In this document: one piece after another, positions 1 through 64,000 of the stretch
Numbering within the stretch: the stretch's first letter is position 1
Layout of the letters: every line of letters starts with the position of its first letter
Assembly: GCA_000004985.1 (NCBI GenBank)
Contig: GG738849.1
Strand: one strand, 5' to 3'
DNA: 64,000 bases
Source: Naegleria gruberi
Taxonomy: Eukaryota
Made by a program: the position numbers and the translations under genes
Notes under the pieces: generated by a model
Told to the model about the DNA's origin: nothing
The model's input: only the letters and a program-made list of their open reading frames with translations
The model's database searches: none

Positions 1-3000
1 NNNNNNNNNNNNNNNNNNNNNNNNNNNNNNNNNNNNNNNNNNNNNNNNNNNNNNNNNNNNNNNNNNNNNNNNNNNNNNNNNNNNNNNNNNNNNNNNNNNN
101 NNNNNNNNNNNNNNNNNNNNNNNNNNNNNNNNNNNNNNNNNNNNNNNNNNNNNNNNNNNNNNNNNNNNNNNNNNNNNNNNNNNNNNNNNNNNNNNNNNNN
201 NNNNNNNNNNNNNNNNNNNNNNNNNNNNNNNNNNNNNNNNNNNNNNNNNNNNNNNNNNNNNNNNNNNNNNNNNNNNNNNNNNNNNNNNNNNNNNNNNNNN
301 NNNNNNNNNNNNNNNNNNNNNNNNNNNNNNNNNNNNNNNNNNNNNNNNNNNNNNNNNNNNNNNNNNNNNNNNNNNNNNNNNNNNNNNNNNNNNNNNNNNN
401 NNNNNNNNNNNNNNNNNNNNNNNNNNNNNNNNNNNNNNNNNNNNNNNNNNNNNNNNNNNNNNNNNNNNNNNNNNNNNNNNNNNNNNNNNNNNNNNNNNNN
501 NNNNNNNNNNNNNNNNNNNNNNNNNNNNNNNNNNNNNNNNNNNNNNNNNNNNNNNNNNNNNNNNNNNNNNNNNNNNNNNNNNNNNNNNNNNNNNNNNNNN
601 NNNNNNNNNNNNNNNNNNNNNNNNNNNNNNNNNNNNNNNNNNNNNNNNNNNNNNNNNNNNNNNNNNNNNNNNNNNNNNNNNNNNNNNNNNNNNNNNNNNN
701 NNNNNNNNNNNNNNNNNNNNNNNNNNNNNNNNNNNNNNNNNNNNNNNNNNNNNNNNNNNNNNNNNNNNNNNNNNNNNNNNNNNNNNNNNNNNNNNNNNNN
801 NNNNNNNNNNNNNNNNNNNNNNNNNNNNNNNNNNNNNNNNNNNNNNNNNNNNNNNNNNNNNNNNNNNNNNNNNNNNNNNNNNNNNNNNNNNNNNNNNNNN
901 NNNNNNNNNNNNNNNNNNNNNNNNNNNNNNNNNNNNNNNNNNNNNNNNNNNNNNNNNNNNNNNNNNNNNNNNNNNNNNNNNNNNNNNNNNNNNNNNNNNN
1001 NNNNNNNNNNNNNNNNNNNNNNNNNNNNNNNNNNNNNNNNNNNNNNNNNNNNNNNNNNNNNNNNNNNNNNNNNNNNNNNNNNNNNNNNNNNNNNNNNNNN
1101 NNNNNNNNNNNNNNNNNNNNNNNNNNNNNNNNNNNNNNNNNNNNNNNNNNNNNNNNNNNNNNNNNNNNNNNNNNNNNNNNNNNNNNNNNNNNNNNNNNNN
1201 NNNNNNNNNNNNNNNNNNNNNNNNNNNNNNNNNNNNNNNNNNNNNNNNNNNNNNNNNNNNNNNNNNNNNNNNNNNNNNNNNNNNNNNNNNNNNNNNNNNN
1301 NNNNNNNNNNNNNNNNNNNNNNNNNNNNNNNNNNNNNNNNNNNNNNNNNNNNNNNNNNNNNNNNNNNNNNNNNNNNNNNNNNNNNNNNNNNNNNNNNNNN
1401 NNNNNNNNNNNNNNNNNNNNNNNNNNNNNNNNNNNNNNNNNNNNNNNNNNNNNNNNNNNNNNNNNNNNNNNNNNNNNNNNNNNNNNNNNNNNNNNNNNNN
1501 NNNNNNNNNNNNNNNNNNNNNNNNNNNNNNNNNNNNNNNNNNNNNNNNNNNNNNNNNNNNNNNNNNNNNNNNNNNNNNNNNNNNNNNNNNNNNNNNNNNN
1601 NNNNNNNNNNNNNNNNNNNNNNNNNNNNNNNNNNNNNNNNNNNNNNNNNNNNNNNNNNNNNNNNNNNNNNNNNNNNNNNNNNNNNNNNNNNNNNNNNNNN
1701 NNNNNNNNNNNNNNNNNNNNNNNNNNNNNNNNNNNNNNNNNNNNNNNNNNNNNNNNNNNNNNNNNNNNNNNNNNNNNNNNNNNNNNNNNNNNNNNNNNNN
1801 NNNNNNNNNNNNNNNNNNNNNNNNNNNNNNNNNNNNNNNNNNNNNNNNNNNNNNNNNNNNNNNNNNNNNNNNNNNNNNNNNNNNNNNNNNNNNNNNNNNN
1901 NNNNNNNNNNNNNNNNNNNNNNNNNNNNNNNNNNNNNNNNNNNNNNNNNNNNNNNNNNNNNNNNNNNNNNNNNNNNNNNNNNNNNNNNNNNNNNNNNNNN
2001 NNNNNNNNNNNNNNNNNNNNNNNNNNNNNNNNNNNNNNNNNNNNNNNNNNNNNNNNNNNNNNNNNNNNNNNNNNNNNNNNNNNNNNNNNNNNNNNNNNNN
2101 NNNNNNNNNNNNNNNNNNNNNNNNNNNNNNNNNNNNNNNNNNNNNNNNNNNNNNNNNNNNNNNNNNNNNNNNNNNNNNNNNNNNNNNNNNNNNNNNNNNN
2201 NNNNNNNNNNNNNNNNNNNNNNNNNNNNNNNNNNNNNNNNNNNNNNNNNNNNNNNNNNNNNNNNNNNNNNNNNNNNNNNNNNNNNNNNNNNNNNNNNNNN
2301 NNNNNNNNNNNNNNNNNNNNNNNNNNNNNNNNNNNNNNNNNNNNNNNNNNNNNNNNNNNNNNNNNNNNNNNNNNNNNNNNNNNNNNNNNNNNNNNNNNNN
2401 NNNNNNNNNNNNNNNNNNNNNNNNNNNNNNNNNNNNNNNNNNNNNNNNNNNNNNNNNNNNNNNNNNNNNNNNNNNNNNNNNNNNNNNNNNNNNNNNNNNN
2501 NNNNNNNNNNNNNNNNNNNNNNNNNNNNNNNNNNNNNNNNNNNNNNNNNNNNNNNNNNNNNNNNNNNNNNNNNNNNNNNNNNNNNNNNNNNNNNNNNNNN
2601 NNNNNNNNNNNNNNNNNNNNNNNNNNNNNNNNNNNNNNNNNNNNNNNNNNNNNNNNNNNNNNNNNNNNNNNNNNNNNNNNNNNNNNNNNNNNNNNNNNNN
2701 NNNNNNNNNNNNNNNNNNNNNNNNNNNNNNNNNNNNNNNNNNNNNNNNNNNNNNNNNNNNNNNNNNNNNNNNNNNNNNNNNNNNNNNNNNNNNNNNNNNN
2801 NNNNNNNNNNNNNNNNNNNNNNNNNNNNNNNNNNNNNNNNNNNNNNNNNNNNNNNNNNNNNNNNNNNNNNNNNNNNNNNNNNNNNNNNNNNNNNNNNNNN
2901 NNNNNNNNNNNNNNNNNNNNNNNNNNNNNNNNNNNNNNNNNNNNNNNNNNNNNNNNNNNNNNNNNNNNNNNNNNNNNNNNNNNNNNNNNNNNNNNNNNNN

Positions 3001-6000
3001 NNNNNNNNNNNNNNNNNNNNNNNNNNNNNNNNNNNNNNNNNNNNNNNNNNNNNNNNNNNNNNNNNNNNNNNNNNNNNNNNNNNNNNNNNNNNNNNNNNNN
3101 NNNNNNNNNNNNNNNNNNNNNNNNNNNNNNNNNNNNNNNNNNNNNNNNNNNNNNNNNNNNNNNNNNNNNNNNNNNNNNNNNNNNNNNNNNNNNNNNNNNN
3201 NNNNNNNNNNNNNNNNNNNNNNNNNNNNNNNNNNNNNNNNNNNNNNNNNNNNNNNNNNNNNNNNNNNNNNNNNNNNNNNNNNNNNNNNNNNNNNNNNNNN
3301 NNNNNNNNNNNNNNNNNNNNNNNNNNNNNNNNNNNNNNNNNNNNNNNNNNNNNNNNNNNNNNNNNNNNNNNNNNNNNNNNNNNNNNNNNNNNNNNNNNNN
3401 NNNNNNNNNNNNNNNNNNNNNNNNNNNNNNNNNNNNNNNNNNNNNNNNNNNNNNNNNNNNNNNNNNNNNNNNNNNNNNNNNNNNNNNNNNNNNNNNNNNN
3501 NNNNNNNNNNNNNNNNNNNNNNNNNNNNNNNNNNNNNNNNNNNNNNNNNNNNNNNNNNNNNNNNNNNNNNNNNNNNNNNNNNNNNNNNNNNNNNNNNNNN
3601 NNNNNNNNNNNNNNNNNNNNNNNNNNNNNNNNNNNNNNNNNNNNNNNNNNNNNNNNNNNNNNNNNNNNNNNNNNNNNNNNNNNNNNNNNNNNNNNNNNNN
3701 NNNNNNNNNNNNNNNNNNNNNNNNNNNNNNNNNNNNNNNNNNNNNNNNNNNNNNNNNNNNNNNNNNNNNNNNNNNNNNNNNNNNNNNNNNNNNNNNNNNN
3801 NNNNNNNNNNNNNNNNNNNNNNNNNNNNNNNNNNNNNNNNNNNNNNNNNNNNNNNNNNNNNNNNNNNNNNNNNNNNNNNNNNNNNNNNNNNNNNNNNNNN
3901 NNNNNNNNNNNNNNNNNNNNNNNNNNNNNNNNNNNNNNNNNNNNNNNNNNNNNNNNNNNNNNNNNNNNNNNNNNNNNNNNNNNNNNNNNNNNNNNNNNNN
4001 NNNNNNNNNNNNNNNNNNNNNNNNNNNNNNNNNNNNNNNNNNNNNNNNNNNNNNNNNNNNNNNNNNNNNNNNNNNNNNNNNNNNNNNNNNNNNNNNNNNN
4101 NNNNNNNNNNNNNNNNNNNNNNNNNNNNNNNNNNNNNNNNNNNNNNNNNNNNNNNNNNNNNNNNNNNNNNNNNNNNNNNNNNNNNNNNNNNNNNNNNNNN
4201 NNNNNNNNNNNNNNNNNNNNNNNNNNNNNNNNNNNNNNNNNNNNNNNNNNNNNNNNNNNNNNNNNNNNNNNNNNNNNNNNNNNNNNNNNNNNNNNNNNNN
4301 NNNNNNNNNNNNNNNNNNNNNNNNNNNNNNNNNNNNNNNNNNNNNNNNNNNNNNNNNNNNNNNNNNNNNNNNNNNNNNNNNNNNNNNNNNNNNNNNNNNN
4401 NNNNNNNNNNNNNNNNNNNNNNNNNNNNNNNNNNNNNNNNNNNNNNNNNNNNNNNNNNNNNNNNNNNNNNNNNNNNNNNNNNNNNNNNNNNNNNNNNNNN
4501 NNNNNNNNNNNNNNNNNNNNNNNNNNNNNNNNNNNNNNNNNNNNNNNNNNNNNNNNNNNNNNNNNNNNNNNNNNNNNNNNNNNNNNNNNNNNNNNNNNNN
4601 NNNNNNNNNNNNNNNNNNNNNNNNNNNNNNNNNNNNNNNNNNNNNNNNNNNNNNNNNNNNNNNNNNNNNNNNNNNNNNNNNNNNNNNNNNNNNNNNNNNN
4701 NNNNNNNNNNNNNNNNNNNNNNNNNNNNNNNNNNNNNNNNNNNNNNNNNNNNNNNNNNNNNNNNNNNNNNNNNNNNNNNNNNNNNNNNNNNNNNNNNNNN
4801 NNNNNNNNNNNNNNNNNNNNNNNNNNNNNNNNNNNNNNNNNNNNNNNNNNNNNNNNNNNNNNNNNNNNNNNNNNNNNNNNNNNNNNNNNNNNNNNNNNNN
4901 NNNNNNNNNNNNNNNNNNNNNNNNNNNNNNNNNNNNNNNNNNNNNNNNNNNNNNNNNNNNNNNNNNNNNNNNNNNNNNNNNNNNNNNNNNNNNNNNNNNN
5001 NNNNNNNNNNNNNNNNNNNNNNNNNNNNNNNNNNNNNNNNNNNNNNNNNNNNNNNNNNNNNNNNNNNNNNNNNNNNNNNNNNNNNNNNNNNNNNNNNNNN
5101 NNNNNNNNNNNNNNNNNNNNNNNNNNNNNNNNNNNNNNNNNNNNNNNNNNNNNNNNNNNNNNNNNNNNNNNNNNNNNNNNNNNNNNNNNNNNNNNNNNNN
5201 NNNNNNNNNNNNNNNNNNNNNNNNNNNNNNNNNNNNNNNNNNNNNNNNNNNNNNNNNNNNNNNNNNNNNNNNNNNNNNNNNNNNNNNNNNNNNNNNNNNN
5301 NNNNNNNNNNNNNNNNNNNNNNNNNNNNNNNNNNNNNNNNNNNNNNNNNNNNNNNNNNNNNNNNNNNNNNNNNNNNNNNNNNNNNNNNNNNNNNNNNNNN
5401 NNNNNNNNNNNNNNNNNNNNNNNNNNNNNNNNNNNNNNNNNNNNNNNNNNNNNNNNNNNNNNNNNNNNNNNNNNNNNNNNNNNNNNNNNNNNNNNNNNNN
5501 NNNNNNNNNNNNNNNNNNNNNNNNNNNNNNNNNNNNNNNNNNNNNNNNNNNNNNNNNNNNNNNNNNNNNNNNNNNNNNNNNNNNNNNNNNNNNNNNNNNN
5601 NNNNNNNNNNNNNNNNNNNNNNNNNNNNNNNNNNNNNNNNNNNNNNNNNNNNNNNNNNNNNNNNNNNNNNNNNNNNNNNNNNNNNNNNNNNNNNNNNNNN
5701 NNNNNNNNNNNNNNNNNNNNNNNNNNNNNNNNNNNNNNNNNNNNNNNNNNNNNNNNNNNNNNNNNNNNNNNNNNNNNNNNNNNNNNNNNNNNNNNNNNNN
5801 NNNNNNNNNNNNNNNNNNNNNNNNNNNNNNNNNNNNNNNNNNNNNNNNNNNNNNNNNNNNNNNNNNNNNNNNNNNNNNNNNNNNNNNNNNNNNNNNNNNN
5901 NNNNNNNNNNNNNNNNNNNNNNNNNNNNNNNNNNNNNNNNNNNNNNNNNNNNNNNNNNNNNNNNNNNNNNNNNNNNNNNNNNNNNNNNNNNNNNNNNNNN

Positions 6001-9000
6001 NNNNNNNNNNNNNNNNNNNNNNNNNNNNNNNNNNNNNNNNNNNNNNNNNNNNNNNNNNNNNNNNNNNNNNNNNNNNNNNNNNNNNNNNNNNNNNNNNNNN
6101 NNNNNNNNNNNNNNNNNNNNNNNNNNNNNNNNNNNNNNNNNNNNNNNNNNNNNNNNNNNNNNNNNNNNNNNNNNNNNNNNNNNNNNNNNNNNNNNNNNNN
6201 NNNNNNNNNNNNNNNNNNNNNNNNNNNNNNNNNNNNNNNNNNNNNNNNNNNNNNNNNNNNNNNNNNNNNNNNNNNNNNNNNNNNNNNNNNNNNNNNNNNN
6301 NNNNNNNNNNNNNNNNNNNNNNNNNNNNNNNNNNNNNNNNNNNNNNNNNNNNNNNNNNNNNNNNNNNNNNNNNNNNNNNNNNNNNNNNNNNNNNNNNNNN
6401 NNNNNNNNNNNNNNNNNNNNNNNNNNNNNNNNNNNNNNNNNNNNNNNNNNNNNNNNNNNNNNNNNNNNNNNNNNNNNNNNNNNNNNNNNNNNNNNNNNNN
6501 NNNNNNNNNNNNNNNNNNNNNNNNNNNNNNNNNNNNNNNNNNNNNNNNNNNNNNNNNNNNNNNNNNNNNNNNNNNNNNNNNNNNNNNNNNNNNNNNNNNN
6601 NNNNNNNNNNNNNNNNNNNNNNNNNNNNNNNNNNNNNNNNNNNNNNNNNNNNNNNNNNNNNNNNNNNNNNNNNNNNNNNNNNNNNNNNNNNNNNNNNNNN
6701 NNNNNNNNNNNNNNNNNNNNNNNNNNNNNNNNNNNNNNNNNNNNNNNNNNNNNNNNNNNNNNNNNNNNNNNNNNNNNNNNNNNNNNNNNNNNNNNNNNNN
6801 NNNNNNNNNNNNNNNNNNNNNNNNNNNNNNNNNNNNNNNNNNNNNNNNNNNNNNNNNNNNNNNNNNNNNNNNNNNNNNNNNNNNNNNNNNNNNNNNNNNN
6901 NNNNNNNNNNNNNNNNNNNNNNNNNNNNNNNNNNNNNNNNNNNNNNNNNNNNNNNNNNNNNNNNNNNNNNNNNNNNNNNNNNNNNNNNNNNNNNNNNNNN
7001 NNNNNNNNNNNNNNNNNNNNNNNNNNNNNNNNNNNNNNNNNNNNNNNNNNNNNNNNNNNNNNNNNNNNNNNNNNNNNNNNNNNNNNNNNNNNNNNNNNNN
7101 NNNNNNNNNNNNNNNNNNNNNNNNNNNNNNNNNNNNNNNNNNNNNNNNNNNNNNNNNNNNNNNNNNNNNNNNNNNNNNNNNNNNNNNNNNNNNNNNNNNN
7201 NNNNNNNNNNNNNNNNNNNNNNNNNNNNNNNNNNNNNNNNNNNNNNNNNNNNNNNNNNNNNNNNNNNNNNNNNNNNNNNNNNNNNNNNNNNNNNNNNNNN
7301 NNNNNNNNNNNNNNNNNNNNNNNNNNNNNNNNNNNNNNNNNNNNNNNNNNNNNNNNNNNNNNNNNNNNNNNNNNNNNNNNNNNNNNNNNNNNNNNNNNNN
7401 NNNNNNNNNNNNNNNNNNNNNNNNNNNNNNNNNNNNNNNNNNNNNNNNNNNNNNNNNNNNNNNNNNNNNNNNNNNNNNNNNNNNNNNNNNNNNNNNNNNN
7501 NNNNNNNNNNNNNNNNNNNNNNNNNNNNNNNNNNNNNNNNNNNNNNNNNNNNNNNNNNNNNNNNNNNNNNNNNNNNNNNNNNNNNNNNNNNNNNNNNNNN
7601 NNNNNNNNNNNNNNNNNNNNNNNNNNNNNNNNNNNNNNNNNNNNNNNNNNNNNNNNNNNNNNNNNNNNNNNNNNNNNNNNNNNNNNNNNNNNNNNNNNNN
7701 NNNNNNNNNNNNNNNNNNNNNNNNNNNNNNNNNNNNNNNNNNNNNNNNNNNNNNNNNNNNNNNNNNNNNNNNNNNNNNNNNNNNNNNNNNNNNNNNNNNN
7801 NNNNNNNNNNNNNNNNNNNNNNNNNNNNNNNNNNNNNNNNNNNNNNNNNNNNNNNNNNNNNNNNNNNNNNNNNNNNNNNNNNNNNNNNNNNNNNNNNNNN
7901 NNNNNNNNNNNNNNNNNNNNNNNNNNNNNNNNNNNNNNNNNNNNNNNNNNNNNNNNNNNNNNNNNNNNNNNNNNNNNNNNNNNNNNNNNNNNNNNNNNNN
8001 NNNNNNNNNNNNNNNNNNNNNNNNNNNNNNNNNNNNNNNNNNNNNNNNNNNNNNNNNNNNNNNNNNNNNNNNNNNNNNNNNNNNNNNNNNNNNNNNNNNN
8101 NNNNNNNNNNNNNNNNNNNNNNNNNNNNNNNNNNNNNNNNNNNNNNNNNNNNNNNNNNNNNNNNNNNNNNNNNNNNNNNNNNNNNNNNNNNNNNNNNNNN
8201 NNNNNNNNNNNNNNNNNNNNNNNNNNNNNNNNNNNNNNNNNNNNNNNNNNNNNNNNNNNNNNNNNNNNNNNNNNNNNNNNNNNNNNNNNNNNNNNNNNNN
8301 NNNNNNNNNNNNNNNNNNNNNNNNNNNNNNNNNNNNNNNNNNNNNNNNNNNNNNNNNNNNNNNNNNNNNNNNNNNNNNNNNNNNNNNNNNNNNNNNNNNN
8401 NNNNNNNNNNNNNNNNNNNNNNNNNNNNNNNNNNNNNNNNNNNNNNNNNNNNNNNNNNNNNNNNNNNNNNNNNNNNNNNNNNNNNNNNNNNNNNNNNNNN
8501 NNNNNNNNNNNNNNNNNNNNNNNNNNNNNNNNNNNNNNNNNNNNNNNNNNNNNNNNNNNNNNNNNNNNNNNNNNNNNNNNNNNNNNNNNNNNNNNNNNNN
8601 NNNNNNNNNNNNNNNNNNNNNNNNNNNNNNNNNNNNNNNNNNNNNNNNNNNNNNNNNNNNNNNNNNNNNNNNNNNNNNNNNNNNNNNNNNNNNNNNNNNN
8701 NNNNNNNNNNNNNNNNNNNNNNNNNNNNNNNNNNNNNNNNNNNNNNNNNNNNNNNNNNNNNNNNNNNNNNNNNNNNNNNNNNNNNNNNNNNNNNNNNNNN
8801 NNNNNNNNNNNNNNNNNNNNNNNNNNNNNNNNNNNNNNNNNNNNNNNNNNNNNNNNNNNNNNNNNNNNNNNNNNNNNNNNNNNNNNNNNNNNNNNNNNNN
8901 NNNNNNNNNNNNNNNNNNNNNNNNNNNNNNNNNNNNNNNNNNNNNNNNNNNNNNNNNNNNNNNNNNNNNNNNNNNNNNNNNNNNNNNNNNNNNNNNNNNN

Positions 9001-12000
9001 NNNNNNNNNNNNNNNNNNNNNNNNNNNNNNNNNNNNNNNNNNNNNNNNNNNNNNNNNNNNNNNNNNNNNNNNNNNNNNNNNNNNNNNNNNNNNNNNNNNN
9101 NNNNNNNNNNNNNNNNNNNNNNNNNNNNNNNNNNNNNNNNNNNNNNNNNNNNNNNNNNNNNNNNNNNNNNNNNNNNNNNNNNNNNNNNNNNNNNNNNNNN
9201 NNNNNNNNNNNNNNNNNNNNNNNNNNNNNNNNNNNNNNNNNNNNNNNNNNNNNNNNNNNNNNNNNNNNNNNNNNNNNNNNNNNNNNNNNNNNNNNNNNNN
9301 NNNNNNNNNNNNNNNNNNNNNNNNNNNNNNNNNNNNNNNNNNNNNNNNNNNNNNNNNNNNNNNNNNNNNNNNNNNNNNNNNNNNNNNNNNNNNNNNNNNN
9401 NNNNNNNNNNNNNNNNNNNNNNNNNNNNNNNNNNNNNNNNNNNNNNNNNNNNNNNNNNNNNNNNNNNNNNNNNNNNNNNNNNNNNNNNNNNNNNNNNNNN
9501 NNNNNNNNNNNNNNNNNNNNNNNNNNNNNNNNNNNNNNNNNNNNNNNNNNNNNNNNNNNNNNNNNNNNNNNNNNNNNNNNNNNNNNNNNNNNNNNNNNNN
9601 NNNNNNNNNNNNNNNNNNNNNNNNNNNNNNNNNNNNNNNNNNNNNNNNNNNNNNNNNNNNNNNNNNNNNNNNNNNNNNNNNNNNNNNNNNNNNNNNNNNN
9701 NNNNNNNNNNNNNNNNNNNNNNNNNNNNNNNNNNNNNNNNNNNNNNNNNNNNNNNNNNNNNNNNNNNNNNNNNNNNNNNNNNNNNNNNNNNNNNNNNNNN
9801 NNNNNNNNNNNNNNNNNNNNNNNNNNNNNNNNNNNNNNNNNNNNNNNNNNNNNNNNNNNNNNNNNNNNNNNNNNNNNNNNNNNNNNNNNNNNNNNNNNNN
9901 NNNNNNNNNNNNNNNNNNNNNNNNNNNNNNNNNNNNNNNNNNNNNNNNNNNNNNNNNNNNNNNNNNNNNNNNNNNNNNNNNNNNNNNNNNNNNNNNNNNN
10001 NNNNNNNNNNNNNNNNNNNNNNNNNNNNNNNNNNNNNNNNNNNNNNNNNNNNNNNNNNNNNNNNNNNNNNNNNNNNNNNNNNNNNNNNNNNNNNNNNNNN
10101 NNNNNNNNNNNNNNNNNNNNNNNNNNNNNNNNNNNNNNNNNNNNNNNNNNNNNNNNNNNNNNNNNNNNNNNNNNNNNNNNNNNNNNNNNNNNNNNNNNNN
10201 NNNNNNNNNNNNNNNNNNNNNNNNNNNNNNNNNNNNNNNNNNNNNNNNNNNNNNNNNNNNNNNNNNNNNNNNNNNNNNNNNNNNNNNNNNNNNNNNNNNN
10301 NNNNNNNNNNNNNNNNNNNNNNNNNNNNNNNNNNNNNNNNNNNNNNNNNNNNNNNNNNNNNNNNNNNNNNNNNNNNNNNNNNNNNNNNNNNNNNNNNNNN
10401 NNNNNNNNNNNNNNNNNNNNNNNNNNNNNNNNNNNNNNNNNNNNNNNNNNNNNNNNNNNNNNNNNNNNNNNNNNNNNNNNNNNNNNNNNNNNNNNNNNNN
10501 NNNNNNNNNNNNNNNNNNNNNNNNNNNNNNNNNNNNNNNNNNNNNNNNNNNNNNNNNNNNNNNNNNNNNNNNNNNNNNNNNNNNNNNNNNNNNNNNNNNN
10601 NNNNNNNNNNNNNNNNNNNNNNNNNNNNNNNNNNNNNNNNNNNNNNNNNNNNNNNNNNNNNNNNNNNNNNNNNNNNNNNNNNNNNNNNNNNNNNNNNNNN
10701 NNNNNNNNNNNNNNNNNNNNNNNNNNNNNNNNNNNNNNNNNNNNNNNNNNNNNNNNNNNNNNNNNNNNNNNNNNNNNNNNNNNNNNNNNNNNNNNNNNNN
10801 NNNNNNNNNNNNNNNNNNNNNNNNNNNNNNNNNNNNNNNNNNNNNNNNNNNNNNNNNNNNNNNNNNNNNNNNNNNNNNNNNNNNNNNNNNNNNNNNNNNN
10901 NNNNNNNNNNNNNNNNNNNNNNNNNNNNNNNNNNNNNNNNNNNNNNNNNNNNNNNNNNNNNNNNNNNNNNNNNNNNNNNNNNNNNNNNNNNNNNNNNNNN
11001 NNNNNNNNNNNNNNNNNNNNNNNNNNNNNNNNNNNNNNNNNNNNNNNNNNNNNNNNNNNNNNNNNNNNNNNNNNNNNNNNNNNNNNNNNNNNNNNNNNNN
11101 NNNNNNNNNNNNNNNNNNNNNNNNNNNNNNNNNNNNNNNNNNNNNNNNNNNNNNNNNNNNNNNNNNNNNNNNNNNNNNNNNNNNNNNNNNNNNNNNNNNN
11201 NNNNNNNNNNNNNNNNNNNNNNNNNNNNNNNNNNNNNNNNNNNNNNNNNNNNNNNNNNNNNNNNNNNNNNNNNNNNNNNNNNNNNNNNNNNNNNNNNNNN
11301 NNNNNNNNNNNNNNNNNNNNNNNNNNNNNNNNNNNNNNNNNNNNNNNNNNNNNNNNNNNNNNNNNNNNNNNNNNNNNNNNNNNNNNNNNNNNNNNNNNNN
11401 NNNNNNNNNNNNNNNNNNNNNNNNNNNNNNNNNNNNNNNNNNNNNNNNNNNNNNNNNNNNNNNNNNNNNNNNNNNNNNNNNNNNNNNNNNNNNNNNNNNN
11501 NNNNNNNNNNNNNNNNNNNNNNNNNNNNNNNNNNNNNNNNNNNNNNNNNNNNNNNNNNNNNNNNNNNNNNNNNNNNNNNNNNNNNNNNNNNNNNNNNNNN
11601 NNNNNNNNNNNNNNNNNNNNNNNNNNNNNNNNNNNNNNNNNNNNNNNNNNNNNNNNNNNNNNNNNNNNNNNNNNNNNNNNNNNNNNNNNNNNNNNNNNNN
11701 NNNNNNNNNNNNNNNNNNNNNNNNNNNNNNNNNNNNNNNNNNNNNNNNNNNNNNNNNNNNNNNNNNNNNNNNNNNNNNNNNNNNNNNNNNNNNNNNNNNN
11801 NNNNNNNNNNNNNNNNNNNNNNNNNNNNNNNNNNNNNNNNNNNNNNNNNNNNNNNNNNNNNNNNNNNNNNNNNNNNNNNNNNNNNNNNNNNNNNNNNNNN
11901 NNNNNNNNNNNNNNNNNNNNNNNNNNNNNNNNNNNNNNNNNNNNNNNNNNNNNNNNNNNNNNNNNNNNNNNNNNNNNNNNNNNNNNNNNNNNNNNNNNNN

Positions 12001-15000
12001 NNNNNNNNNNNNNNNNNNNNNNNNNNNNNNNNNNNNNNNNNNNNNNNNNNNNNNNNNNNNNNNNNNNNNNNNNNNNNNNNNNNNNNNNNNNNNNNNNNNN
12101 NNNNNNNNNNNNNNNNNNNNNNNNNNNNNNNNNNNNNNNNNNNNNNNNNNNNNNNNNNNNNNNNNNNNNNNNNNNNNNNNNNNNNNNNNNNNNNNNNNNN
12201 NNNNNNNNNNNNNNNNNNNNNNNNNNNNNNNNNNNNNNNNNNNNNNNNNNNNNNNNNNNNNNNNNNNNNNNNNNNNNNNNNNNNNNNNNNNNNNNNNNNN
12301 NNNNNNNNNNNNNNNNNNNNNNNNNNNNNNNNNNNNNNNNNNNNNNNNNNNNNNNNNNNNNNNNNNNNNNNNNNNNNNNNNNNNNNNNNNNNNNNNNNNN
12401 NNNNNNNNNNNNNNNNNNNNNNNNNNNNNNNNNNNNNNNNNNNNNNNNNNNNNNNNNNNNNNNNNNNNNNNNNNNNNNNNNNNNNNNNNNNNNNNNNNNN
12501 NNNNNNNNNNNNNNNNNNNNNNNNNNNNNNNNNNNNNNNNNNNNNNNNNNNNNNNNNNNNNNNNNNNNNNNNNNNNNNNNNNNNNNNNNNNNNNNNNNNN
12601 NNNNNNNNNNNNNNNNNNNNNNNNNNNNNNNNNNNNNNNNNNNNNNNNNNNNNNNNNNNNNNNNNNNNNNNNNNNNNNNNNNNNNNNNNNNNNNNNNNNN
12701 NNNNNNNNNNNNNNNNNNNNNNNNNNNNNNNNNNNNNNNNNNNNNNNNNNNNNNNNNNNNNNNNNNNNNNNNNNNNNNNNNNNNNNNNNNNNNNNNNNNN
12801 NNNNNNNNNNNNNNNNNNNNNNNNNNNNNNNNNNNNNNNNNNNNNNNNNNNNNNNNNNNNNNNNNNNNNNNNNNNNNNNNNNNNNNNNNNNNNNNNNNNN
12901 NNNNNNNNNNNNNNNNNNNNNNNNNNNNNNNNNNNNNNNNNNNNNNNNNNNNNNNNNNNNNNNNNNNNNNNNNNNNNNNNNNNNNNNNNNNNNNNNNNNN
13001 NNNNNNNNNNNNNNNNNNNNNNNNNNNNNNNNNNNNNNNNNNNNNNNNNNNNNNNNNNNNNNNNNNNNNNNNNNNNNNNNNNNNNNNNNNNNNNNNNNNN
13101 NNNNNNNNNNNNNNNNNNNNNNNNNNNNNNNNNNNNNNNNNNNNNNNNNNNNNNNNNNNNNNNNNNNNNNNNNNNNNNNNNNNNNNNNNNNNNNNNNNNN
13201 NNNNNNNNNNNNNNNNNNNNNNNNNNNNNNNNNNNNNNNNNNNNNNNNNNNNNNNNNNNNNNNNNNNNNNNNNNNNNNNNNNNNNNNNNNNNNNNNNNNN
13301 NNNNNNNNNNNNNNNNNNNNNNNNNNNNNNNNNNNNNNNNNNNNNNNNNNNNNNNNNNNNNNNNNNNNNNNNNNNNNNNNNNNNNNNNNNNNNNNNNNNN
13401 NNNNNNNNNNNNNNNNNNNNNNNNNNNNNNNNNNNNNNNNNNNNNNNNNNNNNNNNNNNNNNNNNNNNNNNNNNNNNNNNNNNNNNNNNNNNNNNNNNNN
13501 NNNNNNNNNNNNNNNNNNNNNNNNNNNNNNNNNNNNNNNNNNNNNNNNNNNNNNNNNNNNNNNNNNNNNNNNNNNNNNNNNNNNNNNNNNNNNNNNNNNN
13601 NNNNNNNNNNNNNNNNNNNNNNNNNNNNNNNNNNNNNNNNNNNNNNNNNNNNNNNNNNNNNNNNNNNNNNNNNNNNNNNNNNNNNNNNNNNNNNNNNNNN
13701 NNNNNNNNNNNNNNNNNNNNNNNNNNNNNNNNNNNNNNNNNNNNNNNNNNNNNNNNNNNNNNNNNNNNNNNNNNNNNNNNNNNNNNNNNNNNNNNNNNNN
13801 NNNNNNNNNNNNNNNNNNNNNNNNNNNNNNNNNNNNNNNNNNNNNNNNNNNNNNNNNNNNNNNNNNNNNNNNNNNNNNNNNNNNNNNNNNNNNNNNNNNN
13901 NNNNNNNNNNNNNNNNNNNNNNNNNNNNNNNNNNNNNNNNNNNNNNNNNNNNNNNNNNNNNNNNNNNNNNNNNNNNNNNNNNNNNNNNNNNNNNNNNNNN
14001 NNNNNNNNNNNNNNNNNNNNNNNNNNNNNNNNNNNNNNNNNNNNNNNNNNNNNNNNNNNNNNNNNNNNNNNNNNNNNNNNNNNNNNNNNNNNNNNNNNNN
14101 NNNNNNNNNNNNNNNNNNNNNNNNNNNNNNNNNNNNNNNNNNNNNNNNNNNNNNNNNNNNNNNNNNNNNNNNNNNNNNNNNNNNNNNNNNNNNNNNNNNN
14201 NNNNNNNNNNNNNNNNNNNNNNNNNNNNNNNNNNNNNNNNNNNNNNNNNNNNNNNNNNNNNNNNNNNNNNNNNNNNNNNNNNNNNNNNNNNNNNNNNNNN
14301 NNNNNNNNNNNNNNNNNNNNNNNNNNNNNNNNNNNNNNNNNNNNNNNNNNNNNNNNNNNNNNNNNNNNNNNNNNNNNNNNNNNNNNNNNNNNNNNNNNNN
14401 NNNNNNNNNNNNNNNNNNNNNNNNNNNNNNNNNNNNNNNNNNNNNNNNNNNNNNNNNNNNNNNNNNNNNNNNNNNNNNNNNNNNNNNNNNNNNNNNNNNN
14501 NNNNNNNNNNNNNNNNNNNNNNNNNNNNNNNNNNNNNNNNNNNNNNNNNNNNNNNNNNNNNNNNNNNNNNNNNNNNNNNNNNNNNNNNNNNNNNNNNNNN
14601 NNNNNNNNNNNNNNNNNNNNNNNNNNNNNNNNNNNNNNNNNNNNNNNNNNNNNNNNNNNNNNNNNNNNNNNNNNNNNNNNNNNNNNNNNNNNNNNNNNNN
14701 NNNNNNNNNNNNNNNNNNNNNNNNNNNNNNNNNNNNNNNNNNNNNNNNNNNNNNNNNNNNNNNNNNNNNNNNNNNNNNNNNNNNNNNNNNNNNNNNNNNN
14801 NNNNNNNNNNNNNNNNNNNNNNNNNNNNNNNNNNNNNNNNNNNNNNNNNNNNNNNNNNNNNNNNNNNNNNNNNNNNNNNNNNNNNNNNNNNNNNNNNNNN
14901 NNNNNNNNNNNNNNNNNNNNNNNNNNNNNNNNNNNNNNNNNNNNNNNNNNNNNNNNNNNNNNNNNNNNNNNNNNNNNNNNNNNNNNNNNNNNNNNNNNNN

Positions 15001-18000
15001 NNNNNNNNNNNNNNNNNNNNNNNNNNNNNNNNNNNNNNNNNNNNNNNNNNNNNNNNNNNNNNNNNNNNNNNNNNNNNNNNNNNNNNNNNNNNNNNNNNNN
15101 NNNNNNNNNNNNNNNNNNNNNNNNNNNNNNNNNNNNNNNNNNNNNNNNNNNNNNNNNNNNNNNNNNNNNNNNNNNNNNNNNNNNNNNNNNNNNNNNNNNN
15201 NNNNNNNNNNNNNNNNNNNNNNNNNNNNNNNNNNNNNNNNNNNNNNNNNNNNNNNNNNNNNNNNNNNNNNNNNNNNNNNNNNNNNNNNNNNNNNNNNNNN
15301 NNNNNNNNNNNNNNNNNNNNNNNNNNNNNNNNNNNNNNNNNNNNNNNNNNNNNNNNNNNNNNNNNNNNNNNNNNNNNNNNNNNNNNNNNNNNNNNNNNNN
15401 NNNNNNNNNNNNNNNNNNNNNNNNNNNNNNNNNNNNNNNNNNNNNNNNNNNNNNNNNNNNNNNNNNNNNNNNNNNNNNNNNNNNNNNNNNNNNNNNNNNN
15501 NNNNNNNNNNNNNNNNNNNNNNNNNNNNNNNNNNNNNNNNNNNNNNNNNNNNNNNNNNNNNNNNNNNNNNNNNNNNNNNNNNNNNNNNNNNNNNNNNNNN
15601 NNNNNNNNNNNNNNNNNNNNNNNNNNNNNNNNNNNNNNNNNNNNNNNNNNNNNNNNNNNNNNNNNNNNNNNNNNNNNNNNNNNNNNNNNNNNNNNNNNNN
15701 NNNNNNNNNNNNNNNNNNNNNNNNNNNNNNNNNNNNNNNNNNNNNNNNNNNNNNNNNNNNNNNNNNNNNNNNNNNNNNNNNNNNNNNNNNNNNNNNNNNN
15801 NNNNNNNNNNNNNNNNNNNNNNNNNNNNNNNNNNNNNNNNNNNNNNNNNNNNNNNNNNNNNNNNNNNNNNNNNNNNNNNNNNNNNNNNNNNNNNNNNNNN
15901 NNNNNNNNNNNNNNNNNNNNNNNNNNNNNNNNNNNNNNNNNNNNNNNNNNNNNNNNNNNNNNNNNNNNNNNNNNNNNNNNNNNNNNNNNNNNNNNNNNNN
16001 NNNNNNNNNNNNNNNNNNNNNNNNNNNNNNNNNNNNNNNNNNNNNNNNNNNNNNNNNNNNNNNNNNNNNNNNNNNNNNNNNNNNNNNNNNNNNNNNNNNN
16101 NNNNNNNNNNNNNNNNNNNNNNNNNNNNNNNNNNNNNNNNNNNNNNNNNNNNNNNNNNNNNNNNNNNNNNNNNNNNNNNNNNNNNNNNNNNNNNNNNNNN
16201 NNNNNNNNNNNNNNNNNNNNNNNNNNNNNNNNNNNNNNNNNNNNNNNNNNNNNNNNNNNNNNNNNNNNNNNNNNNNNNNNNNNNNNNNNNNNNNNNNNNN
16301 NNNNNNNNNNNNNNNNNNNNNNNNNNNNNNNNNNNNNNNNNNNNNNNNNNNNNNNNNNNNNNNNNNNNNNNNNNNNNNNNNNNNNNNNNNNNNNNNNNNN
16401 NNNNNNNNNNNNNNNNNNNNNNNNNNNNNNNNNNNNNNNNNNNNNNNNNNNNNNNNNNNNNNNNNNNNNNNNNNNNNNNNNNNNNNNNNNNNNNNNNNNN
16501 NNNNNNNNNNNNNNNNNNNNNNNNNNNNNNNNNNNNNNNNNNNNNNNNNNNNNNNNNNNNNNNNNNNNNNNNNNNNNNNNNNNNNNNNNNNNNNNNNNNN
16601 NNNNNNNNNNNNNNNNNNNNNNNNNNNNNNNNNNNNNNNNNNNNNNNNNNNNNNNNNNNNNNNNNNNNNNNNNNNNNNNNNNNNNNNNNNNNNNNNNNNN
16701 NNNNNNNNNNNNNNNNNNNNNNNNNNNNNNNNNNNNNNNNNNNNNNNNNNNNNNNNNNNNNNNNNNNNNNNNNNNNNNNNNNNNNNNNNNNNNNNNNNNN
16801 NNNNNNNNNNNNNNNNNNNNNNNNNNNNNNNNNNNNNNNNNNNNNNNNNNNNNNNNNNNNNNNNNNNNNNNNNNNNNNNNNNNNNNNNNNNNNNNNNNNN
16901 NNNNNNNNNNNNNNNNNNNNNNNNNNNNNNNNNNNNNNNNNNNNNNNNNNNNNNNNNNNNNNNNNNNNNNNNNNNNNNNNNNNNNNNNNNNNNNNNNNNN
17001 NNNNNNNNNNNNNNNNNNNNNNNNNNNNNNNNNNNNNNNNNNNNNNNNNNNNNNNNNNNNNNNNNNNNNNNNNNNNNNNNNNNNNNNNNNNNNNNNNNNN
17101 NNNNNNNNNNNNNNNNNNNNNNNNNNNNNNNNNNNNNNNNNNNNNNNNNNNNNNNNNNNNNNNNNNNNNNNNNNNNNNNNNNNNNNNNNNNNNNNNNNNN
17201 NNNNNNNNNNNNNNNNNNNNNNNNNNNNNNNNNNNNNNNNNNNNNNNNNNNNNNNNNNNNNNNNNNNNNNNNNNNNNNNNNNNNNNNNNNNNNNNNNNNN
17301 NNNNNNNNNNNNNNNNNNNNNNNNNNNNNNNNNNNNNNNNNNNNNNNNNNNNNNNNNNNNNNNNNNNNNNNNNNNNNNNNNNNNNNNNNNNNNNNNNNNN
17401 NNNNNNNNNNNNNNNNNNNNNNNNNNNNNNNNNNNNNNNNNNNNNNNNNNNNNNNNNNNNNNNNNNNNNNNNNNNNNNNNNNNNNNNNNNNNNNNNNNNN
17501 NNNNNNNNNNNNNNNNNNNNNNNNNNNNNNNNNNNNNNNNNNNNNNNNNNNNNNNNNNNNNNNNNNNNNNNNNNNNNNNNNNNNNNNNNNNNNNNNNNNN
17601 NNNNNNNNNNNNNNNNNNNNNNNNNNNNNNNNNNNNNNNNNNNNNNNNNNNNNNNNNNNNNNNNNNNNNNNNNNNNNNNNNNNNNNNNNNNNNNNNNNNN
17701 NNNNNNNNNNNNNNNNNNNNNNNNNNNNNNNNNNNNNNNNNNNNNNNNNNNNNNNNNNNNNNNNNNNNNNNNNNNNNNNNNNNNNNNNNNNNNNNNNNNN
17801 NNNNNNNNNNNNNNNNNNNNNNNNNNNNNNNNNNNNNNNNNNNNNNNNNNNNNNNNNNNNNNNNNNNNNNNNNNNNNNNNNNNNNNNNNNNNNNNNNNNN
17901 NNNNNNNNNNNNNNNNNNNNNNNNNNNNNNNNNNNNNNNNNNNNNNNNNNNNNNNNNNNNNNNNNNNNNNNNNNNNNNNNNNNNNNNNNNNNNNNNNNNN

Positions 18001-21000
18001 NNNNNNNNNNNNNNNNNNNNNNNNNNNNNNNNNNNNNNNNNNNNNNNNNNNNNNNNNNNNNNNNNNNNNNNNNNNNNNNNNNNNNNNNNNNNNNNNNNNN
18101 NNNNNNNNNNNNNNNNNNNNNNNNNNNNNNNNNNNNNNNNNNNNNNNNNNNNNNNNNNNNNNNNNNNNNNNNNNNNNNNNNNNNNNNNNNNNNNNNNNNN
18201 NNNNNNNNNNNNNNNNNNNNNNNNNNNNNNNNNNNNNNNNNNNNNNNNNNNNNNNNNNNNNNNNNNNNNNNNNNNNNNNNNNNNNNNNNNNNNNNNNNNN
18301 NNNNNNNNNNNNNNNNNNNNNNNNNNNNNNNNNNNNNNNNNNNNNNNNNNNNNNNNNNNNNNNNNNNNNNNNNNNNNNNNNNNNNNNNNNNNNNNNNNNN
18401 NNNNNNNNNNNNNNNNNNNNNNNNNNNNNNNNNNNNNNNNNNNNNNNNNNNNNNNNNNNNNNNNNNNNNNNNNNNNNNNNNNNNNNNNNNNNNNNNNNNN
18501 NNNNNNNNNNNNNNNNNNNNNNNNNNNNNNNNNNNNNNNNNNNNNNNNNNNNNNNNNNNNNNNNNNNNNNNNNNNNNNNNNNNNNNNNNNNNNNNNNNNN
18601 NNNNNNNNNNNNNNNNNNNNNNNNNNNNNNNNNNNNNNNNNNNNNNNNNNNNNNNNNNNNNNNNNNNNNNNNNNNNNNNNNNNNNNNNNNNNNNNNNNNN
18701 NNNNNNNNNNNNNNNNNNNNNNNNNNNNNNNNNNNNNNNNNNNNNNNNNNNNNNNNNNNNNNNNNNNNNNNNNNNNNNNNNNNNNNNNNNNNNNNNNNNN
18801 NNNNNNNNNNNNNNNNNNNNNNNNNNNNNNNNNNNNNNNNNNNNNNNNNNNNNNNNNNNNNNNNNNNNNNNNNNNNNNNNNNNNNNNNNNNNNNNNNNNN
18901 NNNNNNNNNNNNNNNNNNNNNNNNNNNNNNNNNNNNNNNNNNNNNNNNNNNNNNNNNNNNNNNNNNNNNNNNNNNNNNNNNNNNNNNNNNNNNNNNNNNN
19001 NNNNNNNNNNNNNNNNNNNNNNNNNNNNNNNNNNNNNNNNNNNNNNNNNNNNNNNNNNNNNNNNNNNNNNNNNNNNNNNNNNNNNNNNNNNNNNNNNNNN
19101 NNNNNNNNNNNNNNNNNNNNNNNNNNNNNNNNNNNNNNNNNNNNNNNNNNNNNNNNNNNNNNNNNNNNNNNNNNNNNNNNNNNNNNNNNNNNNNNNNNNN
19201 NNNNNNNNNNNNNNNNNNNNNNNNNNNNNNNNNNNNNNNNNNNNNNNNNNNNNNNNNNNNNNNNNNNNNNNNNNNNNNNNNNNNNNNNNNNNNNNNNNNN
19301 NNNNNNNNNNNNNNNNNNNNNNNNNNNNNNNNNNNNNNNNNNNNNNNNNNNNNNNNNNNNNNNNNNNNNNNNNNNNNNNNNNNNNNNNNNNNNNNNNNNN
19401 NNNNNNNNNNNNNNNNNNNNNNNNNNNNNNNNNNNNNNNNNNNNNNNNNNNNNNNNNNNNNNNNNNNNNNNNNNNNNNNNNNNNNNNNNNNNNNNNNNNN
19501 NNNNNNNNNNNNNNNNNNNNNNNNNNNNNNNNNNNNNNNNNNNNNNNNNNNNNNNNNNNNNNNNNNNNNNNNNNNNNNNNNNNNNNNNNNNNNNNNNNNN
19601 NNNNNNNNNNNNNNNNNNNNNNNNNNNNNNNNNNNNNNNNNNNNNNNNNNNNNNNNNNNNNNNNNNNNNNNNNNNNNNNNNNNNNNNNNNNNNNNNNNNN
19701 NNNNNNNNNNNNNNNNNNNNNNNNNNNNNNNNNNNNNNNNNNNNNNNNNNNNNNNNNNNNNNNNNNNNNNNNNNNNNNNNNNNNNNNNNNNNNNNNNNNN
19801 NNNNNNNNNNNNNNNNNNNNNNNNNNNNNNNNNNNNNNNNNNNNNNNNNNNNNNNNNNNNNNNNNNNNNNNNNNNNNNNNNNNNNNNNNNNNNNNNNNNN
19901 NNNNNNNNNNNNNNNNNNNNNNNNNNNNNNNNNNNNNNNNNNNNNNNNNNNNNNNNNNNNNNNNNNNNNNNNNNNNNNNNNNNNNNNNNNNNNNNNNNNN
20001 NNNNNNNNNNNNNNNNNNNNNNNNNNNNNNNNNNNNNNNNNNNNNNNNNNNNNNNNNNNNNNNNNNNNNNNNNNNNNNNNNNNNNNNNNNNNNNNNNNNN
20101 NNNNNNNNNNNNNNNNNNNNNNNNNNNNNNNNNNNNNNNNNNNNNNNNNNNNNNNNNNNNNNNNNNNNNNNNNNNNNNNNNNNNNNNNNNNNNNNNNNNN
20201 NNNNNNNNNNNNNNNNNNNNNNNNNNNNNNNNNNNNNNNNNNNNNNNNNNNNNNNNNNNNNNNNNNNNNNNNNNNNNNNNNNNNNNNNNNNNNNNNNNNN
20301 NNNNNNNNNNNNNNNNNNNNNNNNNNNNNNNNNNNNNNNNNNNNNNNNNNNNNNNNNNNNNNNNNNNNNNNNNNNNNNNNNNNNNNNNNNNNNNNNNNNN
20401 NNNNNNNNNNNNNNNNNNNNNNNNNNNNNNNNNNNNNNNNNNNNNNNNNNNNNNNNNNNNNNNNNNNNNNNNNNNNNNNNNNNNNNNNNNNNNNNNNNNN
20501 NNNNNNNNNNNNNNNNNNNNNNNNNNNNNNNNNNNNNNNNNNNNNNNNNNNNNNNNNNNNNNNNNNNNNNNNNNNNNNNNNNNNNNNNNNNNNNNNNNNN
20601 NNNNNNNNNNNNNNNNNNNNNNNNNNNNNNNNNNNNNNNNNNNNNNNNNNNNNNNNNNNNNNNNNNNNNNNNNNNNNNNNNNNNNNNNNNNNNNNNNNNN
20701 NNNNNNNNNNNNNNNNNNNNNNNNNNNNNNNNNNNNNNNNNNNNNNNNNNNNNNNNNNNNNNNNNNNNNNNNNNNNNNNNNNNNNNNNNNNNNNNNNNNN
20801 NNNNNNNNNNNNNNNNNNNNNNNNNNNNNNNNNNNNNNNNNNNNNNNNNNNNNNNNNNNNNNNNNNNNNNNNNNNNNNNNNNNNNNNNNNNNNNNNNNNN
20901 NNNNNNNNNNNNNNNNNNNNNNNNNNNNNNNNNNNNNNNNNNNNNNNNNNNNNNNNNNNNNNNNNNNNNNNNNNNNNNNNNNNNNNNNNNNNNNNNNNNN

Positions 21001-24000
21001 NNNNNNNNNNNNNNNNNNNNNNNNNNNNNNNNNNNNNNNNNNNNNNNNNNNNNNNNNNNNNNNNNNNNNNNNNNNNNNNNNNNNNNNNNNNNNNNNNNNN
21101 NNNNNNNNNNNNNNNNNNNNNNNNNNNNNNNNNNNNNNNNNNNNNNNNNNNNNNNNNNNNNNNNNNNNNNNNNNNNNNNNNNNNNNNNNNNNNNNNNNNN
21201 NNNNNNNNNNNNNNNNNNNNNNNNNNNNNNNNNNNNNNNNNNNNNNNNNNNNNNNNNNNNNNNNNNNNNNNNNNNNNNNNNNNNNNNNNNNNNNNNNNNN
21301 NNNNNNNNNNNNNNNNNNNNNNNNNNNNNNNNNNNNNNNNNNNNNNNNNNNNNNNNNNNNNNNNNNNNNNNNNNNNNNNNNNNNNNNNNNNNNNNNNNNN
21401 NNNNNNNNNNNNNNNNNNNNNNNNNNNNNNNNNNNNNNNNNNNNNNNNNNNNNNNNNNNNNNNNNNNNNNNNNNNNNNNNNNNNNNNNNNNNNNNNNNNN
21501 NNNNNNNNNNNNNNNNNNNNNNNNNNNNNNNNNNNNNNNNNNNNNNNNNNNNNNNNNNNNNNNNNNNNNNNNNNNNNNNNNNNNNNNNNNNNNNNNNNNN
21601 NNNNNNNNNNNNNNNNNNNNNNNNNNNNNNNNNNNNNNNNNNNNNNNNNNNNNNNNNNNNNNNNNNNNNNNNNNNNNNNNNNNNNNNNNNNNNNNNNNNN
21701 NNNNNNNNNNNNNNNNNNNNNNNNNNNNNNNNNNNNNNNNNNNNNNNNNNNNNNNNNNNNNNNNNNNNNNNNNNNNNNNNNNNNNNNNNNNNNNNNNNNN
21801 NNNNNNNNNNNNNNNNNNNNNNNNNNNNNNNNNNNNNNNNNNNNNNNNNNNNNNNNNNNNNNNNNNNNNNNNNNNNNNNNNNNNNNNNNNNNNNNNNNNN
21901 NNNNNNNNNNNNNNNNNNNNNNNNNNNNNNNNNNNNNNNNNNNNNNNNNNNNNNNNNNNNNNNNNNNNNNNNNNNNNNNNNNNNNNNNNNNNNNNNNNNN
22001 NNNNNNNNNNNNNNNNNNNNNNNNNNNNNNNNNNNNNNNNNNNNNNNNNNNNNNNNNNNNNNNNNNNNNNNNNNNNNNNNNNNNNNNNNNNNNNNNNNNN
22101 NNNNNNNNNNNNNNNNNNNNNNNNNNNNNNNNNNNNNNNNNNNNNNNNNNNNNNNNNNNNNNNNNNNNNNNNNNNNNNNNNNNNNNNNNNNNNNNNNNNN
22201 NNNNNNNNNNNNNNNNNNNNNNNNNNNNNNNNNNNNNNNNNNNNNNNNNNNNNNNNNNNNNNNNNNNNNNNNNNNNNNNNNNNNNNNNNNNNNNNNNNNN
22301 NNNNNNNNNNNNNNNNNNNNNNNNNNNNNNNNNNNNNNNNNNNNNNNNNNNNNNNNNNNNNNNNNNNNNNNNNNNNNNNNNNNNNNNNNNNNNNNNNNNN
22401 NNNNNNNNNNNNNNNNNNNNNNNNNNNNNNNNNNNNNNNNNNNNNNNNNNNNNNNNNNNNNNNNNNNNNNNNNNNNNNNNNNNNNNNNNNNNNNNNNNNN
22501 NNNNNNNNNNNNNNNNNNNNNNNNNNNNNNNNNNNNNNNNNNNNNNNNNNNNNNNNNNNNNNNNNNNNNNNNNNNNNNNNNNNNNNNNNNNNNNNNNNNN
22601 NNNNNNNNNNNNNNNNNNNNNNNNNNNNNNNNNNNNNNNNNNNNNNNNNNNNNNNNNNNNNNNNNNNNNNNNNNNNNNNNNNNNNNNNNNNNNNNNNNNN
22701 NNNNNNNNNNNNNNNNNNNNNNNNNNNNNNNNNNNNNNNNNNNNNNNNNNNNNNNNNNNNNNNNNNNNNNNNNNNNNNNNNNNNNNNNNNNNNNNNNNNN
22801 NNNNNNNNNNNNNNNNNNNNNNNNNNNNNNNNNNNNNNNNNNNNNNNNNNNNNNNNNNNNNNNNNNNNNNNNNNNNNNNNNNNNNNNNNNNNNNNNNNNN
22901 NNNNNNNNNNNNNNNNNNNNNNNNNNNNNNNNNNNNNNNNNNNNNNNNNNNNNNNNNNNNNNNNNNNNNNNNNNNNNNNNNNNNNNNNNNNNNNNNNNNN
23001 NNNNNNNNNNNNNNNNNNNNNNNNNNNNNNNNNNNNNNNNNNNNNNNNNNNNNNNNNNNNNNNNNNNNNNNNNNNNNNNNNNNNNNNNNNNNNNNNNNNN
23101 NNNNNNNNNNNNNNNNNNNNNNNNNNNNNNNNNNNNNNNNNNNNNNNNNNNNNNNNNNNNNNNNNNNNNNNNNNNNNNNNNNNNNNNNNNNNNNNNNNNN
23201 NNNNNNNNNNNNNNNNNNNNNNNNNNNNNNNNNNNNNNNNNNNNNNNNNNNNNNNNNNNNNNNNNNNNNNNNNNNNNNNNNNNNNNNNNNNNNNNNNNNN
23301 NNNNNNNNNNNNNNNNNNNNNNNNNNNNNNNNNNNNNNNNNNNNNNNNNNNNNNNNNNNNNNNNNNNNNNNNNNNNNNNNNNNNNNNNNNNNNNNNNNNN
23401 NNNNNNNNNNNNNNNNNNNNNNNNNNNNNNNNNNNNNNNNNNNNNNNNNNNNNNNNNNNNNNNNNNNNNNNNNNNNNNNNNNNNNNNNNNNNNNNNNNNN
23501 NNNNNNNNNNNNNNNNNNNNNNNNNNNNNNNNNNNNNNNNNNNNNNNNNNNNNNNNNNNNNNNNNNNNNNNNNNNNNNNNNNNNNNNNNNNNNNNNNNNN
23601 NNNNNNNNNNNNNNNNNNNNNNNNNNNNNNNNNNNNNNNNNNNNNNNNNNNNNNNNNNNNNNNNNNNNNNNNNNNNNNNNNNNNNNNNNNNNNNNNNNNN
23701 NNNNNNNNNNNNNNNNNNNNNNNNNNNNNNNNNNNNNNNNNNNNNNNNNNNNNNNNNNNNNNNNNNNNNNNNNNNNNNNNNNNNNNNNNNNNNNNNNNNN
23801 NNNNNNNNNNNNNNNNNNNNNNNNNNNNNNNNNNNNNNNNNNNNNNNNNNNNNNNNNNNNNNNNNNNNNNNNNNNNNNNNNNNNNNNNNNNNNNNNNNNN
23901 NNNNNNNNNNNNNNNNNNNNNNNNNNNNNNNNNNNNNNNNNNNNNNNNNNNNNNNNNNNNNNNNNNNNNNNNNNNNNNNNNNNNNNNNNNNNNNNNNNNN

Positions 24001-27000
24001 NNNNNNNNNNNNNNNNNNNNNNNNNNNNNNNNNNNNNNNNNNNNNNNNNNNNNNNNNNNNNNNNNNNNNNNNNNNNNNNNNNNNNNNNNNNNNNNNNNNN
24101 NNNNNNNNNNNNNNNNNNNNNNNNNNNNNNNNNNNNNNNNNNNNNNNNNNNNNNNNNNNNNNNNNNNNNNNNNNNNNNNNNNNNNNNNNNNNNNNNNNNN
24201 NNNNNNNNNNNNNNNNNNNNNNNNNNNNNNNNNNNNNNNNNNNNNNNNNNNNNNNNNNNNNNNNNNNNNNNNNNNNNNNNNNNNNNNNNNNNNNNNNNNN
24301 NNNNNNNNNNNNNNNNNNNNNNNNNNNNNNNNNNNNNNNNNNNNNNNNNNNNNNNNNNNNNNNNNNNNNNNNNNNNNNNNNNNNNNNNNNNNNNNNNNNN
24401 NNNNNNNNNNNNNNNNNNNNNNNNNNNNNNNNNNNNNNNNNNNNNNNNNNNNNNNNNNNNNNNNNNNNNNNNNNNNNNNNNNNNNNNNNNNNNNNNNNNN
24501 NNNNNNNNNNNNNNNNNNNNNNNNNNNNNNNNNNNNNNNNNNNNNNNNNNNNNNNNNNNNNNNNNNNNNNNNNNNNNNNNNNNNNNNNNNNNNNNNNNNN
24601 NNNNNNNNNNNNNNNNNNNNNNNNNNNNNNNNNNNNNNNNNNNNNNNNNNNNNNNNNNNNNNNNNNNNNNNNNNNNNNNNNNNNNNNNNNNNNNNNNNNN
24701 NNNNNNNNNNNNNNNNNNNNNNNNNNNNNNNNNNNNNNNNNNNNNNNNNNNNNNNNNNNNNNNNNNNNNNNNNNNNNNNNNNNNNNNNNNNNNNNNNNNN
24801 NNNNNNNNNNNNNNNNNNNNNNNNNNNNNNNNNNNNNNNNNNNNNNNNNNNNNNNNNNNNNNNNNNNNNNNNNNNNNNNNNNNNNNNNNNNNNNNNNNNN
24901 NNNNNNNNNNNNNNNNNNNNNNNNNNNNNNNNNNNNNNNNNNNNNNNNNNNNNNNNNNNNNNNNNNNNNNNNNNNNNNNNNNNNNNNNNNNNNNNNNNNN
25001 NNNNNNNNNNNNNNNNNNNNNNNNNNNNNNNNNNNNNNNNNNNNNNNNNNNNNNNNNNNNNNNNNNNNNNNNNNNNNNNNNNNNNNNNNNNNNNNNNNNN
25101 NNNNNNNNNNNNNNNNNNNNNNNNNNNNNNNNNNNNNNNNNNNNNNNNNNNNNNNNNNNNNNNNNNNNNNNNNNNNNNNNNNNNNNNNNNNNNNNNNNNN
25201 NNNNNNNNNNNNNNNNNNNNNNNNNNNNNNNNNNNNNNNNNNNNNNNNNNNNNNNNNNNNNNNNNNNNNNNNNNNNNNNNNNNNNNNNNNNNNNNNNNNN
25301 NNNNNNNNNNNNNNNNNNNNNNNNNNNNNNNNNNNNNNNNNNNNNNNNNNNNNNNNNNNNNNNNNNNNNNNNNNNNNNNNNNNNNNNNNNNNNNNNNNNN
25401 NNNNNNNNNNNNNNNNNNNNNNNNNNNNNNNNNNNNNNNNNNNNNNNNNNNNNNNNNNNNNNNNNNNNNNNNNNNNNNNNNNNNNNNNNNNNNNNNNNNN
25501 NNNNNNNNNNNNNNNNNNNNNNNNNNNNNNNNNNNNNNNNNNNNNNNNNNNNNNNNNNNNNNNNNNNNNNNNNNNNNNNNNNNNNNNNNNNNNNNNNNNN
25601 NNNNNNNNNNNNNNNNNNNNNNNNNNNNNNNNNNNNNNNNNNNNNNNNNNNNNNNNNNNNNNNNNNNNNNNNNNNNNNNNNNNNNNNNNNNNNNNNNNNN
25701 NNNNNNNNNNNNNNNNNNNNNNNNNNNNNNNNNNNNNNNNNNNNNNNNNNNNNNNNNNNNNNNNNNNNNNNNNNNNNNNNNNNNNNNNNNNNNNNNNNNN
25801 NNNNNNNNNNNNNNNNNNNNNNNNNNNNNNNNNNNNNNNNNNNNNNNNNNNNNNNNNNNNNNNNNNNNNNNNNNNNNNNNNNNNNNNNNNNNNNNNNNNN
25901 NNNNNNNNNNNNNNNNNNNNNNNNNNNNNNNNNNNNNNNNNNNNNNNNNNNNNNNNNNNNNNNNNNNNNNNNNNNNNNNNNNNNNNNNNNNNNNNNNNNN
26001 NNNNNNNNNNNNNNNNNNNNNNNNNNNNNNNNNNNNNNNNNNNNNNNNNNNNNNNNNNNNNNNNNNNNNNNNNNNNNNNNNNNNNNNNNNNNNNNNNNNN
26101 NNNNNNNNNNNNNNNNNNNNNNNNNNNNNNNNNNNNNNNNNNNNNNNNNNNNNNNNNNNNNNNNNNNNNNNNNNNNNNNNNNNNNNNNNNNNNNNNNNNN
26201 NNNNNNNNNNNNNNNNNNNNNNNNNNNNNNNNNNNNNNNNNNNNNNNNNNNNNNNNNNNNNNNNNNNNNNNNNNNNNNNNNNNNNNNNNNNNNNNNNNNN
26301 NNNNNNNNNNNNNNNNNNNNNNNNNNNNNNNNNNNNNNNNNNNNNNNNNNNNNNNNNNNNNNNNNNNNNNNNNNNNNNNNNNNNNNNNNNNNNNNNNNNN
26401 NNNNNNNNNNNNNNNNNNNNNNNNNNNNNNNNNNNNNNNNNNNNNNNNNNNNNNNNNNNNNNNNNNNNNNNNNNNNNNNNNNNNNNNNNNNNNNNNNNNN
26501 NNNNNNNNNNNNNNNNNNNNNNNNNNNNNNNNNNNNNNNNNNNNNNNNNNNNNNNNNNNNNNNNNNNNNNNNNNNNNNNNNNNNNNNNNNNNNNNNNNNN
26601 NNNNNNNNNNNNNNNNNNNNNNNNNNNNNNNNNNNNNNNNNNNNNNNNNNNNNNNNNNNNNNNNNNNNNNNNNNNNNNNNNNNNNNNNNNNNNNNNNNNN
26701 NNNNNNNNNNNNNNNNNNNNNNNNNNNNNNNNNNNNNNNNNNNNNNNNNNNNNNNNNNNNNNNNNNNNNNNNNNNNNNNNNNNNNNNNNNNNNNNNNNNN
26801 NNNNNNNNNNNNNNNNNNNNNNNNNNNNNNNNNNNNNNNNNNNNNNNNNNNNNNNNNNNNNNNNNNNNNNNNNNNNNNNNNNNNNNNNNNNNNNNNNNNN
26901 NNNNNNNNNNNNNNNNNNNNNNNNNNNNNNNNNNNNNNNNNNNNNNNNNNNNNNNNNNNNNNNNNNNNNNNNNNNNNNNNNNNNNNNNNNNNNNNNNNNN

Positions 27001-30000
27001 NNNNNNNNNNNNNNNNNNNNNNNNNNNNNNNNNNNNNNNNNNNNNNNNNNNNNNNNNNNNNNNNNNNNNNNNNNNNNNNNNNNNNNNNNNNNNNNNNNNN
27101 NNNNNNNNNNNNNNNNNNNNNNNNNNNNNNNNNNNNNNNNNNNNNNNNNNNNNNNNNNNNNNNNNNNNNNNNNNNNNNNNNNNNNNNNNNNNNNNNNNNN
27201 NNNNNNNNNNNNNNNNNNNNNNNNNNNNNNNNNNNNNNNNNNNNNNNNNNNNNNNNNNNNNNNNNNNNNNNNNNNNNNNNNNNNNNNNNNNNNNNNNNNN
27301 NNNNNNNNNNNNNNNNNNNNNNNNNNNNNNNNNNNNNNNNNNNNNNNNNNNNNNNNNNNNNNNNNNNNNNNNNNNNNNNNNNNNNNNNNNNNNNNNNNNN
27401 NNNNNNNNNNNNNNNNNNNNNNNNNNNNNNNNNNNNNNNNNNNNNNNNNNNNNNNNNNNNNNNNNNNNNNNNNNNNNNNNNNNNNNNNNNNNNNNNNNNN
27501 NNNNNNNNNNNNNNNNNNNNNNNNNNNNNNNNNNNNNNNNNNNNNNNNNNNNNNNNNNNNNNNNNNNNNNNNNNNNNNNNNNNNNNNNNNNNNNNNNNNN
27601 NNNNNNNNNNNNNNNNNNNNNNNNNNNNNNNNNNNNNNNNNNNNNNNNNNNNNNNNNNNNNNNNNNNNNNNNNNNNNNNNNNNNNNNNNNNNNNNNNNNN
27701 NNNNNNNNNNNNNNNNNNNNNNNNNNNNNNNNNNNNNNNNNNNNNNNNNNNNNNNNNNNNNNNNNNNNNNNNNNNNNNNNNNNNNNNNNNNNNNNNNNNN
27801 NNNNNNNNNNNNNNNNNNNNNNNNNNNNNNNNNNNNNNNNNNNNNNNNNNNNNNNNNNNNNNNNNNNNNNNNNNNNNNNNNNNNNNNNNNNNNNNNNNNN
27901 NNNNNNNNNNNNNNNNNNNNNNNNNNNNNNNNNNNNNNNNNNNNNNNNNNNNNNNNNNNNNNNNNNNNNNNNNNNNNNNNNNNNNNNNNNNNNNNNNNNN
28001 NNNNNNNNNNNNNNNNNNNNNNNNNNNNNNNNNNNNNNNNNNNNNNNNNNNNNNNNNNNNNNNNNNNNNNNNNNNNNNNNNNNNNNNNNNNNNNNNNNNN
28101 NNNNNNNNNNNNNNNNNNNNNNNNNNNNNNNNNNNNNNNNNNNNNNNNNNNNNNNNNNNNNNNNNNNNNNNNNNNNNNNNNNNNNNNNNNNNNNNNNNNN
28201 NNNNNNNNNNNNNNNNNNNNNNNNNNNNNNNNNNNNNNNNNNNNNNNNNNNNNNNNNNNNNNNNNNNNNNNNNNNNNNNNNNNNNNNNNNNNNNNNNNNN
28301 NNNNNNNNNNNNNNNNNNNNNNNNNNNNNNNNNNNNNNNNNNNNNNNNNNNNNNNNNNNNNNNNNNNNNNNNNNNNNNNNNNNNNNNNNNNNNNNNNNNN
28401 NNNNNNNNNNNNNNNNNNNNNNNNNNNNNNNNNNNNNNNNNNNNNNNNNNNNNNNNNNNNNNNNNNNNNNNNNNNNNNNNNNNNNNNNNNNNNNNNNNNN
28501 NNNNNNNNNNNNNNNNNNNNNNNNNNNNNNNNNNNNNNNNNNNNNNNNNNNNNNNNNNNNNNNNNNNNNNNNNNNNNNNNNNNNNNNNNNNNNNNNNNNN
28601 NNNNNNNNNNNNNNNNNNNNNNNNNNNNNNNNNNNNNNNNNNNNNNNNNNNNNNNNNNNNNNNNNNNNNNNNNNNNNNNNNNNNNNNNNNNNNNNNNNNN
28701 NNNNNNNNNNNNNNNNNNNNNNNNNNNNNNNNNNNNNNNNNNNNNNNNNNNNNNNNNNNNNNNNNNNNNNNNNNNNNNNNNNNNNNNNNNNNNNNNNNNN
28801 NNNNNNNNNNNNNNNNNNNNNNNNNNNNNNNNNNNNNNNNNNNNNNNNNNNNNNNNNNNNNNNNNNNNNNNNNNNNNNNNNNNNNNNNNNNNNNNNNNNN
28901 NNNNNNNNNNNNNNNNNNNNNNNNNNNNNNNNNNNNNNNNNNNNNNNNNNNNNNNNNNNNNNNNNNNNNNNNNNNNNNNNNNNNNNNNNNNNNNNNNNNN
29001 NNNNNNNNNNNNNNNNNNNNNNNNNNNNNNNNNNNNNNNNNNNNNNNNNNNNNNNNNNNNNNNNNNNNNNNNNNNNNNNNNNNNNNNNNNNNNNNNNNNN
29101 NNNNNNNNNNNNNNNNNNNNNNNNNNNNNNNNNNNNNNNNNNNNNNNNNNNNNNNNNNNNNNNNNNNNNNNNNNNNNNNNNNNNNNNNNNNNNNNNNNNN
29201 NNNNNNNNNNNNNNNNNNNNNNNNNNNNNNNNNNNNNNNNNNNNNNNNNNNNNNNNNNNNNNNNNNNNNNNNNNNNNNNNNNNNNNNNNNNNNNNNNNNN
29301 NNNNNNNNNNNNNNNNNNNNNNNNNNNNNNNNNNNNNNNNNNNNNNNNNNNNNNNNNNNNNNNNNNNNNNNNNNNNNNNNNNNNNNNNNNNNNNNNNNNN
29401 NNNNNNNNNNNNNNNNNNNNNNNNNNNNNNNNNNNNNNNNNNNNNNNNNNNNNNNNNNNNNNNNNNNNNNNNNNNNNNNNNNNNNNNNNNNNNNNNNNNN
29501 NNNNNNNNNNNNNNNNNNNNNNNNNNNNNNNNNNNNNNNNNNNNNNNNNNNNNNNNNNNNNNNNNNNNNNNNNNNNNNNNNNNNNNNNNNNNNNNNNNNN
29601 NNNNNNNNNNNNNNNNNNNNNNNNNNNNNNNNNNNNNNNNNNNNNNNNNNNNNNNNNNNNNNNNNNNNNNNNNNNNNNNNNNNNNNNNNNNNNNNNNNNN
29701 NNNNNNNNNNNNNNNNNNNNNNNNNNNNNNNNNNNNNNNNNNNNNNNNNNNNNNNNNNNNNNNNNNNNNNNNNNNNNNNNNNNNNNNNNNNNNNNNNNNN
29801 NNNNNNNNNNNNNNNNNNNNNNNNNNNNNNNNNNNNNNNNNNNNNNNNNNNNNNNNNNNNNNNNNNNNNNNNNNNNNNNNNNNNNNNNNNNNNNNNNNNN
29901 NNNNNNNNNNNNNNNNNNNNNNNNNNNNNNNNNNNNNNNNNNNNNNNNNNNNNNNNNNNNNNNNNNNNNNNNNNNNNNNNNNNNNNNNNNNNNNNNNNNN

Positions 30001-33000
30001 NNNNNNNNNNNNNNNNNNNNNNNNNNNNNNNNNNNNNNNNNNNNNNNNNNNNNNNNNNNNNNNNNNNNNNNNNNNNNNNNNNNNNNNNNNNNNNNNNNNN
30101 NNNNNNNNNNNNNNNNNNNNNNNNNNNNNNNNNNNNNNNNNNNNNNNNNNNNNNNNNNNNNNNNNNNNNNNNNNNNNNNNNNNNNNNNNNNNNNNNNNNN
30201 NNNNNNNNNNNNNNNNNNNNNNNNNNNNNNNNNNNNNNNNNNNNNNNNNNNNNNNNNNNNNNNNNNNNNNNNNNNNNNNNNNNNNNNNNNNNNNNNNNNN
30301 NNNNNNNNNNNNNNNNNNNNNNNNNNNNNNNNNNNNNNNNNNNNNNNNNNNNNNNNNNNNNNNNNNNNNNNNNNNNNNNNNNNNNNNNNNNNNNNNNNNN
30401 NNNNNNNNNNNNNNNNNNNNNNNNNNNNNNNNNNNNNNNNNNNNNNNNNNNNNNNNNNNNNNNNNNNNNNNNNNNNNNNNNNNNNNNNNNNNNNNNNNNN
30501 NNNNNNNNNNNNNNNNNNNNNNNNNNNNNNNNNNNNNNNNNNNNNNNNNNNNNNNNNNNNNNNNNNNNNNNNNNNNNNNNNNNNNNNNNNNNNNNNNNNN
30601 NNNNNNNNNNNNNNNNNNNNNNNNNNNNNNNNNNNNNNNNNNNNNNNNNNNNNNNNNNNNNNNNNNNNNNNNNNNNNNNNNNNNNNNNNNNNNNNNNNNN
30701 NNNNNNNNNNNNNNNNNNNNNNNNNNNNNNNNNNNNNNNNNNNNNNNNNNNNNNNNNNNNNNNNNNNNNNNNNNNNNNNNNNNNNNNNNNNNNNNNNNNN
30801 NNNNNNNNNNNNNNNNNNNNNNNNNNNNNNNNNNNNNNNNNNNNNNNNNNNNNNNNNNNNNNNNNNNNNNNNNNNNNNNNNNNNNNNNNNNNNNNNNNNN
30901 NNNNNNNNNNNNNNNNNNNNNNNNNNNNNNNNNNNNNNNNNNNNNNNNNNNNNNNNNNNNNNNNNNNNNNNNNNNNNNNNNNNNNNNNNNNNNNNNNNNN
31001 NNNNNNNNNNNNNNNNNNNNNNNNNNNNNNNNNNNNNNNNNNNNNNNNNNNNNNNNNNNNNNNNNNNNNNNNNNNNNNNNNNNNNNNNNNNNNNNNNNNN
31101 NNNNNNNNNNNNNNNNNNNNNNNNNNNNNNNNNNNNNNNNNNNNNNNNNNNNNNNNNNNNNNNNNNNNNNNNNNNNNNNNNNNNNNNNNNNNNNNNNNNN
31201 NNNNNNNNNNNNNNNNNNNNNNNNNNNNNNNNNNNNNNNNNNNNNNNNNNNNNNNNNNNNNNNNNNNNNNNNNNNNNNNNNNNNNNNNNNNNNNNNNNNN
31301 NNNNNNNNNNNNNNNNNNNNNNNNNNNNNNNNNNNNNNNNNNNNNNNNNNNNNNNNNNNNNNNNNNNNNNNNNNNNNNNNNNNNNNNNNNNNNNNNNNNN
31401 NNNNNNNNNNNNNNNNNNNNNNNNNNNNNNNNNNNNNNNNNNNNNNNNNNNNNNNNNNNNNNNNNNNNNNNNNNNNNNNNNNNNNNNNNNNNNNNNNNNN
31501 NNNNNNNNNNNNNNNNNNNNNNNNNNNNNNNNNNNNNNNNNNNNNNNNNNNNNNNNNNNNNNNNNNNNNNNNNNNNNNNNNNNNNNNNNNNNNNNNNNNN
31601 NNNNNNNNNNNNNNNNNNNNNNNNNNNNNNNNNNNNNNNNNNNNNNNNNNNNNNNNNNNNNNNNNNNNNNNNNNNNNNNNNNNNNNNNNNNNNNNNNNNN
31701 NNNNNNNNNNNNNNNNNNNNNNNNNNNNNNNNNNNNNNNNNNNNNNNNNNNNNNNNNNNNNNNNNNNNNNNNNNNNNNNNNNNNNNNNNNNNNNNNNNNN
31801 NNNNNNNNNNNNNNNNNNNNNNNNNNNNNNNNNNNNNNNNNNNNNNNNNNNNNNNNNNNNNNNNNNNNNNNNNNNNNNNNNNNNNNNNNNNNNNNNNNNN
31901 NNNNNNNNNNNNNNNNNNNNNNNNNNNNNNNNNNNNNNNNNNNNNNNNNNNNNNNNNNNNNNNNNNNNNNNNNNNNNNNNNNNNNNNNNNNNNNNNNNNN
32001 NNNNNNNNNNNNNNNNNNNNNNNNNNNNNNNNNNNNNNNNNNNNNNNNNNNNNNNNNNNNNNNNNNNNNNNNNNNNNNNNNNNNNNNNNNNNNNNNNNNN
32101 NNNNNNNNNNNNNNNNNNNNNNNNNNNNNNNNNNNNNNNNNNNNNNNNNNNNNNNNNNNNNNNNNNNNNNNNNNNNNNNNNNNNNNNNNNNNNNNNNNNN
32201 NNNNNNNNNNNNNNNNNNNNNNNNNNNNNNNNNNNNNNNNNNNNNNNNNNNNNNNNNNNNNNNNNNNNNNNNNNNNNNNNNNNNNNNNNNNNNNNNNNNN
32301 NNNNNNNNNNNNNNNNNNNNNNNNNNNNNNNNNNNNNNNNNNNNNNNNNNNNNNNNNNNNNNNNNNNNNNNNNNNNNNNNNNNNNNNNNNNNNNNNNNNN
32401 NNNNNNNNNNNNNNNNNNNNNNNNNNNNNNNNNNNNNNNNNNNNNNNNNNNNNNNNNNNNNNNNNNNNNNNNNNNNNNNNNNNNNNNNNNNNNNNNNNNN
32501 NNNNNNNNNNNNNNNNNNNNNNNNNNNNNNNNNNNNNNNNNNNNNNNNNNNNNNNNNNNNNNNNNNNNNNNNNNNNNNNNNNNNNNNNNNNNNNNNNNNN
32601 NNNNNNNNNNNNNNNNNNNNNNNNNNNNNNNNNNNNNNNNNNNNNNNNNNNNNNNNNNNNNNNNNNNNNNNNNNNNNNNNNNNNNNNNNNNNNNNNNNNN
32701 NNNNNNNNNNNNNNNNNNNNNNNNNNNNNNNNNNNNNNNNNNNNNNNNNNNNNNNNNNNNNNNNNNNNNNNNNNNNNNNNNNNNNNNNNNNNNNNNNNNN
32801 NNNNNNNNNNNNNNNNNNNNNNNNNNNNNNNNNNNNNNNNNNNNNNNNNNNNNNNNNNNNNNNNNNNNNNNNNNNNNNNNNNNNNNNNNNNNNNNNNNNN
32901 NNNNNNNNNNNNNNNNNNNNNNNNNNNNNNNNNNNNNNNNNNNNNNNNNNNNNNNNNNNNNNNNNNNNNNNNNNNNNNNNNNNNNNNNNNNNNNNNNNNN

Positions 33001-36000
33001 NNNNNNNNNNNNNNNNNNNNNNNNNNNNNNNNNNNNNNNNNNNNNNNNNNNNNNNNNNNNNNNNNNNNNNNNNNNNNNNNNNNNNNNNNNNNNNNNNNNN
33101 NNNNNNNNNNNNNNNNNNNNNNNNNNNNNNNNNNNNNNNNNNNNNNNNNNNNNNNNNNNNNNNNNNNNNNNNNNNNNNNNNNNNNNNNNNNNNNNNNNNN
33201 NNNNNNNNNNNNNNNNNNNNNNNNNNNNNNNNNNNNNNNNNNNNNNNNNNNNNNNNNNNNNNNNNNNNNNNNNNNNNNNNNNNNNNNNNNNNNNNNNNNN
33301 NNNNNNNNNNNNNNNNNNNNNNNNNNNNNNNNNNNNNNNNNNNNNNNNNNNNNNNNNNNNNNNNNNNNNNNNNNNNNNNNNNNNNNNNNNNNNNNNNNNN
33401 NNNNNNNNNNNNNNNNNNNNNNNNNNNNNNNNNNNNNNNNNNNNNNNNNNNNNNNNNNNNNNNNNNNNNNNNNNNNNNNNNNNNNNNNNNNNNNNNNNNN
33501 NNNNNNNNNNNNNNNNNNNNNNNNNNNNNNNNNNNNNNNNNNNNNNNNNNNNNNNNNNNNNNNNNNNNNNNNNNNNNNNNNNNNNNNNNNNNNNNNNNNN
33601 NNNNNNNNNNNNNNNNNNNNNNNNNNNNNNNNNNNNNNNNNNNNNNNNNNNNNNNNNNNNNNNNNNNNNNNNNNNNNNNNNNNNNNNNNNNNNNNNNNNN
33701 NNNNNNNNNNNNNNNNNNNNNNNNNNNNNNNNNNNNNNNNNNNNNNNNNNNNNNNNNNNNNNNNNNNNNNNNNNNNNNNNNNNNNNNNNNNNNNNNNNNN
33801 NNNNNNNNNNNNNNNNNNNNNNNNNNNNNNNNNNNNNNNNNNNNNNNNNNNNNNNNNNNNNNNNNNNNNNNNNNNNNNNNNNNNNNNNNNNNNNNNNNNN
33901 NNNNNNNNNNNNNNNNNNNNNNNNNNNNNNNNNNNNNNNNNNNNNNNNNNNNNNNNNNNNNNNNNNNNNNNNNNNNNNNNNNNNNNNNNNNNNNNNNNNN
34001 NNNNNNNNNNNNNNNNNNNNNNNNNNNNNNNNNNNNNNNNNNNNNNNNNNNNNNNNNNNNNNNNNNNNNNNNNNNNNNNNNNNNNNNNNNNNNNNNNNNN
34101 NNNNNNNNNNNNNNNNNNNNNNNNNNNNNNNNNNNNNNNNNNNNNNNNNNNNNNNNNNNNNNNNNNNNNNNNNNNNNNNNNNNNNNNNNNNNNNNNNNNN
34201 NNNNNNNNNNNNNNNNNNNNNNNNNNNNNNNNNNNNNNNNNNNNNNNNNNNNNNNNNNNNNNNNNNNNNNNNNNNNNNNNNNNNNNNNNNNNNNNNNNNN
34301 NNNNNNNNNNNNNNNNNNNNNNNNNNNNNNNNNNNNNNNNNNNNNNNNNNNNNNNNNNNNNNNNNNNNNNNNNNNNNNNNNNNNNNNNNNNNNNNNNNNN
34401 NNNNNNNNNNNNNNNNNNNNNNNNNNNNNNNNNNNNNNNNNNNNNNNNNNNNNNNNNNNNNNNNNNNNNNNNNNNNNNNNNNNNNNNNNNNNNNNNNNNN
34501 NNNNNNNNNNNNNNNNNNNNNNNNNNNNNNNNNNNNNNNNNNNNNNNNNNNNNNNNNNNNNNNNNNNNNNNNNNNNNNNNNNNNNNNNNNNNNNNNNNNN
34601 NNNNNNNNNNNNNNNNNNNNNNNNNNNNNNNNNNNNNNNNNNNNNNNNNNNNNNNNNNNNNNNNNNNNNNNNNNNNNNNNNNNNNNNNNNNNNNNNNNNN
34701 NNNNNNNNNNNNNNNNNNNNNNNNNNNNNNNNNNNNNNNNNNNNNNNNNNNNNNNNNNNNNNNNNNNNNNNNNNNNNNNNNNNNNNNNNNNNNNNNNNNN
34801 NNNNNNNNNNNNNNNNNNNNNNNNNNNNNNNNNNNNNNNNNNNNNNNNNNNNNNNNNNNNNNNNNNNNNNNNNNNNNNNNNNNNNNNNNNNNNNNNNNNN
34901 NNNNNNNNNNNNNNNNNNNNNNNNNNNNNNNNNNNNNNNNNNNNNNNNNNNNNNNNNNNNNNNNNNNNNNNNNNNNNNNNNNNNNNNNNNNNNNNNNNNN
35001 NNNNNNNNNNNNNNNNNNNNNNNNNNNNNNNNNNNNNNNNNNNNNNNNNNNNNNNNNNNNNNNNNNNNNNNNNNNNNNNNNNNNNNNNNNNNNNNNNNNN
35101 NNNNNNNNNNNNNNNNNNNNNNNNNNNNNNNNNNNNNNNNNNNNNNNNNNNNNNNNNNNNNNNNNNNNNNNNNNNNNNNNNNNNNNNNNNNNNNNNNNNN
35201 NNNNNNNNNNNNNNNNNNNNNNNNNNNNNNNNNNNNNNNNNNNNNNNNNNNNNNNNNNNNNNNNNNNNNNNNNNNNNNNNNNNNNNNNNNNNNNNNNNNN
35301 NNNNNNNNNNNNNNNNNNNNNNNNNNNNNNNNNNNNNNNNNNNNNNNNNNNNNNNNNNNNNNNNNNNNNNNNNNNNNNNNNNNNNNNNNNNNNNNNNNNN
35401 NNNNNNNNNNNNNNNNNNNNNNNNNNNNNNNNNNNNNNNNNNNNNNNNNNNNNNNNNNNNNNNNNNNNNNNNNNNNNNNNNNNNNNNNNNNNNNNNNNNN
35501 NNNNNNNNNNNNNNNNNNNNNNNNNNNNNNNNNNNNNNNNNNNNNNNNNNNNNNNNNNNNNNNNNNNNNNNNNNNNNNNNNNNNNNNNNNNNNNNNNNNN
35601 NNNNNNNNNNNNNNNNNNNNNNNNNNNNNNNNNNNNNNNNNNNNNNNNNNNNNNNNNNNNNNNNNNNNNNNNNNNNNNNNNNNNNNNNNNNNNNNNNNNN
35701 NNNNNNNNNNNNNNNNNNNNNNNNNNNNNNNNNNNNNNNNNNNNNNNNNNNNNNNNNNNNNNNNNNNNNNNNNNNNNNNNNNNNNNNNNNNNNNNNNNNN
35801 NNNNNNNNNNNNNNNNNNNNNNNNNNNNNNNNNNNNNNNNNNNNNNNNNNNNNNNNNNNNNNNNNNNNNNNNNNNNNNNNNNNNNNNNNNNNNNNNNNNN
35901 NNNNNNNNNNNNNNNNNNNNNNNNNNNNNNNNNNNNNNNNNNNNNNNNNNNNNNNNNNNNNNNNNNNNNNNNNNNNNNNNNNNNNNNNNNNNNNNNNNNN

Positions 36001-39000
36001 NNNNNNNNNNNNNNNNNNNNNNNNNNNNNNNNNNNNNNNNNNNNNNNNNNNNNNNNNNNNNNNNNNNNNNNNNNNNNNNNNNNNNNNNNNNNNNNNNNNN
36101 NNNNNNNNNNNNNNNNNNNNNNNNNNNNNNNNNNNNNNNNNNNNNNNNNNNNNNNNNNNNNNNNNNNNNNNNNNNNNNNNNNNNNNNNNNNNNNNNNNNN
36201 NNNNNNNNNNNNNNNNNNNNNNNNNNNNNNNNNNNNNNNNNNNNNNNNNNNNNNNNNNNNNNNNNNNNNNNNNNNNNNNNNNNNNNNNNNNNNNNNNNNN
36301 NNNNNNNNNNNNNNNNNNNNNNNNNNNNNNNNNNNNNNNNNNNNNNNNNNNNNNNNNNNNNNNNNNNNNNNNNNNNNNNNNNNNNNNNNNNNNNNNNNNN
36401 NNNNNNNNNNNNNNNNNNNNNNNNNNNNNNNNNNNNNNNNNNNNNNNNNNNNNNNNNNNNNNNNNNNNNNNNNNNNNNNNNNNNNNNNNNNNNNNNNNNN
36501 NNNNNNNNNNNNNNNNNNNNNNNNNNNNNNNNNNNNNNNNNNNNNNNNNNNNNNNNNNNNNNNNNNNNNNNNNNNNNNNNNNNNNNNNNNNNNNNNNNNN
36601 NNNNNNNNNNNNNNNNNNNNNNNNNNNNNNNNNNNNNNNNNNNNNNNNNNNNNNNNNNNNNNNNNNNNNNNNNNNNNNNNNNNNNNNNNNNNNNNNNNNN
36701 NNNNNNNNNNNNNNNNNNNNNNNNNNNNNNNNNNNNNNNNNNNNNNNNNNNNNNNNNNNNNNNNNNNNNNNNNNNNNNNNNNNNNNNNNNNNNNNNNNNN
36801 NNNNNNNNNNNNNNNNNNNNNNNNNNNNNNNNNNNNNNNNNNNNNNNNNNNNNNNNNNNNNNNNNNNNNNNNNNNNNNNNNNNNNNNNNNNNNNNNNNNN
36901 NNNNNNNNNNNNNNNNNNNNNNNNNNNNNNNNNNNNNNNNNNNNNNNNNNNNNNNNNNNNNNNNNNNNNNNNNNNNNNNNNNNNNNNNNNNNNNNNNNNN
37001 NNNNNNNNNNNNNNNNNNNNNNNNNNNNNNNNNNNNNNNNNNNNNNNNNNNNNNNNNNNNNNNNNNNNNNNNNNNNNNNNNNNNNNNNNNNNNNNNNNNN
37101 NNNNNNNNNNNNNNNNNNNNNNNNNNNNNNNNNNNNNNNNNNNNNNNNNNNNNNNNNNNNNNNNNNNNNNNNNNNNNNNNNNNNNNNNNNNNNNNNNNNN
37201 NNNNNNNNNNNNNNNNNNNNNNNNNNNNNNNNNNNNNNNNNNNNNNNNNNNNNNNNNNNNNNNNNNNNNNNNNNNNNNNNNNNNNNNNNNNNNNNNNNNN
37301 NNNNNNNNNNNNNNNNNNNNNNNNNNNNNNNNNNNNNNNNNNNNNNNNNNNNNNNNNNNNNNNNNNNNNNNNNNNNNNNNNNNNNNNNNNNNNNNNNNNN
37401 NNNNNNNNNNNNNNNNNNNNNNNNNNNNNNNNNNNNNNNNNNNNNNNNNNNNNNNNNNNNNNNNNNNNNNNNNNNNNNNNNNNNNNNNNNNNNNNNNNNN
37501 NNNNNNNNNNNNNNNNNNNNNNNNNNNNNNNNNNNNNNNNNNNNNNNNNNNNNNNNNNNNNNNNNNNNNNNNNNNNNNNNNNNNNNNNNNNNNNNNNNNN
37601 NNNNNNNNNNNNNNNNNNNNNNNNNNNNNNNNNNNNNNNNNNNNNNNNNNNNNNNNNNNNNNNNNNNNNNNNNNNNNNNNNNNNNNNNNNNNNNNNNNNN
37701 NNNNNNNNNNNNNNNNNNNNNNNNNNNNNNNNNNNNNNNNNNNNNNNNNNNNNNNNNNNNNNNNNNNNNNNNNNNNNNNNNNNNNNNNNNNNNNNNNNNN
37801 NNNNNNNNNNNNNNNNNNNNNNNNNNNNNNNNNNNNNNNNNNNNNNNNNNNNNNNNNNNNNNNNNNNNNNNNNNNNNNNNNNNNNNNNNNNNNNNNNNNN
37901 NNNNNNNNNNNNNNNNNNNNNNNNNNNNNNNNNNNNNNNNNNNNNNNNNNNNNNNNNNNNNNNNNNNNNNNNNNNNNNNNNNNNNNNNNNNNNNNNNNNN
38001 NNNNNNNNNNNNNNNNNNNNNNNNNNNNNNNNNNNNNNNNNNNNNNNNNNNNNNNNNNNNNNNNNNNNNNNNNNNNNNNNNNNNNNNNNNNNNNNNNNNN
38101 NNNNNNNNNNNNNNNNNNNNNNNNNNNNNNNNNNNNNNNNNNNNNNNNNNNNNNNNNNNNNNNNNNNNNNNNNNNNNNNNNNNNNNNNNNNNNNNNNNNN
38201 NNNNNNNNNNNNNNNNNNNNNNNNNNNNNNNNNNNNNNNNNNNNNNNNNNNNNNNNNNNNNNNNNNNNNNNNNNNNNNNNNNNNNNNNNNNNNNNNNNNN
38301 NNNNNNNNNNNNNNNNNNNNNNNNNNNNNNNNNNNNNNNNNNNNNNNNNNNNNNNNNNNNNNNNNNNNNNNNNNNNNNNNNNNNNNNNNNNNNNNNNNNN
38401 NNNNNNNNNNNNNNNNNNNNNNNNNNNNNNNNNNNNNNNNNNNNNNNNNNNNNNNNNNNNNNNNNNNNNNNNNNNNNNNNNNNNNNNNNNNNNNNNNNNN
38501 NNNNNNNNNNNNNNNNNNNNNNNNNNNNNNNNNNNNNNNNNNNNNNNNNNNNNNNNNNNNNNNNNNNNNNNNNNNNNNNNNNNNNNNNNNNNNNNNNNNN
38601 NNNNNNNNNNNNNNNNNNNNNNNNNNNNNNNNNNNNNNNNNNNNNNNNNNNNNNNNNNNNNNNNNNNNNNNNNNNNNNNNNNNNNNNNNNNNNNNNNNNN
38701 NNNNNNNNNNNNNNNNNNNNNNNNNNNNNNNNNNNNNNNNNNNNNNNNNNNNNNNNNNNNNNNNNNNNNNNNNNNNNNNNNNNNNNNNNNNNNNNNNNNN
38801 NNNNNNNNNNNNNNNNNNNNNNNNNNNNNNNNNNNNNNNNNNNNNNNNNNNNNNNNNNNNNNNNNNNNNNNNNNNNNNNNNNNNNNNNNNNNNNNNNNNN
38901 NNNNNNNNNNNNNNNNNNNNNNNNNNNNNNNNNNNNNNNNNNNNNNNNNNNNNNNNNNNNNNNNNNNNNNNNNNNNNNNNNNNNNNNNNNNNNNNNNNNN

Positions 39001-42000
39001 NNNNNNNNNNNNNNNNNNNNNNNNNNNNNNNNNNNNNNNNNNNNNNNNNNNNNNNNNNNNNNNNNNNNNNNNNNNNNNNNNNNNNNNNNNNNNNNNNNNN
39101 NNNNNNNNNNNNNNNNNNNNNNNNNNNNNNNNNNNNNNNNNNNNNNNNNNNNNNNNNNNNNNNNNNNNNNNNNNNNNNNNNNNNNNNNNNNNNNNNNNNN
39201 NNNNNNNNNNNNNNNNNNNNNNNNNNNNNNNNNNNNNNNNNNNNNNNNNNNNNNNNNNNNNNNNNNNNNNNNNNNNNNNNNNNNNNNNNNNNNNNNNNNN
39301 NNNNNNNNNNNNNNNNNNNNNNNNNNNNNNNNNNNNNNNNNNNNNNNNNNNNNNNNNNNNNNNNNNNNNNNNNNNNNNNNNNNNNNNNNNNNNNNNNNNN
39401 NNNNNNNNNNNNNNNNNNNNNNNNNNNNNNNNNNNNNNNNNNNNNNNNNNNNNNNNNNNNNNNNNNNNNNNNNNNNNNNNNNNNNNNNNNNNNNNNNNNN
39501 NNNNNNNNNNNNNNNNNNNNNNNNNNNNNNNNNNNNNNNNNNNNNNNNNNNNNNNNNNNNNNNNNNNNNNNNNNNNNNNNNNNNNNNNNNNNNNNNNNNN
39601 NNNNNNNNNNNNNNNNNNNNNNNNNNNNNNNNNNNNNNNNNNNNNNNNNNNNNNNNNNNNNNNNNNNNNNNNNNNNNNNNNNNNNNNNNNNNNNNNNNNN
39701 NNNNNNNNNNNNNNNNNNNNNNNNNNNNNNNNNNNNNNNNNNNNNNNNNNNNNNNNNNNNNNNNNNNNNNNNNNNNNNNNNNNNNNNNNNNNNNNNNNNN
39801 NNNNNNNNNNNNNNNNNNNNNNNNNNNNNNNNNNNNNNNNNNNNNNNNNNNNNNNNNNNNNNNNNNNNNNNNNNNNNNNNNNNNNNNNNNNNNNNNNNNN
39901 NNNNNNNNNNNNNNNNNNNNNNNNNNNNNNNNNNNNNNNNNNNNNNNNNNNNNNNNNNNNNNNNNNNNNNNNNNNNNNNNNNNNNNNNNNNNNNNNNNNN
40001 NNNNNNNNNNNNNNNNNNNNNNNNNNNNNNNNNNNNNNNNNNNNNNNNNNNNNNNNNNNNNNNNNNNNNNNNNNNNNNNNNNNNNNNNNNNNNNNNNNNN
40101 NNNNNNNNNNNNNNNNNNNNNNNNNNNNNNNNNNNNNNNNNNNNNNNNNNNNNNNNNNNNNNNNNNNNNNNNNNNNNNNNNNNNNNNNNNNNNNNNNNNN
40201 NNNNNNNNNNNNNNNNNNNNNNNNNNNNNNNNNNNNNNNNNNNNNNNNNNNNNNNNNNNNNNNNNNNNNNNNNNNNNNNNNNNNNNNNNNNNNNNNNNNN
40301 NNNNNNNNNNNNNNNNNNNNNNNNNNNNNNNNNNNNNNNNNNNNNNNNNNNNNNNNNNNNNNNNNNNNNNNNNNNNNNNNNNNNNNNNNNNNNNNNNNNN
40401 NNNNNNNNNNNNNNNNNNNNNNNNNNNNNNNNNNNNNNNNNNNNNNNNNNNNNNNNNNNNNNNNNNNNNNNNNNNNNNNNNNNNNNNNNNNNNNNNNNNN
40501 NNNNNNNNNNNNNNNNNNNNNNNNNNNNNNNNNNNNNNNNNNNNNNNNNNNNNNNNNNNNNNNNNNNNNNNNNNNNNNNNNNNNNNNNNNNNNNNNNNNN
40601 NNNNNNNNNNNNNNNNNNNNNNNNNNNNNNNNNNNNNNNNNNNNNNNNNNNNNNNNNNNNNNNNNNNNNNNNNNNNNNNNNNNNNNNNNNNNNNNNNNNN
40701 NNNNNNNNNNNNNNNNNNNNNNNNNNNNNNNNNNNNNNNNNNNNNNNNNNNNNNNNNNNNNNNNNNNNNNNNNNNNNNNNNNNNNNNNNNNNNNNNNNNN
40801 NNNNNNNNNNNNNNNNNNNNNNNNNNNNNNNNNNNNNNNNNNNNNNNNNNNNNNNNNNNNNNNNNNNNNNNNNNNNNNNNNNNNNNNNNNNNNNNNNNNN
40901 NNNNNNNNNNNNNNNNNNNNNNNNNNNNNNNNNNNNNNNNNNNNNNNNNNNNNNNNNNNNNNNNNNNNNNNNNNNNNNNNNNNNNNNNNNNNNNNNNNNN
41001 NNNNNNNNNNNNNNNNNNNNNNNNNNNNNNNNNNNNNNNNNNNNNNNNNNNNNNNNNNNNNNNNNNNNNNNNNNNNNNNNNNNNNNNNNNNNNNNNNNNN
41101 NNNNNNNNNNNNNNNNNNNNNNNNNNNNNNNNNNNNNNNNNNNNNNNNNNNNNNNNNNNNNNNNNNNNNNNNNNNNNNNNNNNNNNNNNNNNNNNNNNNN
41201 NNNNNNNNNNNNNNNNNNNNNNNNNNNNNNNNNNNNNNNNNNNNNNNNNNNNNNNNNNNNNNNNNNNNNNNNNNNNNNNNNNNNNNNNNNNNNNNNNNNN
41301 NNNNNNNNNNNNNNNNNNNNNNNNNNNNNNNNNNNNNNNNNNNNNNNNNNNNNNNNNNNNNNNNNNNNNNNNNNNNNNNNNNNNNNNNNNNNNNNNNNNN
41401 NNNNNNNNNNNNNNNNNNNNNNNNNNNNNNNNNNNNNNNNNNNNNNNNNNNNNNNNNNNNNNNNNNNNNNNNNNNNNNNNNNNNNNNNNNNNNNNNNNNN
41501 NNNNNNNNNNNNNNNNNNNNNNNNNNNNNNNNNNNNNNNNNNNNNNNNNNNNNNNNNNNNNNNNNNNNNNNNNNNNNNNNNNNNNNNNNNNNNNNNNNNN
41601 NNNNNNNNNNNNNNNNNNNNNNNNNNNNNNNNNNNNNNNNNNNNNNNNNNNNNNNNNNNNNNNNNNNNNNNNNNNNNNNNNNNNNNNNNNNNNNNNNNNN
41701 NNNNNNNNNNNNNNNNNNNNNNNNNNNNNNNNNNNNNNNNNNNNNNNNNNNNNNNNNNNNNNNNNNNNNNNNNNNNNNNNNNNNNNNNNNNNNNNNNNNN
41801 NNNNNNNNNNNNNNNNNNNNNNNNNNNNNNNNNNNNNNNNNNNNNNNNNNNNNNNNNNNNNNNNNNNNNNNNNNNNNNNNNNNNNNNNNNNNNNNNNNNN
41901 NNNNNNNNNNNNNNNNNNNNNNNNNNNNNNNNNNNNNNNNNNNNNNNNNNNNNNNNNNNNNNNNNNNNNNNNNNNNNNNNNNNNNNNNNNNNNNNNNNNN

Positions 42001-45000
42001 NNNNNNNNNNNNNNNNNNNNNNNNNNNNNNNNNNNNNNNNNNNNNNNNNNNNNNNNNNNNNNNNNNNNNNNNNNNNNNNNNNNNNNNNNNNNNNNNNNNN
42101 NNNNNNNNNNNNNNNNNNNNNNNNNNNNNNNNNNNNNNNNNNNNNNNNNNNNNNNNNNNNNNNNNNNNNNNNNNNNNNNNNNNNNNNNNNNNNNNNNNNN
42201 NNNNNNNNNNNNNNNNNNNNNNNNNNNNNNNNNNNNNNNNNNNNNNNNNNNNNNNNNNNNNNNNNNNNNNNNNNNNNNNNNNNNNNNNNNNNNNNNNNNN
42301 NNNNNNNNNNNNNNNNNNNNNNNNNNNNNNNNNNNNNNNNNNNNNNNNNNNNNNNNNNNNNNNNNNNNNNNNNNNNNNNNNNNNNNNNNNNNNNNNNNNN
42401 NNNNNNNNNNNNNNNNNNNNNNNNNNNNNNNNNNNNNNNNNNNNNNNNNNNNNNNNNNNNNNNNNNNNNNNNNNNNNNNNNNNNNNNNNNNNNNNNNNNN
42501 NNNNNNNNNNNNNNNNNNNNNNNNNNNNNNNNNNNNNNNNNNNNNNNNNNNNNNNNNNNNNNNNNNNNNNNNNNNNNNNNNNNNNNNNNNNNNNNNNNNN
42601 NNNNNNNNNNNNNNNNNNNNNNNNNNNNNNNNNNNNNNNNNNNNNNNNNNNNNNNNNNNNNNNNNNNNNNNNNNNNNNNNNNNNNNNNNNNNNNNNNNNN
42701 NNNNNNNNNNNNNNNNNNNNNNNNNNNNNNNNNNNNNNNNNNNNNNNNNNNNNNNNNNNNNNNNNNNNNNNNNNNNNNNNNNNNNNNNNNNNNNNNNNNN
42801 NNNNNNNNNNNNNNNNNNNNNNNNNNNNNNNNNNNNNNNNNNNNNNNNNNNNNNNNNNNNNNNNNNNNNNNNNNNNNNNNNNNNNNNNNNNNNNNNNNNN
42901 NNNNNNNNNNNNNNNNNNNNNNNNNNNNNNNNNNNNNNNNNNNNNNNNNNNNNNNNNNNNNNNNNNNNNNNNNNNNNNNNNNNNNNNNNNNNNNNNNNNN
43001 NNNNNNNNNNNNNNNNNNNNNNNNNNNNNNNNNNNNNNNNNNNNNNNNNNNNNNNNNNNNNNNNNNNNNNNNNNNNNNNNNNNNNNNNNNNNNNNNNNNN
43101 NNNNNNNNNNNNNNNNNNNNNNNNNNNNNNNNNNNNNNNNNNNNNNNNNNNNNNNNNNNNNNNNNNNNNNNNNNNNNNNNNNNNNNNNNNNNNNNNNNNN
43201 NNNNNNNNNNNNNNNNNNNNNNNNNNNNNNNNNNNNNNNNNNNNNNNNNNNNNNNNNNNNNNNNNNNNNNNNNNNNNNNNNNNNNNNNNNNNNNNNNNNN
43301 NNNNNNNNNNNNNNNNNNNNNNNNNNNNNNNNNNNNNNNNNNNNNNNNNNNNNNNNNNNNNNNNNNNNNNNNNNNNNNNNNNNNNNNNNNNNNNNNNNNN
43401 NNNNNNNNNNNNNNNNNNNNNNNNNNNNNNNNNNNNNNNNNNNNNNNNNNNNNNNNNNNNNNNNNNNNNNNNNNNNNNNNNNNNNNNNNNNNNNNNNNNN
43501 NNNNNNNNNNNNNNNNNNNNNNNNNNNNNNNNNNNNNNNNNNNNNNNNNNNNNNNNNNNNNNNNNNNNNNNNNNNNNNNNNNNNNNNNNNNNNNNNNNNN
43601 NNNNNNNNNNNNNNNNNNNNNNNNNNNNNNNNNNNNNNNNNNNNNNNNNNNNNNNNNNNNNNNNNNNNNNNNNNNNNNNNNNNNNNNNNNNNNNNNNNNN
43701 NNNNNNNNNNNNNNNNNNNNNNNNNNNNNNNNNNNNNNNNNNNNNNNNNNNNNNNNNNNNNNNNNNNNNNNNNNNNNNNNNNNNNNNNNNNNNNNNNNNN
43801 NNNNNNNNNNNNNNNNNNNNNNNNNNNNNNNNNNNNNNNNNNNNNNNNNNNNNNNNNNNNNNNNNNNNNNNNNNNNNNNNNNNNNNNNNNNNNNNNNNNN
43901 NNNNNNNNNNNNNNNNNNNNNNNNNNNNNNNNNNNNNNNNNNNNNNNNNNNNNNNNNNNNNNNNNNNNNNNNNNNNNNNNNNNNNNNNNNNNNNNNNNNN
44001 NNNNNNNNNNNNNNNNNNNNNNNNNNNNNNNNNNNNNNNNNNNNNNNNNNNNNNNNNNNNNNNNNNNNNNNNNNNNNNNNNNNNNNNNNNNNNNNNNNNN
44101 NNNNNNNNNNNNNNNNNNNNNNNNNNNNNNNNNNNNNNNNNNNNNNNNNNNNNNNNNNNNNNNNNNNNNNNNNNNNNNNNNNNNNNNNNNNNNNNNNNNN
44201 NNNNNNNNNNNNNNNNNNNNNNNNNNNNNNNNNNNNNNNNNNNNNNNNNNNNNNNNNNNNNNNNNNNNNNNNNNNNNNNNNNNNNNNNNNNNNNNNNNNN
44301 NNNNNNNNNNNNNNNNNNNNNNNNNNNNNNNNNNNNNNNNNNNNNNNNNNNNNNNNNNNNNNNNNNNNNNNNNNNNNNNNNNNNNNNNNNNNNNNNNNNN
44401 NNNNNNNNNNNNNNNNNNNNNNNNNNNNNNNNNNNNNNNNNNNNNNNNNNNNNNNNNNNNNNNNNNNNNNNNNNNNNNNNNNNNNNNNNNNNNNNNNNNN
44501 NNNNNNNNNNNNNNNNNNNNNNNNNNNNNNNNNNNNNNNNNNNNNNNNNNNNNNNNNNNNNNNNNNNNNNNNNNNNNNNNNNNNNNNNNNNNNNNNNNNN
44601 NNNNNNNNNNNNNNNNNNNNNNNNNNNNNNNNNNNNNNNNNNNNNNNNNNNNNNNNNNNNNNNNNNNNNNNNNNNNNNNNNNNNNNNNNNNNNNNNNNNN
44701 NNNNNNNNNNNNNNNNNNNNNNNNNNNNNNNNNNNNNNNNNNNNNNNNNNNNNNNNNNNNNNNNNNNNNNNNNNNNNNNNNNNNNNNNNNNNNNNNNNNN
44801 NNNNNNNNNNNNNNNNNNNNNNNNNNNNNNNNNNNNNNNNNNNNNNNNNNNNNNNNNNNNNNNNNNNNNNNNNNNNNNNNNNNNNNNNNNNNNNNNNNNN
44901 NNNNNNNNNNNNNNNNNNNNNNNNNNNNNNNNNNNNNNNNNNNNNNNNNNNNNNNNNNNNNNNNNNNNNNNNNNNNNNNNNNNNNNNNNNNNNNNNNNNN

Positions 45001-48000
45001 NNNNNNNNNNNNNNNNNNNNNNNNNNNNNNNNNNNNNNNNNNNNNNNNNNNNNNNNNNNNNNNNNNNNNNNNNNNNNNNNNNNNNNNNNNNNNNNNNNNN
45101 NNNNNNNNNNNNNNNNNNNNNNNNNNNNNNNNNNNNNNNNNNNNNNNNNNNNNNNNNNNNNNNNNNNNNNNNNNNNNNNNNNNNNNNNNNNNNNNNNNNN
45201 NNNNNNNNNNNNNNNNNNNNNNNNNNNNNNNNNNNNNNNNNNNNNNNNNNNNNNNNNNNNNNNNNNNNNNNNNNNNNNNNNNNNNNNNNNNNNNNNNNNN
45301 NNNNNNNNNNNNNNNNNNNNNNNNNNNNNNNNNNNNNNNNNNNNNNNNNNNNNNNNNNNNNNNNNNNNNNNNNNNNNNNNNNNNNNNNNNNNNNNNNNNN
45401 NNNNNNNNNNNNNNNNNNNNNNNNNNNNNNNNNNNNNNNNNNNNNNNNNNNNNNNNNNNNNNNNNNNNNNNNNNNNNNNNNNNNNNNNNNNNNNNNNNNN
45501 NNNNNNNNNNNNNNNNNNNNNNNNNNNNNNNNNNNNNNNNNNNNNNNNNNNNNNNNNNNNNNNNNNNNNNNNNNNNNNNNNNNNNNNNNNNNNNNNNNNN
45601 NNNNNNNNNNNNNNNNNNNNNNNNNNNNNNNNNNNNNNNNNNNNNNNNNNNNNNNNNNNNNNNNNNNNNNNNNNNNNNNNNNNNNNNNNNNNNNNNNNNN
45701 NNNNNNNNNNNNNNNNNNNNNNNNNNNNNNNNNNNNNNNNNNNNNNNNNNNNNNNNNNNNNNNNNNNNNNNNNNNNNNNNNNNNNNNNNNNNNNNNNNNN
45801 NNNNNNNNNNNNNNNNNNNNNNNNNNNNNNNNNNNNNNNNNNNNNNNNNNNNNNNNNNNNNNNNNNNNNNNNNNNNNNNNNNNNNNNNNNNNNNNNNNNN
45901 NNNNNNNNNNNNNNNNNNNNNNNNNNNNNNNNNNNNNNNNNNNNNNNNNNNNNNNNNNNNNNNNNNNNNNNNNNNNNNNNNNNNNNNNNNNNNNNNNNNN
46001 NNNNNNNNNNNNNNNNNNNNNNNNNNNNNNNNNNNNNNNNNNNNNNNNNNNNNNNNNNNNNNNNNNNNNNNNNNNNNNNNNNNNNNNNNNNNNNNNNNNN
46101 NNNNNNNNNNNNNNNNNNNNNNNNNNNNNNNNNNNNNNNNNNNNNNNNNNNNNNNNNNNNNNNNNNNNNNNNNNNNNNNNNNNNNNNNNNNNNNNNNNNN
46201 NNNNNNNNNNNNNNNNNNNNNNNNNNNNNNNNNNNNNNNNNNNNNNNNNNNNNNNNNNNNNNNNNNNNNNNNNNNNNNNNNNNNNNNNNNNNNNNNNNNN
46301 NNNNNNNNNNNNNNNNNNNNNNNNNNNNNNNNNNNNNNNNNNNNNNNNNNNNNNNNNNNNNNNNNNNNNNNNNNNNNNNNNNNNNNNNNNNNNNNNNNNN
46401 NNNNNNNNNNNNNNNNNNNNNNNNNNNNNNNNNNNNNNNNNNNNNNNNNNNNNNNNNNNNNNNNNNNNNNNNNNNNNNNNNNNNNNNNNNNNNNNNNNNN
46501 NNNNNNNNNNNNNNNNNNNNNNNNNNNNNNNNNNNNNNNNNNNNNNNNNNNNNNNNNNNNNNNNNNNNNNNNNNNNNNNNNNNNNNNNNNNNNNNNNNNN
46601 NNNNNNNNNNNNNNNNNNNNNNNNNNNNNNNNNNNNNNNNNNNNNNNNNNNNNNNNNNNNNNNNNNNNNNNNNNNNNNNNNNNNNNNNNNNNNNNNNNNN
46701 NNNNNNNNNNNNNNNNNNNNNNNNNNNNNNNNNNNNNNNNNNNNNNNNNNNNNNNNNNNNNNNNNNNNNNNNNNNNNNNNNNNNNNNNNNNNNNNNNNNN
46801 NNNNNNNNNNNNNNNNNNNNNNNNNNNNNNNNNNNNNNNNNNNNNNNNNNNNNNNNNNNNNNNNNNNNNNNNNNNNNNNNNNNNNNNNNNNNNNNNNNNN
46901 NNNNNNNNNNNNNNNNNNNNNNNNNNNNNNNNNNNNNNNNNNNNNNNNNNNNNNNNNNNNNNNNNNNNNNNNNNNNNNNNNNNNNNNNNNNNNNNNNNNN
47001 NNNNNNNNNNNNNNNNNNNNNNNNNNNNNNNNNNNNNNNNNNNNNNNNNNNNNNNNNNNNNNNNNNNNNNNNNNNNNNNNNNNNNNNNNNNNNNNNNNNN
47101 NNNNNNNNNNNNNNNNNNNNNNNNNNNNNNNNNNNNNNNNNNNNNNNNNNNNNNNNNNNNNNNNNNNNNNNNNNNNNNNNNNNNNNNNNNNNNNNNNNNN
47201 NNNNNNNNNNNNNNNNNNNNNNNNNNNNNNNNNNNNNNNNNNNNNNNNNNNNNNNNNNNNNNNNNNNNNNNNNNNNNNNNNNNNNNNNNNNNNNNNNNNN
47301 NNNNNNNNNNNNNNNNNNNNNNNNNNNNNNNNNNNNNNNNNNNNNNNNNNNNNNNNNNNNNNNNNNNNNNNNNNNNNNNNNNNNNNNNNNNNNNNNNNNN
47401 NNNNNNNNNNNNNNNNNNNNNNNNNNNNNNNNNNNNNNNNNNNNNNNNNNNNNNNNNNNNNNNNNNNNNNNNNNNNNNNNNNNNNNNNNNNNNNNNNNNN
47501 NNNNNNNNNNNNNNNNNNNNNNNNNNNNNNNNNNNNNNNNNNNNNNNNNNNNNNNNNNNNNNNNNNNNNNNNNNNNNNNNNNNNNNNNNNNNNNNNNNNN
47601 NNNNNNNNNNNNNNNNNNNNNNNNNNNNNNNNNNNNNNNNNNNNNNNNNNNNNNNNNNNNNNNNNNNNNNNNNNNNNNNNNNNNNNNNNNNNNNNNNNNN
47701 NNNNNNNNNNNNNNNNNNNNNNNNNNNNNNNNNNNNNNNNNNNNNNNNNNNNNNNNNNNNNNNNNNNNNNNNNNNNNNNNNNNNNNNNNNNNNNNNNNNN
47801 NNNNNNNNNNNNNNNNNNNNNNNNNNNNNNNNNNNNNNNNNNNNNNNNNNNNNNNNNNNNNNNNNNNNNNNNNNNNNNNNNNNNNNNNNNNNNNNNNNNN
47901 NNNNNNNNNNNNNNNNNNNNNNNNNNNNNNNNNNNNNNNNNNNNNNNNNNNNNNNNNNNNNNNNNNNNNNNNNNNNNNNNNNNNNNNNNNNNNNNNNNNN

Positions 48001-51000
48001 NNNNNNNNNNNNNNNNNNNNNNNNNNNNNNNNNNNNNNNNNNNNNNNNNNNNNNNNNNNNNNNNNNNNNNNNNNNNNNNNNNNNNNNNNNNNNNNNNNNN
48101 NNNNNNNNNNNNNNNNNNNNNNNNNNNNNNNNNNNNNNNNNNNNNNNNNNNNNNNNNNNNNNNNNNNNNNNNNNNNNNNNNNNNNNNNNNNNNNNNNNNN
48201 NNNNNNNNNNNNNNNNNNNNNNNNNNNNNNNNNNNNNNNNNNNNNNNNNNNNNNNNNNNNNNNNNNNNNNNNNNNNNNNNNNNNNNNNNNNNNNNNNNNN
48301 NNNNNNNNNNNNNNNNNNNNNNNNNNNNNNNNNNNNNNNNNNNNNNNNNNNNNNNNNNNNNNNNNNNNNNNNNNNNNNNNNNNNNNNNNNNNNNNNNNNN
48401 NNNNNNNNNNNNNNNNNNNNNNNNNNNNNNNNNNNNNNNNNNNNNNNNNNNNNNNNNNNNNNNNNNNNNNNNNNNNNNNNNNNNNNNNNNNNNNNNNNNN
48501 NNNNNNNNNNNNNNNNNNNNNNNNNNNNNNNNNNNNNNNNNNNNNNNNNNNNNNNNNNNNNNNNNNNNNNNNNNNNNNNNNNNNNNNNNNNNNNNNNNNN
48601 NNNNNNNNNNNNNNNNNNNNNNNNNNNNNNNNNNNNNNNNNNNNNNNNNNNNNNNNNNNNNNNNNNNNNNNNNNNNNNNNNNNNNNNNNNNNNNNNNNNN
48701 NNNNNNNNNNNNNNNNNNNNNNNNNNNNNNNNNNNNNNNNNNNNNNNNNNNNNNNNNNNNNNNNNNNNNNNNNNNNNNNNNNNNNNNNNNNNNNNNNNNN
48801 NNNNNNNNNNNNNNNNNNNNNNNNNNNNNNNNNNNNNNNNNNNNNNNNNNNNNNNNNNNNNNNNNNNNNNNNNNNNNNNNNNNNNNNNNNNNNNNNNNNN
48901 NNNNNNNNNNNNNNNNNNNNNNNNNNNNNNNNNNNNNNNNNNNNNNNNNNNNNNNNNNNNNNNNNNNNNNNNNNNNNNNNNNNNNNNNNNNNNNNNNNNN
49001 NNNNNNNNNNNNNNNNNNNNNNNNNNNNNNNNNNNNNNNNNNNNNNNNNNNNNNNNNNNNNNNNNNNNNNNNNNNNNNNNNNNNNNNNNNNNNNNNNNNN
49101 NNNNNNNNNNNNNNNNNNNNNNNNNNNNNNNNNNNNNNNNNNNNNNNNNNNNNNNNNNNNNNNNNNNNNNNNNNNNNNNNNNNNNNNNNNNNNNNNNNNN
49201 NNNNNNNNNNNNNNNNNNNNNNNNNNNNNNNNNNNNNNNNNNNNNNNNNNNNNNNNNNNNNNNNNNNNNNNNNNNNNNNNNNNNNNNNNNNNNNNNNNNN
49301 NNNNNNNNNNNNNNNNNNNNNNNNNNNNNNNNNNNNNNNNNNNNNNNNNNNNNNNNNNNNNNNNNNNNNNNNNNNNNNNNNNNNNNNNNNNNNNNNNNNN
49401 NNNNNNNNNNNNNNNNNNNNNNNNNNNNNNNNNNNNNNNNNNNNNNNNNNNNNNNNNNNNNNNNNNNNNNNNNNNNNNNNNNNNNNNNNNNNNNNNNNNN
49501 NNNNNNNNNNNNNNNNNNNNNNNNNNNNNNNNNNNNNNNNNNNNNNNNNNNNNNNNNNNNNNNNNNNNNNNNNNNNNNNNNNNNNNNNNNNNNNNNNNNN
49601 NNNNNNNNNNNNNNNNNNNNNNNNNNNNNNNNNNNNNNNNNNNNNNNNNNNNNNNNNNNNNNNNNNNNNNNNNNNNNNNNNNNNNNNNNNNNNNNNNNNN
49701 NNNNNNNNNNNNNNNNNNNNNNNNNNNNNNNNNNNNNNNNNNNNNNNNNNNNNNNNNNNNNNNNNNNNNNNNNNNNNNNNNNNNNNNNNNNNNNNNNNNN
49801 NNNNNNNNNNNNNNNNNNNNNNNNNNNNNNNNNNNNNNNNNNNNNNNNNNNNNNNNNNNNNNNNNNNNNNNNNNNNNNNNNNNNNNNNNNNNNNNNNNNN
49901 NNNNNNNNNNNNNNNNNNNNNNNNNNNNNNNNNNNNNNNNNNNNNNNNNNNNNNNNNNNNNNNNNNNNNNNNNNNNNNNNNNNNNNNNNNNNNNNNNNNN
50001 NNNNNNNNNNNNNNNNNNNNNNNNNNNNNNNNNNNNNNNNNNNNNNNNNNNNNNNNNNNNNNNNNNNNNNNNNNNNNNNNNNNNNNNNNNNNNNNNNNNN
50101 NNNNNNNNNNNNNNNNNNNNNNNNNNNNNNNNNNNNNNNNNNNNNNNNNNNNNNNNNNNNNNNNNNNNNNNNNNNNNNNNNNNNNNNNNNNNNNNNNNNN
50201 NNNNNNNNNNNNNNNNNNNNNNNNNNNNNNNNNNNNNNNNNNNNNNNNNNNNNNNNNNNNNNNNNNNNNNNNNNNNNNNNNNNNNNNNNNNNNNNNNNNN
50301 NNNNNNNNNNNNNNNNNNNNNNNNNNNNNNNNNNNNNNNNNNNNNNNNNNNNNNNNNNNNNNNNNNNNNNNNNNNNNNNNNNNNNNNNNNNNNNNNNNNN
50401 NNNNNNNNNNNNNNNNNNNNNNNNNNNNNNNNNNNNNNNNNNNNNNNNNNNNNNNNNNNNNNNNNNNNNNNNNNNNNNNNNNNNNNNNNNNNNNNNNNNN
50501 NNNNNNNNNNNNNNNNNNNNNNNNNNNNNNNNNNNNNNNNNNNNNNNNNNNNNNNNNNNNNNNNNNNNNNNNNNNNNNNNNNNNNNNNNNNNNNNNNNNN
50601 NNNNNNNNNNNNNNNNNNNNNNNNNNNNNNNNNNNNNNNNNNNNNNNNNNNNNNNNNNNNNNNNNNNNNNNNNNNNNNNNNNNNNNNNNNNNNNNNNNNN
50701 NNNNNNNNNNNNNNNNNNNNNNNNNNNNNNNNNNNNNNNNNNNNNNNNNNNNNNNNNNNNNNNNNNNNNNNNNNNNNNNNNNNNNNNNNNNNNNNNNNNN
50801 NNNNNNNNNNNNNNNNNNNNNNNNNNNNNNNNNNNNNNNNNNNNNNNNNNNNNNNNNNNNNNNNNNNNNNNNNNNNNNNNNNNNNNNNNNNNNNNNNNNN
50901 NNNNNNNNNNNNNNNNNNNNNNNNNNNNNNNNNNNNNNNNNNNNNNNNNNNNNNNNNNNNNNNNNNNNNNNNNNNNNNNNNNNNNNNNNNNNNNNNNNNN

Positions 51001-54000
51001 NNNNNNNNNNNNNNNNNNNNNNNNNNNNNNNNNNNNNNNNNNNNNNNNNNNNNNNNNNNNNNNNNNNNNNNNNNNNNNNNNNNNNNNNNNNNNNNNNNNN
51101 NNNNNNNNNNNNNNNNNNNNNNNNNNNNNNNNNNNNNNNNNNNNNNNNNNNNNNNNNNNNNNNNNNNNNNNNNNNNNNNNNNNNNNNNNNNNNNNNNNNN
51201 NNNNNNNNNNNNNNNNNNNNNNNNNNNNNNNNNNNNNNNNNNNNNNNNNNNNNNNNNNNNNNNNNNNNNNNNNNNNNNNNNNNNNNNNNNNNNNNNNNNN
51301 NNNNNNNNNNNNNNNNNNNNNNNNNNNNNNNNNNNNNNNNNNNNNNNNNNNNNNNNNNNNNNNNNNNNNNNNNNNNNNNNNNNNNNNNNNNNNNNNNNNN
51401 NNNNNNNNNNNNNNNNNNNNNNNNNNNNNNNNNNNNNNNNNNNNNNNNNNNNNNNNNNNNNNNNNNNNNNNNNNNNNNNNNNNNNNNNNNNNNNNNNNNN
51501 NNNNNNNNNNNNNNNNNNNNNNNNNNNNNNNNNNNNNNNNNNNNNNNNNNNNNNNNNNNNNNNNNNNNNNNNNNNNNNNNNNNNNNNNNNNNNNNNNNNN
51601 NNNNNNNNNNNNNNNNNNNNNNNNNNNNNNNNNNNNNNNNNNNNNNNNNNNNNNNNNNNNNNNNNNNNNNNNNNNNNNNNNNNNNNNNNNNNNNNNNNNN
51701 NNNNNNNNNNNNNNNNNNNNNNNNNNNNNNNNNNNNNNNNNNNNNNNNNNNNNNNNNNNNNNNNNNNNNNNNNNNNNNNNNNNNNNNNNNNNNNNNNNNN
51801 NNNNNNNNNNNNNNNNNNNNNNNNNNNNNNNNNNNNNNNNNNNNNNNNNNNNNNNNNNNNNNNNNNNNNNNNNNNNNNNNNNNNNNNNNNNNNNNNNNNN
51901 NNNNNNNNNNNNNNNNNNNNNNNNNNNNNNNNNNNNNNNNNNNNNNNNNNNNNNNNNNNNNNNNNNNNNNNNNNNNNNNNNNNNNNNNNNNNNNNNNNNN
52001 NNNNNNNNNNNNNNNNNNNNNNNNNNNNNNNNNNNNNNNNNNNNNNNNNNNNNNNNNNNNNNNNNNNNNNNNNNNNNNNNNNNNNNNNNNNNNNNNNNNN
52101 NNNNNNNNNNNNNNNNNNNNNNNNNNNNNNNNNNNNNNNNNNNNNNNNNNNNNNNNNNNNNNNNNNNNNNNNNNNNNNNNNNNNNNNNNNNNNNNNNNNN
52201 NNNNNNNNNNNNNNNNNNNNNNNNNNNNNNNNNNNNNNNNNNNNNNNNNNNNNNNNNNNNNNNNNNNNNNNNNNNNNNNNNNNNNNNNNNNNNNNNNNNN
52301 NNNNNNNNNNNNNNNNNNNNNNNNNNNNNNNNNNNNNNNNNNNNNNNNNNNNNNNNNNNNNNNNNNNNNNNNNNNNNNNNNNNNNNNNNNNNNNNNNNNN
52401 NNNNNNNNNNNNNNNNNNNNNNNNNNNNNNNNNNNNNNNNNNNNNNNNNNNNNNNNNNNNNNNNNNNNNNNNNNNNNNNNNNNNNNNNNNNNNNNNNNNN
52501 NNNNNNNNNNNNNNNNNNNNNNNNNNNNNNNNNNNNNNNNNNNNNNNNNNNNNNNNNNNNNNNNNNNNNNNNNNNNNNNNNNNNNNNNNNNNNNNNNNNN
52601 NNNNNNNNNNNNNNNNNNNNNNNNNNNNNNNNNNNNNNNNNNNNNNNNNNNNNNNNNNNNNNNNNNNNNNNNNNNNNNNNNNNNNNNNNNNNNNNNNNNN
52701 NNNNNNNNNNNNNNNNNNNNNNNNNNNNNNNNNNNNNNNNNNNNNNNNNNNNNNNNNNNNNNNNNNNNNNNNNNNNNNNNNNNNNNNNNNNNNNNNNNNN
52801 NNNNNNNNNNNNNNNNNNNNNNNNNNNNNNNNNNNNNNNNNNNNNNNNNNNNNNNNNNNNNNNNNNNNNNNNNNNNNNNNNNNNNNNNNNNNNNNNNNNN
52901 NNNNNNNNNNNNNNNNNNNNNNNNNNNNNNNNNNNNNNNNNNNNNNNNNNNNNNNNNNNNNNNNNNNNNNNNNNNNNNNNNNNNNNNNNNNNNNNNNNNN
53001 NNNNNNNNNNNNNNNNNNNNNNNNNNNNNNNNNNNNNNNNNNNNNNNNNNNNNNNNNNNNNNNNNNNNNNNNNNNNNNNNNNNNNNNNNNNNNNNNNNNN
53101 NNNNNNNNNNNNNNNNNNNNNNNNNNNNNNNNNNNNNNNNNNNNNNNNNNNNNNNNNNNNNNNNNNNNNNNNNNNNNNNNNNNNNNNNNNNNNNNNNNNN
53201 NNNNNNNNNNNNNNNNNNNNNNNNNNNNNNNNNNNNNNNNNNNNNNNNNNNNNNNNNNNNNNNNNNNNNNNNNNNNNNNNNNNNNNNNNNNNNNNNNNNN
53301 NNNNNNNNNNNNNNNNNNNNNNNNNNNNNNNNNNNNNNNNNNNNNNNNNNNNNNNNNNNNNNNNNNNNNNNNNNNNNNNNNNNNNNNNNNNNNNNNNNNN
53401 NNNNNNNNNNNNNNNNNNNNNNNNNNNNNNNNNNNNNNNNNNNNNNNNNNNNNNNNNNNNNNNNNNNNNNNNNNNNNNNNNNNNNNNNNNNNNNNNNNNN
53501 NNNNNNNNNNNNNNNNNNNNNNNNNNNNNNNNNNNNNNNNNNNNNNNNNNNNNNNNNNNNNNNNNNNNNNNNNNNNNNNNNNNNNNNNNNNNNNNNNNNN
53601 NNNNNNNNNNNNNNNNNNNNNNNNNNNNNNNNNNNNNNNNNNNNNNNNNNNNNNNNNNNNNNNNNNNNNNNNNNNNNNNNNNNNNNNNNNNNNNNNNNNN
53701 NNNNNNNNNNNNNNNNNNNNNNNNNNNNNNNNNNNNNNNNNNNNNNNNNNNNNNNNNNNNNNNNNNNNNNNNNNNNNNNNNNNNNNNNNNNNNNNNNNNN
53801 NNNNNNNNNNNNNNNNNNNNNNNNNNNNNNNNNNNNNNNNNNNNNNNNNNNNNNNNNNNNNNNNNNNNNNNNNNNNNNNNNNNNNNNNNNNNNNNNNNNN
53901 NNNNNNNNNNNNNNNNNNNNNNNNNNNNNNNNNNNNNNNNNNNNNNNNNNNNNNNNNNNNNNNNNNNNNNNNNNNNNNNNNNNNNNNNNNNNNNNNNNNN

Positions 54001-57000
54001 NNNNNNNNNNNNNNNNNNNNNNNNNNNNNNNNNNNNNNNNNNNNNNNNNNNNNNNNNNNNNNNNNNNNNNNNNNNNNNNNNNNNNNNNNNNNNNNNNNNN
54101 NNNNNNNNNNNNNNNNNNNNNNNNNNNNNNNNNNNNNNNNNNNNNNNNNNNNNNNNNNNNNNNNNNNNNNNNNNNNNNNNNNNNNNNNNNNNNNNNNNNN
54201 NNNNNNNNNNNNNNNNNNNNNNNNNNNNNNNNNNNNNNNNNNNNNNNNNNNNNNNNNNNNNNNNNNNNNNNNNNNNNNNNNNNNNNNNNNNNNNNNNNNN
54301 NNNNNNNNNNNNNNNNNNNNNNNNNNNNNNNNNNNNNNNNNNNNNNNNNNNNNNNNNNNNNNNNNNNNNNNNNNNNNNNNNNNNNNNNNNNNNNNNNNNN
54401 NNNNNNNNNNNNNNNNNNNNNNNNNNNNNNNNNNNNNNNNNNNNNNNNNNNNNNNNNNNNNNNNNNNNNNNNNNNNNNNNNNNNNNNNNNNNNNNNNNNN
54501 NNNNNNNNNNNNNNNNNNNNNNNNNNNNNNNNNNNNNNNNNNNNNNNNNNNNNNNNNNNNNNNNNNNNNNNNNNNNNNNNNNNNNNNNNNNNNNNNNNNN
54601 NNNNNNNNNNNNNNNNNNNNNNNNNNNNNNNNNNNNNNNNNNNNNNNNNNNNNNNNNNNNNNNNNNNNNNNNNNNNNNNNNNNNNNNNNNNNNNNNNNNN
54701 NNNNNNNNNNNNNNNNNNNNNNNNNNNNNNNNNNNNNNNNNNNNNNNNNNNNNNNNNNNNNNNNNNNNNNNNNNNNNNNNNNNNNNNNNNNNNNNNNNNN
54801 NNNNNNNNNNNNNNNNNNNNNNNNNNNNNNNNNNNNNNNNNNNNNNNNNNNNNNNNNNNNNNNNNNNNNNNNNNNNNNNNNNNNNNNNNNNNNNNNNNNN
54901 NNNNNNNNNNNNNNNNNNNNNNNNNNNNNNNNNNNNNNNNNNNNNNNNNNNNNNNNNNNNNNNNNNNNNNNNNNNNNNNNNNNNNNNNNNNNNNNNNNNN
55001 NNNNNNNNNNNNNNNNNNNNNNNNNNNNNNNNNNNNNNNNNNNNNNNNNNNNNNNNNNNNNNNNNNNNNNNNNNNNNNNNNNNNNNNNNNNNNNNNNNNN
55101 NNNNNNNNNNNNNNNNNNNNNNNNNNNNNNNNNNNNNNNNNNNNNNNNNNNNNNNNNNNNNNNNNNNNNNNNNNNNNNNNNNNNNNNNNNNNNNNNNNNN
55201 NNNNNNNNNNNNNNNNNNNNNNNNNNNNNNNNNNNNNNNNNNNNNNNNNNNNNNNNNNNNNNNNNNNNNNNNNNNNNNNNNNNNNNNNNNNNNNNNNNNN
55301 NNNNNNNNNNNNNNNNNNNNNNNNNNNNNNNNNNNNNNNNNNNNNNNNNNNNNNNNNNNNNNNNNNNNNNNNNNNNNNNNNNNNNNNNNNNNNNNNNNNN
55401 NNNNNNNNNNNNNNNNNNNNNNNNNNNNNNNNNNNNNNNNNNNNNNNNNNNNNNNNNNNNNNNNNNNNNNNNNNNNNNNNNNNNNNNNNNNNNNNNNNNN
55501 NNNNNNNNNNNNNNNNNNNNNNNNNNNNNNNNNNNNNNNNNNNNNNNNNNNNNNNNNNNNNNNNNNNNNNNNNNNNNNNNNNNNNNNNNNNNNNNNNNNN
55601 NNNNNNNNNNNNNNNNNNNNNNNNNNNNNNNNNNNNNNNNNNNNNNNNNNNNNNNNNNNNNNNNNNNNNNNNNNNNNNNNNNNNNNNNNNNNNNNNNNNN
55701 NNNNNNNNNNNNNNNNNNNNNNNNNNNNNNNNNNNNNNNNNNNNNNNNNNNNNNNNNNNNNNNNNNNNNNNNNNNNNNNNNNNNNNNNNNNNNNNNNNNN
55801 NNNNNNNNNNNNNNNNNNNNNNNNNNNNNNNNNNNNNNNNNNNNNNNNNNNNNNNNNNNNNNNNNNNNNNNNNNNNNNNNNNNNNNNNNNNNNNNNNNNN
55901 NNNNNNNNNNNNNNNNNNNNNNNNNNNNNNNNNNNNNNNNNNNNNNNNNNNNNNNNNNNNNNNNNNNNNNNNNNNNNNNNNNNNNNNNNNNNNNNNNNNN
56001 NNNNNNNNNNNNNNNNNNNNNNNNNNNNNNNNNNNNNNNNNNNNNNNNNNNNNNNNNNNNNNNNNNNNNNNNNNNNNNNNNNNNNNNNNNNNNNNNNNNN
56101 NNNNNNNNNNNNNNNNNNNNNNNNNNNNNNNNNNNNNNNNNNNNNNNNNNNNNNNNNNNNNNNNNNNNNNNNNNNNNNNNNNNNNNNNNNNNNNNNNNNN
56201 NNNNNNNNNNNNNNNNNNNNNNNNNNNNNNNNNNNNNNNNNNNNNNNNNNNNNNNNNNNNNNNNNNNNNNNNNNNNNNNNNNNNNNNNNNNNNNNNNNNN
56301 NNNNNNNNNNNNNNNNNNNNNNNNNNNNNNNNNNNNNNNNNNNNNNNNNNNNNNNNNNNNNNNNNNNNNNNNNNNNNNNNNNNNNNNNNNNNNNNNNNNN
56401 NNNNNNNNNNNNNNNNNNNNNNNNNNNNNNNNNNNNNNNNNNNNNNNNNNNNNNNNNNNNNNNNNNNNNNNNNNNNNNNNNNNNNNNNNNNNNNNNNNNN
56501 NNNNNNNNNNNNNNNNNNNNNNNNNNNNNNNNNNNNNNNNNNNNNNNNNNNNNNNNNNNNNNNNNNNNNNNNNNNNNNNNNNNNNNNNNNNNNNNNNNNN
56601 NNNNNNNNNNNNNNNNNNNNNNNNNNNNNNNNNNNNNNNNNNNNNNNNNNNNNNNNNNNNNNNNNNNNNNNNNNNNNNNNNNNNNNNNNNNNNNNNNNNN
56701 NNNNNNNNNNNNNNNNNNNNNNNNNNNNNNNNNNNNNNNNNNNNNNNNNNNNNNNNNNNNNNNNNNNNNNNNNNNNNNNNNNNNNNNNNNNNNNNNNNNN
56801 NNNNNNNNNNNNNNNNNNNNNNNNNNNNNNNNNNNNNNNNNNNNNNNNNNNNNNNNNNNNNNNNNNNNNNNNNNNNNNNNNNNNNNNNNNNNNNNNNNNN
56901 NNNNNNNNNNNNNNNNNNNNNNNNNNNNNNNNNNNNNNNNNNNNNNNNNNNNNNNNNNNNNNNNNNNNNNNNNNNNNNNNNNNNNNNNNNNNNNNNNNNN

Positions 57001-58512
57001 NNNNNNNNNNNNNNNNNNNNNNNNNNNNNNNNNNNNNNNNNNNNNNNNNNNNNNNNNNNNNNNNNNNNNNNNNNNNNNNNNNNNNNNNNNNNNNNNNNNN
57101 NNNNNNNNNNNNNNNNNNNNNNNNNNNNNNNNNNNNNNNNNNNNNNNNNNNNNNNNNNNNNNNNNNNNNNNNNNNNNNNNNNNNNNNNNNNNNNNNNNNN
57201 NNNNNNNNNNNNNNNNNNNNNNNNNNNNNNNNNNNNNNNNNNNNNNNNNNNNNNNNNNNNNNNNNNNNNNNNNNNNNNNNNNNNNNNNNNNNNNNNNNNN
57301 NNNNNNNNNNNNNNNNNNNNNNNNNNNNNNNNNNNNNNNNNNNNNNNNNNNNNNNNNNNNNNNNNNNNNNNNNNNNNNNNNNNNNNNNNNNNNNNNNNNN
57401 NNNNNNNNNNNNNNNNNNNNNNNNNNNNNNNNNNNNNNNNNNNNNNNNNNNNNNNNNNNNNNNNNNNNNNNNNNNNNNNNNNNNNNNNNNNNNNNNNNNN
57501 NNNNNNNNNNNNNNNNNNNNNNNNNNNNNNNNNNNNNNNNNNNNNNNNNNNNNNNNNNNNNNNNNNNNNNNNNNNNNNNNNNNNNNNNNNNNNNNNNNNN
57601 NNNNNNNNNNNNNNNNNNNNNNNNNNNNNNNNNNNNNNNNNNNNNNNNNNNNNNNNNNNNNNNNNNNNNNNNNNNNNNNNNNNNNNNNNNNNNNNNNNNN
57701 NNNNNNNNNNNNNNNNNNNNNNNNNNNNNNNNNNNNNNNNNNNNNNNNNNNNNNNNNNNNNNNNNNNNNNNNNNNNNNNNNNNNNNNNNNNNNNNNNNNN
57801 NNNNNNNNNNNNNNNNNNNNNNNNNNNNNNNNNNNNNNNNNNNNNNNNNNNNNNNNNNNNNNNNNNNNNNNNNNNNNNNNNNNNNNNNNNNNNNNNNNNN
57901 NNNNNNNNNNNNNNNNNNNNNNNNNNNNNNNNNNNNNNNNNNNNNNNNNNNNNNNNNNNNNNNNNNNNNNNNNNNNNNNNNNNNNNNNNNNNNNNNNNNN
58001 NNNNNNNNNNNNNNNNNNNNNNNNNNNNNNNNNNNNNNNNNNNNNNNNNNNNNNNNNNNNNNNNNNNNNNNNNNNNNNNNNNNNNNNNNNNNNNNNNNNN
58101 NNNNNNNNNNNNNNNNNNNNNNNNNNNNNNNNNNNNNNNNNNNNNNNNNNNNNNNNNNNNNNNNNNNNNNNNNNNNNNNNNNNNNNNNNNNNNNNNNNNN
58201 NNNNNNNNNNNNNNNNNNNNNNNNNNNNNNNNNNNNNNNNNNNNNNNNNNNNNNNNNNNNNNNNNNNNNNNNNNNNNNNNNNNNNNNNNNNNNNNNNNNN
58301 NNNNNNNNNNNNNNNNNNNNNNNNNNNNNNNNNNNNNNNNNNNNNNNNNNNNNNNNNNNNNNNNNNNNNNNNNNNNNNNNNNNNNNNNNNNNNNNNNNNN
58401 NNNNNNNNNNNNNNNNNNNNNNNNNNNNNNNNNNNNNNNNNNNNNNNNNNNNNNNNNNNNNNNNNNNNNNNNNNNNNNNNNNNNNNNNNNNNNNNNNNNN
58501 NNNNNNNNNNNN
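1..58512. other. Assembly gap: uninterrupted run of N (unresolved scaffold sequence)
   Basis: Every base from 1 to 58512 is n; the first determined base is c at 58513. Seen directly in the sequence. Confidence 1.
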
Positions 58513-58959
58513 CCTGCCACATGTATAATAATTCATTCGGTCAACTTTTTCTGATTGAAAATTAAAATATATTGCAACATCAATCTGGGAATCATCAATA
58601 TCAAATGGCAATCCACAATTAGCTTGATTTTCTGTAAAATTATTCATCAAGACGATATTAATATCAAATCTTGCATATTGTTTGACATTTAAATTTTTGA
58701 CATCTTGATTGATTTGCATAGCAGCCACCCGAAGAAGATTTTGCATAGAGCATGGCATTTGCTTTCCGCATTCATTATTCTCTTGTACTATTGTAATCCC
58801 TCCGAAATCATCATAATACTTTGCAAAATATGTGTAATTAAATGTTACTCTTTCCAGTGTTGTTAAATTTTCTAGAGTTTGAGTGTACGCTCTTGTTGTG
58901 TTAAAGAAAAGGCACAGTGCGAGCAAAATAAGTATTTGAAGAGTGGGGCATCGAAGCAT
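58513..58959 (-). CDS. 5' fragment (149 codons) of a gene for a secreted or membrane glycoprotein. It has an N-terminal signal peptide and N-x-T sequons, and the rest of the gene runs into the assembly gap.
   Basis: Minus-strand ATG at 58959 in an aaaaaaaataaacaaaATG context. Hand translation: MLRCPTLQILILLALCLFFNTTRA|YTQTLENLTTLERVTFNYTYFAKYYDDFGGITIVQENNECGKQMPCSMQNLLRVAAMQINQDVKNLNVKQYARFDINIVLMNNFTENQANCGLPFDIDDSQIDVAIYFNFQSEKVDRMNYYTCGR. It stays open for all 149 codons down to the gap edge; no tta/cta/tca triplets occur in this frame on the plus strand. The N-terminus has a hydrophobic core followed by a small-residue cleavage-like site (TRA-Y), with three N-x-T sequons and several Cys. 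The ORF track missed it because no stop codon is reached. Family assignment is not possible; a receptor-type extracellular ligand-binding domain is only a guess. Confidence 0.5.
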
Positions 58960-59174
58960 TTTGTTTATTTTTTTTGTAAACACTCACAGCAAATACTGTC
59001 TCACTGGTCATCAACAATTTGGATTCATTTCAAATATTTCAGAACTCTATTTAAATTAAGGATGTGTTATAAACCTTAAAAAGTTAGATAAGAACTTTTA
59101 CTGTAAATATCAAATGAATCATAAACAATTACTACTACAATTACTTCTCACAAATGTTTTCTCACACTCAAAAT

Positions 59175-59180
59175 TTTATT
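59175..59180 (-). promoter_or_regulatory. Putative polyadenylation signal (AATAAA on minus strand) for the lactone-oxidase gene
   Basis: The plus strand reads tttatt at 59175..59180, i.e. AATAAA on the minus strand, about 14 nt downstream of the TAA stop at 59194..59196. The position fits a eukaryotic 3' end, but AT-rich spacers give many chance hexamers. Confidence 0.3.
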
Positions 59181-59193
59181 TCACAATATAATT

Positions 59194-60552
59194 TTACAGG
59201 TTCAATCTTTCCAAATAGTCATTCATCAAAATGTTGTTTGTATCATTCTTTCGTCTCAAATTCTTAAAATCATTCCATTTTGGATAGAGATCTTCAGAAT
59301 CAAGTTTCCAATCCAACTTGGCCCAGTGAGGTCTTCCTCCCAACTCTAACATGATCCTATTGTATTCAGCAAAATATTCTTGGTATGGAATAGTGAAATC
59401 ATAAGGTCTATACATGATAATTCCAATATAACAGCTATCTCTACCATAACATGGACTCAACCAAACATCATCCCTCTTTACAAATCTAACCTCAACTGGG
59501 AAGTGAACCTTATATTTCTTTTCTTCAATCATTTTTTTAAGTCTCAGGAGAGCTTCTTTAGTATTCTCAATTGGAATGGACCACTCATTGACAAATTGCT
59601 TGAATAGGCAATCAAAATTGAATACTTTAAAGCTGACATCATGAACTTGAGTTTTAGAACTGAATAATAAATTAAACCAAGTATTGTTAATCATAGGAAT
59701 AAGGGAAGGAATAAACTTGGAAACAAAGAGAGCAAATTCGAGTGAATAAAATCCAACCAGTCTATCAATAAAAAAGTTACGAATTCTGCCAAAGAATGTA
59801 ATCTTATCTGAATCACCAACAAATGTCTTGCTATCAATCAAGCTTCTGGTGGCACTTGTAGTGATACACTTATCATTGGTTGTGTGTGGGAACCACCAAA
59901 ATCTCCAATGATCTGAGCTAGGAATGAGTGAATCCAAATTTTCCAAAACTTTTGTAAGTGTTGATGGTTCCTGAACTTGAGTTAATGCAAAAGCTTCAAC
60001 ACATTGAATGGTAACTGTTGAAATGATACCCAAACATCCCAATGAGCAAACATAGGCATCGAAATCCTCATCTCCCTTTTTAACAGTCACAACTTGACCT
60101 GATGGTAAAACAATATCCATTTCCACAATAAAGGTTGGCAAACATCCAAAATTAATACCAGTTCCATGAGTACCAGTAGAAATAATGCCAGAAATAGTTT
60201 GGAATGAAATGGATCCCAAAACTGCTATGGCCATATTGTAATTCTTGTACAATTCGGCATTAATAGTTTCGATGGTTGTACCAGCTTGAACTTTTGCAGT
60301 CAACTTTTCCTTATCTACACTAATAATCTTTGAATATTGATCCAGAATGATCATGTGACCATTTGTGAGTGAAATATCACATGGTGAATGTCCAGAACCA
60401 ATCACTTTTACTTTCTCTCCTCTAAAATTAGCAACCTTGACAATGGTTTGAATTTCCTCTTCACTCTTTGGATGATGTACAAAGGTTGGTTTGGATTTGT
60501 AAATGTTGGCCCAATTTCTAAACACAAATCTCTTATTCGGAGCAAATTTAAT
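59194..60552 (-). CDS. Exon 2 (452 codons plus stop) of the FAD-linked sugar-1,4-lactone oxidase gene (L-gulonolactone oxidase / D-arabinono-1,4-lactone oxidase family, VAO-type flavoprotein)
   Basis: The long minus ORF 59194..60525 (443 aa in the track) begins in the track at a GTG, not an ATG. The same frame stays open upstream to 60552 (IKFAPNKRF-VFRNWANIY...), where a TAG|ATT acceptor sits. Conserved family features read directly from the translation: the N-terminal FRNWA..Y..KP motif; GSGHSP (59 aa into exon 2), containing the His that is covalently flavinylated in this family; GSISFQTISGIISTGTHG, the FAD-binding PCMH-type domain; and the C-terminal GGRPHWAK (HWAK) motif of the ALO domain. 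These are established hallmarks of GULO/ALO enzymes. Confidence 0.85.
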   Translation of the reverse strand: MKFAPNKRFVFRNWANIYKSKPTFVHHPKSEEEIQTIVKVANFRGEKVKVIGSGHSPCDISLTNGHMIILDQYSKIISVDKEKLTAKVQAGTTIETINAELYKNYNMAIAVLGSISFQTISGIISTGTHGTGINFGCLPTFIVEMDIVLPSGQVVTVKKGDEDFDAYVCSLGCLGIISTVTIQCVEAFALTQVQEPSTLTKVLENLDSLIPSSDHWRFWWFPHTTNDKCITTSATRSLIDSKTFVGDSDKITFFGRIRNFFIDRLVGFYSLEFALFVSKFIPSLIPMINNTWFNLLFSSKTQVHDVSFKVFNFDCLFKQFVNEWSIPIENTKEALLRLKKMIEEKKYKVHFPVEVRFVKRDDVWLSPCYGRDSCYIGIIMYRPYDFTIPYQEYFAEYNRIMLELGGRPHWAKLDWKLDSEDLYPKWNDFKNLRRKNDTNNILMNDYLERLNL

Positions 60553-60606
60553 CTATTTTTTTAATAAATATTAATTGTTATCCAAAAAATTGTTATCTTT
60601 GCTTAC
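60553..60606 (-). other. Spliceosomal intron (54 nt, phase 0) of the lactone-oxidase gene
   Basis: Minus-strand sequence gtaagcaaagataacaattttttggataacaattaatatttattaaaaaaatag has a canonical GTAAGC donor and a TAG acceptor and is very AT-rich. Removing it joins the exon-1 ATG frame to the exon-2 frame exactly; exon 1 is 75 nt, so phase 0. Without splicing the first in-frame ATG in exon 2 lies downstream of the GSGHSP motif, which would truncate the FAD-binding region, so the spliced model is strongly preferred. Confidence 0.75.
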
Positions 60607-60681
60607 ATTATCCAATTCCGATACTCCTCCTCCAACTAGGACTGAAGATGATGAAGAAGCAGCATTAGGTTGTGCAGACAT
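60607..60681 (-). CDS. Exon 1 (25 codons: MSAQPNAASSSSSVLVGGGVSELDN) of the FAD-linked sugar-1,4-lactone oxidase gene
   Basis: Minus ATG at 60681 in a ttaaaaaaaATGtct context, which is A-rich upstream like the other starts in this window. A Ser/Gly-rich low-complexity N-terminal extension ends at the GTAAGC donor. Joined to exon 2 the full product is 477 aa. Confidence 0.7.
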
Positions 60682-60847
60682 TTTTTTTAAAATTGAGTTT
60701 TCTTACAGTTTGGAGAAAATGAGGAAGTATTAATTTTGAAAGCTCCTTTCCATCACACAAATCAAATTGCAGATTTTAACTCCGTAGTATTATAATTGGA
60801 AAGAGAATGAGTTATTAGTAAAAGAAAAAGAATTGAATTGAATATTA

Positions 60848-62455
60848 TTAACAACATGCAATCAGTTCATGATTTACTAAGTGTTCATAATCTACATCGT
60901 CTTCATTGTGAGAGATCATGTGAGATACCCACTCTTCATTGCCAAATGATAAACGATCTACATGATGGTGTTTAATAGCAAAGTTGGTAGAGTCTGAACA
61001 GTTCATGACTTCATTAACTCCATCTTCTATTAAACCCCTTCTGAGAGATTCCTTTCTGTATTTACATGGTTGAGATGAGTTCAAACTCAAATAGTGATAA
61101 TAGAGGGGAGAGTCAATACTTTTAAGATATTCAACACTGTCCTTATCCTTTTCCAGGAAGGCATAAAGATAACAGCAGATGGCTCTCCACTCATTCAGGA
61201 ATGGGATTGGATTAACATTTAAATTGAGTATTCTAAACGCCTTCTTTAACAATTGAATCATATCTTCGTGTCTATGATTGGTCCAATAACGAAAGACATA
61301 GGTACAAATCTCCCTAGCATCATCTCCCATATATTTACTGGCACAATAAATGTTGGAGAGGGCATTCTTTGGGAGAAAGTTGGAACAGAATGAGTATTCG
61401 TGAGCATCCATAAAGTGATCGGTTTCAACTGTAAATTCATACTCCTCACACAATTCGATGAGTTGTCTCTTAGCAATCTTGTTACCAAAGTAAGCTGGCA
61501 AGTAGAGTCTGAGCATGCTACTGGTACCAAAAAAGTCTGTCAGTGGGCAAACTGTAAGGAAACGAAGAGTCAACTCGATTGGATAGAAAACTTGGGAGAT
61601 AAAATTACTATTTTTGAGTATTTTAAGCTTGGAAACGAGAGATTTGAAATCGTAAATAGTTTTCAATGGTACACATTGACAAATTCTACTCAAAATTTCA
61701 AACTCTTCAACTGTACAACCACTCTCAAACTTTTCAATTAACTTGGTTGTGAGAGTTGGATTTGGTCTGAAATGGAATACAGTGTCGTATTGATTTTTCA
61801 TTTGGGGAAGAAAATCCTTCTTGTACACTTCAGAAGGAGCATTGCTGACTGATCTCTGTTTCCATTCGTTGAGTAATTGATCGAGTGGAACGACCATATT
61901 CTCCAAACTCTTGTATCTATCACAGCAAACACTCGTATACAGAACATCACCCAAGAAAATCATATCGATCAGAGTTCTATATTGTTCAGAGTGATGAATG
62001 GTAAATCTAATGATATTGAATGTAAAGAGGATTTTTTGCCCCATCACTATTGCTTCACCTGCATCTTTGGTTACATCTGTTAATTGAAATCCATTGAAAT
62101 CTCTATTTCTCATTCTCATGGATACTCTTCTCTGGTTGGGATAACGTGGAGCTGATTTTCTTCTTGAGAACAGTATCTGCTTGTTGCATTTCTCCAAGGT
62201 CTCTACCGATTCACATATGGATTCATAGTAACGTTGTTGAAATTTGATCACCTCCAACTGATTCTTTTCTAGGGCTTGTATAATCATTGTATTGATAAGG
62301 TTATTATCAATTGTATAGTACATGTTAAGGTGAATAGATGTTCCTTCCTGAGCACGTGTTGTCTGTATGGCCTTCTCTATCAGGGCGGAATAGCCACCCA
62401 CCGAAGGAACACAAGCAGGCATTTCACTAATGTTTTCCAATACTGTCTTGGACAT
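60848..62455 (-). CDS. Uncharacterised protein, 535 aa; no recognisable family or domain signature; ends in ...ELIACC
   Basis: Uninterrupted minus ORF of 536 codons from the ATG at 62455 (context atcaaaaacaacATGtcc, with an in-frame TAA 8 codons upstream and no intervening ATG) to the TAA at 60848. Its length is far beyond chance in AT-rich DNA. I recognise no catalytic or binding motif (no P-loop, Rossmann GxGxxG, kinase or DxD signatures). There are no long hydrophobic segments suggesting transmembrane helices, and no N-terminal signal peptide. It is moderately Cys-rich and ends in a Cys-Cys dipeptide. Confidence 0.7.
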   Translation of the reverse strand: MSKTVLENISEMPACVPSVGGYSALIEKAIQTTRAQEGTSIHLNMYYTIDNNLINTMIIQALEKNQLEVIKFQQRYYESICESVETLEKCNKQILFSRRKSAPRYPNQRRVSMRMRNRDFNGFQLTDVTKDAGEAIVMGQKILFTFNIIRFTIHHSEQYRTLIDMIFLGDVLYTSVCCDRYKSLENMVVPLDQLLNEWKQRSVSNAPSEVYKKDFLPQMKNQYDTVFHFRPNPTLTTKLIEKFESGCTVEEFEILSRICQCVPLKTIYDFKSLVSKLKILKNSNFISQVFYPIELTLRFLTVCPLTDFFGTSSMLRLYLPAYFGNKIAKRQLIELCEEYEFTVETDHFMDAHEYSFCSNFLPKNALSNIYCASKYMGDDAREICTYVFRYWTNHRHEDMIQLLKKAFRILNLNVNPIPFLNEWRAICCYLYAFLEKDKDSVEYLKSIDSPLYYHYLSLNSSQPCKYRKESLRRGLIEDGVNEVMNCSDSTNFAIKHHHVDRLSFGNEEWVSHMISHNEDDVDYEHLVNHELIACC

Positions 62456-63168
62456 GTTGTTTTTGATATATATTATTTACACAGAGTATTATTTAAGGCA
62501 AACAGAGAGATTGCAATCTCACTAATGTATGGCGACTGTTAATGTTTGAAGTACTTCAATTATACTAATGGCACTGTTGGATACAACAACAACTTGAACA
62601 AATTGTAGAGTGGATAAGAAAACTTTTTTTTCTGTTTGGTTTTACCAAAACTCTGTAGAGCATTACGCTCTTATTAGACCTGCTTGGTGCAGTGCGCAAT
62701 GCAAATTTAAGGAAATAACTCACATTTTGGCCTCTTGTAGATGATTCTTGGTGGGAGATAGAACAACATCAAACGACCAAAGTATCTCCCCTATCAAAAA
62801 TGGTCTATACCCTTTGGCATTTGAATTGGAGGCAAGGTTCAAATAAGTAAGTCCTTAGACAATCTTAATGTTTTTTGCCACTTTTCAATATGGACCTCCA
62901 TAATATTAGATTTTGCAGGTACTATACCTAATATATACCTAATAACAAAGATTTACACTCTCTGTTGAAAATAATAGATCATTGAGGTTAATACACGAGA
63001 GAAGGAAAAAAAGGTTGCATGATTTCCTAAGAAAGTGATATACCATGTAGAGAAGAAAATCTCTATTGTTGATGCGTCTAAATGCAACCCTTAATAGTAA
63101 GAAACATCACCAAATGTCATACCTTCAAGTAAGAAAATTGAGAGATTTCGGTCAGAGTTTGAGGATCC

Positions 63169-63603
63169 TTAGTGCTTATTAAAGAACTGTTCAATCGGAT
63201 TTTCTCCCTTCTCAATCGCGATATCATATGAATTATGATTGAATCGATAAAGAAAATTTTGCATTTGATTGAAATAGTGATTCTCAAGTGTAGTCCGTGG
63301 ATGAACAATGGGCATGTTCAAAATTTGTGCCGTTCTGAAATAGTAAGGTTGTGAAGAGACATACTCAAGGATTCTTTCCCAATGCCTTTTAAATTCTTTG
63401 AATTGCATTTGTTCGTGACGATTCAAATAGAATTCAAAGTATTTCATTTGGATTTCAATAAACATGCTCGTAATCTTCATTTGTATCCTTCTCTTGTTAA
63501 TATTCTTCTTCAACAACTTGCAACATTTGAGTGCAATTTGATTCCTTTCCTGATTAGTTCTATTAGTTCTCTTTGATTTCAATGTATTGACTTGATCCAA
63601 CAA
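63169..63603 (-). CDS. ORF of 144 codons (unknown product) immediately downstream of, and in a different frame from, the F-box ORF. It may be the 3' part of the same gene after a frameshift or an unresolved intron.
   Basis: The track start at 63603 is TTG, not ATG; the first in-frame ATG is at 63480 (MKITSMFIEIQMKYFEFYLNRHEQ...). The frame is preceded by an in-frame TAA at 63604..63606 and overlaps the stop of the upstream F-box ORF by 25 nt. It ends in TAA at 63169. No recognisable domain. It is coding-like in composition but could be a pseudogene segment. Confidence 0.3.
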   Translation of the reverse strand: MLDQVNTLKSKRTNRTNQERNQIALKCCKLLKKNINKRRIQMKITSMFIEIQMKYFEFYLNRHEQMQFKEFKRHWERILEYVSSQPYYFRTAQILNMPIVHPRTTLENHYFNQMQNFLYRFNHNSYDIAIEKGENPIEQFFNKH

Positions 63604-63983
63604 TTATCCAAATATCTTCCATATCTTATAATCTCCTTCTGTATGGTAATATTACGATACAGGTAGCAATTTGCAAAAATATCAAACCTTCCTCTTCTTG
63701 GTAGATGTTTAGTTTGTTCCATCTGGAGAAGAAGGCATCCGTGCAGAAGAGTTTCTTCTTCCGATAAGTTGTTGATACTACTACTACTTGATTGTTGTTG
63801 CTGCAATTCTTGGTGAATCAATTTCTCCAAGGAAAAGAGCCAAAATAAACCATCGTGATGGAGTAGTAGTGAGTGAATTTGTTGATTGAGAAGTAGAAGA
63901 GTGGAGTTGTGATGAATGGGTAAATATTCTGCTAGAATTTTAAAGATAATTTCATTTGGAAGACTCATGATTTCTAGAAACAT
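63579..63983 (-). CDS. F-box domain protein ORF (134 aa) with an N-terminal F-box motif and a poly-Gln/poly-Ser tract. Probably a 5' exon or a fragment of a larger gene.
   Basis: Minus ATG at 63983 in a caaaaaaATGttt context, with an in-frame TAA two codons upstream. The N-terminus MFLEIMSLPNEIIFKILAEYLP matches the F-box consensus (LP.EI...IL..L). It is followed by Leu-rich spacing and QELQQQQSSSSSINN. It ends in TGA at 63579, only 134 aa in, which is short for an F-box protein that normally also carries a substrate-binding domain. Confidence 0.5.
   Translation of the reverse strand: MFLEIMSLPNEIIFKILAEYLPIHHNSTLLLLNQQIHSLLLHHDGLFWLFSLEKLIHQELQQQQSSSSSINNLSEEETLLHGCLLLQMEQTKHLPRRGRFDIFANCYLYRNITIQKEIIRYGRYLDNCWIKSIH
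63777..63803 (-). repeat. Short trinucleotide microsatellite, (CAA)3(AGT)4 on the coding strand, encoding QQQQSSSSS within the F-box ORF
   Basis: The plus strand reads actactactacttgattgttgttgctg. On the minus strand this is cag caa caa caa tca agt agt agt agt. Seen directly. Confidence 0.6.
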
Positions 63984-64000
63984 TTTTTGTTTTATTTCTC

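What the first reader, a model, noticed from the sequence alone, without database searches (positions are those of the whole stretch)
60848..62455. 535-aa intron-less protein with no recognisable family and a C-terminal Cys-Cys
This is the largest ORF in the readable region and clearly real by length, yet I cannot match it to any enzyme, transporter, GTPase, kinase or structural family by motif. It lacks signal peptide and transmembrane character, is moderately Cys-rich (CC pairs at SVCCDRY, ICCYLY and the terminal IACC), and has Trp/Tyr-rich helical-looking stretches (FRYWTNHRHEDMIQLLKKAFRILNL). It is a candidate lineage-restricted or fast-evolving protein sandwiched between two conserved genes.
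Basis: partly seen in the sequence, partly recalled or inferred. Interest (0 to 1): 0.6.

Follow-up and report, generated by a model that had tools for sequence, protein, structure and literature searches.

The report
Orphan Naegleria gene, function unknown
The 535-codon reading frame is a real gene of the amoeba Naegleria gruberi, already in public databases as a hypothetical protein; it has almost no relatives anywhere and is a dead gene in the brain-eating N. fowleri, so it is an ordinary lineage-restricted, dispensable gene whose function cannot be assigned.

Summary
An ATG-to-TAA frame of 535 codons lies on the minus strand at 60848..62455. It is far longer than chance allows, and its codon usage matches the neighbouring ALO gene. 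It is identical to the public Naegleria gruberi model NAEGRDRAFT_78267, a hypothetical protein.

Pfam, NCBIfam, PHROGs, PDB sequences and phage tblastn gave no significant match. Scans of viral and metagenome contigs found no relative. An exhaustive HMMER search of 1.84 billion representative proteins found only two relatives:
- A copy in N. fowleri, about 50% identical. It is a pseudogene with three frameshifts, an in-frame TAA inside the conserved core and a damaged N-terminus. The lesions are identical in two independent assemblies.
- An intact 480-497-aa protein, 23% identical, on short contigs of an unidentified eukaryote from two metagenomes.

The internal SVCCDRY Cys-Cys is invariant, as are H155, D164, C259-Q260, FGN 323-325 and W423-R424..C427.

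AlphaFold models were unusable (pLDDT 32-35), so no fold could be assigned.

Verdict: a genuine, taxonomically restricted, non-essential gene. This is common in Naegleria, and the biochemical function stays open. Low interest.

The parts
60848..62455 (-). Complete single-exon coding sequence, 535 aa plus TAA. It equals the public N. gruberi model NAEGRDRAFT_78267.
   Evidence: ORF list. 100% identity over 100% of the query to the NCBI/UniRef entry. Length far beyond chance. Host-like codon usage.
61016..62134 (-). Conserved core, residues 108-480. This is the part that aligns with both the N. fowleri pseudogene and the metagenomic homologue.
   Evidence: tblastn gave query 110-531 against L001 and 109-478 against L002. 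Alignment A1.
61916..62098 (-). Beta-rich module, residues 120-180. It shows alternating hydrophobic/polar patterns and GD/NG turns, and it carries the invariant H155, D164 and Y173.
   Evidence: Alignment A1. Four strands at 123-178 in the 4-sequence AF2 model, at low confidence. The pattern was read from the sequence.
61922..61927 (-). Invariant internal Cys-Cys (C177-C178) inside Y-T/A-x-V/I-C-C-D/E-R/K. It reads SVCCDRY here, CVCCDRT in N. fowleri and TICCEKY in the metagenome protein.
   Evidence: Invariant columns of A1. The same stretch was picked as the most conserved pattern by the locus scans.
61481..61489 (-). Invariant F323-G324-N325 inside (Y/V)(L/I)(P/S)A(Y/K)FGN.
   Evidence: Alignment A1. 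Used as a conserved pattern by the scans.
62102..62167 (-). Basic stretch, residues 97-118 (SRRKSAPRYPNQRRVSMRMRNR), with two RRxS sites. It is basic in N. fowleri too but not in the metagenomic homologue.
   Evidence: Motif scan. Alignment. Any role (NLS or kinase site) is inference only.
60851..60856 (-). Terminal Cys-Cys (C534-C535). It is specific to N. gruberi and not a family feature.
   Evidence: Sequence. Alignment A1 shows ...QCLNN in N. fowleri and ...WMDN in P0003/P0005.

Best explanation
Shown:
- This is a genuine, single-exon, protein-coding gene of Naegleria gruberi (NAEGRDRAFT_78267).
- It encodes a soluble intracellular protein of about 63 kDa, with no signal peptide and no membrane span.
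- It belongs to a very small, taxonomically restricted family. The only known copies are this one, a decayed copy in N. fowleri, and an intact 23%-identical copy in an unidentified intron-bearing microbial eukaryote.
- The family is dispensable, because N. fowleri carries only a pseudogene.

Inferred mechanism (about 30% likely):
- The protein is a non-enzymatic binding or regulatory protein built from two modules.
- The first is a short beta-rich module (residues ~120-180). Its invariant H155 / D164 / Y173 / C177-C178 patch would be the functional surface.
- The second is a larger all-helical module (residues ~190-480).
- In N. gruberi only, the terminal Cys pair might add a lipid anchor by S-acylation. 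That is a species-level extra and not part of the family's mechanism.
For: Real gene:
- ORF length against chance.
- Codon usage like the ALO neighbour, and frame-specific.
- Identical to the public gene model.
- The MSKT start is shared with the N. fowleri copy.
- Homology runs over nearly the full length in a 23%-identical intact protein, at E 6e-11 against 1.84 billion sequences. This shows the protein sequence has been maintained in a distant lineage.

Restricted family:
- The exhaustive HMMER search gave 3 hits in all.
- Word-index searches with the protein, the profile and P0005 added nothing.
- Metagenome and viral contig scans were empty.
- Naegleria genomes are known to hold hundreds of such genes (PMC8296547, PMC9928731).

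Dispensable:
- L001 and L003 are N. fowleri. Their flanking actin-like and ephrin-receptor-like proteins fall in the same 90%-identity clusters as the N. fowleri proteins FDP41_005926 and FDP41_005929.
- The two assemblies differ at 1 of 1570 nt across the locus and share every lesion.
- The lesions are stops at 4991 and 5015, a loss of about 60 N-terminal codons, frameshifts at about 5393-5460, 5917-5940 and 6043-6046, and TCA to TAA at 6195.
- The neighbouring genes are intact.

Soluble:
- Maximum hydropathy is 1.34.

Non-enzymatic leaning:
- There is no P-loop, HExxH, CxxC, CxxCH, GxGxxG or DHHC motif.
- No enzyme family was hit in any library.
Against: - The mechanism is not supported by any positive homology or by a reliable structure. 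Both AF2 models have pLDDT 32-35, and they disagree on residues 123-178, which come out helical in one and as strands in the other.
- An invariant His/Asp/Cys-Cys cluster would suit a catalytic or metal site at least as well as a binding surface.
- No expression or proteomic evidence could be obtained.
- Orthology of the N. fowleri copy is not shown by synteny. Its neighbours are an actin-like gene and a glyoxalase gene, not ALO.
- N. lovaniensis and other heteroloboseans could not be examined directly.
Confidence: 0.7

Rival explanations
1. It is a very diverged member of a known fold or family, for example a fast-evolving subunit of a conserved eukaryotic complex. Sequence methods cannot recognise it, and the shallow alignment prevented structure prediction.
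For: Heterolobosea are deeply diverged, and many of their proteins escape sequence searches. This is general knowledge, not tested here. The failure of AF2 leaves the fold open.
Against: A subunit of an essential conserved complex should not be a pseudogene in N. fowleri. The profile and domain-slice searches against PDB and Pfam gave no consistent weak hit shared by the two distant homologues.
Confidence: 0.25
2. It is a thiol-dependent enzyme or a metal-binding (Zn or Fe-S) protein. The active or ligand site would be the invariant H155, D164 and C177-C178, possibly with C259, C371, C427 and H454.
For: Five Cys and two His are invariant across 23%-identical sequences. Cys is the second most conserved residue type between P0001 and P0003, at 6 of 16 against 23% overall.
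Against: Cys and Trp are normally the most conserved residues, so the enrichment is weak. The His-x8-Asp-x12-Cys spacing matches no thiol-hydrolase clan I know of, which is from my own knowledge and was not tested. There is no CxxC or CxxCH motif. No family hit was found.
Confidence: 0.15
3. It is a relic of a mobile element or a virus-derived gene that entered heterolobosean genomes and is now decaying or domesticated.
For: The distribution is patchy. The gene has a single exon. The N. gruberi and N. fowleri positions are not syntenic. One lineage carries a pseudogene. The metagenomic copy occurs with two unrelated 5' contexts.
Against: No terminal inverted or long direct repeats flank the gene in either species. 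There is no hit in IMG/VR contigs, phage records or PHROGs. There is no paralogue among the annotated N. gruberi proteins that were searched. Codon usage is host-like. The ~50% identity between the two Naegleria copies does not suggest a recent transfer.
Confidence: 0.08
4. It is a peripheral membrane protein anchored through its C-terminal Cys-Cys, by Rab-like double geranylgeranylation or by S-acylation. This was the feature that caught the first reader's eye.
For: The protein ends in -IACC. The N. fowleri copy keeps a Cys four residues from its end (-CLNN).
Against: There is no GTPase domain for REP/RabGGTase recognition. The motif is absent from the intact distant homologue. There is no CaaX box.
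Confidence: 0.15
5. It is a spurious long ORF that is not translated.
For: No expression data could be retrieved here.
Against: P(535 open codons) is about 1e-18 and the shuffle maximum is 162 aa. The codon bias is frame-specific. Protein-level homologues exist in two other organisms.
Confidence: 0.02

Closest known systems
Taxonomically restricted ('orphan') genes of the Naegleria accessory genome, as described by Herman et al. 2021 (PMC8296547) and the Naegleria pangenome study (PMC9928731)
   Same: It has no homologue outside a narrow lineage and no domain. It is present in one Naegleria species and lost in another. This matches the reported picture: a core genome that is only 25% of the pangenome, 92 genes absent in N. 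fowleri but present in N. gruberi and N. lovaniensis, and hundreds of species-specific orthogroups of unknown function.
   Different: It is not strictly species-specific. A 23%-identical intact homologue exists in an unidentified eukaryote, and a recognisable pseudogene survives in N. fowleri. The gene is therefore old within its lineage and is not a de novo ORF.
Rab GTPases and other proteins ending in -CC or -CXC (double geranylgeranylation)
   Same: The protein ends in two cysteines.
   Different: There is no Ras/Rab domain or P-loop. The CC end is not conserved in the family. The resemblance is confined to two residues.
Yeast iso-1 cytochrome c, the best PDB sequence hit (E 0.016 for the slice profile A6)
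   Same: A weak 57-residue alignment of query residues ~352-408 to the C-terminal half of the chain.
   Different: The E-value is not significant. Every hit in the list is yeast iso-1 or one of its variants. The heme-binding CxxCH motif is absent. I treat this as chance.

Membership tests
Any Pfam-A, NCBIfam or PHROGs family | A profile match at or near the curated threshold | tested here: not met
   Pfam: 0 families at E<=1 for the whole protein. Also 0 at E<=10 for its three slices, and only scattered sub-threshold hits for the P0003 slices. P0003 and P0005: none significant. NCBIfam: 0. PHROGs: only E 0.015-0.024.
Proteins with a solved structure (PDB) | Sequence or profile similarity to a PDB chain, or fold similarity of a reliable model | tested here: inconclusive
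   Sequence and profile searches gave nothing significant. The fold test could not be done properly because the models have pLDDT 32-35. Foldseek on the better model gave best E 0.15 and TM below 0.2.
Rab-type doubly geranylgeranylated proteins | A small-GTPase domain with a P-loop, which is needed for REP/RabGGTase recognition | tested here: not met
   No Ras-family Pfam hit. No [AG]xxxxGK[ST] motif.
Rab-type doubly geranylgeranylated proteins | A C-terminal CC or CXC conserved among homologues | tested here: not met
   Present only in N. gruberi. N. fowleri ends ...QCLNN, and P0003/P0005 end ...VWMDN.
CaaX-prenylated proteins | Cys at position -4 followed by two aliphatic residues | tested here: not met
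   The last four residues are I-A-C-C, and the regex found no match.
c-type cytochromes | The CxxCH heme-attachment motif | tested here: not met
   No CxxCH in P0001 or P0003.
Transposable-element or virus-derived genes | Flanking terminal repeats, multiple copies, or homologues in viral or mobile-element collections | tested here: not met
   No meaningful inverted or direct repeats flank the gene. The viral contig scan was empty. Phage tblastn gave E 0.1. No paralogue was found.
Taxonomically restricted (orphan) protein-coding genes | Evidence of coding, plus absence of homologues outside a narrow lineage in exhaustive searches | tested here: met
   Coding evidence. Only 3 proteins at E<=1e-3 among 1.84 billion representatives. 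The taxon of the third member is unknown beyond 'eukaryote with short GT-AG introns'.
Processed or unitary pseudogene (the N. fowleri copy, L001:4919-6395) | Disabling frameshifts or stops that are reproducible in independent assemblies, with intact neighbouring genes | tested here: met
   Three frameshifts plus an in-frame TAA in the conserved core, and two earlier stops. L001 (Logan SRR29240419) and L003 (ENA ERZ2098899) differ at only 1 of 1570 nt across the locus and share every lesion. The neighbours are intact.

The most novel reading that the evidence does not exclude
The protein founds a previously undescribed family, and possibly a new fold, that is confined to Heterolobosea-like protists. 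Its invariant His/Asp/Cys-Cys patch would be a new kind of thiol or metal site. Its inactivation in N. fowleri, but not in the free-living N. gruberi, would reflect a lifestyle-linked gene loss.
Probability: 0.1. Interest if true: 0.45.

Novelty: already known. Interest (0 to 1): 0.15.

Why it matters
It matters little as it stands. The gene is already public as a hypothetical protein, and Naegleria genomes contain hundreds of comparable lineage-restricted genes.

- The family is older than the species, because an intact homologue 23% identical exists in an unidentified eukaryote.
- The copy in the human pathogen N. fowleri is an unannotated pseudogene with clearly readable lesions.
- The eye-catching terminal Cys-Cys is not a family feature, whereas the internal Cys-Cys is invariant.

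If the family later proved to have a biochemical activity, the contrast between N. gruberi (intact) and N. fowleri (dead) would be a tidy example of differential gene loss between a harmless and a pathogenic amoeba. Nothing here links it to pathogenicity.

Tried and rejected
- Family libraries: Pfam, NCBIfam and PHROGs on the whole protein, on three slices and on the distant homologue gave nothing usable.
- PDB by sequence: a phmmer search, a whole-family profile and three domain-slice profiles gave only noise. The hits were fructose-2,6-bisphosphatase at E 0.16, RAG1L at E 1.1 and yeast iso-1 cytochrome c at E 0.016. The cytochrome hit was rejected because all hits are yeast iso-1 variants and there is no CxxCH motif.
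- Extending the family: word-index searches with the alignment and with P0005 found nothing new. Two metagenome-contig scans and one viral-contig scan were empty. The metagenome scans did not even recover L002, so that collection does not hold every source sample.
- Structure: single-sequence AF2 gave pLDDT 32.5, and AF2 with a 4-row alignment gave pLDDT 35.2. Both are unusable. Foldseek against PDB on the poor model gave only noise. I ran no further search on a meaningless model.
- Mobile-element idea: no flanking repeats were found in N. gruberi or N. fowleri.
- RNA genes: no tRNA was found and the only Rfam match was far below threshold (E 0.32) in the readable window.
- Expression and literature: the locus tag and the JGI id 78267 appear in no searchable paper, and not in the supplements of three Naegleria omics papers. 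The one apparent hit was a number inside a p-value.
- Exact-sequence lookup of the N. gruberi protein on assembled contigs: not on record.
- Readings from memory (clan CE His-Asp-Cys proteases, a PD-(D/E)XK nuclease motif, a helix-turn-helix around AYFGN): the spacings do not fit or could not be tested, so I make no claim from them.

Full report
**1. What is in the window**

Of the 64,000 positions, only 58513-64000 are bases; the rest is a run of N. The readable 5.5 kb has 34% G+C.

The finding's ORF is there exactly as described. It lies on the minus strand at 62455 down to 60848, starts with ATG, ends with TAA and encodes 535 aa. It is the longest ORF present.
- With the local base composition a stop is expected every ~13 codons. 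The probability of 535 open codons is about 1e-18.
- 200 shuffles of the region never gave an ORF longer than 162 aa.
- In-frame codon counts correlate with those of the neighbouring ALO gene at r = 0.77, against 0.41-0.42 for the other two frames. Relative synonymous codon usage correlates at r = 0.84.
- The protein has 19 Cys, 29 Tyr and only 4 Trp. It has no segment hydrophobic enough for a membrane span (maximum 19-residue hydropathy 1.34) and no hydrophobic N-terminus.

**2. Identity**

The protein is 100% identical over its full length to 'hypothetical protein NAEGRDRAFT_78267 [Naegleria gruberi]', from an 850-kb scaffold. The window is therefore N. gruberi nuclear DNA, and the gene model is already public.

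The context fits a compact eukaryotic genome.
- 166 nt downstream lies the D-arabinono-1,4-lactone oxidase gene, with Pfam ALO at 1e-80 and FAD_binding_4 at 5e-27.
- Read from the sequence, that gene has a 25-codon first exon (60681..60607), a 54-nt GT-AG intron (60606..60553) and a second exon running to 59194.
- Upstream there is a 713-nt spacer, then two overlapping ORFs (63169..63983) without any Pfam family.

**3. Search for relatives**

The libraries gave nothing.
- Pfam-A had 0 families at E<=1 for the whole protein and 0 at E<=10 for its three slices. NCBIfam had none, and PHROGs had nothing of weight.
- PDB sequences gave only noise. This held with the single sequence, with a family profile and with three domain-slice profiles.
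- The most persistent weak hit was yeast iso-1 cytochrome c (E 0.016). All hits in that list are yeast iso-1 or its variants. It covers only the C-terminal half of the chain, and the query has no CxxCH. I reject it.

The exhaustive HMMER search of 1.84 billion representative proteins returned three sequences in all:
- the query itself;
- P0002, 209 aa and 54% identical;
- P0003, 480 aa, 23% identical, E 6e-11.

Attempts to widen the family added nothing. These were word-index searches with the family profile and with P0005, two metagenome-contig scans and one viral-contig scan.

**4. The N. fowleri copy is a pseudogene**

P0002 lies on a 34.5-kb contig, L001, assembled from SRR29240419. A 99%-identical variant, P0004, lies on L003 from ENA assembly ERZ2098899.

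These contigs are N. fowleri. Their flanking actin-like and ephrin-receptor-like proteins fall in the same 90%-identity clusters as N. fowleri FDP41_005926/CAG4719165 and FDP41_005929/CAG4719168.

tblastn shows that the homology to the N. gruberi protein runs through several reading frames. Reading the DNA gives the following picture:
- The copy opens with the same MSKT start, at L001 4919, but hits stops at 4991 and 5015.
- It lacks about 60 N-terminal codons.
- Its core runs in frame 2 (to ~5392), then frame 0 (5463 to ~5915), then frame 1 (5917-6045), then frame 0 again.
- The last shift is a clean 1-nt deletion between ...IPF and LNQW...
- A TCA-to-TAA change at 6195 interrupts ...YNKE*LRRG...
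- The two independent assemblies differ at 1 of 1570 nt across the locus and share all lesions, so these are not assembly errors.
- Neighbouring genes are intact.
- Among named NCBI proteins the exhaustive search hit only the N. gruberi query; both relatives are unnamed entries. This is consistent with the locus being unannotated in N. fowleri.

The stitched sequence is still 53% identical to the N. gruberi protein. This suggests a fairly recent inactivation after long constraint, which is inference.

The N. fowleri neighbours (actin-like, glyoxalase) differ from those in N. gruberi (ALO). Orthology therefore rests on best-hit status only.

**5. The distant homologue**

P0003 and P0005 come from 2.4-2.7-kb contigs of two metagenomes (JGI 3300002220 and ENA ERZ27315067).
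- The ORF is intact in both.
- The adjacent class III cyclase gene has a 43-nt GT-AG intron that splits ...YDLWG|DTINTASRMES.... The organism is therefore a eukaryote with short introns, and its taxon is otherwise unknown.
- The two contigs are 99.95% identical over 2.2 kb but unrelated at the 5' end, which gives the two proteins different N-termini.

**6. What is conserved**

In the four-row alignment A1, homology runs from about residue 108 to 480, with weaker matches at the very N-terminus.

Invariant polar residues include H155, D164, Y173, C177-C178, C259-Q260, N325 (in FGN), C371, W423-R424, C427 and H454.
- The internal Cys-Cys (SVCCDRY / CVCCDRT / TICCEKY) is the most conserved stretch. 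The scanning tools chose it as such.
- The terminal Cys-Cys is not conserved. N. fowleri ends -QCLNN, and the metagenomic protein ends -VWMDN.
- Cys is conserved at 6 of 16 aligned positions, against 23% overall. That is in the normal range for cysteine and is not a strong argument for a metal site.
- No classical cofactor or catalytic motif is present.
- Residues ~120-180 show alternating hydrophobic/polar patterns and GD/NG turns, typical of beta hairpins. The rest looks helical.

The two AF2 models agree on the helices but disagree on the beta region, and both have pLDDT 32-35. No fold can be assigned. Foldseek on the better model returned only noise.

**7. Interpretation**

Shown:
- The gene is a real protein-coding gene.
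- It belongs to a tiny, taxonomically restricted family.
- The family is older than the genus-level split, because an intact 23%-identical relative exists.
- N. fowleri carries only a decayed copy.

Inferred:
- The gene is dispensable, because no intact second copy was seen in N. fowleri.
- The protein is a soluble, two-module protein. It is most likely a binding or regulatory component, and the conserved H/D/Y/CC patch would be its functional surface. I give this about 30%.

The rivals are:
- an undetectably diverged member of a known family (25%);
- a thiol or metal site protein (15%);
- C-terminal lipid anchoring as a species-specific addition (15%);
- a mobile-element or viral relic (8%). 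No flanking repeats and no viral hits were found;
- a spurious ORF (2%).

**8. Novelty and interest**

The gene is already in the databases as a hypothetical protein.

Published comparisons report that the Naegleria core genome is only a quarter of the pangenome. They also report 92 genes lost in N. fowleri but present in both N. gruberi and N. lovaniensis, and hundreds of species-specific orthogroups of unknown function (PMC9928731; PMC8296547). A specialist would not be surprised.

The small new facts are the N. fowleri pseudogene, the metagenomic homologue, and the correction about which Cys-Cys matters. Interest is low (0.15).

The most novel reading still open is a new fold or family with a new thiol or metal site, lost in the pathogen. 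I give it about 10%.

Noticed in passing
window 1-58512: 91% of the window is a run of N. Only 58513-64000 (5488 nt) can be read.
   Followed up: yes
window 59194-60681 (minus strand): The ALO (D-arabinono-1,4-lactone oxidase) gene has two exons: a 25-codon exon 1 at 60681..60607, a 54-nt GT-AG intron at 60606..60553, and exon 2 at 60552..59194. The mechanical ORF list shows only the second exon, from an internal GTG.
   Followed up: partly
window 63169-63983 (minus strand): Two ORFs (134 aa and 144 aa) overlap by 25 nt in different frames, with no room for an intron. The first begins MFLEIMSLPNEIIFKILAEYLP, which looks F-box-like by eye but has no Pfam hit at E<=10. This could be two genes, a frameshift or a sequence error.
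   Followed up: partly
window 58513-58959 (minus strand): The N-terminal 149 aa of a gene cut off by the N run. It starts with a signal-peptide-like MLRCPTLQILILLALCLFFNTTRAYT and has no Pfam family.
   Followed up: partly
window 62456-63168: A 713-nt stretch upstream of the ORF with no ORF of 80 aa or more, no tRNA and no Rfam match above noise. It is long for this compact region; compare the 166-nt spacer on the other side.
   Followed up: partly
L001:4919-6395 (N. fowleri, Logan SRR29240419) = L003:9595-11071 (ENA ERZ2098899): An apparently unannotated pseudogene of the family in N. fowleri, lying between the actin-like gene FDP41_005926 and a glyoxalase-family gene. All lesions are shared by two assemblies that are 99.9% identical across the locus.
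   Followed up: yes
L002:1-525 versus L004:1-239: The two metagenomic contigs carrying the distant homologue are 99.95% identical over 2167 nt but unrelated at the 5' end, so the proteins (P0003, P0005) have different N-termini. The cause could be a haplotype or paralogue difference, or a chimeric assembly.
   Followed up: no
L002:1956-2692 (minus strand): A class III adenylate/guanylate cyclase gene with a 43-nt GT-AG intron inside the WGDT(V/I)NTASRMES motif. It marks the contig as eukaryotic.
   Followed up: partly
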